A stretch of DNA of 64,000 nt from positions 45,106,001 to 45,170,000 of the forward strand of contig JASCQW010000162.1 of NCBI GenBank assembly GCA_030264375.1. The letters run 5' to 3'. A program made the position numbers and the translations under genes. Below are positions 1 through 64,000 of this stretch, one piece after another. The notes under the pieces were generated by a model. The model had not been told where the DNA came from and made no database searches. It saw nothing but the letters and a program-made list of their open reading frames with translations. The first letter of the stretch is position 1; every line of letters starts with the position of its first letter. The DNA is from Carcharhinus longimanus (Eukaryota).

Positions 1-2351
1 ATAATACATCTATAGAGAGAGGCAAATACCCTAAATTACTTTACCCAGCCCCATAACCACAGCACTTTTCCTTCCTTGTCATGTGATCCCACAGATAGCC
101 CTCTAGTGTCTCAGCAGAGCAGCCAGAATGTTGGATATTGCTTTAGTGTTGGAATTGGTGGACTATTCAATTTGGGATTATTGCAGTTGAGTCTGACAGG
201 GTTCTTATCTGATGCTCATTCATGCACATTTTCTAACTGAGTGCCAGGATAATGATTGAGAGTAGAAGCCTGGTTAATTGCTCCTCCTTTTAACCAAACA
301 GCTTTGAGGTCCATTTGTAGTTTCTAACCAAGGTCAACAAAATATGGGGATCGAACCTGACACCATTCCGGTCCATATTAATTAGGATCTTCTTAGGGAG
401 TGCACGAAAAGCCTTCAGGGCAGCTATCCAAAATTATTAATGTTTAATGTCATCGGGGTGATGAGGTACAGTCCAAGAGGAAACAAGTCATTGACTCTTG
501 TTCATTATTACTGACTTGCCTAATTTTCAAGATCAGCCATGCCATTACGGAGAAATAGTGATCCCTACTTTGATATGGAGCCTAGGTTCAGCAGGCAGTG
601 AGTGGAAGGCATGACCATTTTAATGGCTAGGCTTCACTTAAAAATATTTGATAGAAGCGCTGTCCGTGCTTTCCCAAATCTGAGATGCAACTTACTGATT
701 TGGCATGGTGGACTCGTGAGAAATCCATCAACTCAGTCACTGAGACAGATCTGGGGAATTCTGCACTATAGGTGAGATCCAGGCTGCTTCAGAAGGGGCA
801 AGGAGTGATGATAATTGAATAAGTAAGCAGGCAAGAAAATTTTTATTGTACAGCTAAATGTTATTACATTTAGGTTGGTCTTGGAAAATGCACCTGAAAG
901 AATGTAGCAGCCATTTCATCTCCAGAAATCCCTTCAAGGCTGCTTCCTAATCTTGCAAATGGAAGGTGCAAATGCAATGTAACTACCCTTCAAAATTGTT
1001 GTAGGATGTTATGTACGTCATATGATACCAGTTTACAGATAGCAGTGAGATAGCCTCAATGTTGTGCTTTGGGTGGAGAAATATTCTTACTACTCCCAGC
1101 TTTCTACTCTTGGACCCCTGCAGATAGACTGTCCTAAAAAGACTTCAGCACAATCCCCGCATCTAACTTGCTTGGGTCACCCCTCCACTGGTGGATCCAA
1201 CAAGAGGCCAGAAATGGTCTCCCACTTCATTTGAAGGCTATTGCTGGGCTTGTGCTTGAGAGAATGCAAATCCAGTGATGCTGAATTTCAGAAGTACTAA
1301 GAATCCTGGAGGACTGGGAATACATAACTGCCACTGCAGTTTCTGCCTCCCCTTTCTCTTTCCTAGGCAAAATGAACAGGAAAATCTTTGATATTTTCAG
1401 GAAAAGAGATGGAGAGTGGAAATAGAGCAAAAGGCTCCAGAGGAGGAAATTGGCAATGACACAGACAGAGACAGCATGACATTGTTCTCCTATAGTATTG
1501 AAGTTCTAATTGTCATGGGATCATTTCCAACTCGCTGCTGGAGCAATGTGGAAAGCAAAATTGGATGATTTCTACAATGATAGTTGTAACTTAAAAATTA
1601 TCCCCTATAGGTTTTGGGCAATATGAGTGAACAACTTTCATTCTACATTAATATATTGTGAAATAATGCTCTGATACTTCAAATTTGTTCCCATGTAAAA
1701 GGGTAGTTAAGAACAATAATCCATAACATAAATTGTCTGTGAGTAGGTTAAATCTGTGCTATAACGAGTAGGTATTAATGTGCAGTAATTTCTCCAGTTC
1801 AGATCGTAACCCACATTATTAGTTTAAATAAAACTCTTCTGGTGTAGAGCAGTTTCATTTATGTCGTTGATAAGGCCTAATGATAAATGCTCTTGGCTAC
1901 ATTTATCAGCAGCAAAGAAGCCACTCTATGATTACTGTGTTCTCATCTACACTCAGTCACACGCTTAATATCATTTCATTTTAGGTACTGTGTGCATCTG
2001 AGCACAGGTGTATATATCAGATCAATCTGCTTTAAAATGCTTGAAAGCTCCAAACTTATTACATTGCATCCAAAAAATCTTAATAAACAGGGGATTGGTT
2101 TATCACAGAGCACTGTGTTCAGTAATGCAATAAATCAGTGTATTTATTAAATCAGCCTGAGATTTTTGAAATCCAACAAAAGTACTTCTAAATACATTCA
2201 ACGAACTAAACTGACTAAACTCGATTTTTCATATAATGAACAAATCAAATTTGTTTTGAAATAATGCCTTCTGTGAAATTTCACAAATGATTAGTGTTTA
2301 GAATTTAGTATTGCTCTTTGGAGCATAGTGCACAGATAATGTACATTTTCA

Positions 2352-2591
<240 letters not shown>

Positions 2592-3141
2592 TTAATGATC
2601 TGTAGTACAGAGACATGTGGCAACAATTTCACAGTTGGGTTAATTCACAAAAGCAAATGTTTATAGCCTGATTTGTGTTTGCATGCAGGCCCTTCACAAG
2701 ATGTCCATTCACAAATGAATTTGTACATCATGTACGCTTTGAGTTGTAGCAGAAAGGAAGTGTGCCACCAATGGCAAAACATCCATGAGCAAGAATTTTG
2801 CTTTAGGTAACTGTTCATTGCATGCACATTNNNNNNNNNNNNNNNNNNNNNNNNNNNNNNNNNNNNNNNNNNNNNNNNNNNNNNNNNNNNNNNNNNNNNN
2901 NNNNNNNNNNNNNNNNNNNNNNNNNNNNNNNNNNNNNNNNNNNNNNNNNNNNNNNNNNNNNNNNNNNNNNNNNNNNNNNNNNNNNNNNNNNNNNNNNNNN
3001 NNNNNNNNNNNNNNNNNNNNNNNNNNNNNNNNNNNNNNNNNNNNNNNNNNNNNNNNNNNNNNNNNNNNNNNNNNNNNNNNNNNNNNNNNNNNNNNNNNNN
3101 NNNNNNNNNNNNNNNNNNNNNNNNNNNNNNNNNNNNNNNNN

Positions 3142-3272
3142 GCACCCGGAGGAAATCCATGCAGACATGGGGAGAACATGCAAACTCCGCACAGACAGTG
3201 ACCCAAGCCAGGAATCGAGCCTGGGTCCCTGGCACTGTGAGGCAGCAGTGCTAACCACTGTGCCACCATGCC
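3142..3272 (-). mobile_element. HE1/V-SINE-type tRNA SINE, 5' part; rest in N gap
   Basis: Head GGCATGGTGGCACAGTGGTTAGCACTGCTGCCTCACAG with A/B boxes. Confidence 0.85.
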
Positions 3273-6200
3273 ATCCTATTGATTGAGGAATAAATATTTG
3301 TCAGGGCACAGGGAAGAAATCACATTTTCTTAAAAAAAAGCCATGAAATTTTATACATCTACTTGAGAATGTAGACAAAGCTTCCCTTTGATGTCAATCT
3401 GAAAAATGGCATCTTCTCTCCATACAGCTATCCTTCATTTTGCACACCTGATGTGTTCCAAAAAAGTACGTTAAGGGAAAACGTGAATTTCCTGCCTCAT
3501 ATAATATTTTATGTATTGACTTAATGTATTTTACAACTATGAGGTTTGTGAGATTATTATATGTTGGAACTGTAGCTTTAAATTTAAGGTAATGGAAGGA
3601 GTAATCTGTTCTGAAGTCTGCTTGACTGTAAACCTGGATAGTTTGATAATCAAAAATCAAAAGAAGGCTCAGATTGTTCCACTGAGAAGAAGGTGCAATG
3701 TAGTTACATTTGCAGGCAATAGCAACTGTCTCTGGGTTTGCAATGAGTACTTTCAATCTCCCAGAGTTTCAGAACGGTGATGAAGGTAACATTTTGTGCT
3801 ATAGGCGGCCCATTCACTTCTAAAAGGAAATGGAGTTGGGATTAAGGATAGCTAATTAGCATTTCTTAATGTGTTTCGCATTGTCATGGGGAAGAAGGCA
3901 GAGGAAGCTATTTTAGAGATCAGATTACAGGCTCCCCTACAAATCAATGAAAATTTCAGCCATCAGAAGTTCTGCATGGTCAGCAGAGGGACCACTGGGC
4001 TTTGTGAGCTGCCACAGCTGGATGTGGGAGGGAGACGGTCATTAGTCAAAGAGGTGCAACTAGTAGCCTTTTGCAGAGTCTGGGAGATTTTGTTCCAGCA
4101 TGGCTAGTGTTGAGGTGGGAAGGAGNNNNNNNNNNAATCATCAGAACAGGCTTTACTGTTGGTGAAGGATTTAAGAAACTCTGAAAACTGAGAAAGGTAC
4201 TTGGAGATGTCACTCAAAGTGGGGATGTGGGAACGCATTGGAAGTTGGGAGCAACTGTGGACCATTTGTTATGATGATCAAACACATTTCTTGACCCATG
4301 CAGAATAACCATGATAAACTGAAACCTGAGGACAGGTGGGTGGCAGCACTATTCAGGAAAGTTCCCGAAAAGCTCAGAACAGAGAATTTTCATATCGCAC
4401 AGGAGTGCCAACCTAGATTATCTGATAAAATGTTTGCAATAGCCTTCATTCCACAACCTACTAGCTCGAGTGCCATTGCTGACATTCTCTGTACTCAGTA
4501 ATTAAAGGAAAATATCAATCCCAGAATTACTGAAGTAGTCTGATGCAAAAAGCCTCTGTAAACCCAGAAGCATGTGATGTGTTAAAAGTAATTTTATATC
4601 AGCAAGCTTTAGAAAACTTGCTTTATGAAAAGATTATTTTTGTTCCCTGTATACTATACCGTCAATAAAATGTGGGTCCTTTGTGTAAACAGGGACTGAG
4701 CAGTCCAACACTAATCCCACCTGTCAATGAAAATAGTTTAACAGAGATGGTCAATTCCAGGAAGGTGTGCTTTGTAAGTCTCGCCAACTGACCTCTGCTC
4801 TTTGACCCCTGACACTAGGAACCACAGTTTTAGTGGAGTAAGGATACAAGTTAAATCTTCACAGAATTGACTTCCACAGTAGCATTCAGAACTCATTTTA
4901 CAGTCACTCAGTCTGGGCATTTCGACCTGTATACAATAACACTTCAACATTATGTATGAACAATAAAATGAACTATGATTTTATGCTGAACATCTTTCTT
5001 AGCTGATGGTAATTCTAATGAGATCTAATTTTAATTAATGCAATGAAAAATAAAGATGACATTTTGTGCCAATAGTGGAAGCACATTATTCGAAATGAAA
5101 TTTTAACGGACTCCACAGAAGATTAAATTCAAACCACAGCAATGGCTTTAACTAAGACTCCCAACCCAACAGTTTCATTTTAGCAGTTGCTGAAGGGCTG
5201 CTGTATGATTGTACCTTTTCTACAAATTCAATCTCAGTCAAACTATTTTCACAAGTGTGTACTAACTCACTTGCCCAGATTTACATGAAAGGAAGTAACA
5301 AGATCAATTGAGCAGCAGTTCTCCTGAATTAGAATTATAAACTTTTCAAGTTGCTTTATCAAAGTTCTGCCAGGTCACCAGGCTTTATGCTGTATCGGTT
5401 ACCCATTGCCAAACTATCACTGACACTGTGTAAGTGGCCCTATAATGGTGAACGTCACTGAGATGGTGCATGAAAATAACTGCATTGCAAAGAAATGGAG
5501 AAATTTGTGGCAGGAAACGTGGGGTCAGATCTTACAGTTGGTACTCCTGTCCAGTCAAGCTTTCAATACCCTTGTCCTTATCATCATCATCAAAGTATCC
5601 CAGCAAGGATTTTCCTCCCTCCTGATCCTCCTCCTCAGCATTATCATCACTGTCCTTCTCTTCTTCATCTTCTGCCTCCTGTTGCTTTGATGGACCTCAA
5701 GGCAATTAAGGGCATAAACTAAGAATATATGAGCATAACCTCCTTGGGAAAAGGAAAACAGAGAAGGGTAGGGAAGCATTTGCCTATGTGTTGTTCCATA
5801 AATTGCCATGGCTACTCTGCAAATGTTCACACACTTATCTGATACCTATGCTATATGACCACTCTCACTATGTTTCACAATGAGAGCAGAGTGCTCTTAG
5901 ATGGAGATAACTTGCACTTATACAGTGCTATTTATTACCTCAGGACATCACAAAGCCCTTTGAAGCCAATGATGTACTTCTGAAGTCTCTACTGTAATGT
6001 AAGAAAATACGGCAGACGTTTCTCACAAAGCAAGCTCCCATTAACATCCAAAGTATATATAATTAGATAAGCTATTTTAGTAATAGTATTTGAGGATATA
6101 TATTGACCAGAAAATTGCTCCCTCAATACCATGCTAAAATATCAGAAATATAATGGCTCATCTACTTTTGAGTGAAAAAACCTATGGCCAGGATGTGATG

Positions 6201-6689
6201 AGCCATTCAAATGTCTGTTGACTTTGGGCGAACCAGAAGATCTTACTGGTGGAAGAGGCCGGTGAATCCCAGCCTATAATTTATTTTTGGGATGCTCATA
6301 GATTTCACTATGGGTTGATTTCTAGTAAAGCATCTAGTTCTCAATAAATGATCAGGTGACCAAGTTGCCTGGGAGATAAATAATAGAACATCAAAGGGTC
6401 AACAAGAAGTTAACTATAGAGTTGAGTAGATTATGAGTGACTCTGGTCTGGAGCAGTATTTTTAGATCAATCTGGCTGCACAGCAAGGAACATATCTTTC
6501 CTGCAGAATTCATTTGAAATTTGGTGCATTGGCTTAAAGATCTTAAACTTCTTGTTAACTAAAGGATTTATGACAATGATTTGGATGTCTAAGAATATAC
6601 GTAATAGAACAGAGAATATAGAAGGTGGCAAGCATCTAACCCCAGGTAGAGCAGAAACGGTGATAAGTATGAGAAAGGAGGTGGTCATT

Positions 6690-9530
6690 CAGGATTGACA
6701 GTGTTGTACTAAATGTGTGCAGTATTCCGAACAAGGTAAATGAGGTTGTTGTGCACACTGAAATTGGCTGGTATGATGTTTTAAACATCACAGAGACATG
6801 GCTGCGAGGAGATTCCAAGGATATGTGTCCTATGGGAAGGACAGGCTGATGGGCAAATGGGGTGGGGTTGCATTGTTAGTAAAGAATGAAGTTAAATCAA
6901 TAGCAAGAAGCAGTATAGGATCAGAAAGCATAGAATCTCTGTGGGTAGAGTTGAGGAATTGCAAAGGTAAAAAAACCTTGATGGGAATTATGTACAGGTC
7001 CCCTAGCAGTAGTCAGGATGTGGGGCAGAAAATAAATCAGGCAACATAAAAAATGCAATATTACAATAATCATGGGGTACTTCAATATGTAGATGGACTG
7101 GGAAAATCAGGAAGGTAGTGGATCCCAAGAAAAGGAATTTGTGGAATATCTAAGACTTTTTTTGGAGCGGCTTGTGACAGAGTCTACTAGGGAACAGGCA
7201 ATTCTGGATTTGGTGATGTGTAATGAGGCAGACTTGATTAGGGAACTTAAGGTGAAAGAACCCTGAGGGATCAGTGACCACAGTACGATAGAATTTACCC
7301 TGTAGTTTGAGGGGGAGAAGCTGGAATCAGATTTAATGGATTATAATTAAATAAGGGTAACTACAAAGACATGAGGGAGGAGCTGGCCAGAGTAGATTGG
7401 AAAGGGAGCCTAGTAGGGAAGACAGCAGAACAGCAATGGCTAGAGTTTTTGAGAGTTATTTGGGAGGCATAACAGAAGTTCATCCCAAGGAGGAGAAAAC
7501 ATGCTAAAGGGGAAGACAAGGCATCCATGACTGCTGAGGGAAGTCTAGGACAGCATAAAAGCAAAAGAAAAAGCGTACATTCTAGGACAGCATAAAAGCA
7601 AAAGAAAAAGCGTACAAAGTGACAAGGATTAGTGGGAAGTGAGAGGATTGGGAAGCTTTAAAAGTGAGCAGAGAACAACTAAAAAAGCAATAAGATGGGA
7701 GAACATGAAATATGAGTATAAGCTAGCTAATAATATAAAAGAAGATAGAACTTTTTTTCAATATATGAAAGGTAAGAGATTGGGCCACTGGAAAATGAGG
7801 CTGGAGAAGTAACAATAGGAAACAAAGCAATAGCAGAGGAACTGAATAGTTACATCAGTCTTCATAGTGAAAGTCACCAGTGGGATGTCAGAGCTCCAGG
7901 ATAGTCTGGGGGGACAGGTGAGTGTAATGGCCATCACGAAGGAGAAAATCCAGGGGAATCTGAAAGGTCTGAAAATGGATAATTCACCTGGACCAGATGG
8001 ATTACACGCTAGGGTTCTAAAAGAGATAGCTGAGGAAATTGTGGAGGCATTGGTGTTGATCTTTCAGGAATTACTGGAGGCAGGGAGGGTACTAGAGGAG
8101 TAGAAAGTACCTAATGTAACATCACTGTTTAAGAAGGGTGGGGGGCAGCAGACGGGAAATTATAAGCCAGTTAGCCTGACTTTGGTCATTGGCAAGAATT
8201 TTGAATCCATTATTAAAGATGAGATTGCAGAGTACTTGGAAGTGCATGAGAAAATAAGACTGAGTCAGCATGGCTTTGTCAAGGGGAGGTCATGTCTGGC
8301 AAATCTTTGAGGAAGTAACAAGGAAGTTAGATAAAGGAAACCCAATGGACGTGATTTATTTAGATTTCCAGAAGGCCTTTGACAAGGTACCGCATAGCAG
8401 GCTGTTAAATAAGTTAAGTACCCATGACGTTAAGGGTAAGATCCTGGCATGAATAGAGGATTGGCTGACTGGCAAAAGGCAGAGAGTGGGGATAAAGGAG
8501 TCTTTTTCAGGATGGCAGCTAGTGACTAGTGGTGTGCCTCAGTGCTGGGACCACAACTTTTCACAATATACATTAACGATTTGGAGAAAGGAACTGAAGG
8601 CACTGTTGCTAAGTTNNNNNNNNNNNNNNNNNNNNNNNNNNNNNNNNNNNNNNNNNNNNNNNNNNNNNNNNNNNNNNNNNNNNNNNNNNNNNNNNNNNNN
8701 NNNNNNNNNNNNNNNNNNNNNNNNNNNNNNNNNNNNNNNNNNNNNNNNNNNNNNNNNNNNNNNNNNNNNNNNNNNNNNNNNNNNNNNNNNNNNNNNNNNN
8801 NNNNNNNNNNNNNNNNNNNNNNNNNNNNNNNNNNNNNNNNNNNNNNNNNNNNNNNNNNNNNNNNNNNNNNNNNNNNNNNNNNNNNNNNNNNNNNNNNNNN
8901 NNNNNNNNNNNNNNNNNNNNNNNNNNNNNNNNNNNNNNNNNNNNNNNNNNNNNNNNNNNNNNNNNNNNNNNNNNNNNNNNNNNNNNNNNNNNNNNNNNNN
9001 NNNNNNNNNNNNNNNNNNNNNNNNNNNNNNNNNNNNNNNNNNNNNNNNNNNNNNNNNNNNNNNNNNNNNNNNNNNNNNNNNNNNNNNNNNNNNNNNNNNN
9101 NNNNNNNNNNNNNNNNNNNNNNNNNNNNNNNNNNNNNNNNNNNNNNNNNNNNNNNNNNNNNNNNNNNNNNNNNNNNNNNNNNNNNNNNNNCTGGATAGAG
9201 TGGATGTGGAGAGGACAGTTCCACGAGTAGGAAAAACAAGAACCAGAGGGCACAACCTCAGGTTAAAGTGATAATCCTTTAAAACAAAAATAAGAAGGAA
9301 TTGCTTCAGCCAGAGAGTGGTGAATCTGTTGGACACTTTGCCATAGAAAGCTGTGAAGGTCAGTCATTGAACGTCTTTAAGACAGAGATAGATAGGTTCT
9401 TGATTAATAAGGGGATCAGGGATTATGGGGAAAAGGGAGGAGAATGGGGATGAGAAAAGTATCAGCCATGATTGAATGGCGGAGCAGACTTGATGGGCCG
9501 AGTGGCCGAATTCTGCTCCTATGTCCTATG
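6690..9530 (+). mobile_element. CR1-clade LINE (HER1-like), ORF2 disrupted
   Basis: Endonuclease fragments (GGVALLVK, ESLWVELRN, IMYRSP) and RT motifs (SPGPDGLH, DVIYLDFQKAFDKVPH, LGPQLFTIYINDL). CR1 3' tail GATGGGCCGAGTGGCCGAATTCTGCTCCTATGTCCTATG. Stops, frameshifts and an N gap at 8616-9190. Confidence 0.92.
7544..7616 (+). repeat. Exact 36-bp tandem duplication inside the CR1
   Basis: TCTAGGACAGCATAAAAGCAAAAGAAAAAGCGTACA at 7544-7579 and 7581-7616. Confidence 0.95.
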
Positions 9531-9940
9531 GGAAAGCAAAGCTGAGAAGAGAGACTGAGACGTAGATACAATTGGAGGAGATTTAAAGGGAAAACTTCAC
9601 TGGAAGTAAGAGAAGACCTAAGAAATCTCAATCCTTACTCAAATCTTTGAAGTAGTACTCAGACCAAGTGGTTAACTCTTCAAGTTTTGATAAGTGTCTT
9701 GGGTTCTGAGGGTGCAAATCAAATGGTTGTGGAAGGGAATTTGAGTAAAGTTCAGTTAGAAAATAAATAACTGTTCACTGTACTTTTAATATCTTTGAGC
9801 GGAATTTTGCCATCCTGCCTCCACAGAAATTGTAGCAGGCGGGACATGCACCATGAAGAAGGCCATTGACCTTTGAGTGTAATTTTACAGTGCATGGCCA
9901 AAAAATTCCATCCTTTTTTGTAACTGATCATTTAAAATAT

Positions 9941-10211
9941 GGCACAGTGGCACAATGGTTAGCACTGCTGCCTCACAGCGCTAGGGGCCCAGATTCAATT
10001 GCAGCTTGGGTCACTGCCTGTGCAGAATCTGTACATTCTCCCTGTGTCTCTGTGGGTTTCCTCCAGATGCTCAGGTTTCCTCCCCACAGTTTGAAAAGTG
10101 TGCTGTTAGGTGCATTGACCAAGCAGGTGCCAGAGTGTGACAACTAGGGGAATTTNNNNNNNNNNTTCATTGCAGTGTTAATGTAAGCTTTGCTTGTGAC
10201 TAATAAATAAA
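9941..10211 (+). mobile_element. HE1/V-SINE-type SINE, tail type B
   Basis: tRNA head, central domain, and tail ...TTCATTGCAGTGTTAATGTAAGC...GTGACTAATAAATAAA. Confidence 0.85.
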
Positions 10212-10945
10212 TGTTTAAAAAAATGTGGTGTCGTTGTAAATGTTCATGATCCTTAATATTTTTGGTTAGCAAATTTATTTTAACTTAACCTGTGACTCTC
10301 GTGGCTTCATTCTTTCAGTAAACACAGCGTTCTCAGGCTCTTAAAAATAGATAAATACATTACAGGTGTCTACTGAGATCATAACAGCATTAATATGTGT
10401 TTAAGTCTCTTAAAGTGGACTTGAATCCAGAACCTATTGACTTGGGTTGGGTTGTGGTCTTGAAAGTGCTATATAAATGCAAGACTTTTTTAAAGCGTGT
10501 GCTATCATTGAACAAAAGCTGACATCATTCTTTTCACTGACTTGCTCCCTCCTTTTGTGTGACCTCTGCATCTTCCACTTGAAGACATGCTTTAAAAATG
10601 TCATATAATTACATATGAACCATCCATTACAGCTACCTGAAAGTTAACTGAACTGTGTCAAACACTTTCCTCCTTATCTGCTGTTCCTCCAGCCAGCTGT
10701 TTAAAATCTCTGTTATTTATTGCCTTTTTGAAGGTGATGCTCCTAATTTGCAAGCCACCTCCCCATGGGTTACACTTCTAAACTGAAAATGGATATTTAA
10801 ATTAACTGACCCCACAATTTATGGCAGGGTCAATGCTGGAGAGGATCAGTGAACAAAATGTTTGCCTCCAGGCACAACAGCAATATAAATGGCCCTATTG
10901 ATTTTCAAGGCCTGTAACTTTACTGAACATGAAGCACGCTTATGG

Positions 10946-11910
10946 GGCTGGATTTCACAAGGGTGGGCACATTATCTGACCACTCTCCCATCCCCTTGCA
11001 AGAAACAGCCGGCAGCTGACGCACCTTTCTTTAAATAAAAAGCCCGCCCTGCAACCGTAACACACCACTAGTGGACTAAACAGGCAGTGAGTGGAACTTT
11101 AGCCTCTCAGTGGGAGAAGGTCCTGCCCACAAGATCTCCCAGCCAAGGGCAGTCATGAAGTGGAAGTGCCAGCGTTGGACCGGGGTAAACACAGTAAGGA
11201 GTCTCACAACACCAGGTTAGAATCCAACAAGTTTATTTGATAGTAAACCCACAAGCTTTCGGGGTTGACTCTCAACTGAAGAAGGGGCAAACCCTGAAAG
11301 CTTGTGGGTTTACTATCAAATAAACTTGTTGGACTCTAGCCTCATGTTGTGAGACTTCTTACTGAGCCAAGGGCAGTACCAGAGCTCAGTGGCAGAAGCT
11401 GCTGGGACGACAAGCAGGCCCATGTAGATCCTGGAACCAGGTAGGTTCCTTGTTTTATAGGGCAAGGACAAATTGGGCAGCTGCTGGAAGGGGGGCAATG
11501 GAGGAGCAGCTCTTGGAAGCTGGGAAAGGAGGAACAAAGATGGGTTACCATTTTAAGGGTGAGGGGGTTACTCCAATTCACAGCACATCCTATGAAGAAT
11601 ACTCCCCAAACCCCCAACTCCCACATCCATGGCCTACCTTTTTAAAAAGACTGCCCACACTAACTGTTTTATGGCATGGGCAGCATATTATTCCAGTCTA
11701 TTGGCCTGGTAACATTCAATTAACCATTAGTTATTTATTTTTTAAAATGCCCTGGTGGGCTGCCTATTTCCAGCACCTCCCAATCCCCCACCTATCATAA
11801 CATAGGGAGAAGCTCGGAAAGGGGTACAAAGATAGTGAACTTGCTACCCTTCAGATTTTACATGCCCCCACCCACTCCCCCAGCGGAGAACATGCCACTA
11901 AAATCCAGCC
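10946..11910. mobile_element. Possible non-autonomous TIR DNA element hosting the Penelope-like insertion
   Basis: 10-bp terminal inverted repeat GGCTGGATTT (10946-10955) / AAATCCAGCC (11901-11910) around a more GC-rich block. Confidence 0.4.
11154..11364. mobile_element. Short palindromic Penelope-like insertion with 13-bp TSD
   Basis: About 73-bp inverted arms at 11192-11264 and 11292-11364. TSD AGCCAAGGGCAGT at 11141-11153 and 11365-11377. Hammerhead-like core at 11276-11303. Confidence 0.75.
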
Positions 11911-12129
11911 TGTGGTGCACAATTTTAAAATAGAGCAAATACATTCCTCTCAAACCTACATACAGTGGATGACATTTAGCATGTGCAATTTTGCACACTG
12001 GAATTCACAGCAAATGGACAATTTATAAAGGGAAACTTTTTGGAAAAGGATATTTAATACAGCACAAGAATTTACTGTGAGCAGGCAGTTTACATTAAAG
12101 AATATTAATAAGCTTACTTAATTACATAA

Positions 12130-12410
12130 GATTACATTGGATATTGGGCTGTCAACTCAACCAGTCCATGTCGTTGTTTATGCTCCAATTAAATCTCTTC
12201 TCATCTAAATCTACCATTGGAACCCTCAATTCCTACCCCATTACTTGCTTGTCTGCCTTCCCCTTAAATGCTTTGATTCATTGCAACCACTTTGTGTGCT
12301 TGAAATTCCACACTCTTGTTACTCTTTTCATGAAGAAGTTTCTTCTGAATTCCCTGTTGGATTTGTTGGTGACTATCCTAAATTGATGTCCTCCAGTAAC
12401 GCTCTTCTCC
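12130..12410 (-). mobile_element. CR1 3' fragment
   Basis: Minus-strand peptide FRRNFFMKRVTRVWN is typical of the CR1 ORF2 C-terminus. Confidence 0.6.
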
Positions 12411-12429
12411 ACAAGAGGATACAAGCAAG

Positions 12430-13540
12430 GAGGGAAAATCACTATAAATAGTAACTTTACAAGGAGGAGTTTCAACAAAACTGCACTCTTCATTTACAGT
12501 TTCCCTCTCTGCCTGAAGTGTGCATTCATTGTAAAACTTCCCTACATAAAATGCTCATTTATAGAGAGTTTATCCCTTGGCATAAAGTGTCAGTTTACAG
12601 CAAATCTCCTGGCATGCACACGTAATAACCCATGCAAGTTATTGTATGTGGGCAAGTTATACAGGCAATTTATTATAAATTGACAATTTCCACAGGAGAT
12701 TTGCTGCAAATAGACCATTTATACAGGAGCAATTCACTTTACTGGGGTGCTTATGGGAAGAATGTTTTATAAATGGGCACTCAATATAAAGTGAACTCAC
12801 TGTGAATAGATACTTTATATGGCATGGAGATTCACTTATTCAGTATACTATACAGGGGTACACAGAGATATTTTATTGAAGGAAGCCTCACAATCAGCAG
12901 ACACACCCTATCCAAATTAAGCAGTGAGGCTCAATATAAACATGCTATTTTATACAGGGAGATACACTGTCAAGATGCATTTTAAGAAAATGTTTCATTG
13001 AGAGGAGGTTTACTGTAAATAAACAGTGCAAATCAAACTCACTGCTAAGTGGGCACTGAATAGGAAGATTCAATAATTCAACATTTTCAATAGGGATTCA
13101 CCCATAGTGAGCCTTTACACGGGAAATTCACATAAACAGGGACTTAACACAGAAGAAAAGCTCAGTGTAAATGGATACTTACACATGGGATTTCCAATTT
13201 ACATTCTGTTGCCAGAAGATTCAATGTGGCACTGGGATTCGCAGTTAACACGATAGAGAATCAACTGTAGCGGACTGTATGGACAGCTGTTTTCTTTAGT
13301 TATATGGGAGAGAGGGAATCGGTTTATTGTACATGGGTTGCCAACTTCATTGTAAATGGACTCTTCTTATAACAGGCAGATTCACTGAATTGGCACATTA
13401 TTTAAGGGGATTTACTGTGAATAAGCTTTATACAAGGAGCTGACCTTTAATAGAATATTTTGCAGTTGTGGATTACTGTAAACACAGAATATGAAAGAGA
13501 CTCCCTGTAAGTAGACACTTTATGCCGAAGGATTTACTTT
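12430..13540. repeat. Ancient degenerate tandem array, about 30-bp unit
   Basis: Recurring approximate unit TTTATACAGGGRATTCACTGTAAATRGRCAC. Confidence 0.6.
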
Positions 13541-14898
13541 AGTCCAGGATGTCCCAGATATGCCACCTGAACTTCAGCAAATTAACGCATAAAAGCCTGC
13601 TGACCTGCTCTCCTTTAACAGTTATCCACCCACTTCTGTTTCCAGTTATAAATTGCATGCTGCTGTCTGAATTTGGAGAGGCCGGGATTCTGAAAAATCT
13701 GTTCCCTGATCTGCCAAGTTTAAACAAGTGCATTCTGTAGTATTAAAATATATAAAGAAAGCAAATTAATTTAGCAGACCTGCCAAATTCAACAGCTTAA
13801 ATTGATAAGGGATACCTTTATACATTCCAACGTTAAAAAAAAGCGTAATTAAATTTAAGTCAGAATCTTAACTTGAGATAAGCTTTTGTGAGTCCATTTA
13901 ACTACACAAGATTTTAATTTAGTCGAGATTATCAGTTCGGACAATGGTTTTGCATCAGCCAAAACATCTCCCCCGCTCAGTCTGCAAACATGATCCCGAG
14001 CTTCCTGTCGCCTGTCAAAGGTGATAGCATTGCCATTTTTACACATGGTTCAAAGAAACAAAGTAGTACACCAAGCCAGAATGTTTGGATTCCACTCCTT
14101 TTATGGAGAGCTCATTGTAAATGGGCATGTTTTGTACAGGTTATACATATTGACTAAAAATGAGTGGAAGCTTCATTCAGACCAAAGAATTTGTAGAGGG
14201 AGAATCACCACGAATGAACAATTTACATTGGACTAAAATCAGAGAACGCTGGAAACACTTGGCAGGTCATACCCCAGAGGATGCACTGCCAGAGTGCTCG
14301 CAAGTCCCAATGCAAGAACTCTATGTGAATTGCCTGGAAATTTCAACTTCTGATGGGCAATTCTCCTGCTTCTCTGGGGACCTCCAAAAAAGTTTTCTAC
14401 CCTTGAGTTAGAGTTGAAGATTTCAGAGGGTTCTGACTTACTTACCTGGATAGTTATCCAGGAAATATTAGGAAAAAATTGAGTCTAACCTCTGGGAAAC
14501 TGGACAGCTGGCCCCAAAGCCCAAATGCCCTTCACGGCTCCCTCCCCTCCCCAACCCTCCAACTCACCATGACCTAACCTAACAACCATGCTGCCACCCT
14601 ACCCACCCTGCTACCTGACCCACTTAACTTCATTCACACTCATTCACTAACACATTGAAAGGTTATTTAAATGTCCAAATGTTTTTCAGCTAGTGCTATT
14701 AAAGAGGGGCATAGCTTGGCTTCCCCTGATTACTCTGCATCATGAGGAAGGGCTCCAAGAATAAGTACGCTTCACATTTCTGAAGAGGCCAAGTTTGGAA
14801 GTCCAAGCTAGAAATGCGCAGTTCCATTTTAGTGCAAAAATAAACAGGAGTGGGATAGCAAACCAACGGTGAATGCCACTCCTCAGAAAATTTGGCCC

Positions 14899-15346
14899 AA
14901 GGTTTCAGGTTTGTGATCTCTCATCAGAACTGGCAGTTGTTAAAAAATATAATAGGTCTTGAGCAAATGGAAGATGTTGAAGGGAGATGCAAGTGGGAAG
15001 AAGAACAGAAGGGAAAATCTGTAATAGATTGAAGGCAAGAGAGATTCAGTGACACAAGGTTTTATGGTGCAAGATCTAAAGGAATGGTAACACGTCAAGT
15101 AATGTCCTTTAGAGGAGGTGTGAATGGCAACAAATTGAATAACTGTTGGTTGAAAGGAAACTGACGAAAATCAGAGCGAATCAAGCAAAACAGAAACAGC
15201 AAAGAAAATTAAAAGACAGAAGGTATGCTGACATTATAATCTAATAATGTTGAAATGAACATTGAGTCCAGAAGACTGCGAAGTGCCCAAAGGATGAGAT
15301 ACTGTTCATTGAACTTGTGCTGAGCTTCACTGCAACAATACAGCAG
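14899..15346 (-). mobile_element. Old Penelope-like relic, left (3') part
   Basis: Decayed hammerhead core on the minus strand at 14899-14930. Sequence resumes at 19491 after the TSD. Confidence 0.6.
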
Positions 15347-18300
15347 TCATGATGTGGATGTGCCGGCGTTGGACTGGGGTAAACACGGTAAAAAGTCTGA
15401 CAACACCAGGTTTTAGTCCAACCGATTGGACTAAACCTGTTGGACTAAAACCTGGTGTTGTCAGACTTTTTACAGGATATACTTGCCAGCTCTCCTGCTG
15501 AGACCTGAACAGAGCCTGAAGCATAGAAGTTAAATGTGCCAGTTACCTTCACAGCCACTGGCAGGGATTGGGAGTTGATGGATTATGGCTCCCAGTTGTT
15601 GCTGCGTAGTGTGAAAAATGTCATTCATAACATCATGGCTCAACCTAAGTTTTCTTCAGCACAGGTTTCCTGTAGTGTCCTCAATCTGTGACCTCCCCCA
15701 GAGGGCAGCCTCTCTGCCATAGTGAAAATGTGGATCTATGTGTAACAATCTCAAAATAAGGATTCAGCCAACTAGGACTTGGATGAGGGGGAAATTTCTT
15801 CATTCAAATAATTTAGAATTCTTAACCCATATCACATTGGATGCTCATCATATTCAAGTTAGTCCTTGATAATTTTTTGGATATAATGGAATTAAGGGAT
15901 ATGAGGATAAGTATGAGAAGGTGTAGCTGAGATAGGAGACCAGCCATAACGTTTTTGAATGGCAAAGTAGACTCAAGTAGCAAATGGCCTACTCCCATGT
16001 TGTATGTTCTTATGTTCAAATAAAATCTAACACATACCAGTGGAGAAAGAAAGAGAGAGAAAGTGAGGCAAGAGGAAGAAAGTGTGGGAGCTGGCTGTAT
16101 CTGGGAATTGTTTTTGCTGATGTTCCAATGCCAAAAGAGAACTCTATAAGTGGCCTCCTAAATTTAGAAGCTTAGCACTAATTATAAAAAGTTGACCTGT
16201 CCTAGATAAACAAAAAGAGATGCAACCAAGTTTATATCATTATTTATCAATTGGAATTGATGAGGTAGTCTTGCACCTGGGTGCAGCCCAATAAAAGCAT
16301 TACTCTTTCTCAGAAGTGAAAAATATAAATATAAACGGATCATAATTTTATTTTAATGCAATCCAACACAGGATGGAATATGTTGTTCCAACCCTCGCAG
16401 TTTTATACATAAACATTAACATAATGTACTGCCAAGTTGTAAACAAGGGCATTCTTAGCAGTGGGGAAAATTAAATACACATTAATAAAGTAGGAGGTAT
16501 TTGCTCTGCCTTTATTGGTACAAGATTGTAGCTCTCAGTATTGATATTCTCAAACATGTGTGCGATAAACATTGCACCAAAAGTCTGTTTAAAAGCAGCA
16601 GTTTATTAAATTGAGTTTTGAGCTACTTGAATTTTATAAGTAGAGGAAAGGGGACAACTGACAATAATTATAAACATAATCTGAGTTTCAAGTGACAGCA
16701 GAGATGAGCGCCCGATGAGCCTATTGCTCTGAGGGTATTGGGCACATTAGATCATCTGAAGGCTGTAGTTTACCTATTGGCTTTCCATTGCACACTACTC
16801 TCCCTTAAGATGCGGTTCAATCAATGTTAGTGATAGCAAGATTTCATGTATGTACTTTTTGTTGTTGTTTTAACTGAAGTGCTGGCTGATTTTAAATAAA
16901 TAGACTTGCCTGTCTGTTAGAATGAAGGAATTTAATATGAATGAATTGATCATCAATCATTTAGTTACTAATAGTCAGAAGAGTAGATTTTCTAAATGAA
17001 TGCCCCTGGTGCAGAGCTTTGTGTGGGTAGAATGTATATCAGGAAATGGGGTGTGGAGATCAGTGCACCTTGCATGATTTACCATCCATTATAATCAATA
17101 AACGGAAAATTGTGAGTGCACTGATATCCGTGCCCAGATTCCTAATAGCTTACTCCTACGATATTCTGCACCCTCTCCTTTCCTTCTCTCCCATGTACTC
17201 TATGAATGGTATGTTTTGTATGTATAGCACGCAGGAAACTTCTCACTGTATCCCAATACATGTAACAATAATGAATCAAATCAAATCAAATCAAATACTC
17301 TGCACTAGGAATACTGATTTGTAAAAGTTATCTCAAAGAATTTAGTTTAAGGAGCTAATTCTTACCTTGTTGCCAGCAATTTCAGATTTGATTTTATGAC
17401 ACACACTTGTTACTGTTACTTCTGCCTGGTACTTTGTTTTCTAATAAATAAATAACTCCAAGGCAGCTATTTCTAAAAAAGGAACAACATTCATATAAAA
17501 ATTTGTCCTTCAGGTGCTTTTTCAAGTTGCTCTGGATGTGTAGAAGAACATGATAACTAAATGGTAAATACCGCACATTAGCACGAACAGGCAGTTATTT
17601 CTAAACTGTGTCAGTAGTTTTAGTCTGTGGTATGTTGAAGCCGTGGAAGACTTATTCACGCTACCAAATTATGGAATGAGAGAGTATGTCTAGAAATTTT
17701 GAAAACACAACTACTGCTACTTTTTGATGCCGGCATACTGGATTCTGTCCAGATTCCCAGGGTTTTGATAGTTTCCAGTTGGACCAAAATGTTTATTAAA
17801 CCAACTTTGTTAAAATAGCCAAATTTGAGATTCAAGACCCTTGCTAAGAGAACAACGCTGCATGATTCCATAGGTGCTGAATAAACAAAAATAAACTTTA
17901 CTATACAAAGTCAGGAAGATAAAATGATTTACAACGCCTATCTTATATCTCATTTTTAGGGTTAACGTGAGGAATGTGTGAATTAACAGGCAAATTGTGG
18001 TCAACCATAACACACTTCACAATCTGTCAGATTTCTCAACAATCTGCCCAAACTTCAGTGTCCACAGTCTGTGAATCAATCTTGTTGAAACTTTTGCAAG
18101 AAATTCCAGTCTTCACCTCAAAGATCTTGCCTTTGAATTCTCTTCAGATGTTGCTCCAACTTGCATTGCCTCAATGATTACTCACCTCTCAGGGTTTCAA
18201 TGTTGTTTCTGAAGGTTATGTTCCCCTGGATTCGAATGCTGCGCTAAAGCCTTTACTTACTGCTGTAATTTCAGCTCTTTAACAAACTGCTGGCTTCATT

Positions 18301-19490
18301 GAGTTGGCACTGGCCCTGGATTTCTCTGAACTCCAGAACCCAGCTGGACCTAGCTCTATGTAGCTGCCAGGGCTTCTTCTGAGCCTTAGCTACTTTCAGC
18401 ACAGAGCCAGTGATATCTTCGGCCCTTCAAGACTTCTCAGGACTGAACTGCCTCAAGTCTTTAACAGTAGTACCTTTCTTGCCTGGGGACCTCTTCCTCT
18501 GCTCCTCTCTCTTCTTTTCACAGGGAGATCTCCTTTTTCCCTTTGGGACATCTCCCTGCCCCTCTCTCTGTTCCCTGCCTGGTGTTGTTTTCATTTATGG
18601 TGCTCTGCTTCCAATCGCATGATTCTGTTTTCATGCCATTTTCTTTTAGCACAGATACCCTGGACCTACTCTCAATCTGAGGAATTACAAAACATTGCAT
18701 TGTACATGCCCTTTCCTGTCCCATCCTCTGCATATGCAAAATCCCGTGGTGTGCTTAGAGTTGTAGATCCCACAGTTTCTGTTTGCAGTTTCCACTTTGA
18801 ATAAGGTGGCTTTGGATCTCATATCAACTTTTCCCTTGGGAGAGCGAAAGCTTTACGACAGTGAAAATTTTTTTACCCTCGATTTACAATTCCTTTAGAA
18901 GAAATATTTAACATCATAAGCTTATAATAAATAGCTATTACATCATGCACAGATAATCTTTGGATTTGCAAACTTATAAATAGCATAGAGTCATAGAGGT
19001 TTATAGCATGGAAATGGGCTCTTCGGCCCAACTTGTCCATACTGCCTTTTTTTTAAACCCCTAAGCTAGTACCAATTGGTCGAAAATGCGGGCAATTGCT
19101 TCATTATAATGTTCTTTTAAAGCACCTGATGATCCTACAAAACATATCTTGAGACATAGGACTAACAAGAATGCATGGAAACAGTGCAACCTGCAAGTTC
19201 CCCTCCACCACCCTAACTTCAGACTCTATCGCCTGCCTTTCCTGCACTGTAGCTGGGTCAAAATCCTGGAACTCCCNNNNNNNNNNNNNNNNNNNNNNNN
19301 NNNNNNNNNNNNNNNNNNNNNNNNNNNNNNNNNNNNNNNNNNNNNNNNNNNNNNNNNNNNNNNNNNNNNNNNNNNNTGTCTGAGGCCAGAACTCTCCATT
19401 CACCTGACGAAGAGGGAAACCTCGAAAGCTTGTGCGTTTACTATCAAATAAATTGGTTGGACTAAAACCTGGCGTTGTCAGACTTTTTAC
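15347..19490. mobile_element. 4.1-kb insertion bounded by young Penelope-like termini, with non-element cargo
   Basis: Perfect 35-bp inverted repeat at 15388-15422 and 15439-15473 at the left end. Same-subfamily terminus at 19376-19490 at the right end. TSD (AC)AATACAGCAG at 15335-15346 and 19489-19500. Confidence 0.7.
19401..19434 (+). ncRNA. Minimal type I hammerhead ribozyme (Penelope-associated)
   Basis: CAC-CTGACGA-A-GAGG-GAAA-CCTC-GAAA-GCTT-GTG: intact CUGANGA/GAAA core, tetraloop-capped stem II, palindromic AGCT stem III, CAC/GTG stem I. Confidence 0.75.
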
Positions 19491-19785
19491 AATACAGCAG
19501 GCCAAGGAAAGAAAGGTTAAAGTAAGAGCAAGGTGGAGAATTAAAATGGCAGGCAACAGGAAGCTCAGTGTCATGTTGGTTGACTGAACAGAGGTGATCT
19601 GTGGAGCAGTCATCCAGACTATGTTGGTGTCCCCAAAGTAAAGGATGATCAATGAATACTGTAGACTAAATTGAAAGAAGCACAAAGTAAATCACTCTTT
19701 CACCTGAAAGGATTGTATGGGGCTTTGGAAAGTGAGAAGGGAGGAGATAAAGTGGTAGATGTTGCATCTCCTGCAGTTGTGTAGA
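19491..19785 (-). mobile_element. Old Penelope-like relic, GIY-YIG endonuclease part
   Basis: Minus-strand peptides NCRRCNIYHFISSLLTFQSPIQSFQVKE and LYFGDTN (degenerate LYIGET) resemble the Cys-rich linker and GIY-YIG motif of Penelope ORFs. Confidence 0.65.
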
Positions 19786-21249
19786 AATATATTTAAGAAG
19801 ACATGATCTATATCCCTGCTGTTTTTAAAAATCCATTCTAACTCCTTGTCCATAAGATTTATTAACAATGCAATAAATATTTTACTCACAGAGGGGACAT
19901 ACAAGTAAATAACTAATTGTCCCGTAATGGATAGTTTAAAAATCCTGGGACTCATTATTGACCAGAAACAGGACTTGAGATTTTGTATTGGGGCCTCAAT
20001 GTCAGCATTAAATGGGGGTCTCAACCTGACACAGGGTGGAGATAAGTAACCCAGCAGTGGTTTTTCCAGAATTGGCCATCAAAGGATGGTGGGTGGATTT
20101 TCAAAGCTGGAGGACCAATTGGACACAATAATGGGAGACTGTGGGGTAGCAGTAATGTCACTGGGCGAGTAATACAGAAGGCCAAGATGGGAACATGTGT
20201 CCACCATGGCTTCTGTTTGAATTTAAATTTAATAAATATATCTAGAATTGAAAGCTAGTCTGGGAAATAACGACCATTAAGGTATCATTGATATTTCACT
20301 GATGTCCTCTGGGGAAGAAATCTGCCAGCTGTACCCAGCGAGATCGACATGTGACTCCAAATCCATAGGTCAACTGTAAACTGTCCTCTGAAATGGCCCA
20401 GCAAGCCATTTATTTCAAATGCAAATAGATTTGGGCAATAAATGCTGGCCTTGAAAGAACAAAGTAAATAAAGTAGTAGTAGGCTGCCTCTTCAGTTAAG
20501 ATGGAGAGAGGGGGGCTCAGAATGGAAAAAAGAATGCCTCAAAATGGAGGTTACCTCTCCCTAATTTTTTAAACTTTTACATAAAAAAATAGCCACAGCA
20601 GCTGGGCCACCATTATAGGGGAAGGCTTAGGGCTGCAGCTGGACAAATGGGATGTCAAAGCCTACCTGAAAAGTAGTCCCTCTCCTCACTGCCAGTCTAG
20701 CACCAGGAGGATGTCAATAGGCAATTGACCTAGTATCCAATGCCTTAGATGGCTGGGGTGGATGTCGGAACCAGCCTGTCAATAGCCTTTATTGGATTTT
20801 CGTTCCCATTAATTATCTGCTTACCACTTGCCTATAGGTAGCCCTATCATTTTCCACCCCAGCTAACCTCCAGGAAAATAGTTCAGAGATGGGATGATGC
20901 TGGCAAGCTGAAACACCAACCAGCAGTGCAAATCTTCGCGCCCAATCAGGGGCTAAAAATACTACCTAGGTTCCCTTTGGGGCAAGTCTCAATATGAAAA
21001 TATGAAAAAATCTAGCCCTTCAGTTTCAAGTTAGTGAATCTGGAATAAGTATTCCTGGACTCTATCTGATTATTGATGCAGGGTGAACATAAGTGTAAAT
21101 GATGCTTGCTTACTTTAAGAAAAGAATTATCGGTTTGTTTAGGTTGGCAGGCATTTCTTTGAATCATGATGAATTTTAACTAGTTTATAACTGGAATCAC
21201 TGCAGTCTTCAAAATTCTAAATAATTATGGAATGATTACTCACATTTAG

Positions 21250-21724
21250 CCATGGTGCTATGCCAGCTTTTTAGCAAGACGATCCAATTAATCCCACATC
21301 CATGCTCTTTCTCTGTATTCCACAGCTTTTTCTTTTCTACTGAGTATTTATCAATCTGTTTTGAATGTTACTATTAAAGCTCTCTACACCACCGTTCGAG
21401 CAATGCATTCCAGATTACAGCGACTCACTGTATAAAAATTATTTCCTCATGGCGCCTCTGGTTCCTTTGCCAATCTCTTTAAATCTTTGTCCTCCGCTTC
21501 TGAGTTTTCTGTCATGCAGAAACAGCTTCACCTTATTTATTGTCTCAAAACCATTCATGATTTTAAATGCTTCCGTTAAATTTCCCCCTTAGGCTTCCCT
21601 GCTCCAGAGAAAACAACCCCAGCTTCTCCAATCTCTCCGCATAACTGATATCTCTCATGCCTGGTACCATCATAGTAAGTCTCTTCTATACCCTTTACAA
21701 GGCTTTGACATCCTTCCTGCCCAA
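21250..21724 (-). mobile_element. CR1 3' fragment
   Basis: Reverse complement resembles the CR1 ORF2 end and 3' region seen at 9190-9530. Confidence 0.6.
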
Positions 21725-22240
21725 NNNNNNNNNNNNNNNNNNNNNNNNNNCTTTCACTGCAGAACGTAGCTGTGATGATTTTCAAATTGTTGCTCAATAT
21801 AGTTTAATTTTAAATGTACAAATGTTACAAAATTCCTGTATACTGTACCAGATCACGGGCCTTGGCGGGGGGGGGGGGTAAATTTAAACTGTAGATATAA
21901 ATACTGGACAAAAATAACTATCTTTCTGGACATTGAAGGGAGTGCAGCCAAATGGATACCTAGCTTGAAAACATCTAAGCTGTGAGGCGACACAAAAAAT
22001 TCTGAGATTGTTGAACATGAAGCCGAGAAGACTTGGGAAGATGTTCAATTGTTCAGGATTCTGTATGGGGTTAAACAATTGTCAACACTCATGGAGGCAC
22101 AAAACTTGTCAGCAGCCAGTAGTCCATCTATTATACACCGGCCTGCTTTTCCTTTCTCATAAAGTCAAAGGAAACCAGGCAGGATTATAATCGTGGTAAA
22201 GGCTGCTGCTTTGAAAGGTGCTGTTGAAGGACTCTTGCTG

Positions 22241-22519
22241 AGTTTTTTTTTATTAGTGTCACAAGTAGGCTTACATTAAAACTGCAATGAAGCTACTGTG
22301 AAAATCCCCTCATCATCACATTCTTGCACCTGTTCAGGTACACTGAAGGAGAATTTAACATGGCCAATGCACTTAACCAGCACGTCTTTCGGACTTTGGG
22401 AGGAAACCGGAGCACCCAGACGAAACCCATGGACACACAGGGAGAACATGTAGACTCTGCACAGACAGCGACCCAAGCCAGAAATTGAACCCGTGTCCCT
22501 TTGTGCCACCGTGCCGCCC
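22241..22519 (-). mobile_element. HE1/V-SINE-type SINE, tail type B, deletion in head
   Basis: Same family as 9941-10211. Confidence 0.85.
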
Positions 22520-22524
22520 TTGTT

Positions 22525-23350
22525 GCTGCAACAGTTAGATTCTCTTGTTGGAGGTGGTATTTGCATGGCACTTGTTTGGTGTGATAATTACTAGTCATTT
22601 ATCAACTGAAGCCTGAATGTTGTCCAGATCTTGTTGCATACAGAAACTGACTACTCCAGTATCTGACAAGTCATGAACAATACTGAACATTGTGCAATCA
22701 TCCACGAACATCCCCAATTCTGATCTTAGGATAGAGAGAAGGCTATCGATGAAGCAGCTGAAGATGTTTGGGCCTAGGACACTACCTTGATGGAGTCCTA
22801 GGTCTGTGATGACACCCCCAACAACAACAACTATCTTCCTTTGTGCTAGATATGATTCCAACAGTGAAGAGTTTTCTACACAATTGTCATTGACAAATTT
22901 TGCTCGAGCTCTTTGATGCCATACTCGACCAAATGCTGCCTTGATGTCCAGGGCAGTCACTCTCACCTCACCTTGACACTGGCAAAACCCAAAGTGAGCA
23001 TCAGCGAACAGGTTATTGTAGTAAGTGTCATTTGAAATTGCTGTCAAGGACATCTACCATCATGTTACTGATGATCAAGGGTAAACTGATAGGGCAGTAA
23101 TTAGCCTGGGAATAGACCTGATTTTCGTGGACAAGAAATAGTGGGAAAATTTCCACATTGCTGGGTAGATGCTAGTGTTGTGGCTGTACTGGAACAGTTG
23201 ACTCATGGGACAGCTAATAATCTTGAACACAGTCTTCAGTATATGGCTTGAATGTTGTCAGGGCCTATAACCTTTGCAGTACACAGTGCCTTCAGTCATT
23301 TCTTGATATCACATGGAGTGAATCAAATTGGCTGAAAACCAGCATCTGTG
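22525..23350 (-). mobile_element. Degenerate LINE (CR1-group) RT fragment
   Basis: ALDIKAAFGRVWH, QGSVLGPNIFSCFIDSL and MFVDDCT motifs. Confidence 0.85.
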
Positions 23351-24329
23351 ACCTCAAGAGGATTCCCAGAATTCTCCTGCACATCACTTCTCAGAATAAC
23401 TCACTTCACAGTTCCATTCATTCCTCTCTCTCCAGGTACCTCTCATTCCCATCAACAGCCAATATTTCATTCACTCTCCTCCTATCCCTCTCTCATTTCC
23501 AAGTCTCACAGTCACCCTCAGCAAATATTTTTCTTCCCTGCTATCTACACAAGCCATTTCTAACACTCAATTCTCCTATTTCTCTCCTTACAGAGGAAGA
23601 GAGCACAGAACTAAGGAGATCTTGTTCCAGGAGGCTGCAGAAGTCAGCAACAACCTACAGTGAAAACCTGAGCCTCCTATGGCACTGATGCTCATGTATG
23701 TCAGGACTGCTGATCCCCCTGTGCTGAGGGTCTCGCCTCCTGTGAACTAAATCTGTGTCCACTCCCTTCTTCCTGTGGCAGGTGAGAAGGAGGTTGACAT
23801 GACCGTTGCGGTGTTCTTCTTGTTCCTCCTCAGAGGTGCAAGGTAGAATTGCGGATCTTGTTTCTATTCCATGACAAGGGCTGGCAACAGACAAGTGCAG
23901 CTGAAGGCGAGTGAAATACAATTTGGGTAAACTGACTTCTGAGAAGCAGGTAATCACGTATCGAGCACTGAAGACACTCACTGAGTAGGACTGCTATGAG
24001 CAGCAACCACACATCTGGCCATGGATGGAACTTTTCAGCTTGTTTAATAAAAGGCTCCCCAGCCTGTCAATTTCACTCAAGTAGTGGTCCCCATATACAT
24101 TCACTTCATTAACCCTGCCAAATTGTTGACAATCCTAGAAACAGGTCTACTGGCTGTTAAAGCCAAAATCCACGATTAAAAAAGTACTATTTGTCTATAA
24201 CATGTTACCCAAAAGCTGCAAGGAGATTCCAGGCTCACTTGCGAAACTTTCCAGGTGAAACCAAGTTAAGGATCCCAAGTTAAGGTCACTTTTAGGAGAC
24301 TTAACTATTTGCATGCACCCAAACTTGTC

Positions 24330-24508
24330 TCCCCATGTCTGTTACAATTCCCACTAGTCCGAAAGACATGCTGGTTAGGTGCATTGGCCATATTAAATTC
24401 TCCCTCAGTGTACCCGAACAGATGCCGGAGTGTGGCGACTAGGGGATTTTCAAAGTAACTTCATTGCAGTATTAATGTCAGCCTACTTGTGACAATAATA
24501 AATAAACT
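24330..24508 (+). mobile_element. SINE 3' half, tail type B
   Basis: AAATTCTCCCTCAGTGTACCCGAACAG...GCCTACTTGTGACAATAATAAATAAAC. Confidence 0.8.
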
Positions 24509-25206
24509 GATACTCAATGACCACCATATCTACAGATCCTGCCACCTGTGGACCTGCAGAATGGGATCATGCTGTGTAAACTGAAGTTACAAATCTCACC
24601 ATTTCTTTTGATGAAATTGGTATGAAAATCTCGATTTTACTGTGCGATGCAAGATTTCACATCTCGCAAGGAGAAACAGAAGTGCCAGCAACACATCCTC
24701 CAGCTATTAAAGCTCAGCATTATCGTAACAGCAACTCGCATTTACATTGAATTTGTAATGTAAAAATGGCTCTAAAACACTTCACACAGGTGTCACCAGC
24801 TGGTGTGACAAAGGGGGTCAGAGCCAATTTTAGGAGTCATCTTGGAGGAAGCAAGTGGAGAGATGATGAGGATTAGCTGGGGAGAAGGTGAAGGCTTGCT
24901 CATCAATGCTGGGTGCAATCAGGTCACAAAACTCAAAAACCAGCAGGATTAACACGAGGGATGGAACTGCAGGTCACCAGAGGGGACAAAGCCATGAACA
25001 GATTTAAACATGAGGATCTTACAGGATCGCTACCCCAAAGTATGGTGAATACTGGGACAGTGAGTAAATCTGAGGAGGAGTTAGACAGATTTGTAATTGG
25101 TAATGGNNNNNNNNNNNNNNNNNNNNNNNNNNNNNNNNNNNNNNNNNNNNNNNNNNNNNNNNNNNNNNNNNNNNNNNNNNNNNNNNNNNNNNNNNNNNNN
25201 NNNNNN

Positions 25207-25332
25207 GGCCATGATAAATTGACCCTAGTGTCTAGGGGATTAGCAGGTTAAATATGTGAGGTTACAGGAGTAGGGCCTAGGTGGGATTATGGTCAGTGCA
25301 GATTCGATGGGCCAAATGGCCTCCTTGTGTAT
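25207..25332 (+). mobile_element. SINE 3' part, CR1-type tail A
   Basis: GATGGGCCAAATGGCCTCC...GATTCTATGATTCT tail, following an N gap. Confidence 0.75.
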
Positions 25333-26482
25333 TGTGGGGATTCTATGATTCTGTGAACATGTAATATCTTCTGATAACATAATAGTAAAAGGGTCCTTCA
25401 AATCACTGTTAAATTCTTGATTTATGATATTTAAGATCCTATTCTCTGATTTGAAAGGCTATTGATAGTGATGTAGCAATCCTGCATAAAAGTGTAACTG
25501 TATGTGTACATTTTTGTGAAATCAATAAAAAGGTAAAGCAATACTGTTTGTTTTTTTTTCTTTTAAAATGCAGCTACAGAAGTTTTTATTAATGTCCTGT
25601 ACTTTCTATCTATTTTGTTGAGATGATAGTTACTGATTTCAAGATTTGGCAAATTGCCAATGCATAGTCATTTGGCAGCAATACTCAAATGTATACATGT
25701 TGCATTGGTACTCAGTTAAAATGTGATTATATTCACAGATATTAATGCAACTGTCCAGTTCAGTTCCTCTAGGGGAGTAATAGTATTGTCACTAGACTAG
25801 GAATCCAGATACTGGGTTTTGAATTCCACCAAATGTGAATTCCACCAAAGAAAATCAAGAATTGAAACTTCAGTGTTGACATGAAACCACAACAATGGAT
25901 CTTAAATGTCTCCTGAAATGGCTTAGCCAGCCATTCAGTTCAAGGGCAATCAGAGACGGGGAATAAATGCTGACCCAGCCAGCGATGCCCACACCCCATG
26001 AATAAAAAAAGTTCTCAATGTTGTATCAACACTTACAGAACAAAAATATTATAAATGTCAACAAAAATTGAGACATCAAAAAGGTAGATTCAACAATTAG
26101 ATTTTTGCATGATTACCACTGTATTTGCTTCAAAACATTTTTGAACTAAAACAAATTCTAAGCAGTTTAGATATCTCGTTTTCACAGCCATGGTTATTGC
26201 ATCAAGTATTTACAATAGCATGCATGTATTATTTTGTTCCTGGTCTTGGGAAATTTACCCTCCTAAAAAGAGCCAGCATTCAATCTGATCAAATACAAAT
26301 TTAACACACTTAATTGATGAGTATGCAAGTTACATTAATCCTGGAATTACTTTACTGGATTTATTCTATTGATTATCAAATTTCAGAAGTTTTGACCAGT
26401 GGCCTTGTGATTTTTTTTTTACAAAGTTACTGCAAAGTTATGGATTGCTACAGAATGCATCAGCAAACTTTAGAAGGCTATC

Positions 26483-26555
26483 TGGACTGTGTACACCTGA
26501 GAATGTATAATGTAGTACATCACTACATTATGCATTCTCAGGTGTACACAGTCCA
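26483..26555. repeat. 34-bp inverted repeat with 5-nt loop
   Basis: Arms at 26483-26516 and 26522-26555, one mismatch. Confidence 0.95.
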
Positions 26556-27666
26556 TACCCAAACTGATTTGCAGTTATACAACACTCAGACAGTATCTGG
26601 CAAACTACATTGGCTTCACTTAATCAGCACCTATTCTGTTTAGAAACAAATCATTTGTATTTTAGTTTTGGAAGAGGATTTTGACTATTGTATTTCTTCT
26701 TTGATGAAGTACAACTATAATGTAACTCACAATTACTTCTCCTCAGCATATTCCTGCACAAGCATGCCATAGTTACAAATTAGAAAGTGAACATATTACT
26801 TCTGATCATAATTTTAGTAAATGGTGCAGCCAATTGTTAAAGTTCAATATAGCAGTCATTGTTTAAGAAAATAAGTCAAATCTATTTGAACATCAATCAG
26901 AAATTTCCTATGAAATATATTCCTTTTTAAAGTCACTGAACATTATTAATATAACATTATAAACATGAAGTATTAGAAGTAACTGTCAAATTTAACCATC
27001 AAAAGAACACTAACAAGCTCATTAATGTATCCATGATATTACTTCATAGTAAGGCTTACTGAAGCTTCTTTTTGTGGAGAGAACCCTGCTTCAGAGTAAT
27101 GAAACTGGGAGAAAGTAGGAAAGACAGCAATTAGCAAAGGGATCAAGAATAGGGAAGCAATAACACTCCATGGGATTACAAATTCCTCACTATAGGAACA
27201 AATAAAAAAGGGAGGGGAAACATAAGTACCACCACTGGACAAACCGTGAAGTTTAATTAAACAAGGAATTATGGAATTAGAAGCAGTTCTTTCTACTCTG
27301 ACCTTTACTGTGACTTCAGGAAATATTTGCCTTTGTTCGGACGGTGATATATGAACACTTCAGGCCATTATCACAGGGAACTAAACACAGCATGGCATTC
27401 AGGTACATAGCACTTCATCGAGATTTCTTTCACTTCACACAAATTGGCTGATTATGGAACTGCAGCAATTGATATGAACACAAATATGAGTTAACAACTA
27501 CATAAGCAGTGAGCTTTCAAATTATAATTTAAGGGTTGCCTCAAATTTTGAATATTTAATCTTTCACCTAGAAACAAGGCTATTCCTGAGCAAAGTTCAG
27601 AGAAGTCAAAGGAATCAATGGTTCTCAGTGAAAGAAAAGGACGCCAATCTGTTATTTTTGTGTGTT

Positions 27667-27945
27667 TACTTTAGTTTATTTATTAGTCACAAGTAGGTTT
27701 ACACTGACATTGCAATGAAGTTATTCTGAAAATCCTCTAGTCACCACACTCTAGCACCTGTTCTGGTACACTGAGGGAGGATTCAGCATGGCCAATGCAC
27801 CTAACCAGCATATCTTTTGGGGGAAAACTGAAACACTCAGCAGAAATCCACACAGACACGAGGAGAATGTGCAGACTCCACGCAGACAGTCATCCAAGCT
27901 GGGAATTGAACCTGTGTCCCTGGAGCAGTGCTAACCACTGTGCAT
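27667..27945 (-). mobile_element. SINE, tail type B
   Basis: Family match over tail, central domain and head. Confidence 0.8.
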
Positions 27946-28964
27946 TATTCCCCCATCTCACACTGTTTCTTCCACAATCATTATTAGGGCTGATGATACT
28001 TGCAGTAAATGAATCTTGACAACATAAAATTAAAAAAACAAAATTCAATGAATTCTATTTGTTGCACCCTTTCAATTATTAAAGACTGAATCAATAAAAC
28101 AAGAGAAGCACAGTCTAAACATATTGCATTATCACCTGGCTACAGTGTCCCACTATTAAATTGCCTCAATAAAATACATTAATCAACTAGGAGAATAAGC
28201 TATGATATTAAACAATTATCCCATGACAAAATTACTTGCCAACATCTTTAGGTATTGATCATTACACAGTTCCCATTGAAATCCCAGATTTATACTTACA
28301 ATTTACGCACTTAGACTGAGCAATATTGGTGGAGGTGAGCCTTTGGTCACCTGGTATTTGCATGATTTACGCTTCGCATGAGTTCTCAGCTGAAAAGGGC
28401 CAGAAAAGCTGTGGAACTTCAGCCCTGCAACCTGGAATCATGTGAACAGAATGTGGCATTTCACTATCAAAACTAGGTGCTCGCGAGCTCATTCGGGAGT
28501 AGAGCTCTTGGGCCACAAAATAATTCAATCCATTTATTTGTTCTGTGAATGCCTTTGAATTTCTGTACAAAATGATTGCTATTTCCAGACATATTTATTT
28601 CTGATCTAAAACTCATTCGAGTCCTTCTTTGTTGGCACATGCTGGATTTAATAGATATTACCAGTCCTGTACCTATAGGTCCTTTGATGAAAATGAGGAT
28701 TTCATCTTAATCAGAGACCTTTTTAGCTAACTTAAATTACTAATGTTATCTTCTGAATAAATGGTACAAATAAAAAAAACTCCAAATTTGAATATTCTTG
28801 AAAACTGATTACAGCAGCTGGTAACTCAGATAATTTTCAACTGGTGATCAAGATCAGCATAGTGAAAGAATTTCAAATTCAGAATTCTATGACTCAAGTT
28901 ATACCAAGAAAGATTTGTTCATGCAGTTCATTGACACAGATGATGAAAGGATTGGCTGCACCAT

Positions 28965-29225
28965 GTTTTAAAGTTTAAAGTTTATTTATTAGTGTCACAA
29001 GTAGGCTTATATTACCACAGCAATGAAGTTACTGTGAAATTCCCCTAGTCGCCACACTCCAGTACCTGTCCAGATACACTGAGTGAGAATTTAGCATGGT
29101 CAATGCACCTAACCAGCACGTCTTTCGGATTGTGGGGGGAAATTGGAGAAAATTCACGCAGACATGGGGAGAACATGCAGATTCTGCACAGGCAGTGACC
29201 CAAACCGGGAATCGAACCTCCAGGT
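28965..29225 (-). mobile_element. SINE, tail type B, 5'-truncated
   Basis: Family match up to the B box. Confidence 0.8.
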
Positions 29226-32200
29226 CTCAGTACTTTCACTATTATGCTCCACCATCACATTGCCTTTCCAGGAAATTTCAGTATAAATTCTCAACAGGAT
29301 GTTAGATACGCAAACAACAAAATTTGCTACACACAATACGAGTATGCTAATCGAGGAAATTCTGGCCCATTGTAGTTAAAATGTTTCAGCCACACTCATT
29401 TGTGTTTGAAGCTACAGAAAGATTATCCACATGGAGTAAGCCTTTGGCTTTGTGGTAGCAATCTGCTTCTGAATCAGAAGGTGAAGGGTTCAAAACCCAT
29501 TTCAGGCTGGAGACAGAATTCTGGGTTAATGTCCAGTGCCATCCAATGGGTGCCGGTAATTTCCCTTTACCACCGTATGGAATCCCAAACACTACCTGCT
29601 GATGTAAAGATGAGTTATGGCTGAGCATTCACACTGTGGCTTGTCAGACTGTTTATTAATCAGCCTGCAAATCCTTCCATTACTCCACGCTATTGTCCAA
29701 GGGAAGCAAGTTAAGATTTTTTAAAAATGACATCTTCTGTATTTCCACAGCTGCTACAGCTTTCAGTTAGTTGTGCCATTCTTAAAATAACAAAACAAAC
29801 TTCAAACAAGATACTCAGTGCCTACTCATGAAGTATGATTTAATCTAACTCGTGGACTTGATTCTTTCCCTTTGATATGCAAGACTAACCCAGTTAGGCA
29901 CATGGTGGGGACTAAAATTTATATTTTGTGGCTTTCCATTGGGCTGTCTGGTTTATCACAATCATTGTGCTTTGTGAATCTTTTTGTCCAGTTTTTGTTT
30001 CTTGTGACTGATTATCAAATATAAATTCAAAACCTAAAAGGCTTTGCTCACTAACAATAAATTTAATTTAATAAATGTTTTTTTAACAATCCAACAAACA
30101 CAAGGTAGTACAATATTTGCAGCTGAAAATGCTGCAAATAAATTGCAGCGTGCCACCAGCCACCTGTTCCCTAAACTAAACCAAACTTCTCATTCTAAAG
30201 AACCAGAACTATCATTTTTACTTGCTTGAAAACTAGGCATGCTTTAGTAACTCTGATACCCCATCACTGGATCAGAGTTAATGACAAATGACACTTTCCT
30301 CTTTGTGGTTCTCAGGATTTTTTGTTGACATATTTGGCTCCTTTTGTTGGGGCCTAAGAAGTGGCCTATGGCAGAAGCCTATTCTGCCAATTTCCACGCT
30401 CCATCTGTGGTATACATCAACAGGCCCTTCCTCACAGTCAGCATTCTGACACCTGCCTGGCACAAAGAGACACTTAAGAGGAATGGAGTAGAGCAGTTGA
30501 GGGCTGGAGAAGGAAACTCGGCAGGGGTTAATCCAGCTCTCTGTTTTAGGAGCCTGTAGCACCTGGAGGTACTCCTGTCATACAATGTTTCTATACATTA
30601 AGCAACTTATTGTATTAAACCTGATCGGCAGTAAATGTTAGTTTAATATGTTACTGGAAACAACATGTATGCACTGCAAAAGGTTCTTTTTTAAGAAGGT
30701 GAATAATCTTTTAACTTGTAACATAGCAAAGGTTTAATTTTTTGTTGTCTATTATTTGGTCTTCTGTTATTTTGTGAGGGGGAAGAGCAGCAGCTTGATA
30801 TAATCTATTGGTGTGCTTTCAAGCTTTTTTAGGCGAGTTTCTCTTCCATGAAGATGCATTTAATTCCTGCCATCCCCCCAACCAACTTTCCCCTCCTCCA
30901 TTTTCCTGACTCTCAGCTCCACAGCAAGGGGTCATTGATAACAAAATAAGCCCCTGACAGCTCTGTGCTAACCAAAATGGTACAAATAAACTCTGACATG
31001 CAACAACTCCCACAGTGGTTTTGCTGTGGGTGGAGAATACAGATTAAATATGAATATAGTAAACAGCAGGAGACAAGTTCAGAAGGTCTAAAGTCAGCCA
31101 GGAGCTCCCCTCAAGCTTTTTGCCTTATTACTGCATACAGGTTGATGGTTAACTGAGAACAAACATTTTTTAAACCAATTTCAATGATTAAATCCAAGTG
31201 CATGTTACTAAAGAGTGCCTTCATCTTTAACCTATGTCCGTGAAAGACCTTTTTGGTGCTGTCTGTTTCATGCTGACTGCTCTTTGGAAGTGTACATGAT
31301 TAAAAGCACCCACATATTTAATTCAAGAGAATTCACTTCCAATCAGATAATTTTAACAAATTACTTTACAGCACAGTTGTATTTCTTTGGGAAACTCAAA
31401 ATATTGCAGAACTGTATGTGATGTTACTGCGACTATATTTTGACAGACATGCAGTTTCTTTTTAAAAGTCCATCCAATTGTGTAAAATGATATCAGCCAA
31501 AAAACTACCTAGGTTTACCACCTTCAGCTGTCTTTTTGACATTCTGTTTAAATGTAAATTCATTTCTATCTCTTGAATTAAGATGGTCAAGATGTAAGGA
31601 TTTTTCAGAAAAAGATTCAGGAGCAATAGAAAATCACCATTTCAAAGTTTATATTGCATCAAACGAAAAAATTTCAAATTACATCTTCATTTATCTACGT
31701 GTAACACCTTAAAAAGCAAACTTTTAAAATCATTTTAACCAAATATATTAACCCTAGCAAACACAGTTAAACAAGTATGCTTAGAATATGGCACTTGTAT
31801 CTTTGTGAAGAAAATCCAACCTGATCAATACAATTAGAAACAGTTGCTTGCATTGTGAGGTGTAGTGCTGGCAAAGGAAACATCGAAGATAAAGGCAGCA
31901 GTCATTTTCGTTTATATAACTATCAAGCGAAGGGCCTTTACAGACCATATGTGCTCCAAGCAGTGTTCCTATCATAGGCCAGCCACGAAGTCTTTTGGGA
32001 GCTGTTAATGAACTGGGTAATTGAGCTGTCGACATGTGTTACCAAAACAAAACAAAAGGGAAAAAAGACAAATGAACAATTTATTTGCAGATCAGACCAG
32101 TTTAGCTTCTCAGCAAATGGGACAAAGTGATTGACTGAGTACATATAACAGTACATTGAAGTAAAGCAGATGTACTCATGGCAATGATGGGATGACAGCT

Positions 32201-35200
32201 TCTGGCCCATCTGTGCCTATCGTTCTGCTGGTATGACTACGTGATCTACTAAAGAGATTCATTTTACACCTGCCTAAATTGTCTGTAAAATAGATAAATC
32301 ATTAGCAAAACTACTTTATATAGACCACAATAAAGACCATCAACTATTAACTGAAGATCTATCATCTCCACTGTCCAATACATGCAAAATAATTAAAATT
32401 GGACTTTTTAGGATCATTGCACTTTATGTCATGCATCCAGTTCCTAATGATATGTTAGTTTAAAGTTAAACTCATTAAGATTAATTCAAGAGTAACCAAA
32501 CATCAGTGGGGGGGGGGAATAGTATTTTGGCTAGGGATAAAATTTGTCAATTCTTCACGCCTTCATCACTGAAAGAAACTCATCCTCCAATATATGGAGA
32601 ATGGCTATTTAAAAGGAAGGTGTATCAGAGAAGTGTATCTACCAAATTCCAAATTTAAGATACTGAACATTTTTTAAACAGAGCTGTCTTATAAACCATT
32701 TTGTTCAAATAACTGCATAATTACTTTTAAATTCAAACTATTTCTGTAGGAAGTTGAAAAAGCGTGCTGGGTTTCAGAATTTGTAAATTTAAGTAAATTC
32801 ATGGCTACAGTAGACAGAGAGGATTTGATTATTGACCCTTTATCCTTAACCAAGTTACTCCTCTCCACTAGGACCCAATTTACTTTTGAAACTATTGAGC
32901 CATTGTTACCAAAATGTTTTAAATTAAAACAGTAGTATAAAGTTTATTCAACTGCATCTAATTGTTACCTTTCATGGTCAACTTTTAAAAAAGTGAATCA
33001 ATTGGTAAGCACGATTCCTAATGGATACGATCACAATAATAATCATAGTCACATGTGGAGTTGGGACACATGTTTCACTAGTGTGAAACCAGGAACAAAT
33101 TTCCAATTGGCATCACCCCAGGAAAGTTTGTTTTTGTCATGCCAGAAAACAGAACAATTAGAAAAAGCCATGTTGAAAAGCATAAAATGGGCACTTTTAT
33201 GGCCACTAGGGGCCATATGAATGTTGAATTTTAATTACTTAAAACATGCAAAACGGATCCCTCTAATGACACCATAGAATTCTGTTTCATTATGACACTG
33301 ATTCCAACCTTTTCCCCTTGTTCTTTGATTTTGTATTCTGATGTGAATTAATGAACCGTGAAAACATTTACTTTTTAAACGTAGGAACACTGAATATTTC
33401 TCTTGCTGTGGAAACTGCAAATCTACCATGAAAGTTCTGTATGCTGGCCTGGGGTGCTAACATCAAAAACAGCTTCCCCACAGTTTGTACGCTCTAACTA
33501 TGGAAGTAATTGCGTTGTTATCCACACTCTTCACACAAAGAATCTGCTTATTACAGTGTTATAACTGTTGATTGTAATTACAGAAATCTCATAGAGTACA
33601 TTTCAAGGATTAAATTCTGGCAGGCCCTGATTTACACTGTCAGTTTAAAGTAAATGATCAGCTAATTAAAACTCAAACAGGGAAACACTAGTAGACATTG
33701 ACCTTATGATAAACTTTGACCTGGCAGTATGTTACAAATGTGCCTTCCTAAGTTGTGCTGAAAGATTTCCTGCCTTCAATTTGGATGAGCAAGTTGCCTC
33801 CATTTCATCCTGGAATTAAAATTGATTTTTTTATATTTTAATGCTATTTCTTCTCATATGTAAGAATTTAATAATTCTTTGCTCATAATTCTTTGTGAGA
33901 GCATCAGAAGATTAAAAGTTATCTAAATTAACGAGTTTCATTGTATGTTGTGTTAAGATGGAACAATTTAAAACTTAGCAATATTACTCTTAGGGCATTG
34001 CATAAGTATCTTTAAAAAATGTTAATGTGACTAAGTAATTTCTTTTTTCTATTCCCTATTTCTTTTTTGCTTTTGTTTACTTTACTTGAAAGGAAGAATA
34101 AACAAGGGAAAACATTTGACCCTTTAACCCAATTTCTTCACCTTTGACTTCTAAACATTTCAGACTCCAAATTCTCACTTTCAGACCGAGGTTTTAGTTG
34201 GTAGGTTTTTAAATGTTTTTAAGCATCTGTAGACATATAAGTGTCGCAGAACCTGCTTCCAAGTTATTCTCAAAGGTGAACAGCCTGAAGTAACCATGTC
34301 ACATGACCACAAGAGGGCAATGGTCAAGAACCTTCTTTCACTCACTCAGTCAGCGCTTCTTTTCTCGTATACGTCCAACAGGTCAACAATCGCTGACTAT
34401 AGACAAAGAGCTCCTTCAGACATTTAGCTTCAGAGTTTATGTTAAAGCACTCATGCAACCCTACATAGTTCATTTAATATCCATATTTCAGTAATGGGGT
34501 AAAAGGACAGGTCACAACTGTTGGGATTCTTTGTGCGACAAATACATGTGGAAATTAACATGCACATCAAACACCAGGCGAGGACCTGACATCTGGCTAG
34601 AGTTGTCCTGTTGTAACACTGCAGCTTTCATTCAATAATTGTCAATTCCTGTATAACAGAAAATTACATAATAGATATGCGCGGAATCCTCTTGTCAGAA
34701 GTAAGTATTTTTCCTGGATGCCAAGTGCAATAATGAAATTCTTTGGTTAGCACGTGTTATAAAAATACAAATCACACGCTGGAGATGTTAATGGAATGCA
34801 ATACAAAAAGCTGAGCTTTACACCAGCAAATATCATTATTCACGAGACATAACAACTCTTGGCTACCTCCTTGAAATATTCTCAGATGCATTTATCTGCT
34901 TTAACCACAATAACACCATCTGGGTTTTACAGTCAATGGTTCTGGATATAAATAACAGAAAAAATATTGTAAGTATCTTCTAATCCAGTTACTGTGCAGG
35001 TGAGATCAGCTTAGTTTGTTAATATTGTACTTAAAGGCCAGCTCTTAGTACTGATAAATTTTATTCTGGTCACTGTATTTCTATTCATCATCCATCCAAT
35101 CTTACAGGGGTGAATTGACTGTATCGTTCTAAATCTAATACAATCTGGCCCAAATCAGATCAATTTGAATCTTTCAGTGTTAATCCAGTTAAAACAATTC

Positions 35201-36719
35201 AATCTCCAGATGCCACTTCTATCCACTCAGTTGGTGCTATATCAATAGTTTATAGCTAAGAAATCCAAATCTAGTCTTTGCTTTCAGAGATCTAATTACT
35301 TCAGATCTTGGCACAAACAGAAAAGTTCAGGTACTAGAACAGTTCATACATGTATATTTGTTTAGGGCGTTCGGAAACCTGTCTCTGTACTGATCACTTC
35401 CGTGGTACTAATGTTCCTCTTAGTCTTCCATGGAGCATGATCACAAGATTCAATTCATTACCTTCAACATGCAGTGGCTTATAACTGAAAAAGGTCCAAG
35501 TTAGCAAACCAAAATATTATAAACTAATTGTGCCTCACATGGGTATGTATTACTAGTTTTTGTTGATGATACATCATAGTTATTACATAAGGGCACACAC
35601 GCATGGGTCTGTGTGTGTAGTTCTATGCAAATAGATGTAATTTTACTTTATTGTATGGTTACCAGGGAAACCACAAAGGCTGGTAGGATCCTACAGCAGT
35701 TTCTCAGAGTATTTTACTCCCAAGAGATAATAGTGTGAAGGCAGCTTGAAGCTCATAAACCTGGCAGTGAGCTTTAATCCAGTCCTTTGCTAGTATTGAA
35801 ACATTAGTAAGACTTAAATTACAGCTTTGTAGAAAACAGGATCTGCGTCACTCTCATAATTATAAACAATTGAGATTAAAACTCTCAAGGTGTAATTTAC
35901 TCTATCGTGTGAAAAAGTTACAAAGTTGAACACGCACTGTTTCACTGAAACATTCTGGGAGGAAGAAATCAATGAATATGAGAAGAAAATGTTTATATAT
36001 CGGCAGGAAGATGTTGATAGCTCACTGGATATTATCCTTGTAATTAATTAACAAACTCAGCAATCTGGAATGAGCACATTATCATCACAGATGCTGAGTT
36101 TACCAAGCTAATTGGATAAAACAGTGGGCTACAGTCTATTGCTTTCCAAGATTAGTGATTGACATGCCTCTGTCTGGCTTGTCTATTAACTGTGGTCATA
36201 TTGTTGCTATTTGGAGTTTTGCTTGGCTAATACTTCTAACAAATAGAGTGCTTCTTTAGCCCTTTCTCCTTGACCTTCTCTTGTCCATTTTCTTTTAGTC
36301 AATTCAAACTGCCTTATGAAGGATTTGGTCACAGTAGAGTGAATCCCAATTCAGTGCATATAGTTAACTGAGTGCAGCCAAATTAGTGCTTATTCCGCTT
36401 AGAAACTCCCAATGTTTAATGCAATTTGAGCACAGTCAATGCAATGCAATAAGTTATGAAATATAAATAAATCACTTTGCAACCTGGTCTGTAAACCTAG
36501 AAATAGGTGGAGATGTTTAAATAAATCTCTAGATGCAACTGGCTGCAAGCAACACTGCCAGTACTCAACGCCAATATAACGCAATTAACAAACACAGAAT
36601 CAGCTGCGCTACATTAACCACAAGCTGAAACAAAACTCCCTGAACTGGATGTACCCCTTATGAAGGGCTACTGAATGAATATAGTCCATTGCAGCCTCAG
36701 GTTCATCCTATTCCCTGCC

Positions 36720-36900
36720 CTGAATACCTCACTTCAAAGACAAGCCGCATTCATTAATTGCCCTTTGAATTAATATCAAAGGGTCACAATGCGAGTGCCA
36801 AAAGAGAAAGAAGCTTTAATGAAGCATAGAGCTGCCATTCATTTGCAGATAAGCATGTTTTTATGCTTGGATGGTCACCATGCTGAAGGCCTCATGAAGG
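36720..36900. promoter_or_regulatory. Candidate intron-4 Wnt/TCF enhancer
   Basis: Three TCF/LEF cores (TTCAAAG 36733, CTTTGAA 36763, ATCAAAG 36775) plus TAAT motifs in a repeat-free block. Confidence 0.5.
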
Positions 36901-39104
36901 GGGAGGCAGAAAGAGTTGAAGAAGCTTTACTCTAATGGTAATTTGTACTGTAAACAAACAAGGGAAAACCAACATAAATATACTACTACGAAATAGTGCT
37001 ATTCAGTTCAAGTCACAATGGCACAACAACTTTCTGTCACTATGAGGTGCAGGAGAACAATAGACTTGCTTAAGTTAGGTGTTACTTAGTTCTGTACTTT
37101 ATTTAAATTAATATATTATCTTAATAAATGCAACAATGCTGTACTACTTTCATTAGTCTTAGTATTTAAGTATAGTACAGAATTCTTACCATAAGCTAAA
37201 TTAACCATTATTGTTTCTACCAAAAAAGTGGTAAAGGCTTCATTTTAAGTACAAATTCCTTCTTACAATTTAAAATGCACTTGGCTTTAAAATTCATTTT
37301 CTTTATACCTACTGCTGTTTCTTTTTTATTTCCAATTCTATCCATCCCTTTTATAGTAATTTATTTTCCATAATATTAAACCTGAACACATTATAAAACA
37401 GTTGCACATCAGTTTGTAAGGTTACTTCTTTCATACAAGCAAACTTATTTTTCCCTTCAAAATCAAATAGTTTAACTTAGAAACATTGAATAGTAAGCAG
37501 CTTCGTAAAGCACCTGTGGGTTTGGTGCAATCAGTTTCATAAAATCATATACAACTACTACCTTGCATCCTGTGAACTAATAAATAATTATAAAGTTGTT
37601 ATACTGTTTGTACTGATCTGGTCATTGATTTAATTTTTAAAAAGACGATTAAATCTTGCTAAAAGTTTGACCAAGTTTTTAATATGTCAACTGTACATTG
37701 CACTGAAAAACGGCAATTGCTGAAATATTGATGGCAAGTTATTCACTTTATTTACACAAAGTCCTTCTCAGTTTCTTTGATAAAAGCAGTTAAATCTTTT
37801 TACTCTTTCATGTTTTGTCAGAACTTGATTTCTTTTGTCCTCTGGCTATTTGCCTAGCTGCGGACAATGATGCAAGAAGAATAGAAGCAGATTGTTGGAA
37901 TGGTCTTCAGTGAAACTAATTATGACATGTTGACTGCACTCACCATGACATATTTCAGAGATCCAAGCTTATTCAATTACCCTTTCCAGATTTCCCTTTG
38001 AGAAATATTTTATCCTTTTGAGTGTTTGTATTTCTGAAGTGCATTTATGTTCAATCTGCAAGCACAATCCCCTGATCTGTGAGGGATCGTATTGTTACCG
38101 TTATTATACCCATTTCCAAATTAAGTAAACACCAATGGGATATTGAAGACATAATTTTGTTTGAAAGGCTTAGTGGTGAAGAAAAAGATTTTTCTTTCTC
38201 CTTGTATTTTTATAGCAACTGTGATATTTTGTAGTTCCCTCCTTAGAATGTGGCGCAAATCAAGGAGCATGATGCTACGGGCTGTTTTTTTTTCGAGAGC
38301 TCATTTCTTGTTGAAATAAAAAACATTACGCTTCACGTTACTAATCACAACAGGCATTGACAGTTAGGTGAACACTGGACTTGTAATGTCTGACGATCAT
38401 GGTGTGGGTTTTGCAGATGCCAACTAACAGCAGCTGCTCAGCGAGAGTACATTAGAATAGGAGCAATGAAAGAAAGCAAAAACATCTCAGTTATATAAGT
38501 TCTGAAAATATGAGTGCTTAAGATCTTGGGAAATTAATTGAGACACTTTTCATGATTTGCACATAAATCTTAACGTTGCTTGAAAATTCCATGTTATCTT
38601 GCAATGCTAAGTAACGGTCTTGTTTATGCCTATATTTATTTTAATAGCACTCCTTCCTCCTTTAAGTCCCTGTGCACCATGCATCATTAACTAATTTAGA
38701 AGATGGTGTTGATCTGTTCCCAGGTCTCTGCCAGTACTGTTCTTTTAGTAGTGGTAAGAAGTGCATAAAATTGCTTCAAGTTAATTCAGCCCCTGATTAA
38801 CTTTACTGCACTGAAAGGCAGTGCCTCATATCCACTCATTGCGCCCTGCCCTCTCCCCTGCACCCATATCCCCCACAACCAATGTCCAAATATAGTGGAA
38901 AGCTTACAGCATGAGGAATACCAGATTCCAACATGCATCCTACCACTCAGAGTTGCAGTTTGTTTGAGGACAACACTTAGAAATTATTACAGCTTTTCTG
39001 TACAAATATACACTCTACCAGTATAGGAAATATTGTGCTTGAGAAATTTGCAATTGAAAGCAACATATTTTTACAGTTTATAAAATGAAATGCAGCAGCA
39101 CTCT

Positions 39105-39419
39105 CATAGGATTCCTACAGTGCAGGAGGAGGCCATTTGGCCCATTGACTCTTCAACGACCACAATCCCAATCAGGCCCTATCTGCATAACCCCATATAT
39201 TTACCCTGCTAGTCCCTCTGACACTAAGGGAGAATTTAGCACGGCCAATGCATCTAACCCGCACATCTTTGGACAATGGGAGGAAACGGGAACACACGGG
39301 GGAAAACCACACAGACATGGGGAGAAGGTGCAGATCTCCACACAGTCCCCCAAGGCTGGAATTAAATCCAGGTCCCTGATGCTATGAGGCAACAGTGCTA
39401 ACCACTGGGTCACCATGCC
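39105..39419 (-). mobile_element. Full-length HE1-like SINE, tail type A
   Basis: tRNA head at 39419, central domain, CR1-like tail (plus strand CATAGGATTCCTACAGTGCAGGAGGAGGCCATTTGGCCCAT). Confidence 0.85.
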
Positions 39420-39779
39420 ATGCTAACATAAGGCAAGTGATAGCAAGTGATACTTTTCCAGTGAAGATTATTTACACAATCAAATTAAATAGATTTTCCT
39501 GTAATACCTCTATAGTTTCTTTCATTTAAGCTTGCACTTAATTAATAAGGATGGCCTTGAGTTTTTTTTTGNNNNNNNNNNNNNNNNNNNNNNNNNNNNN
39601 NNNNNNNNNNNNNNNNNNNNNNNNNNNNNNNNNNNNNNNNNNNNNNNNNNNNNNNNNNNNNNNNNNNNNNNNNNNNNNNNNNNNNNNNNNNNNNNNNNNN
39701 NNNNNNNNNNNNNNNNNNNNNNNNNNNNNNNNNNNNNNNNNNNNNNNNCCTACTTTCCCTCACCCATCAAAGTCACAAA

Positions 39780-40945
39780 TTAGTTCCTCTGCAATTGTGA
39801 TAAAGGAAACTATCTCTACTTGCCCTTCTGCAGCCTTTGACATAGCTAATCATTTCATCCTCCTCCAACATCTTTCTGCCATCATTCAGCGGGGTAAAAT
39901 TGCACTCAGTTCCATTCTAATCAACCTCATCAAAGCCAGAGAATCACCTGCAATGGCTTCTCTTTCCACTCCTGTACTATTACCTCTGATGTCATAAGGA
40001 TCTATCCTTGGCCCCCTCTTATTATTCATCTATATGCTGCCTCTTGTGATATAATCTGAAACCATGCAAGTATTTGGCATAAAACCTCACCTCACCACCC
40101 CCTCTCTCAACCCATCATTGGCCTCTGAATTTTATCAGACTACTCTTCAGACACCCCAATACTGAATGAATAGAAATTTCTTCAAACTAAATGCTGAGAA
40201 GATCAAAGTCATTGAACCCTGGCCACCAACTCCACCCCTCTTGGTGACAACTCTCTTGAGACTGAATTAGATTATTCACAATTTTTGTGTCATTTTTGAC
40301 TCTGAGAGAGGTTCCAAACACATAGGTTTGCTGTCACTAAGAATGTATATTTCAACCCCCATAACATTGCCTGACTCCATCTCTGGCTTAACTCATCCTC
40401 TTCTGAAACACTTATCTATGCCTTCATTACACCTGGACTAAGATATTCCAATGCATTCTATCTTCCATTAACCTAAGGTTATTCAAACCACTGCTGCCCC
40501 TAACTCAACTCATAGCAAGTACCATTCACCCATTACCCCTGTGCTTACTGACCTGCAGTGGTTCCCCATTAAGCCATGTCTCTGTTATAATATTCTCATC
40601 CTTGTTTTCAAATCCTCCTTGTCCATCTCTATCTCTATAATCTCTGCAACATCACAAACTTCTAAGAGATCTGTGCTCCTCAATTCTGAATTTTAAGCAT
40701 CCCAATTTTAATTTCCAGGTTGGTAGCTCAGCCTTCAGTTGTCTAAGTGCTAAATTCAATAATTTCCTCAGCTTCTCTATCTTCAGCCCCCTTTAAAACA
40801 TTTCTTAAAACCTGCTTCTTTGACCAAGCATTTGGTAGGCTGCCCTTAAACCTCCTTAAGTAGCTTGATGCCAAATGTTGTTTGATACTATGCCTGTGAA
40901 ACACCTTGGGATGTTTTACTATGCTAAATGTGCGATATCAATCCA
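39780..40945 (+). mobile_element. Degenerate L2-like LINE 3' portion
   Basis: SAAFD and GSILGPLLF RT remnants. L2-type tail CTGTGAAACACCTTGGGATGTTTTACTATGCTAAATGTGCGATAT. Confidence 0.75.
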
Positions 40946-41492
40946 CATTATAGATGTTGGGATAATGGTGGAAGACAGAGATGGAGGACATCTTTGCAGA
41001 TCTGAGGTCAAGTCAATCTAGGCCTCTCCAGCATATACACATCGACTGATAAGATGTGGACAAGCCTGCTATCAGCTCACCTTTTCAACATATTGTACTT
41101 GACTGAAGTTGGGGAGGAATTTAATGGAGGAATGTTTAATTAGTTCTCTAATGATGGAAGTAACATTAAAGATATGCTTTTCAACTATTATGAAAATTGT
41201 TTGTTGTGATTGGACACAATTTCTTTATCTGGTGTTTTAGAAGGGATGGAATCTTACTAATTTCAACTAGATTAACTTTGGTTAAAGTTACAGGAAGAGG
41301 AATTTCAGCAGAATTGTTGACTGAACGATGATCTTCCTCTAACTGAATTCCAAGGCCTTAAAATCTTCTGGTGCATACAGCTTCCAGTCTTTCAACTTGT
41401 ATGTTTAACTGCCCCAACAAGTATTTCAATACTGTATTCTTTATGGATTATCCATTTCAAAATCGCTCATAAAATGAATTCTCAGTGTAGAC

Positions 41493-41771
41493 ACATTGCT
41501 ACCTCACAGTGCCAGGAGCCTGGGTTCAATTCCCCACTTGGGTCGCTGTCTGTGCGGAGTCTGCATGGTCTTCCCGTGTCTGCATGGATTTCCTCTGGGT
41601 GCTCTGGTTTCCTCCCACAATCCAAAAGTTGTGCTGGCTAGGTGCATTTGCCAAACTAAATTCTCCTCAGTGTACCCGACCAGGTGCCAGAGTTTGGCGT
41701 TTTGGGGATTTTCACAATAAATTCATTGCAGCGTGAATGCAAGCCTACCTGTGACGCTAATAAATAAACTT
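41493..41771 (+). mobile_element. SINE, tail type B
   Basis: Family match. Confidence 0.8.
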
Positions 41772-44700
41772 AAGTAAATTAAACACACAAAAACTGACGG
41801 TCTGACAAGATTGGTATCCTTTCCTTTCAATGAGGACTATTGATCCTTTCTCCTTCTCTGAACTTTGCTGAAGAATAGCCTAGTTTCCAAGTGAAGAGTT
41901 AACCTAAAACTGTCTATGTTAAGCAGAAGCACCAGGCACTTGGTATTTATGTGAAGCACCTGTGTCCCACATCAGTGATTTAGCTCATTGCACAATAACA
42001 CATGGTGCAGACTGTTACACCACTCTTGAGTGCCACTGCCTTCGATAGTTATTTAATTAGAATCTGTAGATCATCCTTTAGTGCATTCATTTCCAAAATA
42101 TGGAGTGAGTCAGTATGAAATAGGCAATTACTATAAAGTTAATTAAAGTATATGAGCCATTGAAAATTGAGTGCATTTCCCACTCAAAATGCAAGGGCCT
42201 GCTTTCAAAATTTGGCTTCTCGATACACAATTTATACTGACTTTTGTAGATGTTTTTCAAACTGCGCACTTTGACTGGATTAATTAACTATACTGTGTAA
42301 ATTACATTATTATATTTGCTGTAGTCAGATGCTAAGGTATCTTGTGCACCTATAATCCATCACACAAAAAAAGAAACAAATTACATTTTATCCTTGGCAA
42401 ATAATATAAGATGGAATCCAACAGCAATCCTGCACCAATCCCAAGTCATAGCACCAGGAACAATCCCCATATCACTCCTTCAGGGAAGAAGTGAATCTTC
42501 TGCTTCATTTACCAAATCAATTCTATCAGTTATAACTATTTTATTTAGCCACAACATCTGTTGATACCTTCTTATATTTTATTTGTAAAATATTTTGTTC
42601 ACAACATATTCCTGTTTACAACATATTCTTGGTTCGTACTTAAAATATGTTACTCTGATATTCTGTGCCATGACATTTCCCCACATCAACTGAATGTAAA
42701 ACATAAGGAAATGATTATCAAAATATGGCAGGTTGTATGTAGTTTGTCAGGGGTATTCTGTTGTCTTCCTGAACTAAATCTAAATGAATGTCAAATCTCA
42801 GTGGCCAATATGTTACACTGTACGATCAATCAAAGAATTTTCAACCACAAAAATCAAGAACATGCAGTGAATATATTTCCTTTACAAGAATAATGACAAA
42901 TCTGAAGTAGTAAATGCCCAGCATTAGGTATATATATTTTATATATGGATTGCACTCAATTCACAATAAGTTAAAATGAGTGCAATTCACTTTCTTACAG
43001 ATTGATGATCTTTAACCGTTCAGGATTTTAAAAATCACTCACAAATGCTGATACTTCACCAGATTACTTCCAGAAGTTGTGTTGGGCCTTTACTTGATGC
43101 AATTACAACACTAGTAATTGAATTGAAATTTTTAAAAAAAGCAGAAACAAATGTAAGTATAATTTTCAGATCAACAAAAATGCTACAAACTGTGGAGCTG
43201 TATGCATTTGGAAACCAGAGCTGCTTTCCTCTAAATTAGAATTCTGAAAGTTTGAATGATTGTGGCAGTAGTTTTATTTCTTGCAAAATAAATTTCCCAA
43301 GTTCCATGAGAAGGTAATTAACCCCATACCTTAATTTGGTGAAAATTAAACTACAGCATTGTCTAATGTGCAATCTAAAGCAGAGTTCATTGCATTTTGT
43401 AAAGCAAATTGGTAGATTTTTGCAGGCAATTTTGCAATGGGCCGTTTTGAATTTGCAAAACAATTGGTAGTGACATTATCATAGAAAGGGTAATAGTCAA
43501 AAAGTCCTGAAGAAGTCATCTGTTATGGCACAAAGTTATTCAAAGGAGAACACAACAACCTACCTTTAGGATAACTGATGATTTATCCCAATCATTCATC
43601 TAACTTGTTATTAGTGTACAGTGTACTTAAGTACATTGATCTTTCCTTCCCTGTACCCTTTTACCATATCATTTTACAAGGGGAATGATGAGAATAATTA
43701 AAGCTGAAAAGGCTTCTTGCTCCTTTATAATTATTTTCTGGATTTTCTCTTGGTTCAAAGACAGTTCAGGAATGGTTTAAATGCATGGCCGTGAATGCCT
43801 TCTTAGTAATTTCCCAAATCTGGTGTTGATTTTAGGTAGAAGGTTTAGAGAAAGTGAAGAAAGAGAAAATGCCCCACAGATGGGATTTATACCAAACAAT
43901 TTAGATCACAATAGTTTTGGTGAGAACTAGCTCTAATCAGATGTTTACTTTAAATCATAAATAAGGCATTCTGAATTTCAATGAACCAGTCATATGAAAC
44001 CATAAATCATACAATTGAAGTTACCAAATACAACTTAACAGTTAAATTAATTCACTGTAAAACTAGTTCACTGTAAACTGTGGTCAATACAATGTGTAAA
44101 TCACATATTTAGTTTCACCATTTTCACTCAGCTATTTCATTGTCCAATTAAGTTAATGATTAAATTGAGAAGACTTATGTTAATGACGTTTTCCACTTAC
44201 AATATCCTACATTAGACACAATAAAGATTCCCTCTCTGTAATCAGTGTAAGCCCAAAAGATAGAGCTTTGATCCTTGTTGTTAAAAGGCAATGACAATAG
44301 AAGTTGAGCAACGAGGGGCAGAGCTACTGGCCCCTCTTCACACAACAATAGCATCAACAAACAAGTACTTGATCAATATTTGGCCAGCACAACTNNNNNN
44401 NNNNNNNNNNNNNNNNNNNNNNNNNTTGTAAAACAGCTGTAGGGCAAAGAGGGACATAAAACTCCAATGAATTCACTTGTGAAGTACCTTTTCTGCCTTC
44501 TTTGCTGTAAATATCTGCATGAAGTACCTGTACAATCACTGCCATCATCAGCATATTCTGTTTTGCAGGATTTCAATGGGGTATAATCAGTGGCCATGCC
44601 TAAGCATATTGTTGTATTTTGTGTTGATTCACACAGATTTCATAAACATGGTATGATTTGACAAAGAAGTTAATATTGTTATCTTACCTCACTTGATCAA

Positions 44701-46766
44701 ATCCATACCATGTGCTATAGTTACTCTGAATAAAAGCAACAAGACTTTCACATCACAATCATTAGTTGGATTCATGTATGTTGCGTATAGGTTCCTTCAA
44801 ATAAAATCTTACCTCATATTGGCGTTCACTTTCTTACTTAAGCTAAAGTAAAATTCTGGTTGGTAAAATGGAATGTAATTAAGCTAATTTAATGTTTAAG
44901 TATAATGAATTAACTTCATTTAACAATTCAGTGTGATGTAAGGCATTAATTTGATACCCATAATACCATTCAAGGTATACTGTACCACAGAGAAATATAG
45001 AATTTTTTAGGCCTATGTTCATTTGTTTTCTTTATGTTGATGCATCTTAATGAAAAAGAATGTGTAAACTGCTATTCCTTCTAAGTGATTCAGTTTACTG
45101 CATTTCAGTGTATAACTTACGAGCCTGTACAAAAAAATAATCATCTTAGGAACAAGTGCTTTGAAGGAGCAATTGTATGTTCTTTGGAATCAACCTATTG
45201 AAATTGTTTGGTTGATTTTGATCATATCACTAAAGTATGTCAAAGGTTAAAATTTAAGGAAACAATTGCAACTGTTTTATTTATCAGCAACGTAACATGT
45301 AATGGCAGCAAAAGCCAACAAAAAAGGATTTCCCCTCTGCCCCTTAAAATAATTTAAATCCTTCTATCTTTGCATATATATCCAATTATAGCACCAAAGA
45401 GTAAACACAGTAAAATCACTTTCTTTTGAATATTATAATCCCAAATGCTATTCTTTACGCCTTTTGTATCCAATTTATATTTGTACCTGAAGTAAAATTG
45501 TGTGATTTATACTGCACTTTAAAATAGGATAATGCCTGTTAGCAGTAAGTCTAGCCACAGGTGCAATGGATCAACTTGTGTTGTGCATATGAGGCAGCCA
45601 TTCACCTCAGTAAGCCATGCATTGCACTTTATTTCTGTTAAATTAAAAGTCCATGAAATTAAAAAGAAAATTCTGTATCATCCTTTGTTCATTGTCATTG
45701 GGTCTAAATCCTGGAACTTTCTCCCAGACAGTACAGTGAATGTACCTACACCACATGAATCATAGTGATTCAAGAAGGCAGTTCACTACAATCTTCTCAA
45801 GGGCAATTAGGGATGGGCAATATTAGCCAGTGGTGCCCATGTCCGTGAAAGAATAAAAAGAGAAATTCAACATTCAACTCAGTTGAGTTGCTTGTTATGA
45901 TTACTTTGTCCTTACGTACTAACAAATAGTAATCCAACAAACTTGTGTTACCTTACGGAAGTTATACAATTAGCAAAGTTTAATTTATAACCTTTAATAT
46001 GATGTTTCCTGGTATTTTAAAATATTTTTACTGCAACAAATAAAGCAGAAAACGGAAGAAAGTTTTGCGTATTCAAATTGCAAATCCTGAAAAAGATCTG
46101 ATTTGAAAAATGGTGGTGTGAGCTATGAACAAGATATACAAAGCCTTGTTAATGCTCCCTAGCAGTGAAATGCCTGCTGGCATAAAGATACTGCTGCCAT
46201 CACCATGTGGCATTGCACTATAGTGTCTCTTGAGTGATAGCTCTACCTCTGGAGGGGTGAGATTTCACGCTGGTAATTAGACAAGGTTATGTGACCAATT
46301 CCACTCCAGAATAGAATCCACACCAGGTTTCATCCTACTTAACATGGTACAATAAAAACAATTACCACAGGCTTTGTTTTGCCCCCAGAATTTCAGAATA
46401 TTTAATAACTTCTCATCATGCCAGAGTCTGCACCAAAAATAGTTTCTTTCTTCAGTTTATGAATGAACAATATTCAAATGAACTGTACTCACAAAAGGCA
46501 GAATATGGAGGGGGGGGGGGGCTGCTTTGGAGCACCAAGATCAGGGTCTGAATCAGATTGGTATATATATTCACTCTTACTTAAATATCTTTTCCTTCTC
46601 TCCTCTTCCTCAGCTGAAAATGCCATCTTCTAGGAGTTCTGTTCACCAACTGGGTCTTACTTTGTGTCAAGACAGTGAGTGTTGGCAGCTTACACAACTG
46701 TGTGGAACATTTCAACTTAGTCAAGACCTGTCATCTCCTGGTTTTCATACACACACTCACAGACTC

Positions 46767-47014
46767 TAGAATCATAGGATCCCTAGAGTGCAAAAGGAGG
46801 CCATTTGGCCCATCAAGCTTGCTCCATCGACAATCCCACATAGGCCCTGTCCCCATAACCCTCCGTACTCCTGACACTAAGGAGCAAGTTAGCTAACTGC
46901 ACATCTTTGGACTGTGNNNNNNNNNNTGCAAACTCCACACAGACAGTGACCCAAGACCAGAATTGGACCCGGGTCCCTGGCGCTATGAGGCAGCTGTGCT
47001 AACCACCGTGCCAC
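46767..47014 (-). mobile_element. HE1-like SINE, tail type A
   Basis: Family match with an internal 10-N gap. Confidence 0.8.
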
Positions 47015-47224
47015 CCCAGTGATTCTCGTCAGTGCTACTAAATTGCCACCTAGACGGTAACTTGAGCTAATTTTTGGTACAATTTAGAGGTGCTGATACT
47101 GATTATTTCACCCCTTTCTCTAAGCCAGCTGAGGTCAAGTAGCGGAATCCAAGAATCCAGTCTGAGACTTCCTGGTCTGTGTGCCTTGCCTTCCTCAACT
47201 GAATCATCAATAAATCTTAACTAT

Positions 47225-47320
47225 ATTCTTCTCTCCACAGATGCTGTCAGACCTGCTGAGTTCAACCAGCATTTTCTGTCTTTATTTCGGATTTCCAGCA
47301 TTGGCAGTATTTTGCTTTGA
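47225..47320 (+). mobile_element. Terminal fragment of a Penelope-like repeat
   Basis: TCTCTCCACAGATGCTGTCAGACCTGCTGAGTT...CCAGCATTTTCTG resembles a common shark repeat terminus (from recall). Confidence 0.45.
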
Positions 47321-50300
47321 ATTATATTCTTACTGGGTGGGCTAATTCTTAGTGATTATGTAAATAAAGTGTCACACATTTGTAATTATTTTCCAGGGCA
47401 AAATGCAGCTCTTTCTCGTCAAGTTACAATAACGTCGCAACTAGCTAATGTGTGGGAGGTTAAAATTATATCTCGTTTCTTTCCAAACCATAGATCCGTA
47501 TAGCATTTCTCGCCCTGTGAATCAACGCGCAGCAGCTGACTCGCACAGAACGAGGAGAGAGAAATGACCATCTGATTTGGGGGTTGATTGAGGAGGCAAA
47601 AATCAGGAATTTCCGCGGGGCTTCCGCCAAATGACCGCCAGAATCTCCGAGGAAATTCCTGGAGCGAAGGGATCAGCCCTGCGGTGCGACTTCCAGCTCC
47701 TGGGGAAACGGCACCGGCAGCAACGGAGCACTCGCACAGCACTGCATCCTAATTCGGGTCGAGAATCAAACCACGTTGTGGACCGTTCGTTTCCTGATCC
47801 AAATGCTTTAATTTTACAACATGTAAAATGCTTTAATTTTACAACAGGTATGTACAACATACAATGAAGGGGGGTTGGGGGGGGGAGGTGCATTTAATCT
47901 GTACCAGTACGGTGACTTCCCGAAACGTTCTCCTGTTTCCTGTAAGAACGAGTGGCTTGATGCGAATAAATTTCAAATTCTGCAGTAGGTTATCACACTG
48001 TAATCATTTTTTTATATAAATGAAGAGACGTTTTGCGCCGGAGAGCTAAATGAGAACATGTGTTGGGAGGACTGTTTATATATTTTTTTTATCTTACCAC
48101 CACAGATATGGTTCGTTTGTTTAATGCTGTGATTTCTGCGATTAACTGATTAGCAACCAGATGTGATTAAACCTGATCGAAGGAACACTGCCCGAGGAGT
48201 GGTAACAAGCTTGTCATTTTTGTATCTACGAAATCTACCAGAATTCAAAATCATTTATTTGAAACGAATTGCTTGTGGAAGTGAAAATGTGAGAACTGGA
48301 TGGGTTTCAGTTTACTGTAATTCCGGGGTTTGTTTTTTTTTGTTGAGATCTCCTTTTGGGTTTAGGGCTTTGGCCCTCGCGTCCTGGCGTCTCCGTTTTG
48401 TCTTAATGGGCCATTTAATATCGTGTCGGGGGAGGGGGGGGGGTGGCGATAGTCACAAGGGTCTTTCTCCACACACGAGTACAGATCACCATTTATCGCC
48501 TCAAACTTGTAGCTCGCCACACTTAGCTTGTCTCGAGATCTGGAGTATATTCTTACAAAAGAAGTCTTATCTGGACGCTATCGCACTTTTCATCTAATTG
48601 CCTTCTCTCTCGCTCGCCCTTCCAGCCTCTATCTCTGTTCCTCAGCAGAAAAGCCACTCTGCATCAAGCCAAAGTCAATGAAACACAACTGTAATTGTAA
48701 CTTTACATCTAAATATTAAGATAGAGCCAGGGGAGTCGCGTGTCTGCAGTACACAGTTATCAGCTGTCAGGACTTCCATTACTACATGGACCAAAAATGC
48801 TTCCTCCTCATCAAAACTTCCCGCATTCCGCAAAACTTATTTCATCTTGTCTCTTCAACAGCAAACAACCCCCCCCCCTCCCCACCCACACACACACACA
48901 CACACCCAAATCTCTCACAGCTTTACTTGTTAGCTGAATAGAATCGCAGTCCCAGCCCAGCCAGAAAGAGGGAGAGAGAGAAAAAAAGGGGACAGCAATT
49001 TCACCAATTTTTGCTCCGGGCGAATTGGGGGCGGGTCGGAGAAAGATGAAAGTGAGAAGAAAATAAAAGGCTCGATTTAATCAGCTTTTTTTTAAAAAAA
49101 GGCTCGGGTCCGGGGTTTCCGATTGAATTTTGGACCTGCGCATGATTGCGGATAAATCGAGCCTGACCACGCCTGGAGCTTGGCGAAAACACTGTGTCCC
49201 ATTCAAACAGGCGCTGGCAACCTCAGTCAATTCAACCCACTCTTCAATCATTACATTGCACAGAAATATTTATAGCGCCCCAGTTATTCCTTTTTTTAAA
49301 CAAAAGGGGAGCTACCAGAAAGAAGTAACCACGAGGCATTTTCTAGCACGAGCGACTTATTTTATTTTAATAGTTCCTAATTGCACAAGTTCATTTTTTA
49401 AAAAAAAGCAAGCTGGAAACTTGCAACATCACCGGCCAGATCTTAGCTTTCCATATTCGCAGGAAAAAAATCCCCTCCCCCTAACTTTCGCAAACGTAAG
49501 CGAGAGTTTACAACTTTTATTTTTAATTTTTTTCAAAATAAATTATATTTTGCCCCCATCTTGTGAGTAGTGTGTCAGTCACATTACATTGCACAAGACG
49601 TGTTTCGATGCACATGGTGGGGGGGGGGGGGCGCTTTCTCACACTATTTAGAAGTTATCATCAGCAAATTGGCGCACCCCTTGGTCGAGTGCCTGATATT
49701 TCACTCGCGGGTACAACTCTGCAGTGTTGGCGGAGGCGAGGGACAGAAATCTCCGGTGGAATGACAGTTTATTTACTTATGAACTTTAGGTTAATTACAA
49801 CCTAAACTGTTTGCTGAAATGATTAGCATGGAAATTTGGCATTCCACCCCCCCCCCAACCAAAAACGTTTTCTCCCTCTTTAAACTAATGACACTGTAAT
49901 AGCCAGACTGACCCAGCTTTCACACGTCCCGAACTGCAATCTTTTGCAAACATAATATATAGCGATTTGCAAAGGTTGGGCTTTATTTCGCCTGTTTGCT
50001 ATAGGAAATCGCCGGCATTCTTTGCAATTTTCTCTCCTGGCCTTCCAGCCGAACGCCACGGCCCCTAAATCAAAGCCTTCGCTCAATCGAATGGTGCCAA
50101 TTGTATTTTGCTTTTTTGAATGACAGTCGGCATCTAACGCGTCTAAAAAGATGGCAAAAGAAACATTTTGTAGGTGAAAATGGCTAGTTTTCCACGGTGG
50201 AGCGAGAGTCCATAAAACTGCAAGGACTGGCTGCTACTGGCGATCACTGAATAATTCATCCCTCATTGCAAGCCCATAATGTCTTTTCTCAGCCTTTTGT

Positions 50301-53300
50301 TTGGACGGTTTCTGTTCTTTTTTTCCCTGAATTACAAAAAGGTTGCCTTCTTTTGTTGCGACCAAGCTGTCACTGGCATAGGCTTTGTCCCTCCAAGCCT
50401 AAAGTGTAACTTTCAATGGACTCACGCTTCTTTGTTTTCCAAGTTCATCTCCAAGTGTGGATTGTGTATTCAAGAACTTCTTTGTATAGCTGGAAAAGTT
50501 GTACAAATGTTTGACCAGCTCATTTGGTCGTTTTTGTCTACTCAAGATCCTATTTGCAGCGAAATTCGGGCATGTCTATGGACTTCAGCAACAAGCGACA
50601 CTTTGTGCCAAAGCTTGTGCGCAAGGCTAATGTTAAAAAGGACTTAAATTTATACACTCTTTCCAAGAGTTTTCTAGCCTTTTTTTATATAGATTCGATG
50701 TTTTGATTAACAAAACATGTCTTTGCGAAAAGGTACTTTGTTAGCGGGAAAAAAAGATAATCGAATCGCAACAATGCCCAACAAGTTAAAACGAGGCACT
50801 GCGATACCTTTGCTTGATGGTGCTGTGATCCAGAGGGGAGCTCACCAAATACACACCAGAGCAATTCAGATAGCAAATATGGTATATTAATCAGATCAAT
50901 AAACAATGCCGACTACAAACGAGCTCTCACGCTTCATGAACCTGGTCACAGGCAACTTCGCCGACTCCTCCAGTCCCCTACCCAATTCCTGTGGAGACTG
51001 CGCCACTCATTGGGAGCCACTTTCCTGAGGCGACTCGAGAAAATACTCAGACAATTATCATTTCCACATTGCACACACATTTTACCAAACTACTGCGGAT
51101 TAGAATAGCAAGCAGTCTAAGGGACAATTTGTTTTACTCAAGTTTGTGACGAATATCTTGCTGCTGAAGTCTACATATCTCAAAGCATGTTACAGATTGC
51201 CATTGCAAGATGTGGGGGGGGGGGGGCGGCGTTAGATTCTGTTTAATTTTACCAATTTAGTTTTGCACTATTGGTTATGCAAGAGCCCCACAGCTAAATC
51301 TGTCGAAATGTCATCTCATGTTCAAATATTAGACATCGTTTGACAACCCTTCAATCACAATTAGCTTGAATCTGTTAAAAGGGATAATTGCGTTTTTAAA
51401 AGCAACTGAACTCAGTGTAAAACATGTATAAATGTTACCAAAGTATATTCGCCAACTTTATCAGACCAGAATAACCTTCGAGGTTTTTTTTAGGATTAAT
51501 CTAGTTGTATGTATGTCTATAAATTATTCACGTATTTAGTTTTGGCATCTTCTTTAAAAAAATAACCAAAAGTCGCTCCTGTGGCACAGAAATTATATCG
51601 CAGATAGTTTGCAAATGGTTAACTGCAACTCCCCCACCACCCACCCCAACTTTCAAGAAGGAAAGGTCCGTTAATGCTGCCTGTCCCTTCTTTCTAAAGT
51701 ACTTGGCTGAAGATGTGTAGAAGAGAAATATTGAGTGTATTTCATGAAATTCAATCTCTGGAAACGACCCAATACTGTGCATTTCTAATGTCTGTGTTTG
51801 TGGCATCGACGTAACAGTCACTACAGCTGTGATTTTTGATTTAGCTTTGAATTGATTTAAACATTGAAGGGTATTAAAGATTCCCTTTCCTTCTGCTGCT
51901 TATAGCAGATGCATCCAGAACCCACTTCACATTAAATTACGCCTGGACTTCGATGCTCTTTAAAAATTCTCATGTTTCTCATCATTTGTCATTTTATGTT
52001 TTCCCAGTATTAGTAAATTAAACGTTTAATTCGAATCAAAGCAACACTGGATCACCTCCATTTGTCAGCGTCTCGTTGAAACAGAATAAAGTAATTTAGC
52101 CAAGTTCTGATCTAAATTCAGGAGAGGCCTGATAAAGTTAGCCCGGATATATGCAGATGGCAAAGAGTGTCTTCTTATCCCACGCATTTCTCGCTACGAA
52201 TGATGCAGCAAGTTTCTGTTTGTGTGATTCTCTCTTTTATAGAATAAAATATAATTGTAGTCGATTTAAATTTTGGTAAAGTTTTTGGCAATGATTTGGC
52301 TTGGCTGTCTATATCTGCGTTCATTATCCGTCCCAAATTAATGTTTATTTATTAGTGACAAGTGCATTAACACTGCAATGAAGTTGCTGTGAGATTCCAT
52401 CTTGGAAAAGCGGTTCGAAGCTTCTTAACGGGAAGAGGGATTTAAAATCGCAGATTCTGCAAAATGCTGTAATTCCAGGAGTTTGGGGAATGGTTGAGTA
52501 AAAAGTAACGATTGGACATGGAAATCGATACTGAAATCGCTTTCTCTTCCTCAGAATTGCTTGGAGTTATTATTAATGTCATTTGATTGAGTCTCGTTTC
52601 CAAATGCTCCTCGTGCTCTGGGAAATGTACTTACATGTTCACATATTTTACCTGCGGTCTGAATTTGATTTCTGCGCCTTTCGGATTGAACAGGAAATCG
52701 GTAAGCATGGACTGACTTGCACCAAACTGTTGATTTTCCTGCTGGGATTGACTCAGTAGCTGCTATTGCTTTGCCATAGTCGTTGCAAACGGTCTACAAT
52801 GCGCAGAAAACCCACACAACAAAATTAAACCCATTCCTCTGGGCAACATCCCGGGACCGTAAATGAAATTGCAGTCAGCTGGTAAAGGTTGAAAAGTGCC
52901 TCTTTATCTGTGCGCACAATTAACAGCGGCGAACTAGCAACAGGTTGCTGCTGTGCTGATAAGGTTGGTCCAGGCTGGCTCTCCAGCTTTGATATCGCCG
53001 CCCTTGGCTACACTTTTCCGAATTGTTTTCACACCTTGGCGTAAACTTTACCACCCGAACAAGCTCAATAAAACTCCCAGGACAAAACAAGAGTAGTACT
53101 TCCGGCCAATTCCCTTCACCTCGGCAAATACCCAGAGCCAAAAGACAAAAGCAGAGGGCACTGAGGCATTTACTGCTGAAGGCGACTGTGTGCTCGTGGT
53201 TAATTCTAGTGAAACCGTCCAAGGGGGTAGGCGGCGTAATTATCACTTCCCTCAGTGGGTTATATGAACTTTCATCCGTATATTCCACGTCAGTTCGAGT

Positions 53301-53494
53301 CTTTTTTTTGTTTCTAACCGTGTAACTCAATCAAAGCTGCCTTTACCCCATCAAAACGTGTAAGACATACAACATTTAATCGCTCTGGGATTCCCTAATG
53401 CATGTCTATAAAAACGACTATTGATATAAATATTTAATTAAAACTTTTGTTTCGCTAAAAATACACAAATGATCAGACAAATTCCACCTCTTAC

Positions 53495-53629
53495 CCTTGT
53501 TTGCCAGAATGCCGTCTATGCTGTGTTTGGTCTTTTTATCTCCCTCTTCATATTCCTTTCTTTCACATTCCTCCTCTTCGTCTTCTTTCTTACCGAATCT
53601 ACTCCTTAGAATACGGCTTATTGAGCTCA
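53495..53629 (-). CDS. pax3: Pax3 exon 4, end of paired domain and octapeptide
   Basis: Acceptor AAAAAG|TG. Translates (V)[44 protein letters not shown], with octapeptide HSIDGILA. Donor AAGG|GTAAGA; 135 nt. Confidence 0.96.
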
Positions 53630-54254
53630 CTTTTTTGAAGGAAAATGCGTTTTTTCCCAAAAAAAATCAAATATAATATTAATTTTTAATACCAACGCAA
53701 TTTTACCTTTGTGTCACAAAACATCAAATAATGTAATATTCAGTCATTGGTTTAGAATTTCAAATAAATAATATTAGTAATAATAATATAAATAAATAAT
53801 ATTTTACACTCTCCTCGATAGCTTTTTTTCCAAAAAAAAAGAAAATAGCATAGGGAGAACATTATCTTTCATGATCAATATCTTCGGGAAAAGCACAATT
53901 AAATGCCTGCAATGAATTATTTTATCTGTGAAATATGCAGGATATCATTCCAACCTGCCAAAGTGTAAATTATTCTCGTCATGTGTTGTTTCCTGATAGT
54001 CCTAATAAATAATCATAGCATTTAACTTAAAATAGTTTTTTTTAATTGGAGGACTGAAGTCCGGAATCGATTTGAATTCATTTGTTAACACCATGAGATA
54101 TTTATGCCTTCTTTATTAGTTTGAGCAGCTGGACACATTTTACATTTACAAGCGATTCTGGGCTCAGATGAAACAAGAGTAGTTATTTTTCTATGTTAAT
54201 TAAATTGTTCCTGGATTATTTCCCACTTCGCGCAAATTCACACTTGGAACTAAC

Positions 54255-54384
54255 CTGAGGGAATGGTGTTCCGATCGCACATGCCGTCTTTCAATAATTT
54301 ATCCCGGATTTCCCAACTAAACATTCCAGGATTCTCTTTCTTGTACTCTTCGATCTTTTTTTCCACATCTGGTATTGCCATTTG
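54255..54384 (-). CDS. pax3: Pax3 exon 3, paired domain RED subdomain
   Basis: Acceptor ATAAAG|CAA. Translates [43 protein letters not shown]. Donor TCAG|GTTAGT; 130 nt. Confidence 0.95.
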
Positions 54385-55919
54385 CTTTATTAAATGTGTG
54401 TGTGTGTGGGGGGGGAGGTTGCAAGAGAGAAAATAAGAACGTTGTTTACAACCGTGTTTCATTACGACTTGCAAACGAAGCTGACCTGTTTCTTATTTGC
54501 AGTCATATTCCGATATGCAAATTTGAAATAAGTAACCATGCACCCTCAAGTTTCAATTATTCCCGACATAACAGTACTGCTCTTGCAATATCGTATACAA
54601 ATCCTGGAAATATTCGATTGCATACAACGTCATCCGAAACAAAACTAAAAGCATGATAGACTTTTCAGATTTAATATGTAACGTGTTTTTATTTGGCCAC
54701 GGTGCCCCTCTCTCAGGTACACACAACATTGTTTGCTGACCTGGACTATTTATGAAGTTGGTTTAGAGTGAACGAAAAGTCAAACTGGACAAAAAAAAAA
54801 CGGGTGCAAAGTGTAGATCCACTACTTGACCTTTATTGAAAATGCGGTGTAGCTGTGGTACAATTTCTGTGTTTAATGGTCTATATTACGATGATCGCTG
54901 GTCATTATACCCTGCGTGTTTAATTGTCTGTGACAAAACCATCCACATTACAGATTAAACTGCGTATCAAGCGCTAGCGTGCGTTTTTGGCAACGTGGAC
55001 GAGCTTTGTACAATTTTGTCCATCCTACTTAACAGTGGTGAAGCAGAGTTTTACCCTATAAGGAAATGCTGAAAGGCATTTAAATTATCCGAGATTTCTC
55101 GTGATTTTACACGTTCCAGTGTAACTTTCTCCAGCAAAATTCTAAGTTTGTGGACGCACCCAATAACATATCAAAAAAGCTTTCACTAGATGTGTACTGC
55201 ATATCAGGAAAAAGATGGAAATTAAACTGATTACAATTCAGATTTTTCATAAATCCAATTAAAATGCGTTACCAAAATGGACATTAAATTTACTGTTGTT
55301 CTATTTGCAATAAATTTAGTTTAATATATAAACATGCAGCATCCTTATAAGTTCTTCATTTTAGTTAACGAATTCCCATTGTTACGCACACCGTCAGTAT
55401 TTTTTAAAGATCATGTTATTCCCTCAAAACGCCTAACCTGTTCCCAGTTTCGGATGATCAAACTGTGATGCATCTTTCAATAAAACACGTTTGAATAAAT
55501 GGACACGGGGTCACAAAATACGGGTCTATCAAATTATCGTATTCCAGGAACTTTGAATTATATTCAAGTAGCGATAATGTAATAAGTAAAACTCAGAACT
55601 TATTTACAACACCTCAACTGTGACAAGCATTTGTGAGTATTACACTTGCATGCACAGTACAGATGGGGCATGTTTTGCAAACGCACAATTTGATTTACAG
55701 TTTTATTAAAAACATGACACTCCTCAGGTGGTTTTTAGTCGATCGAACTTGCTTGTATTAAGAGTGCCTTTGATAGGCACGCACAGATAGTAGCGCCATC
55801 CACACACTTTGTAGGTGAACCATAACAACGTCTTTCCTGGCGCTGGAACTTGTCTCAACTAAGTTCTGATACTTCCTAAAGCATTTTATCGACTGACTGG
55901 AGACTTTAGTCCGACTTAC

Positions 55920-56152
55920 CCTGGGTTTGCTGCCAGTCGCCCCCGGTCTGATGGAGCCTGTCTCCTGGTATCTGCAGAGGATTTTCGAGACACAGCCGTG
56001 GGAGACCCTCAGCTGGCGAGAGATGACACACGGTCTGATGCCGTGATGGGCCATTTCCACTATCTTGTGCCTGATGTGATTTGGCAAAGGCCGGCCATTT
56101 ATAAAAACTCCTCCGAGTTGGTTCACTCTCCCTTGACCTAGAGGCGTTGACA
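55920..56152 (-). CDS. pax3: Pax3 exon 2, paired domain PAI subdomain and linker
   Basis: Acceptor AATAG|TG. Translates (V)[77 protein letters not shown]. Donor AGG|GTAAGT; 233 nt, in frame with exon 1. Confidence 0.97.
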
Positions 56153-57025
56153 CTATTTACAGTAAAAACATCAGCATTAATAAACCGTTTTAAACGGGAC
56201 CTCGCAGATAAGAGAGGAAATCGAAAGACATCACACCGATGCTTACGAGCACATCCGTCAACAAGAGGTGTTTATATATTGTTACACAATTCACTTGCAG
56301 GAAACATGCTCAAAACAGACAGATCCTTACTCCTATCTGTCACTTGACAATATTTGAAATGTGACGATAAAGTTTGGACTTGATAGTTCGGAGATGTTAA
56401 TGCATATCCTTGGAATGATTGCCGTTCAAGCTCTGTCATCACAATACTTAAATATATCTTTGGCTCGCCCCCTTCACAAACATTTTGTATGAGAAGAAAA
56501 TCCCCCAGATGCCTTCAAACATGCTTTTAAAACAGCAATTCACTCACCGGGCGTAGCCCGGTATTTACAATGAACTGTCTAACTCAGCAAGCGGGCGCAC
56601 CAGCGTTCAGCATGTGGGCAATGAATAACACTTTAAAACAACAAGCTAAAGAGATATTTGAAACAACAAAGGAGTTTTGTTTCTGATTGATTTCACCTCA
56701 AACTTCGAAGATGCACCTATTGCGCCAATAAATATTGAAACGGGAATAAAATCTACTCACTGCATATATTGAACATGATACTTGGAGAATGTACGTTAAA
56801 GAAACTTTTTGTTTTAAATGCCGTCCGCGGGGGGAGAAAAGACCAATGCGGTTACACAATTAAAAGAAAACATTACTGAGAGTCCGAAAACTCATAATGT
56901 CTTGCCGTTGGCGTCGCACAGAAAAGTTAGGATTCTGTGTGTGTGTGCGCCTCTCACCCCCGTCCCGTCCTTTCCCTCCTCCCTAAAGTACTGGACTAGA
57001 AAACTAAAAGTCAGCCAAAGCTCAC

Positions 57026-57113
57026 CTTCCAGTGGGAACCCGCTGCTCCGAGGATAGCTCTGTCCCGGGGCTGGACGCATCATTCTTGGGACCGGTCCAG
57101 CCAACGTGCTCAT
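57026..57113 (-). CDS. pax3: Pax3 coding exon 1 ([29 protein letters not shown] + 1 nt)
   Basis: ATG at 57113-57111. Peptide matches the Pax3 N-terminus (human [28 protein letters not shown]). Donor GAAG|GTGAG at 57025; 88 nt, phase 1. Confidence 0.96.
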
Positions 57114-57539
57114 TTTTAAACACGTTCAGTCCCAGATTTTCCTGTGGATTGTCGAAGGGGAGGGTGNNNNNNNNNNNNNNNNNNNNNNNNNNNNNNNNNN
57201 NNNNNNNNNNNNNNNNNNNNNNNNNNNNNNNNNNNNNNNNNNNNNNNNNNNNNNNNNNNNNNNNNNNNNNNNNNNNNNNNNNNNNNNNNNNNNNNNNNNN
57301 NNNNNNNNNNNNNNNNNNNNNNNNNNNNNNNNNNNNNNNNNNNAATAGTAATTTCAATCCTACCCCAGACACTAAACCGGCGGAGGTGGGGCGTGGGGGG
57401 GTGGTGGGGGTGCTGTGGTGGTGGTTGAATTGGCAGAGTTTTTTTTCTGAAGTTTATGAAGTCGGTGCTGATGTTTCGTGTGTTGCTCTGGTATGTGTGA
57501 CAGGTATAACTGTGGTCCAAGGGTTAGGAATTGTAGTCA

Positions 57540-57840
57540 CAGCCAGCAGTCGATGGGACGGTGACCTGGAGCATTTATCAGTTCTCCCACCCCTGGCTCC
57601 ATCGAGACCCCTGTTTTCTGATTGGCGAACAGGCGAGATTCTTCTCTATGGAAACGTGCACTTTGATTGGCCAATCCCTGCAATCTCCCTTTCCCATCAC
57701 TGGGAATATGATTTTTTTTCGCTTCTCTCTAAGTAAACGTGCGGCTGCAGCAGTTAAAGCAACCTGTCCTACTTTGCCTATCTTAACGCAGGACAGCTTG
57801 CATTCATTATCAACCACAAATCTAAAAATATGTCCCTTTT
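57540..57840 (-). promoter_or_regulatory. Probable pax3 proximal promoter
   Basis: About 0.45-0.7 kb upstream of the ATG. CCAAT boxes (plus-strand GATTGG near 57620; palindromic ATTGGCCAAT near 57666) and a minus-strand GATAAAT near 57575. CpG-retaining. The TSS cannot be fixed because the 5' UTR is partly N (57167-57343). Confidence 0.55.
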
Positions 57841-58229
57841 TCTCTCTCTCTCTTTCGAGCAGATTGCCTCCGGGGCAAACTTTTGTGTTTGGAGTCAAAT
57901 GAAAAACGTCTCTGAAGGCAGCACATCATTTCTCGATGTTCTAAACTGTTATTAGTAATACAATTCGCCAACAATTAGCCCAACTGCTCTCTAAAACCGA
58001 GCTCTACTCTGGAAAATTAAATTGCTGTGGGGGGGGGGGGGTGGCTGCGATTTGTGGGACACTTCCTAGTGGACGAGAGCTGAGAATAACAAAAAAAGCT
58101 CTCAGGTATAAGGCAGGGCACTGTGATGAACACAGACTAATCAAGCCCTCGCATATTCTGGGGGTTTATATGTGTAAGTATTAAGAACCAAAAAAAAGGA
58201 AGAGAAAGAAATGGTCTGACTGAGAGCAG

Positions 58230-58460
58230 AAGCGCCACAGCAGGATATGACGCCAGGACTGTTGTAAAGCCCGTCTGTCCTCAGAGAAGGTACTATTGTC
58301 TGAGTCCTCTATTTATAACTTGCTAACTGCCGGTAAACTCATCCTTTACACTCTGATCTTCAAGCACAGCCATCCAAGTGGGCTTTATTTGGAAGCGGCT
58401 ATTCAAAAAACCCTGTCAGTCTGGCGCGGAACTTTATTCAAAGCCTTAATCAATCAAACG
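58230..58460. promoter_or_regulatory. Candidate upstream neural-crest-type enhancer (Pbx/Hox, Meis, Cdx, TCF motifs)
   Basis: Minus-strand TGATTGAT 58449-58456, TGACAG 58413-58418, TTTATT 58384 and 58433, TTCAAAG 58437-58443. About 1.3 kb upstream of the ATG. Confidence 0.5.
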
Positions 58461-61064
58461 ATGAGATAGTTAAGACTACGCTTTGTTTGAGAGACGCTTG
58501 CAAAAGAGAAACAACCTCCTTTTGGCAAAAAAAAGTCATCGCTTTCACTTTACTGATTCTTAATCTCAACAATTGTTCTCTTCTACCAGAAACACAATGA
58601 TTATCCAATGACGTAACACAAAGAAAGATTAAAAAGAGTCATTGGCTATTATATTAGTTCTCCCCCCTTTTTAAAAAAGTTGTTTAAAAGCAGCACTTAA
58701 AACAGCATCACCCCGTTTACAGTGATCAGCTCGCCTTGCTCAGGACCAGAGTTAACCCAGAGTACACAGAGAGACAGAGTGAGGTCTCTGCATTTTTTGG
58801 GATTCAATCAGAAACCAATGACCGTAACCAAGTTCCCCAATCAAACTCTTCCTCGACGCTTTACTTCACTTCTGTTTAGGGGCGTTTAGATTTCTTTTTT
58901 CGCTCTTCAACGGAGGATTCGTTGGTCTTGACTTGTGTAAATGGACTCACGTAACGTGCAAATCCTTCCCAGTCATTTACTTTACAAAACTACTGTCAGA
59001 AGTGTACAGGTTTGATTGCACCCCGTTCACACACATTTTACAGCTCAAGTTTGCGAGTTATTCAAGGAAGGAAAATCGCATTCCCATGCGACGTGACAGA
59101 TATTACATATAATAAAACAGGCTAGTTTTAAGGGAAAGAGTAAATTAGGTGATGACGAGACTGGTGGGTAGGGGTCGAAATGCCAGAATTGTCATTAAAG
59201 TAGCTAGGGATTATAAATTACAAAATAGACAAGCGAATATACCCCAGATCAGGTGCCATTTAATTGGATCAGGATTTGAGATGAATACGGTCAGTGACAG
59301 TGGGTTATACCAATCAAACGTATACGGTTAAAAAACGAACACATCTTGAAATAGCATTCTGCCATTCCTTTGAGCTGGGAGGTTTTTTGTTGCAAATACG
59401 TGTCGATTGGGTTTTTGTTGAAACTAGATCTGTTTAAACGACGGACCATGAGTCGATCAAGCAATCGGAATTTTAAGAGTTATGCATTACATTCAACAAA
59501 ACTTCGATGTCTACAGTCATTTTTCACGTTGTTTGATGGCTGTGTGGGCATGTGAGACTTTGGAGAAAGCACACTTCACAAATAAGTGTGCAGACATCCG
59601 CTATTCCCAATCGAGGGACTGCAAAGTTTCAACACCTCATGTTTAAAACTACGATTCTAATTTTACTAATAAATAACATTGGATCTGTTACATTTCGTTT
59701 ATCTCATCTCTTGCACATATTGGCATTTAGATCGTTCCTTTAGTGACACATTTGCAAACCCAGTTGTTTTATTTTCGTTTAGCACGATATTTGTCTCAGT
59801 AACCTATTAACAATTAATTTCATGCATCGTTCTAACTTCTTGCTGTCATCCAATAACGATTCGAGTACTGTTGTGCGAAATGCACAGGGATCTTTCAATT
59901 GTACTCATTTCTTATAATCGCGTACCTATCTCAAAAACATTGGAAAAATATCCAGTGAACAATGCTAAGAATAATCAAAATTATTAACTAATTACCAGTT
60001 AATACATGATACAATATCGATATGTTAAATTAATGCATGAATGTGATACATGGCATTTAAGGAATTAACATGCAAGAAGTAACATATAAAATAGCAATTT
60101 TATGGAATTGAAGAATTTAACTTGTAACCAAGCATGAGTAAATATCGCAAACAATCAAAAGAGGCACTTCCTTCAAAATAATTATTGATAGACTTAGCAC
60201 ACATCAGATCTTTTAAGATACATGATTAACCTTCTCTGTTATTGAATTGCTTTCTTTATAACAAAAGGGAAATAATTATCGGTATTGATAGTTAAGAGTT
60301 GCATATCAACAACGTAACTAATGCGTTCTAATGATGCTCTCACCTGGCCTCCAAGATTGCATTGTGTGCTGTTTCTAGAGCCAATCTAACACTCTTTATT
60401 TCTAACTGCTTTCCCTCACTCGGCATGATAGGAAAATGTAGACTGCAAACTCCACCAGATTGTCATGACAGGTATACCTCTGTTTGGAAGGGGTGGGGAT
60501 TATTGGAATTGTTTTATATTCAACAAATAAGGAGGTTTGGAGCTAGGAAATTAAGCTTTATCCATGATCAGAAACCCAATGTCAACAGCAAACTCTCTGG
60601 GGCTACACTCAGCACAACTAGGTGGAGAATAAATCTCCCTCTCCTTTGCCTTAAGAATCTCTGAAGAGCACTTCCTATTCCACCAGGATGGCATTGTTTT
60701 CATTTCCCACTCTAATCATCCTTGGTTCTCTCGAGTTGAATTGTCAATTAGTGTTAAATTAGGGATTGTTTTGTGTCAAGAGGCCCATGCTCTTCTGGAC
60801 TGGATTAAAGACCTTTACAACTAGGAAGCAGAAAAGATATTTATCCCAACATTTGAATTGGATTGAAAGGGGTCCCATTAGGGAAAGGTCAGTGTCTATC
60901 CCCTGCACTATCTAGTTCCCCACACTGGGTTAAAAAAAACAACTTAATAGTGCAGTTGTATGAGGATCTGATGAGTTTTTGTAAATGACTCTGCAAATTA
61001 CGAAACCAAATGGTCTGAAACCTTTGTAGTGGGATAAACTAAGAATATTACACTGTATAAAGGG

Positions 61065-61410
61065 GGAGGTGATGGCAGACTGATATTGTCACTGGACTAG
61101 TAATGCAAAGCACTGCTCTGAGGACCCAGGTTTAAATCTCGTCACTGCAGGTGGTGAAATTTGAATTCACTAAAAATCTGTAATTTAAAGTCTAATGATG
61201 ACCATGAAATTATTGTCGATTGTTGTAAAAACCCATATGGATCACTAATGTCCTTTAGAGAAGGAAATTTATCACCCTTACACAGTCTGACCTACATGTG
61301 ATTCCAGATCCACAGCTATGTGGTTTATTCATAACTGCTCACTCAAGGGGCAATTAGGGATGGCGATAAATGCTGGCTCAGCCAGTTACATGAAGACATT
61401 AAAAAAAGTT
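61065..61410 (+). mobile_element. Second tRNA-derived SINE family; related pieces at about 20130-20460, 25775-26010 and 45690-45860
   Basis: Head TATTGTCACTGGACTAGTAAT and tail TCAAGGGCAATTAGGGATGG...ATAAATGCTGG recur across these copies. Confidence 0.65.
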
Positions 61411-62364
61411 CATCATTGTTTATTCAGACGATGCACAATCCTTTCTTCCAAGATTTCTTTCCAAGGTATTCTGCAACTATGATCCCCATTCCTCAAGTCC
61501 CTTTCCCAAAAGATCAATCAAGTGAACATCAAGTTTAATGTTCAAGGAATTGATGCAGACAAAGCATTAAGAATATCAATATTTTACAAAAGAATGTACA
61601 TCAATGGTTTGCTTAAATTGTATTTAAATATTGTAGAGCTAAGCTTTAAATTCTGAACCTGGGCTTAAACTAACTCCAGCTTTTGGCAGTGTGAGAATCT
61701 CTGGAGGACATAGTTTGAATTGCTGGTGGTGAAATTCTATGCATACATGGAGAAATGAATGTTTAAACCCGTTCTGCAGCAATAATTACCACTGGATTCA
61801 AGAAGCTGGCCAACTACTGGATTCAATAATGTCACATATCACATTGCATCATTGTCCAAATGGTTTACCCAAGCATTAGAAATACATTTTTTCATGGTCT
61901 ATTACTGAACACACAGCAAATTCGAATCCTGGTTGCCATTTATGTGGATGCAAAACAATCAATGAGTTTGCAAAGAATTATATTGTCCAAAATTATTAAT
62001 TTATTAATAAAATTATTGATTATTAATTTATTAATAATTAATTATTTTAGCACTTAGAACTGTAAATGTATTTGTTTCCATTCTGCCATCAGAATGTTTC
62101 TAATATAAGGAAAAACAAATATTATTATTATACTGCAAAATAAAATGAAGCAAATAACTCAACTGACAGCAGAACAATTGAGAAATAGTGACCACAACAT
62201 CACTACACTCAGGGTGAAAACAAAAAAGGATAATTAAGAGTGAGAAATAAGGGTACTGGACCTTTGGAGAAAGAATCAATGAGGTAAGGGTGAGGTCCAA
62301 ATTAACTGAACAGGTGGATTGGTAAATACAACAACTGTCATCAGTAAAGTTCTTCACATATAAA

Positions 62365-62657
62365 AAGTTTTTATTTATTACTCTCACAAATAGGCTTATG
62401 TTATCATTGCAATGAAGTTACTGTGAGAATCCCCTAGTTGCCACGCTCCAGCACCTATTCAGATACACTGAGGGAGAATTTATCATGGCCAATGCACCTA
62501 ACTAGCACTTCCTTCAGACAGTGGGAGGAAACAGGAGCACCTGGAGAAAACTGACACATACATGGGGGAGAATGCACAGACAGTGACCGAAGCTGGGAAT
62601 CAAACCAAAGTCCCTGATGCTGTGAGGCAACAGTGCTAACCATTGTGCCACCGTGCC
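62365..62657 (-). mobile_element. Full-length SINE, tail type B
   Basis: Family match from head to tail. Confidence 0.85.
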
Positions 62658-63049
62658 ATCTGTAGGTGATATAAAATAAGAGTATGGCATATATTGACAA
62701 GGTGAAATAGGGCATATCAAATTATAGTATATTAAAGTTAAACAATGAAATTACAAATTAACAGCTAAAATGAGGCATAAAACTAATGTTCATATTATCA
62801 AAGGAAATTGTGAAGACTATAAAGGACCAATTGGTAAAATTAAAGGAAATAATAAGGATATTTTATTGTTTAAATAAAAGATTGATTCCAAAGGAGGCAG
62901 GATTTAGGGATGAACAGAAAATGTAATTGTGGAGGATGAAAATATTACATAAATGTGTGGAAATGCTAAGTAAATGTGAGTGAGTTTTGCAAATGATAAC
63001 TGTTAGTGTATTATAGAATGAAGTGGAACACCACTGTGGGAAAGGAAAT

Positions 63050-64000
63050 AAAAGTGTGAGCAGAACTCAAAATGGTTACAGCACTGGTCCCTAATGATAT
63101 GGATAGTGCTTTCAAGGAGGTCTGAGAGAGTTTAGCTGGATTCTGACCACAATTTTTCAATCATCCTTAGCTATGTAAATTATGAAGGGTAATTATAGAA
63201 CAATTTTGGTGAGCCATTTATGGGCAAACTCTTTGAATCTAAAATGCGATACCAAAAGACATCTAGAGAATTATGGGTTATCAAGGACAGCCAACAGAAA
63301 AGTCACATTTAACAAATTTATTTTATTTAACTGACTGCACAGACAGAGGAAATGTGGCACAGTTTAGACGTATTTTCTGAAAAAAATTGATAGCGTGTCT
63401 CAAAGGAATCTTATCAGAAAAATTCAGGTGAATGATATAAAAGATGAATAGCCTAGAAAGAAATGTTGTTGATGGACAGGAGACAAGGAGTTAGGATAAA
63501 TAGATATTGCTTGTATTCAAAAAAGACTGGAAGATGTGTACCCCAAAGATTCTGTGCTCTGTCCAATTTCATCTTGTTTCATTTAGATCATTTGGATAAA
63601 AGCGTGGGCAGCATTCTTTGCTGATGACACCAAACTAGAGGTTTGAGGGGCAGGTGGGACACAGTGGGAAGGGCTGATATAAGCTTCAAAAAGGAATAGG
63701 CAGGTTAGCAGAATGGGCAGAGAGGTGACAATTGCAAATAATTGTGGAGGAGTGTCCAATTATTTATTCTGGGATGGACAAAAGGGGATGGAAGTATGCA
63801 TATGAAGGAGACGCTGAAGATAAAGATATAATGCAATAAAACGATAACAAAAGACCAATGTATTTTATAAGTAAGGAAAGCGCGCAAGAATAAAGAAGTA
63901 ATTGCAAGTTTATGGTTAGAGCAAGATAGAGTGCTTTGTGTAGTTTTGAGCACTCCATTATTGAAAGGAGATGAAAGATTATTGAGACAGTATGACATAG
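63050..64000 (+). mobile_element. Highly degenerate CR1-type LINE RT fragment
   Basis: TTTGCTGATGACACCAAACTA (FADDTKL) near 63618, with other decayed RT motifs. Confidence 0.65.

Follow-up and report, generated by a model that had tools for sequence, protein, structure and literature searches.

The window, by which we mean the whole 64,000-nucleotide stretch of DNA analyzed here, carries pax3 on the minus strand. The gene was recognized by its paired box (Pfam PF00292), an octapeptide exon near 53525 and a homeobox exon near 2507, all on that strand, and 42 of the 42 aligned homeodomain residues were identical to Pax-3 in PDB 3cmy. A hammerhead motif lies in the long intron between the octapeptide and homeobox exons. 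The initial annotation had described it as antisense to pax3, and this is borne out by the strand of the paired box and the two exons. The motif is intronic, and cleavage of pax3 pre-mRNA by it was rejected because it is antisense; no effect on pax3 is indicated, and at its present locus the hammerhead is probably inert.

The motif belongs to the downstream arm of an insertion in this intron (insertion B), which consists, in order, of an inverted pseudo-LTR (pLTR) with its tail, a short direct pLTR, the cargo, an assembly gap and a ribozyme-bearing direct pLTR. A smaller insertion of the same pLTR family (insertion A) and an older, decayed element into which insertion B had entered complete the features considered here (Table 1).

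Table 1. Coordinates of the hammerhead motif, the two insertions and the older element in the window; offsets are counted from the scissile bond
Feature	Position	Strand	Basis or remark
Insertion A, same pLTR family, no cargo	11154..11364	+	
Insertion A, TSD, 13 bp	11141-11153 and 11365-11377		
Insertion A, inverted arm with tail (I11)	11154-11266		14 nt upstream of bond to +99
Insertion A, direct arm (D11)	11267-11364		37 nt upstream of bond to +61
Sister hammerhead, core intact	11273..11306	+	stem I broken next to core
Decayed hammerhead core, boxes intact, stems broken	14903..14927	-	sense to pax3
Older element, endonuclease frame, continuation across insertion	15257..15346	-	
Left TSD copy	15335..15346	+	TSD test and split host frame
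Insertion B, 4,144 nt including the gap	15347-19490		
Inverted pLTR end (I15)	15347..15427	-	+20 to +100; includes 41-nt tail, 15347-15387
Short direct pLTR end (D15), no ribozyme	15432..15473	+	+18 to +59
Cargo, ~3.8 kb	15476..19276		
Assembly gap, exactly 100 N	19277..19376		ends 24 nt upstream of ribozyme
Downstream direct pLTR (R), no tail	19377..19490	+	5' part lost in gap; gap to +59
Minimal type I hammerhead	19401..19434	+	direct read, descriptor scan, fold, consensus in PMC4209133 supplement
Stem I, 3 bp: CAC and GUG	19401-03 and 19432-34	+	5' arm and 3' arm
Core box CUGACGA, then extra A	19404-19410, 19411	+	
Stem II, 4 bp: GAGG-GAAA-CCUC	19412-19423	+	GAAA loop
GAAA box, then G-C-U-U	19424-19427, 19428-19431	+	
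Scissile bond (predicted), after C-U-U	19431..19432	+	hammerhead numbering
Right TSD copy, 12 bp	19489..19500	+	
Older decayed RT/GIY-YIG element, endonuclease region up to duplicated codons	19489..19793	-	

The hammerhead motif and its class

Direct reading placed every part of the motif where the initial annotation had given it, and the position of the scissile bond agrees as well. The AGCU palindrome runs from A15.1 to U16.1, and position 17 is U19431. When the motif was compared with the Penelope-like element (PLE) class, the CUGANGA and GAAA boxes were present (19404-19410 and 19424-19427), one extra base (A19411) stood between A9 and 10.1, and the G10.1-C11.1 pair was G19412-C19423. The palindromic 15.2-16.2, the lack of a real stem III and the NUH site were likewise all found (AGCU followed by U17), and the location in a pLTR fits, the repeat showing an inverted copy, a tail and a TSD in two insertions. 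At each position tested, the motif agreed with the published consensus of PLE hammerheads (PMC4209133 supplement). The hammerheads described in that paper are alike in the core boxes, the extra base after A9, G10.1-C11.1 and the palindromic 15.2/16.2, and also in the 3-bp stem I, the AU-rich 3' flank and the pLTR location; the turtle (Chrysemys) row of its alignment has the same G-C-U-U junction, with AAAUAAA downstream. U17 is common among them (20 of the 44 readable rows of the supplement, by our own count), and stem II is short here at 4 bp compared with 5-7 bp in most published rows. The searched text of PMC4209133, which gives about 4,000 motifs of this kind for coelacanth and 9,000 for Xenopus, has no shark row, whereas the host of the present motif is, judging by its repeats, probably a cartilaginous fish. 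Thus, the consensus together with the repeat anatomy supports the first assignment, a PLE-type minimal type I hammerhead with palindromic stem III within a pLTR. Judged by its sequence, the motif is an ordinary, standard minimal PLE hammerhead and a member of the class on every feature tested.

Both strands were searched with hammerhead descriptors at three settings, and apart from 19401-19434 no complete minimal type I hammerhead turned up in the window. At least one match was found in 37 of 1000 shuffled windows when stems of ≥2 bp were accepted, in 10 of 1000 when stems I and II had to reach ≥3 bp with G-U allowed, and in 0 of 1000 when stem II needed ≥4 Watson-Crick pairs, all being rates that flatter the motif because the descriptors were composed after it was known. 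Removal of the stem I requirement added one core, at 11276-11303. The bare CUGANGA..GAAA pattern was little enriched, with 10 matches against a shuffle mean of 4.6 and 10 or more in 4 of 100 shuffles. The folding energy of the motif alone was not significant (z -1.57, 14 of 200 shuffles).

A canonical type I hammerhead has a helix I of about 6 bp and contacts between loop 1 and loop 2. The motif was rejected as a canonical, monomer-active ribozyme of this type, since its stem I has 3 bp against the ~6-bp helix I and the hammerhead was absent among the 15 Rfam matches of the window at E ≤ 10. The miRNA and snoRNA matches in the same scan were all far under their gathering scores, and several of them lay on the inverted pLTR arms.

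The class had been said to cleave as dimers, which agrees with PMC4209133 and the review PMC6765202: the former describes a schistosome minimal motif with no cleavage as a monomer and low cleavage as a dimer, and the latter says the same of the class. Hammerhead sites other than GUC are generally slower, according to PMC2238771. In its own context, the pairing probability of stem I was 0.03-0.12, compared with 0.88-0.93 for the motif alone, and that of stem II was 0.96-0.99. Because position 17 is U, the palindrome reaches 6 nt, AAGCUU (19426-19431), and an alternative dimer is favored in the nearest-neighbour model (-18.7 vs -13.1 kcal/mol), which ignores core contacts. The AAGCUU is thus predicted to give the more stable, off-pathway dimer. 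Given the weak stem I in context, this alternative dimer, the non-GUC site and the schistosome result, the activity of the ribozyme is likely to be low.

Two insertions of one pLTR family and an older host element

The repeat family is represented in the window by five arms in two insertions, and the inverted arms hold 38-41 extra nt that are absent from the direct arms. Both insertions have the features of an endonuclease-positive PLE insertion, namely an inverted 5'-truncated pLTR adjoining a direct pLTR, a tail confined to the inverted arms (41 nt in B and 38 nt in A) and a TSD (12 bp in B and 13 bp in A), and insertion B also splits a host frame; an inverted truncated copy and a 30-40-bp tail are described for PLEs in PMC8557442. 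For insertion B, the 12-bp TSD compares with a longest chance match of 10 in 3000 random 51-mers, and its first 2 nt coincide with the last 2 nt of R, so that its length is 10-12 bp. No ORF of the pLTR family was found in the window, the content and length of the 100-N gap being unread, and the PLE assignment therefore rests on the ribozyme, the tail, the inverted arm and the TSD. A second ribozyme or a PLE body could be hidden in the gap, beside the ribozyme.

The two hammerhead copies differ at 6 of 34 positions, and the invariant core bases are untouched. The differences comprise one free position, one loop base, an A-U/G-C compensatory pair in stem II, one wobble, at which the C is kept in the inverted arm of insertion A, and one stem I pair that is broken in the sister copy. 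Covariation, which could be assessed from these two copies only, was not significant: one of the seven pairs was changed on both sides, one was a wobble and one was broken, and 240 of 500 shuffles scored as high. When bacterial and archaeal genomes were scanned with one pattern for the family, 0 stray copies were matched.

In the shared core of 35 positions, the three arms of insertion B differ from each other at 0-1 positions, compared with 6-8 differences from the arms of insertion A. D15 and I15 show no difference and D15 and R one; of the first 7 bases of D15, 3 are different in R. Just above the core, R and the tail-bearing I15 have in common two upstream bases that are absent in D15 and the 11-kb copy, as would be expected if R and I15 both came from one tail-bearing pLTR. 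The I15/D15 junction contains a tandem duplication of 14-15 nt (15426-15454). This duplication and the identity of the two cores (0/35) suggest that D15 could have arisen from I15 by fold-back or slippage instead of being a second donor pLTR. The same junction (15416-15454) can also form a 7-bp hairpin, perfectly paired and with a loop of 4 nt, which along with the duplication suggests fold-back or slippage during joining.

Two further observations concern the ends of the insertions. GCAG(T) stands at the tail-side end of the TSD, against the tail, in both of them (11149-11153 and 15343-15347); with two cases only, it may reflect a preferred target or microhomology to the template RNA. On the minus strand around 15379-15422, the pLTR end can pair with the tail to give an 8-bp stem around the +59 site, and two wobble changes preserve the stem in the 11-kb copy. 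The pLTR end plus tail folded no better than shuffled sequences (z -0.16, 0.43 and 0.45), and for this reason we make no structural claim for the start sites.

The element that received insertion B was traced through its endonuclease frame. A phmmer search with a fragment of the frame gave 6 hits, two of which aligned over the fragment and were used, the other four, with multiple matching stretches, being dropped as compositional. A search with P0006 returned 34 proteins including P0006 itself. Pfam scans of five of these gave GIY-YIG above the cut-off for P0025, a weaker GIY-YIG for P0023 and an RT below the cut-off for P0020, and no family was detected in P0004 and P0006 or in three window fragments of the host endonuclease. 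A word-index protein search found nothing with a 43-aa fragment and nothing with P0006 against longer proteins, and the leads from an Atlas search, all below 0.9, were rejected. When 35 host-family proteins were used as tblastn queries, three (P0004, P0006 and P0037) gave alignments to the left as well as to the right of the insertion, and for all three the identical residue was placed at both TSD copies (213/213, 212/212 and 156/156). Ten of the 35 queries reached the right junction only and one the left junction only. Insertion B splits the older GIY-YIG frame at one codon, which establishes, at the level of sequence, that the whole 15347-19490 block entered the older PLE-type element at one point. 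This one-point entry also supports the scaffolding across the gap.

The decayed core at 14903-14927 is probably the ribozyme of the older host element itself. This pax3-sense remnant has lost its stems, compared with two intact pax3-antisense cores, a comparison in which age is a confounder. A short remnant of a host-type endonuclease region in the opposite orientation was seen at 13966-14017.

The cargo contains 28 listed frames, of which 21 were scanned and 7 were left out as crossing its ends or the gap. No credible Pfam match was found in the 21 frames (best E-values, 0.049-0.093), and none of the 35 host-family proteins matched the cargo by tblastn at E ≤ 0.01, the gap being unread, so that no PLE frame was detected in it. 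There was no long copy of the cargo elsewhere in the window (blastn, E ≤ 0.01), and a relaxed search of the cargo against the window gave 3 weak matches compared with 4 for the reversed control. By nhmmer, one match was obtained, a decayed LINE 3' end (15847-16005 against 9370-9529, E 4e-4). An (AATCA)n tract is present at 17274-17296, and the GC content and CpG ratio resemble those of the flanks. Overall, the cargo looks like ordinary non-coding DNA that came from another place. The plus-strand region at 6777-9363, whose 3' flank matches part of the cargo, has decayed LINE-like endonuclease and RT frames, putatively of a CR1-like family.

Ends of the arms relative to the scissile bond

Inspection of the offsets in Table 1 shows that three of the five arms cross the bond, that two stop 17-19 nt short of it and that none begins or ends there. 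The 3' ends form two clusters ~40 nt apart, at +59, +59 and +61 and at +99 and +100, and none is at 0. In insertion B, the DNA runs unbroken over the bond; its right end lies at +59 and its left, inverted end at +100. The initial annotation had placed the motif at the end of the cargo element, which holds loosely, since the element runs 59 nt past the bond. It had further proposed that cleavage at 19431 could define the end of the mobilized RNA. This part is not supported: the inserted DNA crosses the bond, and 19432-19490 could not have been copied from an RNA whose end was at 19431, so that cleavage probably does not mark the RNA end. The proposal would survive only if the RNA had been cut, re-ligated to a circle and copied for more than one round, which we hold to be doubtful at best.

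For the one PLE reconstituted in vitro, reverse transcription is reported to begin internally, downstream of the ribozyme (PMC11167929). The sections of that paper on the anole element describe that both target strands are cut and extended, that two internal start sites bound the tail and that the protein requires RNA downstream of the start site. They also describe ribozyme core mutants that leave insertion unchanged, cleavage that requires the protein, and RNA-seq data in which no reads end at the cleavage site (PMC11167929). By analogy, the ends of the arms fit internal starts of reverse transcription rather than cleavage ends. As far as the sequence goes, crossing of the bond would also be compatible with an RNA that was cut and re-ligated.

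Origin of insertion B and comparison with known systems

The entry at one site with a TSD of 10-12 bp, the layout of the pLTR arms and cargo, and the continuity across the bond can be read from the DNA directly. The best explanation, and in our judgment a probable one, is that insertion B is a non-autonomous insertion mobilized in trans by a PLE RT/GIY-YIG protein from a read-through RNA, with the ribozyme as an uncut passenger; here we infer the priming, the identity of the template and the uncut state of the ribozyme. The read-through RNA would have consisted of a pLTR end, the cargo and a tail-bearing pLTR, and would have been bound in trans by the PLE protein. After a staggered cut by the endonuclease, both 3' ends would prime at two internal pLTR start sites ~40 nt apart, as in the anole element. 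One target end would prime at the tail site and give the short inverted arm, and the other would prime at +59, from which a long cDNA would extend upstream, copying the uncut ribozyme, the gap region and the cargo before it entered a second pLTR end. The ribozyme lies between the priming site and all of the upstream sequence, and cleavage would separate the two and block cargo transfer. With a two-base stem III, it would need a partner copy or the PLE protein in order to cut, so that a lone copy, being dimer-dependent, would stay mostly uncut and upstream cargo transfer would be permitted. The template RNA was most likely uncut. The tail lengths of 41 and 38 nt, near the published 30-40 nt (PMC8557442), are counted in favor of this explanation; against it, the anole element on which it is modeled is of another family with another spacing (cut at +26, start site at +111-118 of the ORF).

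Two alternatives are also RNA-based. If two hammerheads ~4 kb apart had cut as a dimer and the RNA had been ligated and copied for slightly more than one round, D15 and R would arise as direct repeats. Insertion B would then be the footprint of a circular RNA, cut and re-ligated, that was 4 kb or more in length and included host DNA, a cargo-carrying giant retrozyme in a vertebrate and possibly a family member. The single difference between D15 and R in the shared core and the position of D15, all of which lies on the downstream side of the bond (+18 to +59), are in accordance with such a circle, and more-than-unit copying of circles is proposed in PMC4209133. However, cargo and not tail would follow +59 in a circle, yet the inverted arm bears the tail; D15 is unlike R at its very start, as noted above; ligation by minimal hammerheads is much poorer than that by full ones (PMC6155905); and both the RNA required downstream of the start site and the lack of reads ending at the cleavage site in the anole element (PMC11167929) speak against it. 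We regard circularization as decidedly unlikely, and the corresponding giant retrozyme has the same low probability. In the other alternative, which is unlikely too, a single event with an uncut ribozyme would have produced the whole structure by template jumps, the cDNA running from +59 through the ribozyme onto an unrelated cellular RNA or DNA, re-entering a pLTR at +59 and ending in the inverted arm. This would make R, D15 and I15 one subfamily (0-1 differences in 35, compared with 6-8 to the 11-kb copy) without two donor copies, and self-priming with template jumps has been proposed for PLEs (PMC3846280), but two jumps are needed, the right cargo/pLTR junction is hidden in the gap, and neither a poly(A) nor a splice signature was noticed.

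An origin at the DNA level is still less probable. A small insertion like that at 11154-11364 would have come first, and the cargo and a second pLTR would have been added later by ectopic recombination or by another PLE inserting precisely at its 3' end. The segment 15347-15473 by itself indeed has the anatomy of the 11-kb insertion, and new PLE copies tend to land within or beside existing ones (PMC6765202), as insertion B did within the older PLE. Nevertheless, there is no second TSD at 15473, where the best match was 7 bp and within chance, the homology available for recombination is only ~42 bp, and the three arms are so nearly identical that a single time of origin is favored. That the motif is a chance match, or a regulatory ribozyme adopted by the host on a pax3 antisense RNA, is extremely improbable. 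The modest folding z, the missing Rfam match and the intact core beside the decayed pax3-sense remnant at 14903-14927 could be taken to point that way, but descriptor matches were found in only 0-10 of 1000 shuffles and a homologous core lies at the same place in the second insertion. In addition, the insertion looks young, so that an intact core needs no selection, and the loop-loop elements of monomer-active type I ribozymes are absent.

A close likeness to insertion B was found in Pen3a_Av of Adineta vaga, which according to PMC3846280 also has two direct pLTRs and one inverted pLTR, a TSD and ~4 kb of cargo without internal PLE sequence, non-coding cases being mentioned there. Insertion B differs in being in a vertebrate and in having a cargo without a recognizable gene, and its empty site is deduced from the split endonuclease frame, whereas that of Pen3a_Av was seen on an allele. 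Poseidon PAc of Anolis carolinensis (PMC11167929) resembles the present insertions in having the ribozyme upstream of two internal starts that delimit the tail and insertions that end at these starts, and differs in spacing, which is 59-61 and 99-100 nt in insertions A and B, and in target, the tail-side targets not being AT-rich here. Animal non-LTR retrozymes (PMC7229834; bioRxiv 10.64898/2026.07.22.740005) are, like insertion B, non-coding, PLE-derived and equipped with a type I hammerhead. They are described as tandem arrays in which every unit, of 51-972 bp, has its own ribozyme, whereas insertion B has one sequenced ribozyme in at least 4 kb. A non-LTR retrozyme array was rejected, as no such array was found in 14000-21000 and the window has one complete ribozyme, the gap being unread. 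The Terminon/Athena elements of rotifers (PMC6431247) share with insertion B a hammerhead near the 3' end and the capture of host DNA, but they attach to telomeres via telomeric repeats beside the ribozyme, whereas insertion B has a TSD and lies inside a gene. An end of this type was rejected because 19432-19490 contains no reverse-complement telomeric repeats.

According to PMC4350176, every vertebrate lineage examined has PLEs. Derivatives of PLEs that bear hammerheads are described for one chondrichthyan genome in bioRxiv 10.64898/2026.07.22.740005, whose supplements may list the present family, and cargo capture by PLEs is documented in rotifer (PMC3846280; PMC6431247). A search by title and abstract start, which covered few subscription papers, found no report of cargo capture by a vertebrate PLE, and our literature search, on PLE transduction and on shark PLE ribozymes, found no description of the present pLTR family; both results are weak evidence of absence. 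The role of the hammerhead in endonuclease-positive PLEs is described as still unclear in PMC8557442, and the value of insertion B lies in its context, which bears on the question of whether PLE hammerheads are active ahead of reverse transcription. It is well bounded, and ~3.8 kb of DNA lying upstream of an intact core came in with it. This agrees with an uncut template and suggests that transduction of upstream sequence would be restricted by cleavage. If the circular RNA set out above were real, the circular step that has long been suggested for PLEs would have direct evidence in its favor, and PLE hammerheads would be gates deciding the transduction of flanking host DNA.

Elsewhere in the window, Rfam gave a weak match to the CPEB3 ribozyme at 29601-29678 on the plus strand (21.8 bits compared with a gathering score of 35, E 0.28), which is probably due to chance. 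A near-perfect inverted repeat at 26467-26569 was matched by several miRNA models below threshold.

Follow-up and report, generated by a model that had tools for sequence, protein, structure and literature searches.

Textbooks treat the paired-domain linker as invariant, and in PAX6 one change there is enough to cause human eye disease. The Pax3 gene of the shark Carcharhinus longimanus appears to break this rule, with one residue missing and another replaced, which raises the question of whether the change is real, how widely it is shared and what it would do to DNA recognition. We examined a window of 64,000 nucleotides from this species (contig JASCQW010000162.1, positions 45,106,001 to 45,170,000 of the forward strand); positions given below without a contig are those of the window.

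The Pax3 gene of the window and its linker

On the minus strand, positions 55949-55920 read AGA CCG GGG GCG ACT GGC AGC AAA CCC AGG, followed by a GTAAGT donor. These are the last codons of Pax3 exon 2 (55920..56152, minus strand; 233 nt, flanked by AG and GT), which encodes the PAI subdomain and the first part of the linker. Linker residues were numbered from alignments to solved domains as Ile68-Gly69-Gly70-Ser71-Lys72-Pro73-Arg74. The sequence read and the structure alignment both place the Thr-Gly codons ACT GGC (55932..55937, minus strand) where Ile68-Gly69-Gly70 is expected, a typical Pax feature that is missing here and in a few other family members. The four solved paired domains that HMMER matched (1pdn, 1k78, 2k27 and 6pax) all carry Ile-Gly-Gly, and each alignment has a one-residue gap at the window linker; the lost glycine may be Gly69 or Gly70. 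The Ser-Lys-Pro-Arg motif that follows (55920..55931, minus strand) keeps its sequence but lies one residue nearer to the unchanged N-terminal PAI subdomain, at a distance of 5 rather than 6, and chimpanzee PAX3 (P0112) has exactly one residue more than the window in this segment of exon 2. Both the short linker and the 233-nt exon with its frame kept had been proposed in a sequence-only reading of the window, and the strand reading, the solved-domain alignments and the open frame described below bear them out. That reading also put the human exon at 236 nt, which fits the extra residue of chimpanzee PAX3. Because no single three-base deletion yields ACT GGC from Ile-Gly-Gly codons, the change would, by our own reasoning, have required no fewer than two steps, a substitution and a deletion, unless one complex event produced both. 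No tandem repeat was found at the deletion site, and a search for alternative in-frame splice sites, donor or acceptor, by which the residue could be regained found none.

To judge by its sequence, the gene is an intact Pax3 ortholog. Five coding exons (88, 233, 130, 135 and 200 nt) lie in the window, with canonical splice sites and 262 residues free of stops. The coding part of exon 1 (57026..57113, minus strand) runs from the ATG to a phase-1 donor, and its N-terminus matches shark Pax3 records. Within intron 1 lies the 3′ end of an alternative upstream exon (56761..56776, minus strand), with an ATG at 56776 in frame with exon 2 and a GTGAGT donor at 56760; it is joined to exon 2 in a loose end of a spliced contig of run X19 and would give Pax3 a short, different N-terminus. 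The skate record P0135 begins with a similar peptide, suggesting that this exon is conserved between sharks and skates. Exon 3 (54255..54384, minus strand; 130 nt) encodes the end of the linker (Gln-Met-Ala-Ile-Pro) and RED helices 4-5, and exon 4 (53495..53629, minus strand; 135 nt) encodes RED helix 6 and the octapeptide. The exon 4 acceptor (53602-53661) is preceded by six A's and not by a pyrimidine tract (TTCAAAAAAG/TGAG), and exon 3 is joined to the start of exon 4 in loose ends of three runs. Exon 5 (2373..2572, minus strand; 200 nt) follows an intron of 50,922 nt and encodes the first part of the homeodomain, which is split between this exon and the next, so that the Pax3/7 set of paired domain, octapeptide and complete homeodomain is present. 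This intron 4 (2573-53494; 50.9 kb) makes up most of the window, which also has purine-skewed stretches at 6001-10000 and 62001-64000. Beyond the left edge of the window there are three further Pax3 coding exons, which match a shark record at 93-97%.

The protein of exons 1-5 matches the NCBI Mustelus Pax3 record exactly and shares 95-98% identity with 10 of 11 other elasmobranch records tested, the eleventh being an alternative isoform from Stegostoma (91.5%). In a midpoint-rooted tree of 28 rows, the window falls inside the elasmobranch Pax3 group (support 100/98), and Pax3 and Pax7 are split with support 100/100. The PF00292 domain is full length in P0137, a record identical to window exons 1-5 across 262 residues (model positions 1-125; score 234.9 bits, cutoff 22). 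A search of the genome turned up a single Pax3 locus, and a Pax7 locus on a different contig.

The short linker is confirmed not to be an assembly error. Eight of 21 listed runs, from seven studies, were compared with the window (five studies if X1, flagged as a possible source, and X6, identical to the window throughout, are both set aside). The linker is covered in all eight, with no gap listed in exon 2. Runs X4 and X5 carry a silent change at 55938, in the Ala codon beside the deletion, and all nine distinct exonic differences listed among the runs are likewise silent, a count that omits differences near contig ends. In X17 and X19, a single contig continues from exon 2 directly into exon 3 (at 54384), with 0 gaps; on these contiguous record coordinates, the 233-nt exon is spliced to the Gln codon. 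The exon junction in X15 was not counted as bridging, having 18 letters on one side against a threshold of 31. Spliced or exon-only contigs, presumably RNA, came from three runs of other organisms, and none is listed for the window's own organism. The runs, spliced contigs among them, keep the short linker and not GAIGGSKP. Although the window holds 1,527 N bases in 11 gaps, and the same assembly carries an unverified Gly-to-Cys change near the linker of its Pax7, the chance of an assembly error, a rare allele or a pseudogene is practically negligible given the agreement of these runs with 26 database records from 15 named species (see below), the intact frame with canonical splice sites and the single Pax3 locus.

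Shark and ray Pax3 among paired-domain proteins

An in-frame protein search returned three clusters at 100% identity, all of them elasmobranch Pax3, of whose 99 members 26 were read. Every one of these 26 records has the short linker. They represent eight sharks (two Scyliorhinus, Mustelus, Stegostoma, Chiloscyllium, Hemiscyllium, Rhincodon and Heptranchias) and seven batoids (Amblyraja, Leucoraja, Hemitrygon, Hypanus, Mobula, Narcine and Pristis). The only departure within the new linker, among 25 records, is a Thr in place of the Ala after Met in Narcine (P0141). By contrast, the canonical linker is found in Pax3 of lungfish, coelacanth, bichir, sturgeon, gar, bowfin, teleosts and tetrapods, and in shark Pax7. 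Elsewhere in the C. longimanus genome, IGGSKP is present in seven other paired-domain linkers (L005, L006, L007, L010, L013, L014 and L015), a count that does not include locus L011 (stretch L016). Pax7 of this genome (L005) and of other sharks resembles shark Pax3 in its exon boundaries, in Arg74 and in the Ala after the Gln position, and differs from it in retaining the canonical Ile-Gly-Gly linker. At the end of helix 3 in exon 2 of the same Pax7 (L005; about G000:C156:17498580), we observed ETCSIRP, compared with ETGSIRP in three shark Pax7 records; the site corresponds to PAX6 Gly64, a disease position, and the change could be an error or a private allele.

Across 270 linker motifs in 268 proteins, 27 are short (the 26 records and the window) and 243 are not, and no short linker was found in 64 records reread in a second pass. 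The best 150 representatives at 50% identity yielded 150 linkers from the 147 that could be read; of the three unread by the pattern, P0321 turned out to be canonical when read again. The distance from Pro65 to Ser71 in these 150 linkers is 6 in 139, 7 in one and unread in 10, and the shark value of 5 is seen in none, while residue 68 is Ile in 140. The near-invariance of the linker, as originally claimed, therefore stands, with the qualification that a few proteins have rewritten it. Five representatives (P0352, P0354, P0364, P0370 and P0374) carry TSGSPKPR with total length unchanged. Like shark Pax3, they have replaced Ile68-Gly69 and have a PAI-to-RED distance of 30, but theirs is another sequence solution, with no deletion ahead of Lys-Pro. 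The linkers of P0367 and P0351 are also rewritten, and among these seven proteins one is three residues shorter and one has an extra residue before SKP. A generally divergent teleost copy, Pax7 of the killifish Austrofundulus limnaeus (P0056), has Thr68 and keeps both glycines.

Taken with the canonical linkers of the seven paralogs, the short linker in all 26 records and all eight runs argues that the change is elasmobranch-wide among the sharks and rays sampled. The earlier proposal of a lineage-specific change was hence right that it is real and confined to one lineage, although that lineage comprises all the sampled sharks and rays and not a single species. In the simplest reading, the change would have arisen once, before sharks and rays diverged, on the stem lineage of elasmobranchs (or of chondrichthyans). 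That divergence dates back more than 250 million years. No separate Pax3 cluster from the chimaera Callorhinchus was found among the top 120 matches; supplements to PMC3759438 list PAX3 in the elephant shark but give no sequence of its linker.

Exon 3 acceptor and domain length

The sequence-only reading described the deletion and the Ile-to-Thr change correctly but overlooked what follows them at the start of exon 3, where a Gln is fixed and Met and Ile replace the Val and Thr after it. The Arg74 and the Ala after Met, which are common to Pax7, are likely ancestral. In bony vertebrates, passages of PMC5852603 and PMC1657060 describe a tandem acceptor at this site that yields forms with and without the Gln (hereafter Q-plus and Q-minus), and bony-vertebrate Pax3 records occur in both, for example as two isoforms each in lungfish and bichir. 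The NAGNAG acceptor typical of vertebrate Pax3/7 is kept in Pax7 of the shark genome (L005), as AAG/CAG/GTA, but is absent from Pax3 of the window, where exon 3 begins AAG/CAA ATG. Here the acceptor (54382..54387, minus strand) has a single AG, the only one within 12 nt, before a CAA codon for Gln. With AAG/CAA in place of AAG/CAG, the Q-minus splice form is not possible, so on the reading of its acceptor this genome cannot make Q-minus Pax3. Five DNA runs cover the acceptor with no difference listed, and a loose end of X15 reads CAA; run contigs drop rare forms, so that the absence of a minor isoform is not readable from them. This acceptor was read on DNA in this genome and the compared runs, the named species being represented by protein records, and the Gln is present in all 25 elasmobranch Pax3 records that include exon 3.

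Shark Pax3 thus shares with the Q-plus and Q-minus forms of vertebrate PAX3 its exon structure, PAI positions 1-67, octapeptide and homeodomain, and falls inside the Pax3 clade. Unlike them, it has Thr-Gly for Ile68-Gly69-Gly70, carries, after the Gln, Met where they have Val and Ile where they have Thr, and exists in one linker form instead of two (as read from the acceptor of this genome), combining the length of Q-minus with the Gln of Q-plus. From the end of helix 3 to FSWEI there are 35 residues in sharks and in Q-minus proteins, and 36 in Q-plus. Similarly, the 125 positions of PF00292 are filled by 125 shark residues, compared with 126 in the frog Q-plus protein. The distance from Pro65 to Phe in the 150 linkers is 30 in 112, 31 in 20, 38 in one and unread in 17, and the shark value is 30. 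With one residue lost before SKP and one fixed after it, the domain is left at the family-typical 125 residues. That the five TSGSPKPR representatives rewrote the linker and kept the distance of 30 fits the idea of length as a constraint.

A comparison of the domain over 126 columns and 29 rows (13 elasmobranch Pax3, 16 outgroup) left out two of 31 sequences, hyena P0185 and turtle P0167, that have no complete domain match. Positions 1-67 are identical in all 29 rows, and elasmobranch-only residues occur at six positions (68, 69, 76, 78, 109 and 115 in Q-plus numbering). Four of the six are in the linker, a clustering with a hypergeometric P of 0.005, or 0.024 if the substitution at 68 and the deletion at 69 are one event; both values are post hoc, the interval having been picked after the data were seen. 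Teleost Pax3 copies also vary at the end of the linker.

The best sequence and fold matches to shark Pax3 are Prd (1PDN), PAX6 (6PAX) and PAX5 (1K78), all with Ile-Gly-Gly and no Gln; in the shark protein, SKP comes one residue earlier. Overall domain length is nevertheless the same as in 1pdn (123 alignment columns on a 123-residue chain). AlphaFold models without DNA have six helices, of PAI and RED, in both a catshark record and a chimpanzee Q-plus control, and the matches to 1pdn, 1k78 and 6pax are to the paired-domain fold; their rmsd of 9-11 Å reflects the free orientation of the subdomains when DNA is absent. The linker has a pLDDT below 50 in both models (segments 102-109 and 102-107, respectively). 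Because confidence there is low in both, the models make no choice of linker register and do not tell the shark from the control.

Likely effect on DNA recognition

According to accounts in PMC7046147, PMC2649307 and PMC2995082, the paired-domain linker occupies the minor groove, where it reads the bases at the centre of the site, with Ser71 contacting DNA directly. It is likely that shark Pax3 keeps its core DNA recognition and is altered in its minor-groove reading of the middle of the site. More specifically, we lean, at slightly better than an even chance, towards an account in which the linker deletion and the loss of the Q-minus form offset each other, with a modest shift in DNA recognition. 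The two would be offsetting, in whichever order they occurred, because a Q-minus form would now fall one residue below the common PAI-to-RED spacing. PAI would dock as usual, and since it is unchanged, the core half-site is likely read as before, while RED would sit at a distance like that of Q-minus, Prd or Pax6. The minor-groove contacts of Ser-Lys-Pro would be pulled about one residue toward PAI or re-registered. Either the SKP contacts are kept, so that the chain leading to them from helix 3 is stretched tight, or the path of the chain is that of Q-minus and SKP moves by one position. The expected outcome would be a modest change that depends on the site, either in affinity or in which central bases are preferred. 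Mouse Pax3 Q-minus, in the wording of a review (PMC5852603), seems stronger than Q-plus on sites that need both subdomains. Hence, shark Pax3 may resemble a constitutive Q-minus protein with altered central contacts.

Measurements on PAX6, whose Gly72 and Gly73 are the equivalents of paired-domain Gly69 and Gly70, give some idea of the sizes of effect. As reported in PMC7046147, the dissociation constant is 0.41 uM for the wild type, 0.58 for Gly72Cys and 1.2 for Gly72Ser (a 2.8-fold drop in affinity), Gly73Asp loses binding to one site and keeps two others, and single linker mutants mostly shift affinity by less than threefold on the crystal-structure site. PAX6 Val78Ala, at the position that is Met in sharks, is described in PMC7056646 as likely causative in one family. 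A change in DNA recognition, as put forward in the sequence-only reading, is plausible.

A tentative alternative, which we consider rather unlikely, is that the deletion was fixed as a nearly neutral change, tolerated because PAI and the homeodomain do most of the DNA binding of Pax3, so that recognition is practically unchanged. The change from CAG to CAA is silent and could have drifted independently of the deletion, a counterpoint to any offsetting of the two, and the later constancy of the linker would simply reflect slow evolution of the gene. Indeed, most elasmobranch Pax3 records are 95-100% identical to the window protein, so that no variation in the linker would be expected within the group anyway. 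PAI is identical. According to a review, PAX3 can bind without RED (PMC13024339), which makes an effect of spacing less likely, and PAX6 Gly72Cys, Ser74Gly and Pro76Arg shift affinity by just 1.4- to 1.8-fold (PMC7046147). For Pax7, moreover, PMC10415112 reports a marginal effect of the Gln on transcriptomes and similar binding of all isoforms in vitro. However, a deletion seen in none of the 243 other motifs and none of the 150 representative linkers is not one that is commonly tolerated, even mild PAX6 linker mutants cause eye disease (PMC7046147 and others), and four of the six derived positions are clustered in the linker.

A stronger version of the offsetting account is also conceivable, in which the deletion and a compensating loss of Q-minus shifted SKP in the minor groove by one residue and hard-wired the linker geometry, giving Pax3 of sharks and rays a DNA motif distinct from those of Pax7 and of every bony-vertebrate Pax3, with matching changes in neural-crest and muscle-precursor enhancers. 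We think this distinctly unlikely, but it would show, if true, that specificity has changed naturally in a transcription-factor domain taken as frozen.

Less probable still is that the linker has lost its grip, with Thr68 and the missing Gly weakening minor-groove binding and uncoupling RED, so that Pax3 would act through PAI and the homeodomain only and Pax7, with its canonical linker, would retain the targets that need the whole paired domain. The prevalence of Ile68 (140 of the 150 representative linkers), the canonical linker and tandem acceptor of shark Pax7, and two more elasmobranch-only changes in RED, at positions 109 and 115, could be read in this way. Yet the RED changes are conservative and all the listed exonic differences are silent. 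Furthermore, relaxed constraint would hardly have preserved SKPR, the RED recognition helix and a total length equal to the consensus.

Short-linker sequences are already in public annotations, where they are named Pax3 or Pax3b. Searches by peptide string and by topic, which reached text outside figure alignments and outside most subscription journals, found no published description of the change in shark Pax3. The linker of sharks and rays is a natural test of what sets DNA recognition by Pax proteins: the sequence of the linker, its length or the switch between Q-plus and Q-minus. It also provides a rare-indel marker for elasmobranchs. For comparisons of muscle and neural-crest development that take shark or skate Pax3 as ancestral, it means that the DNA-binding domain of this protein represents a derived state.
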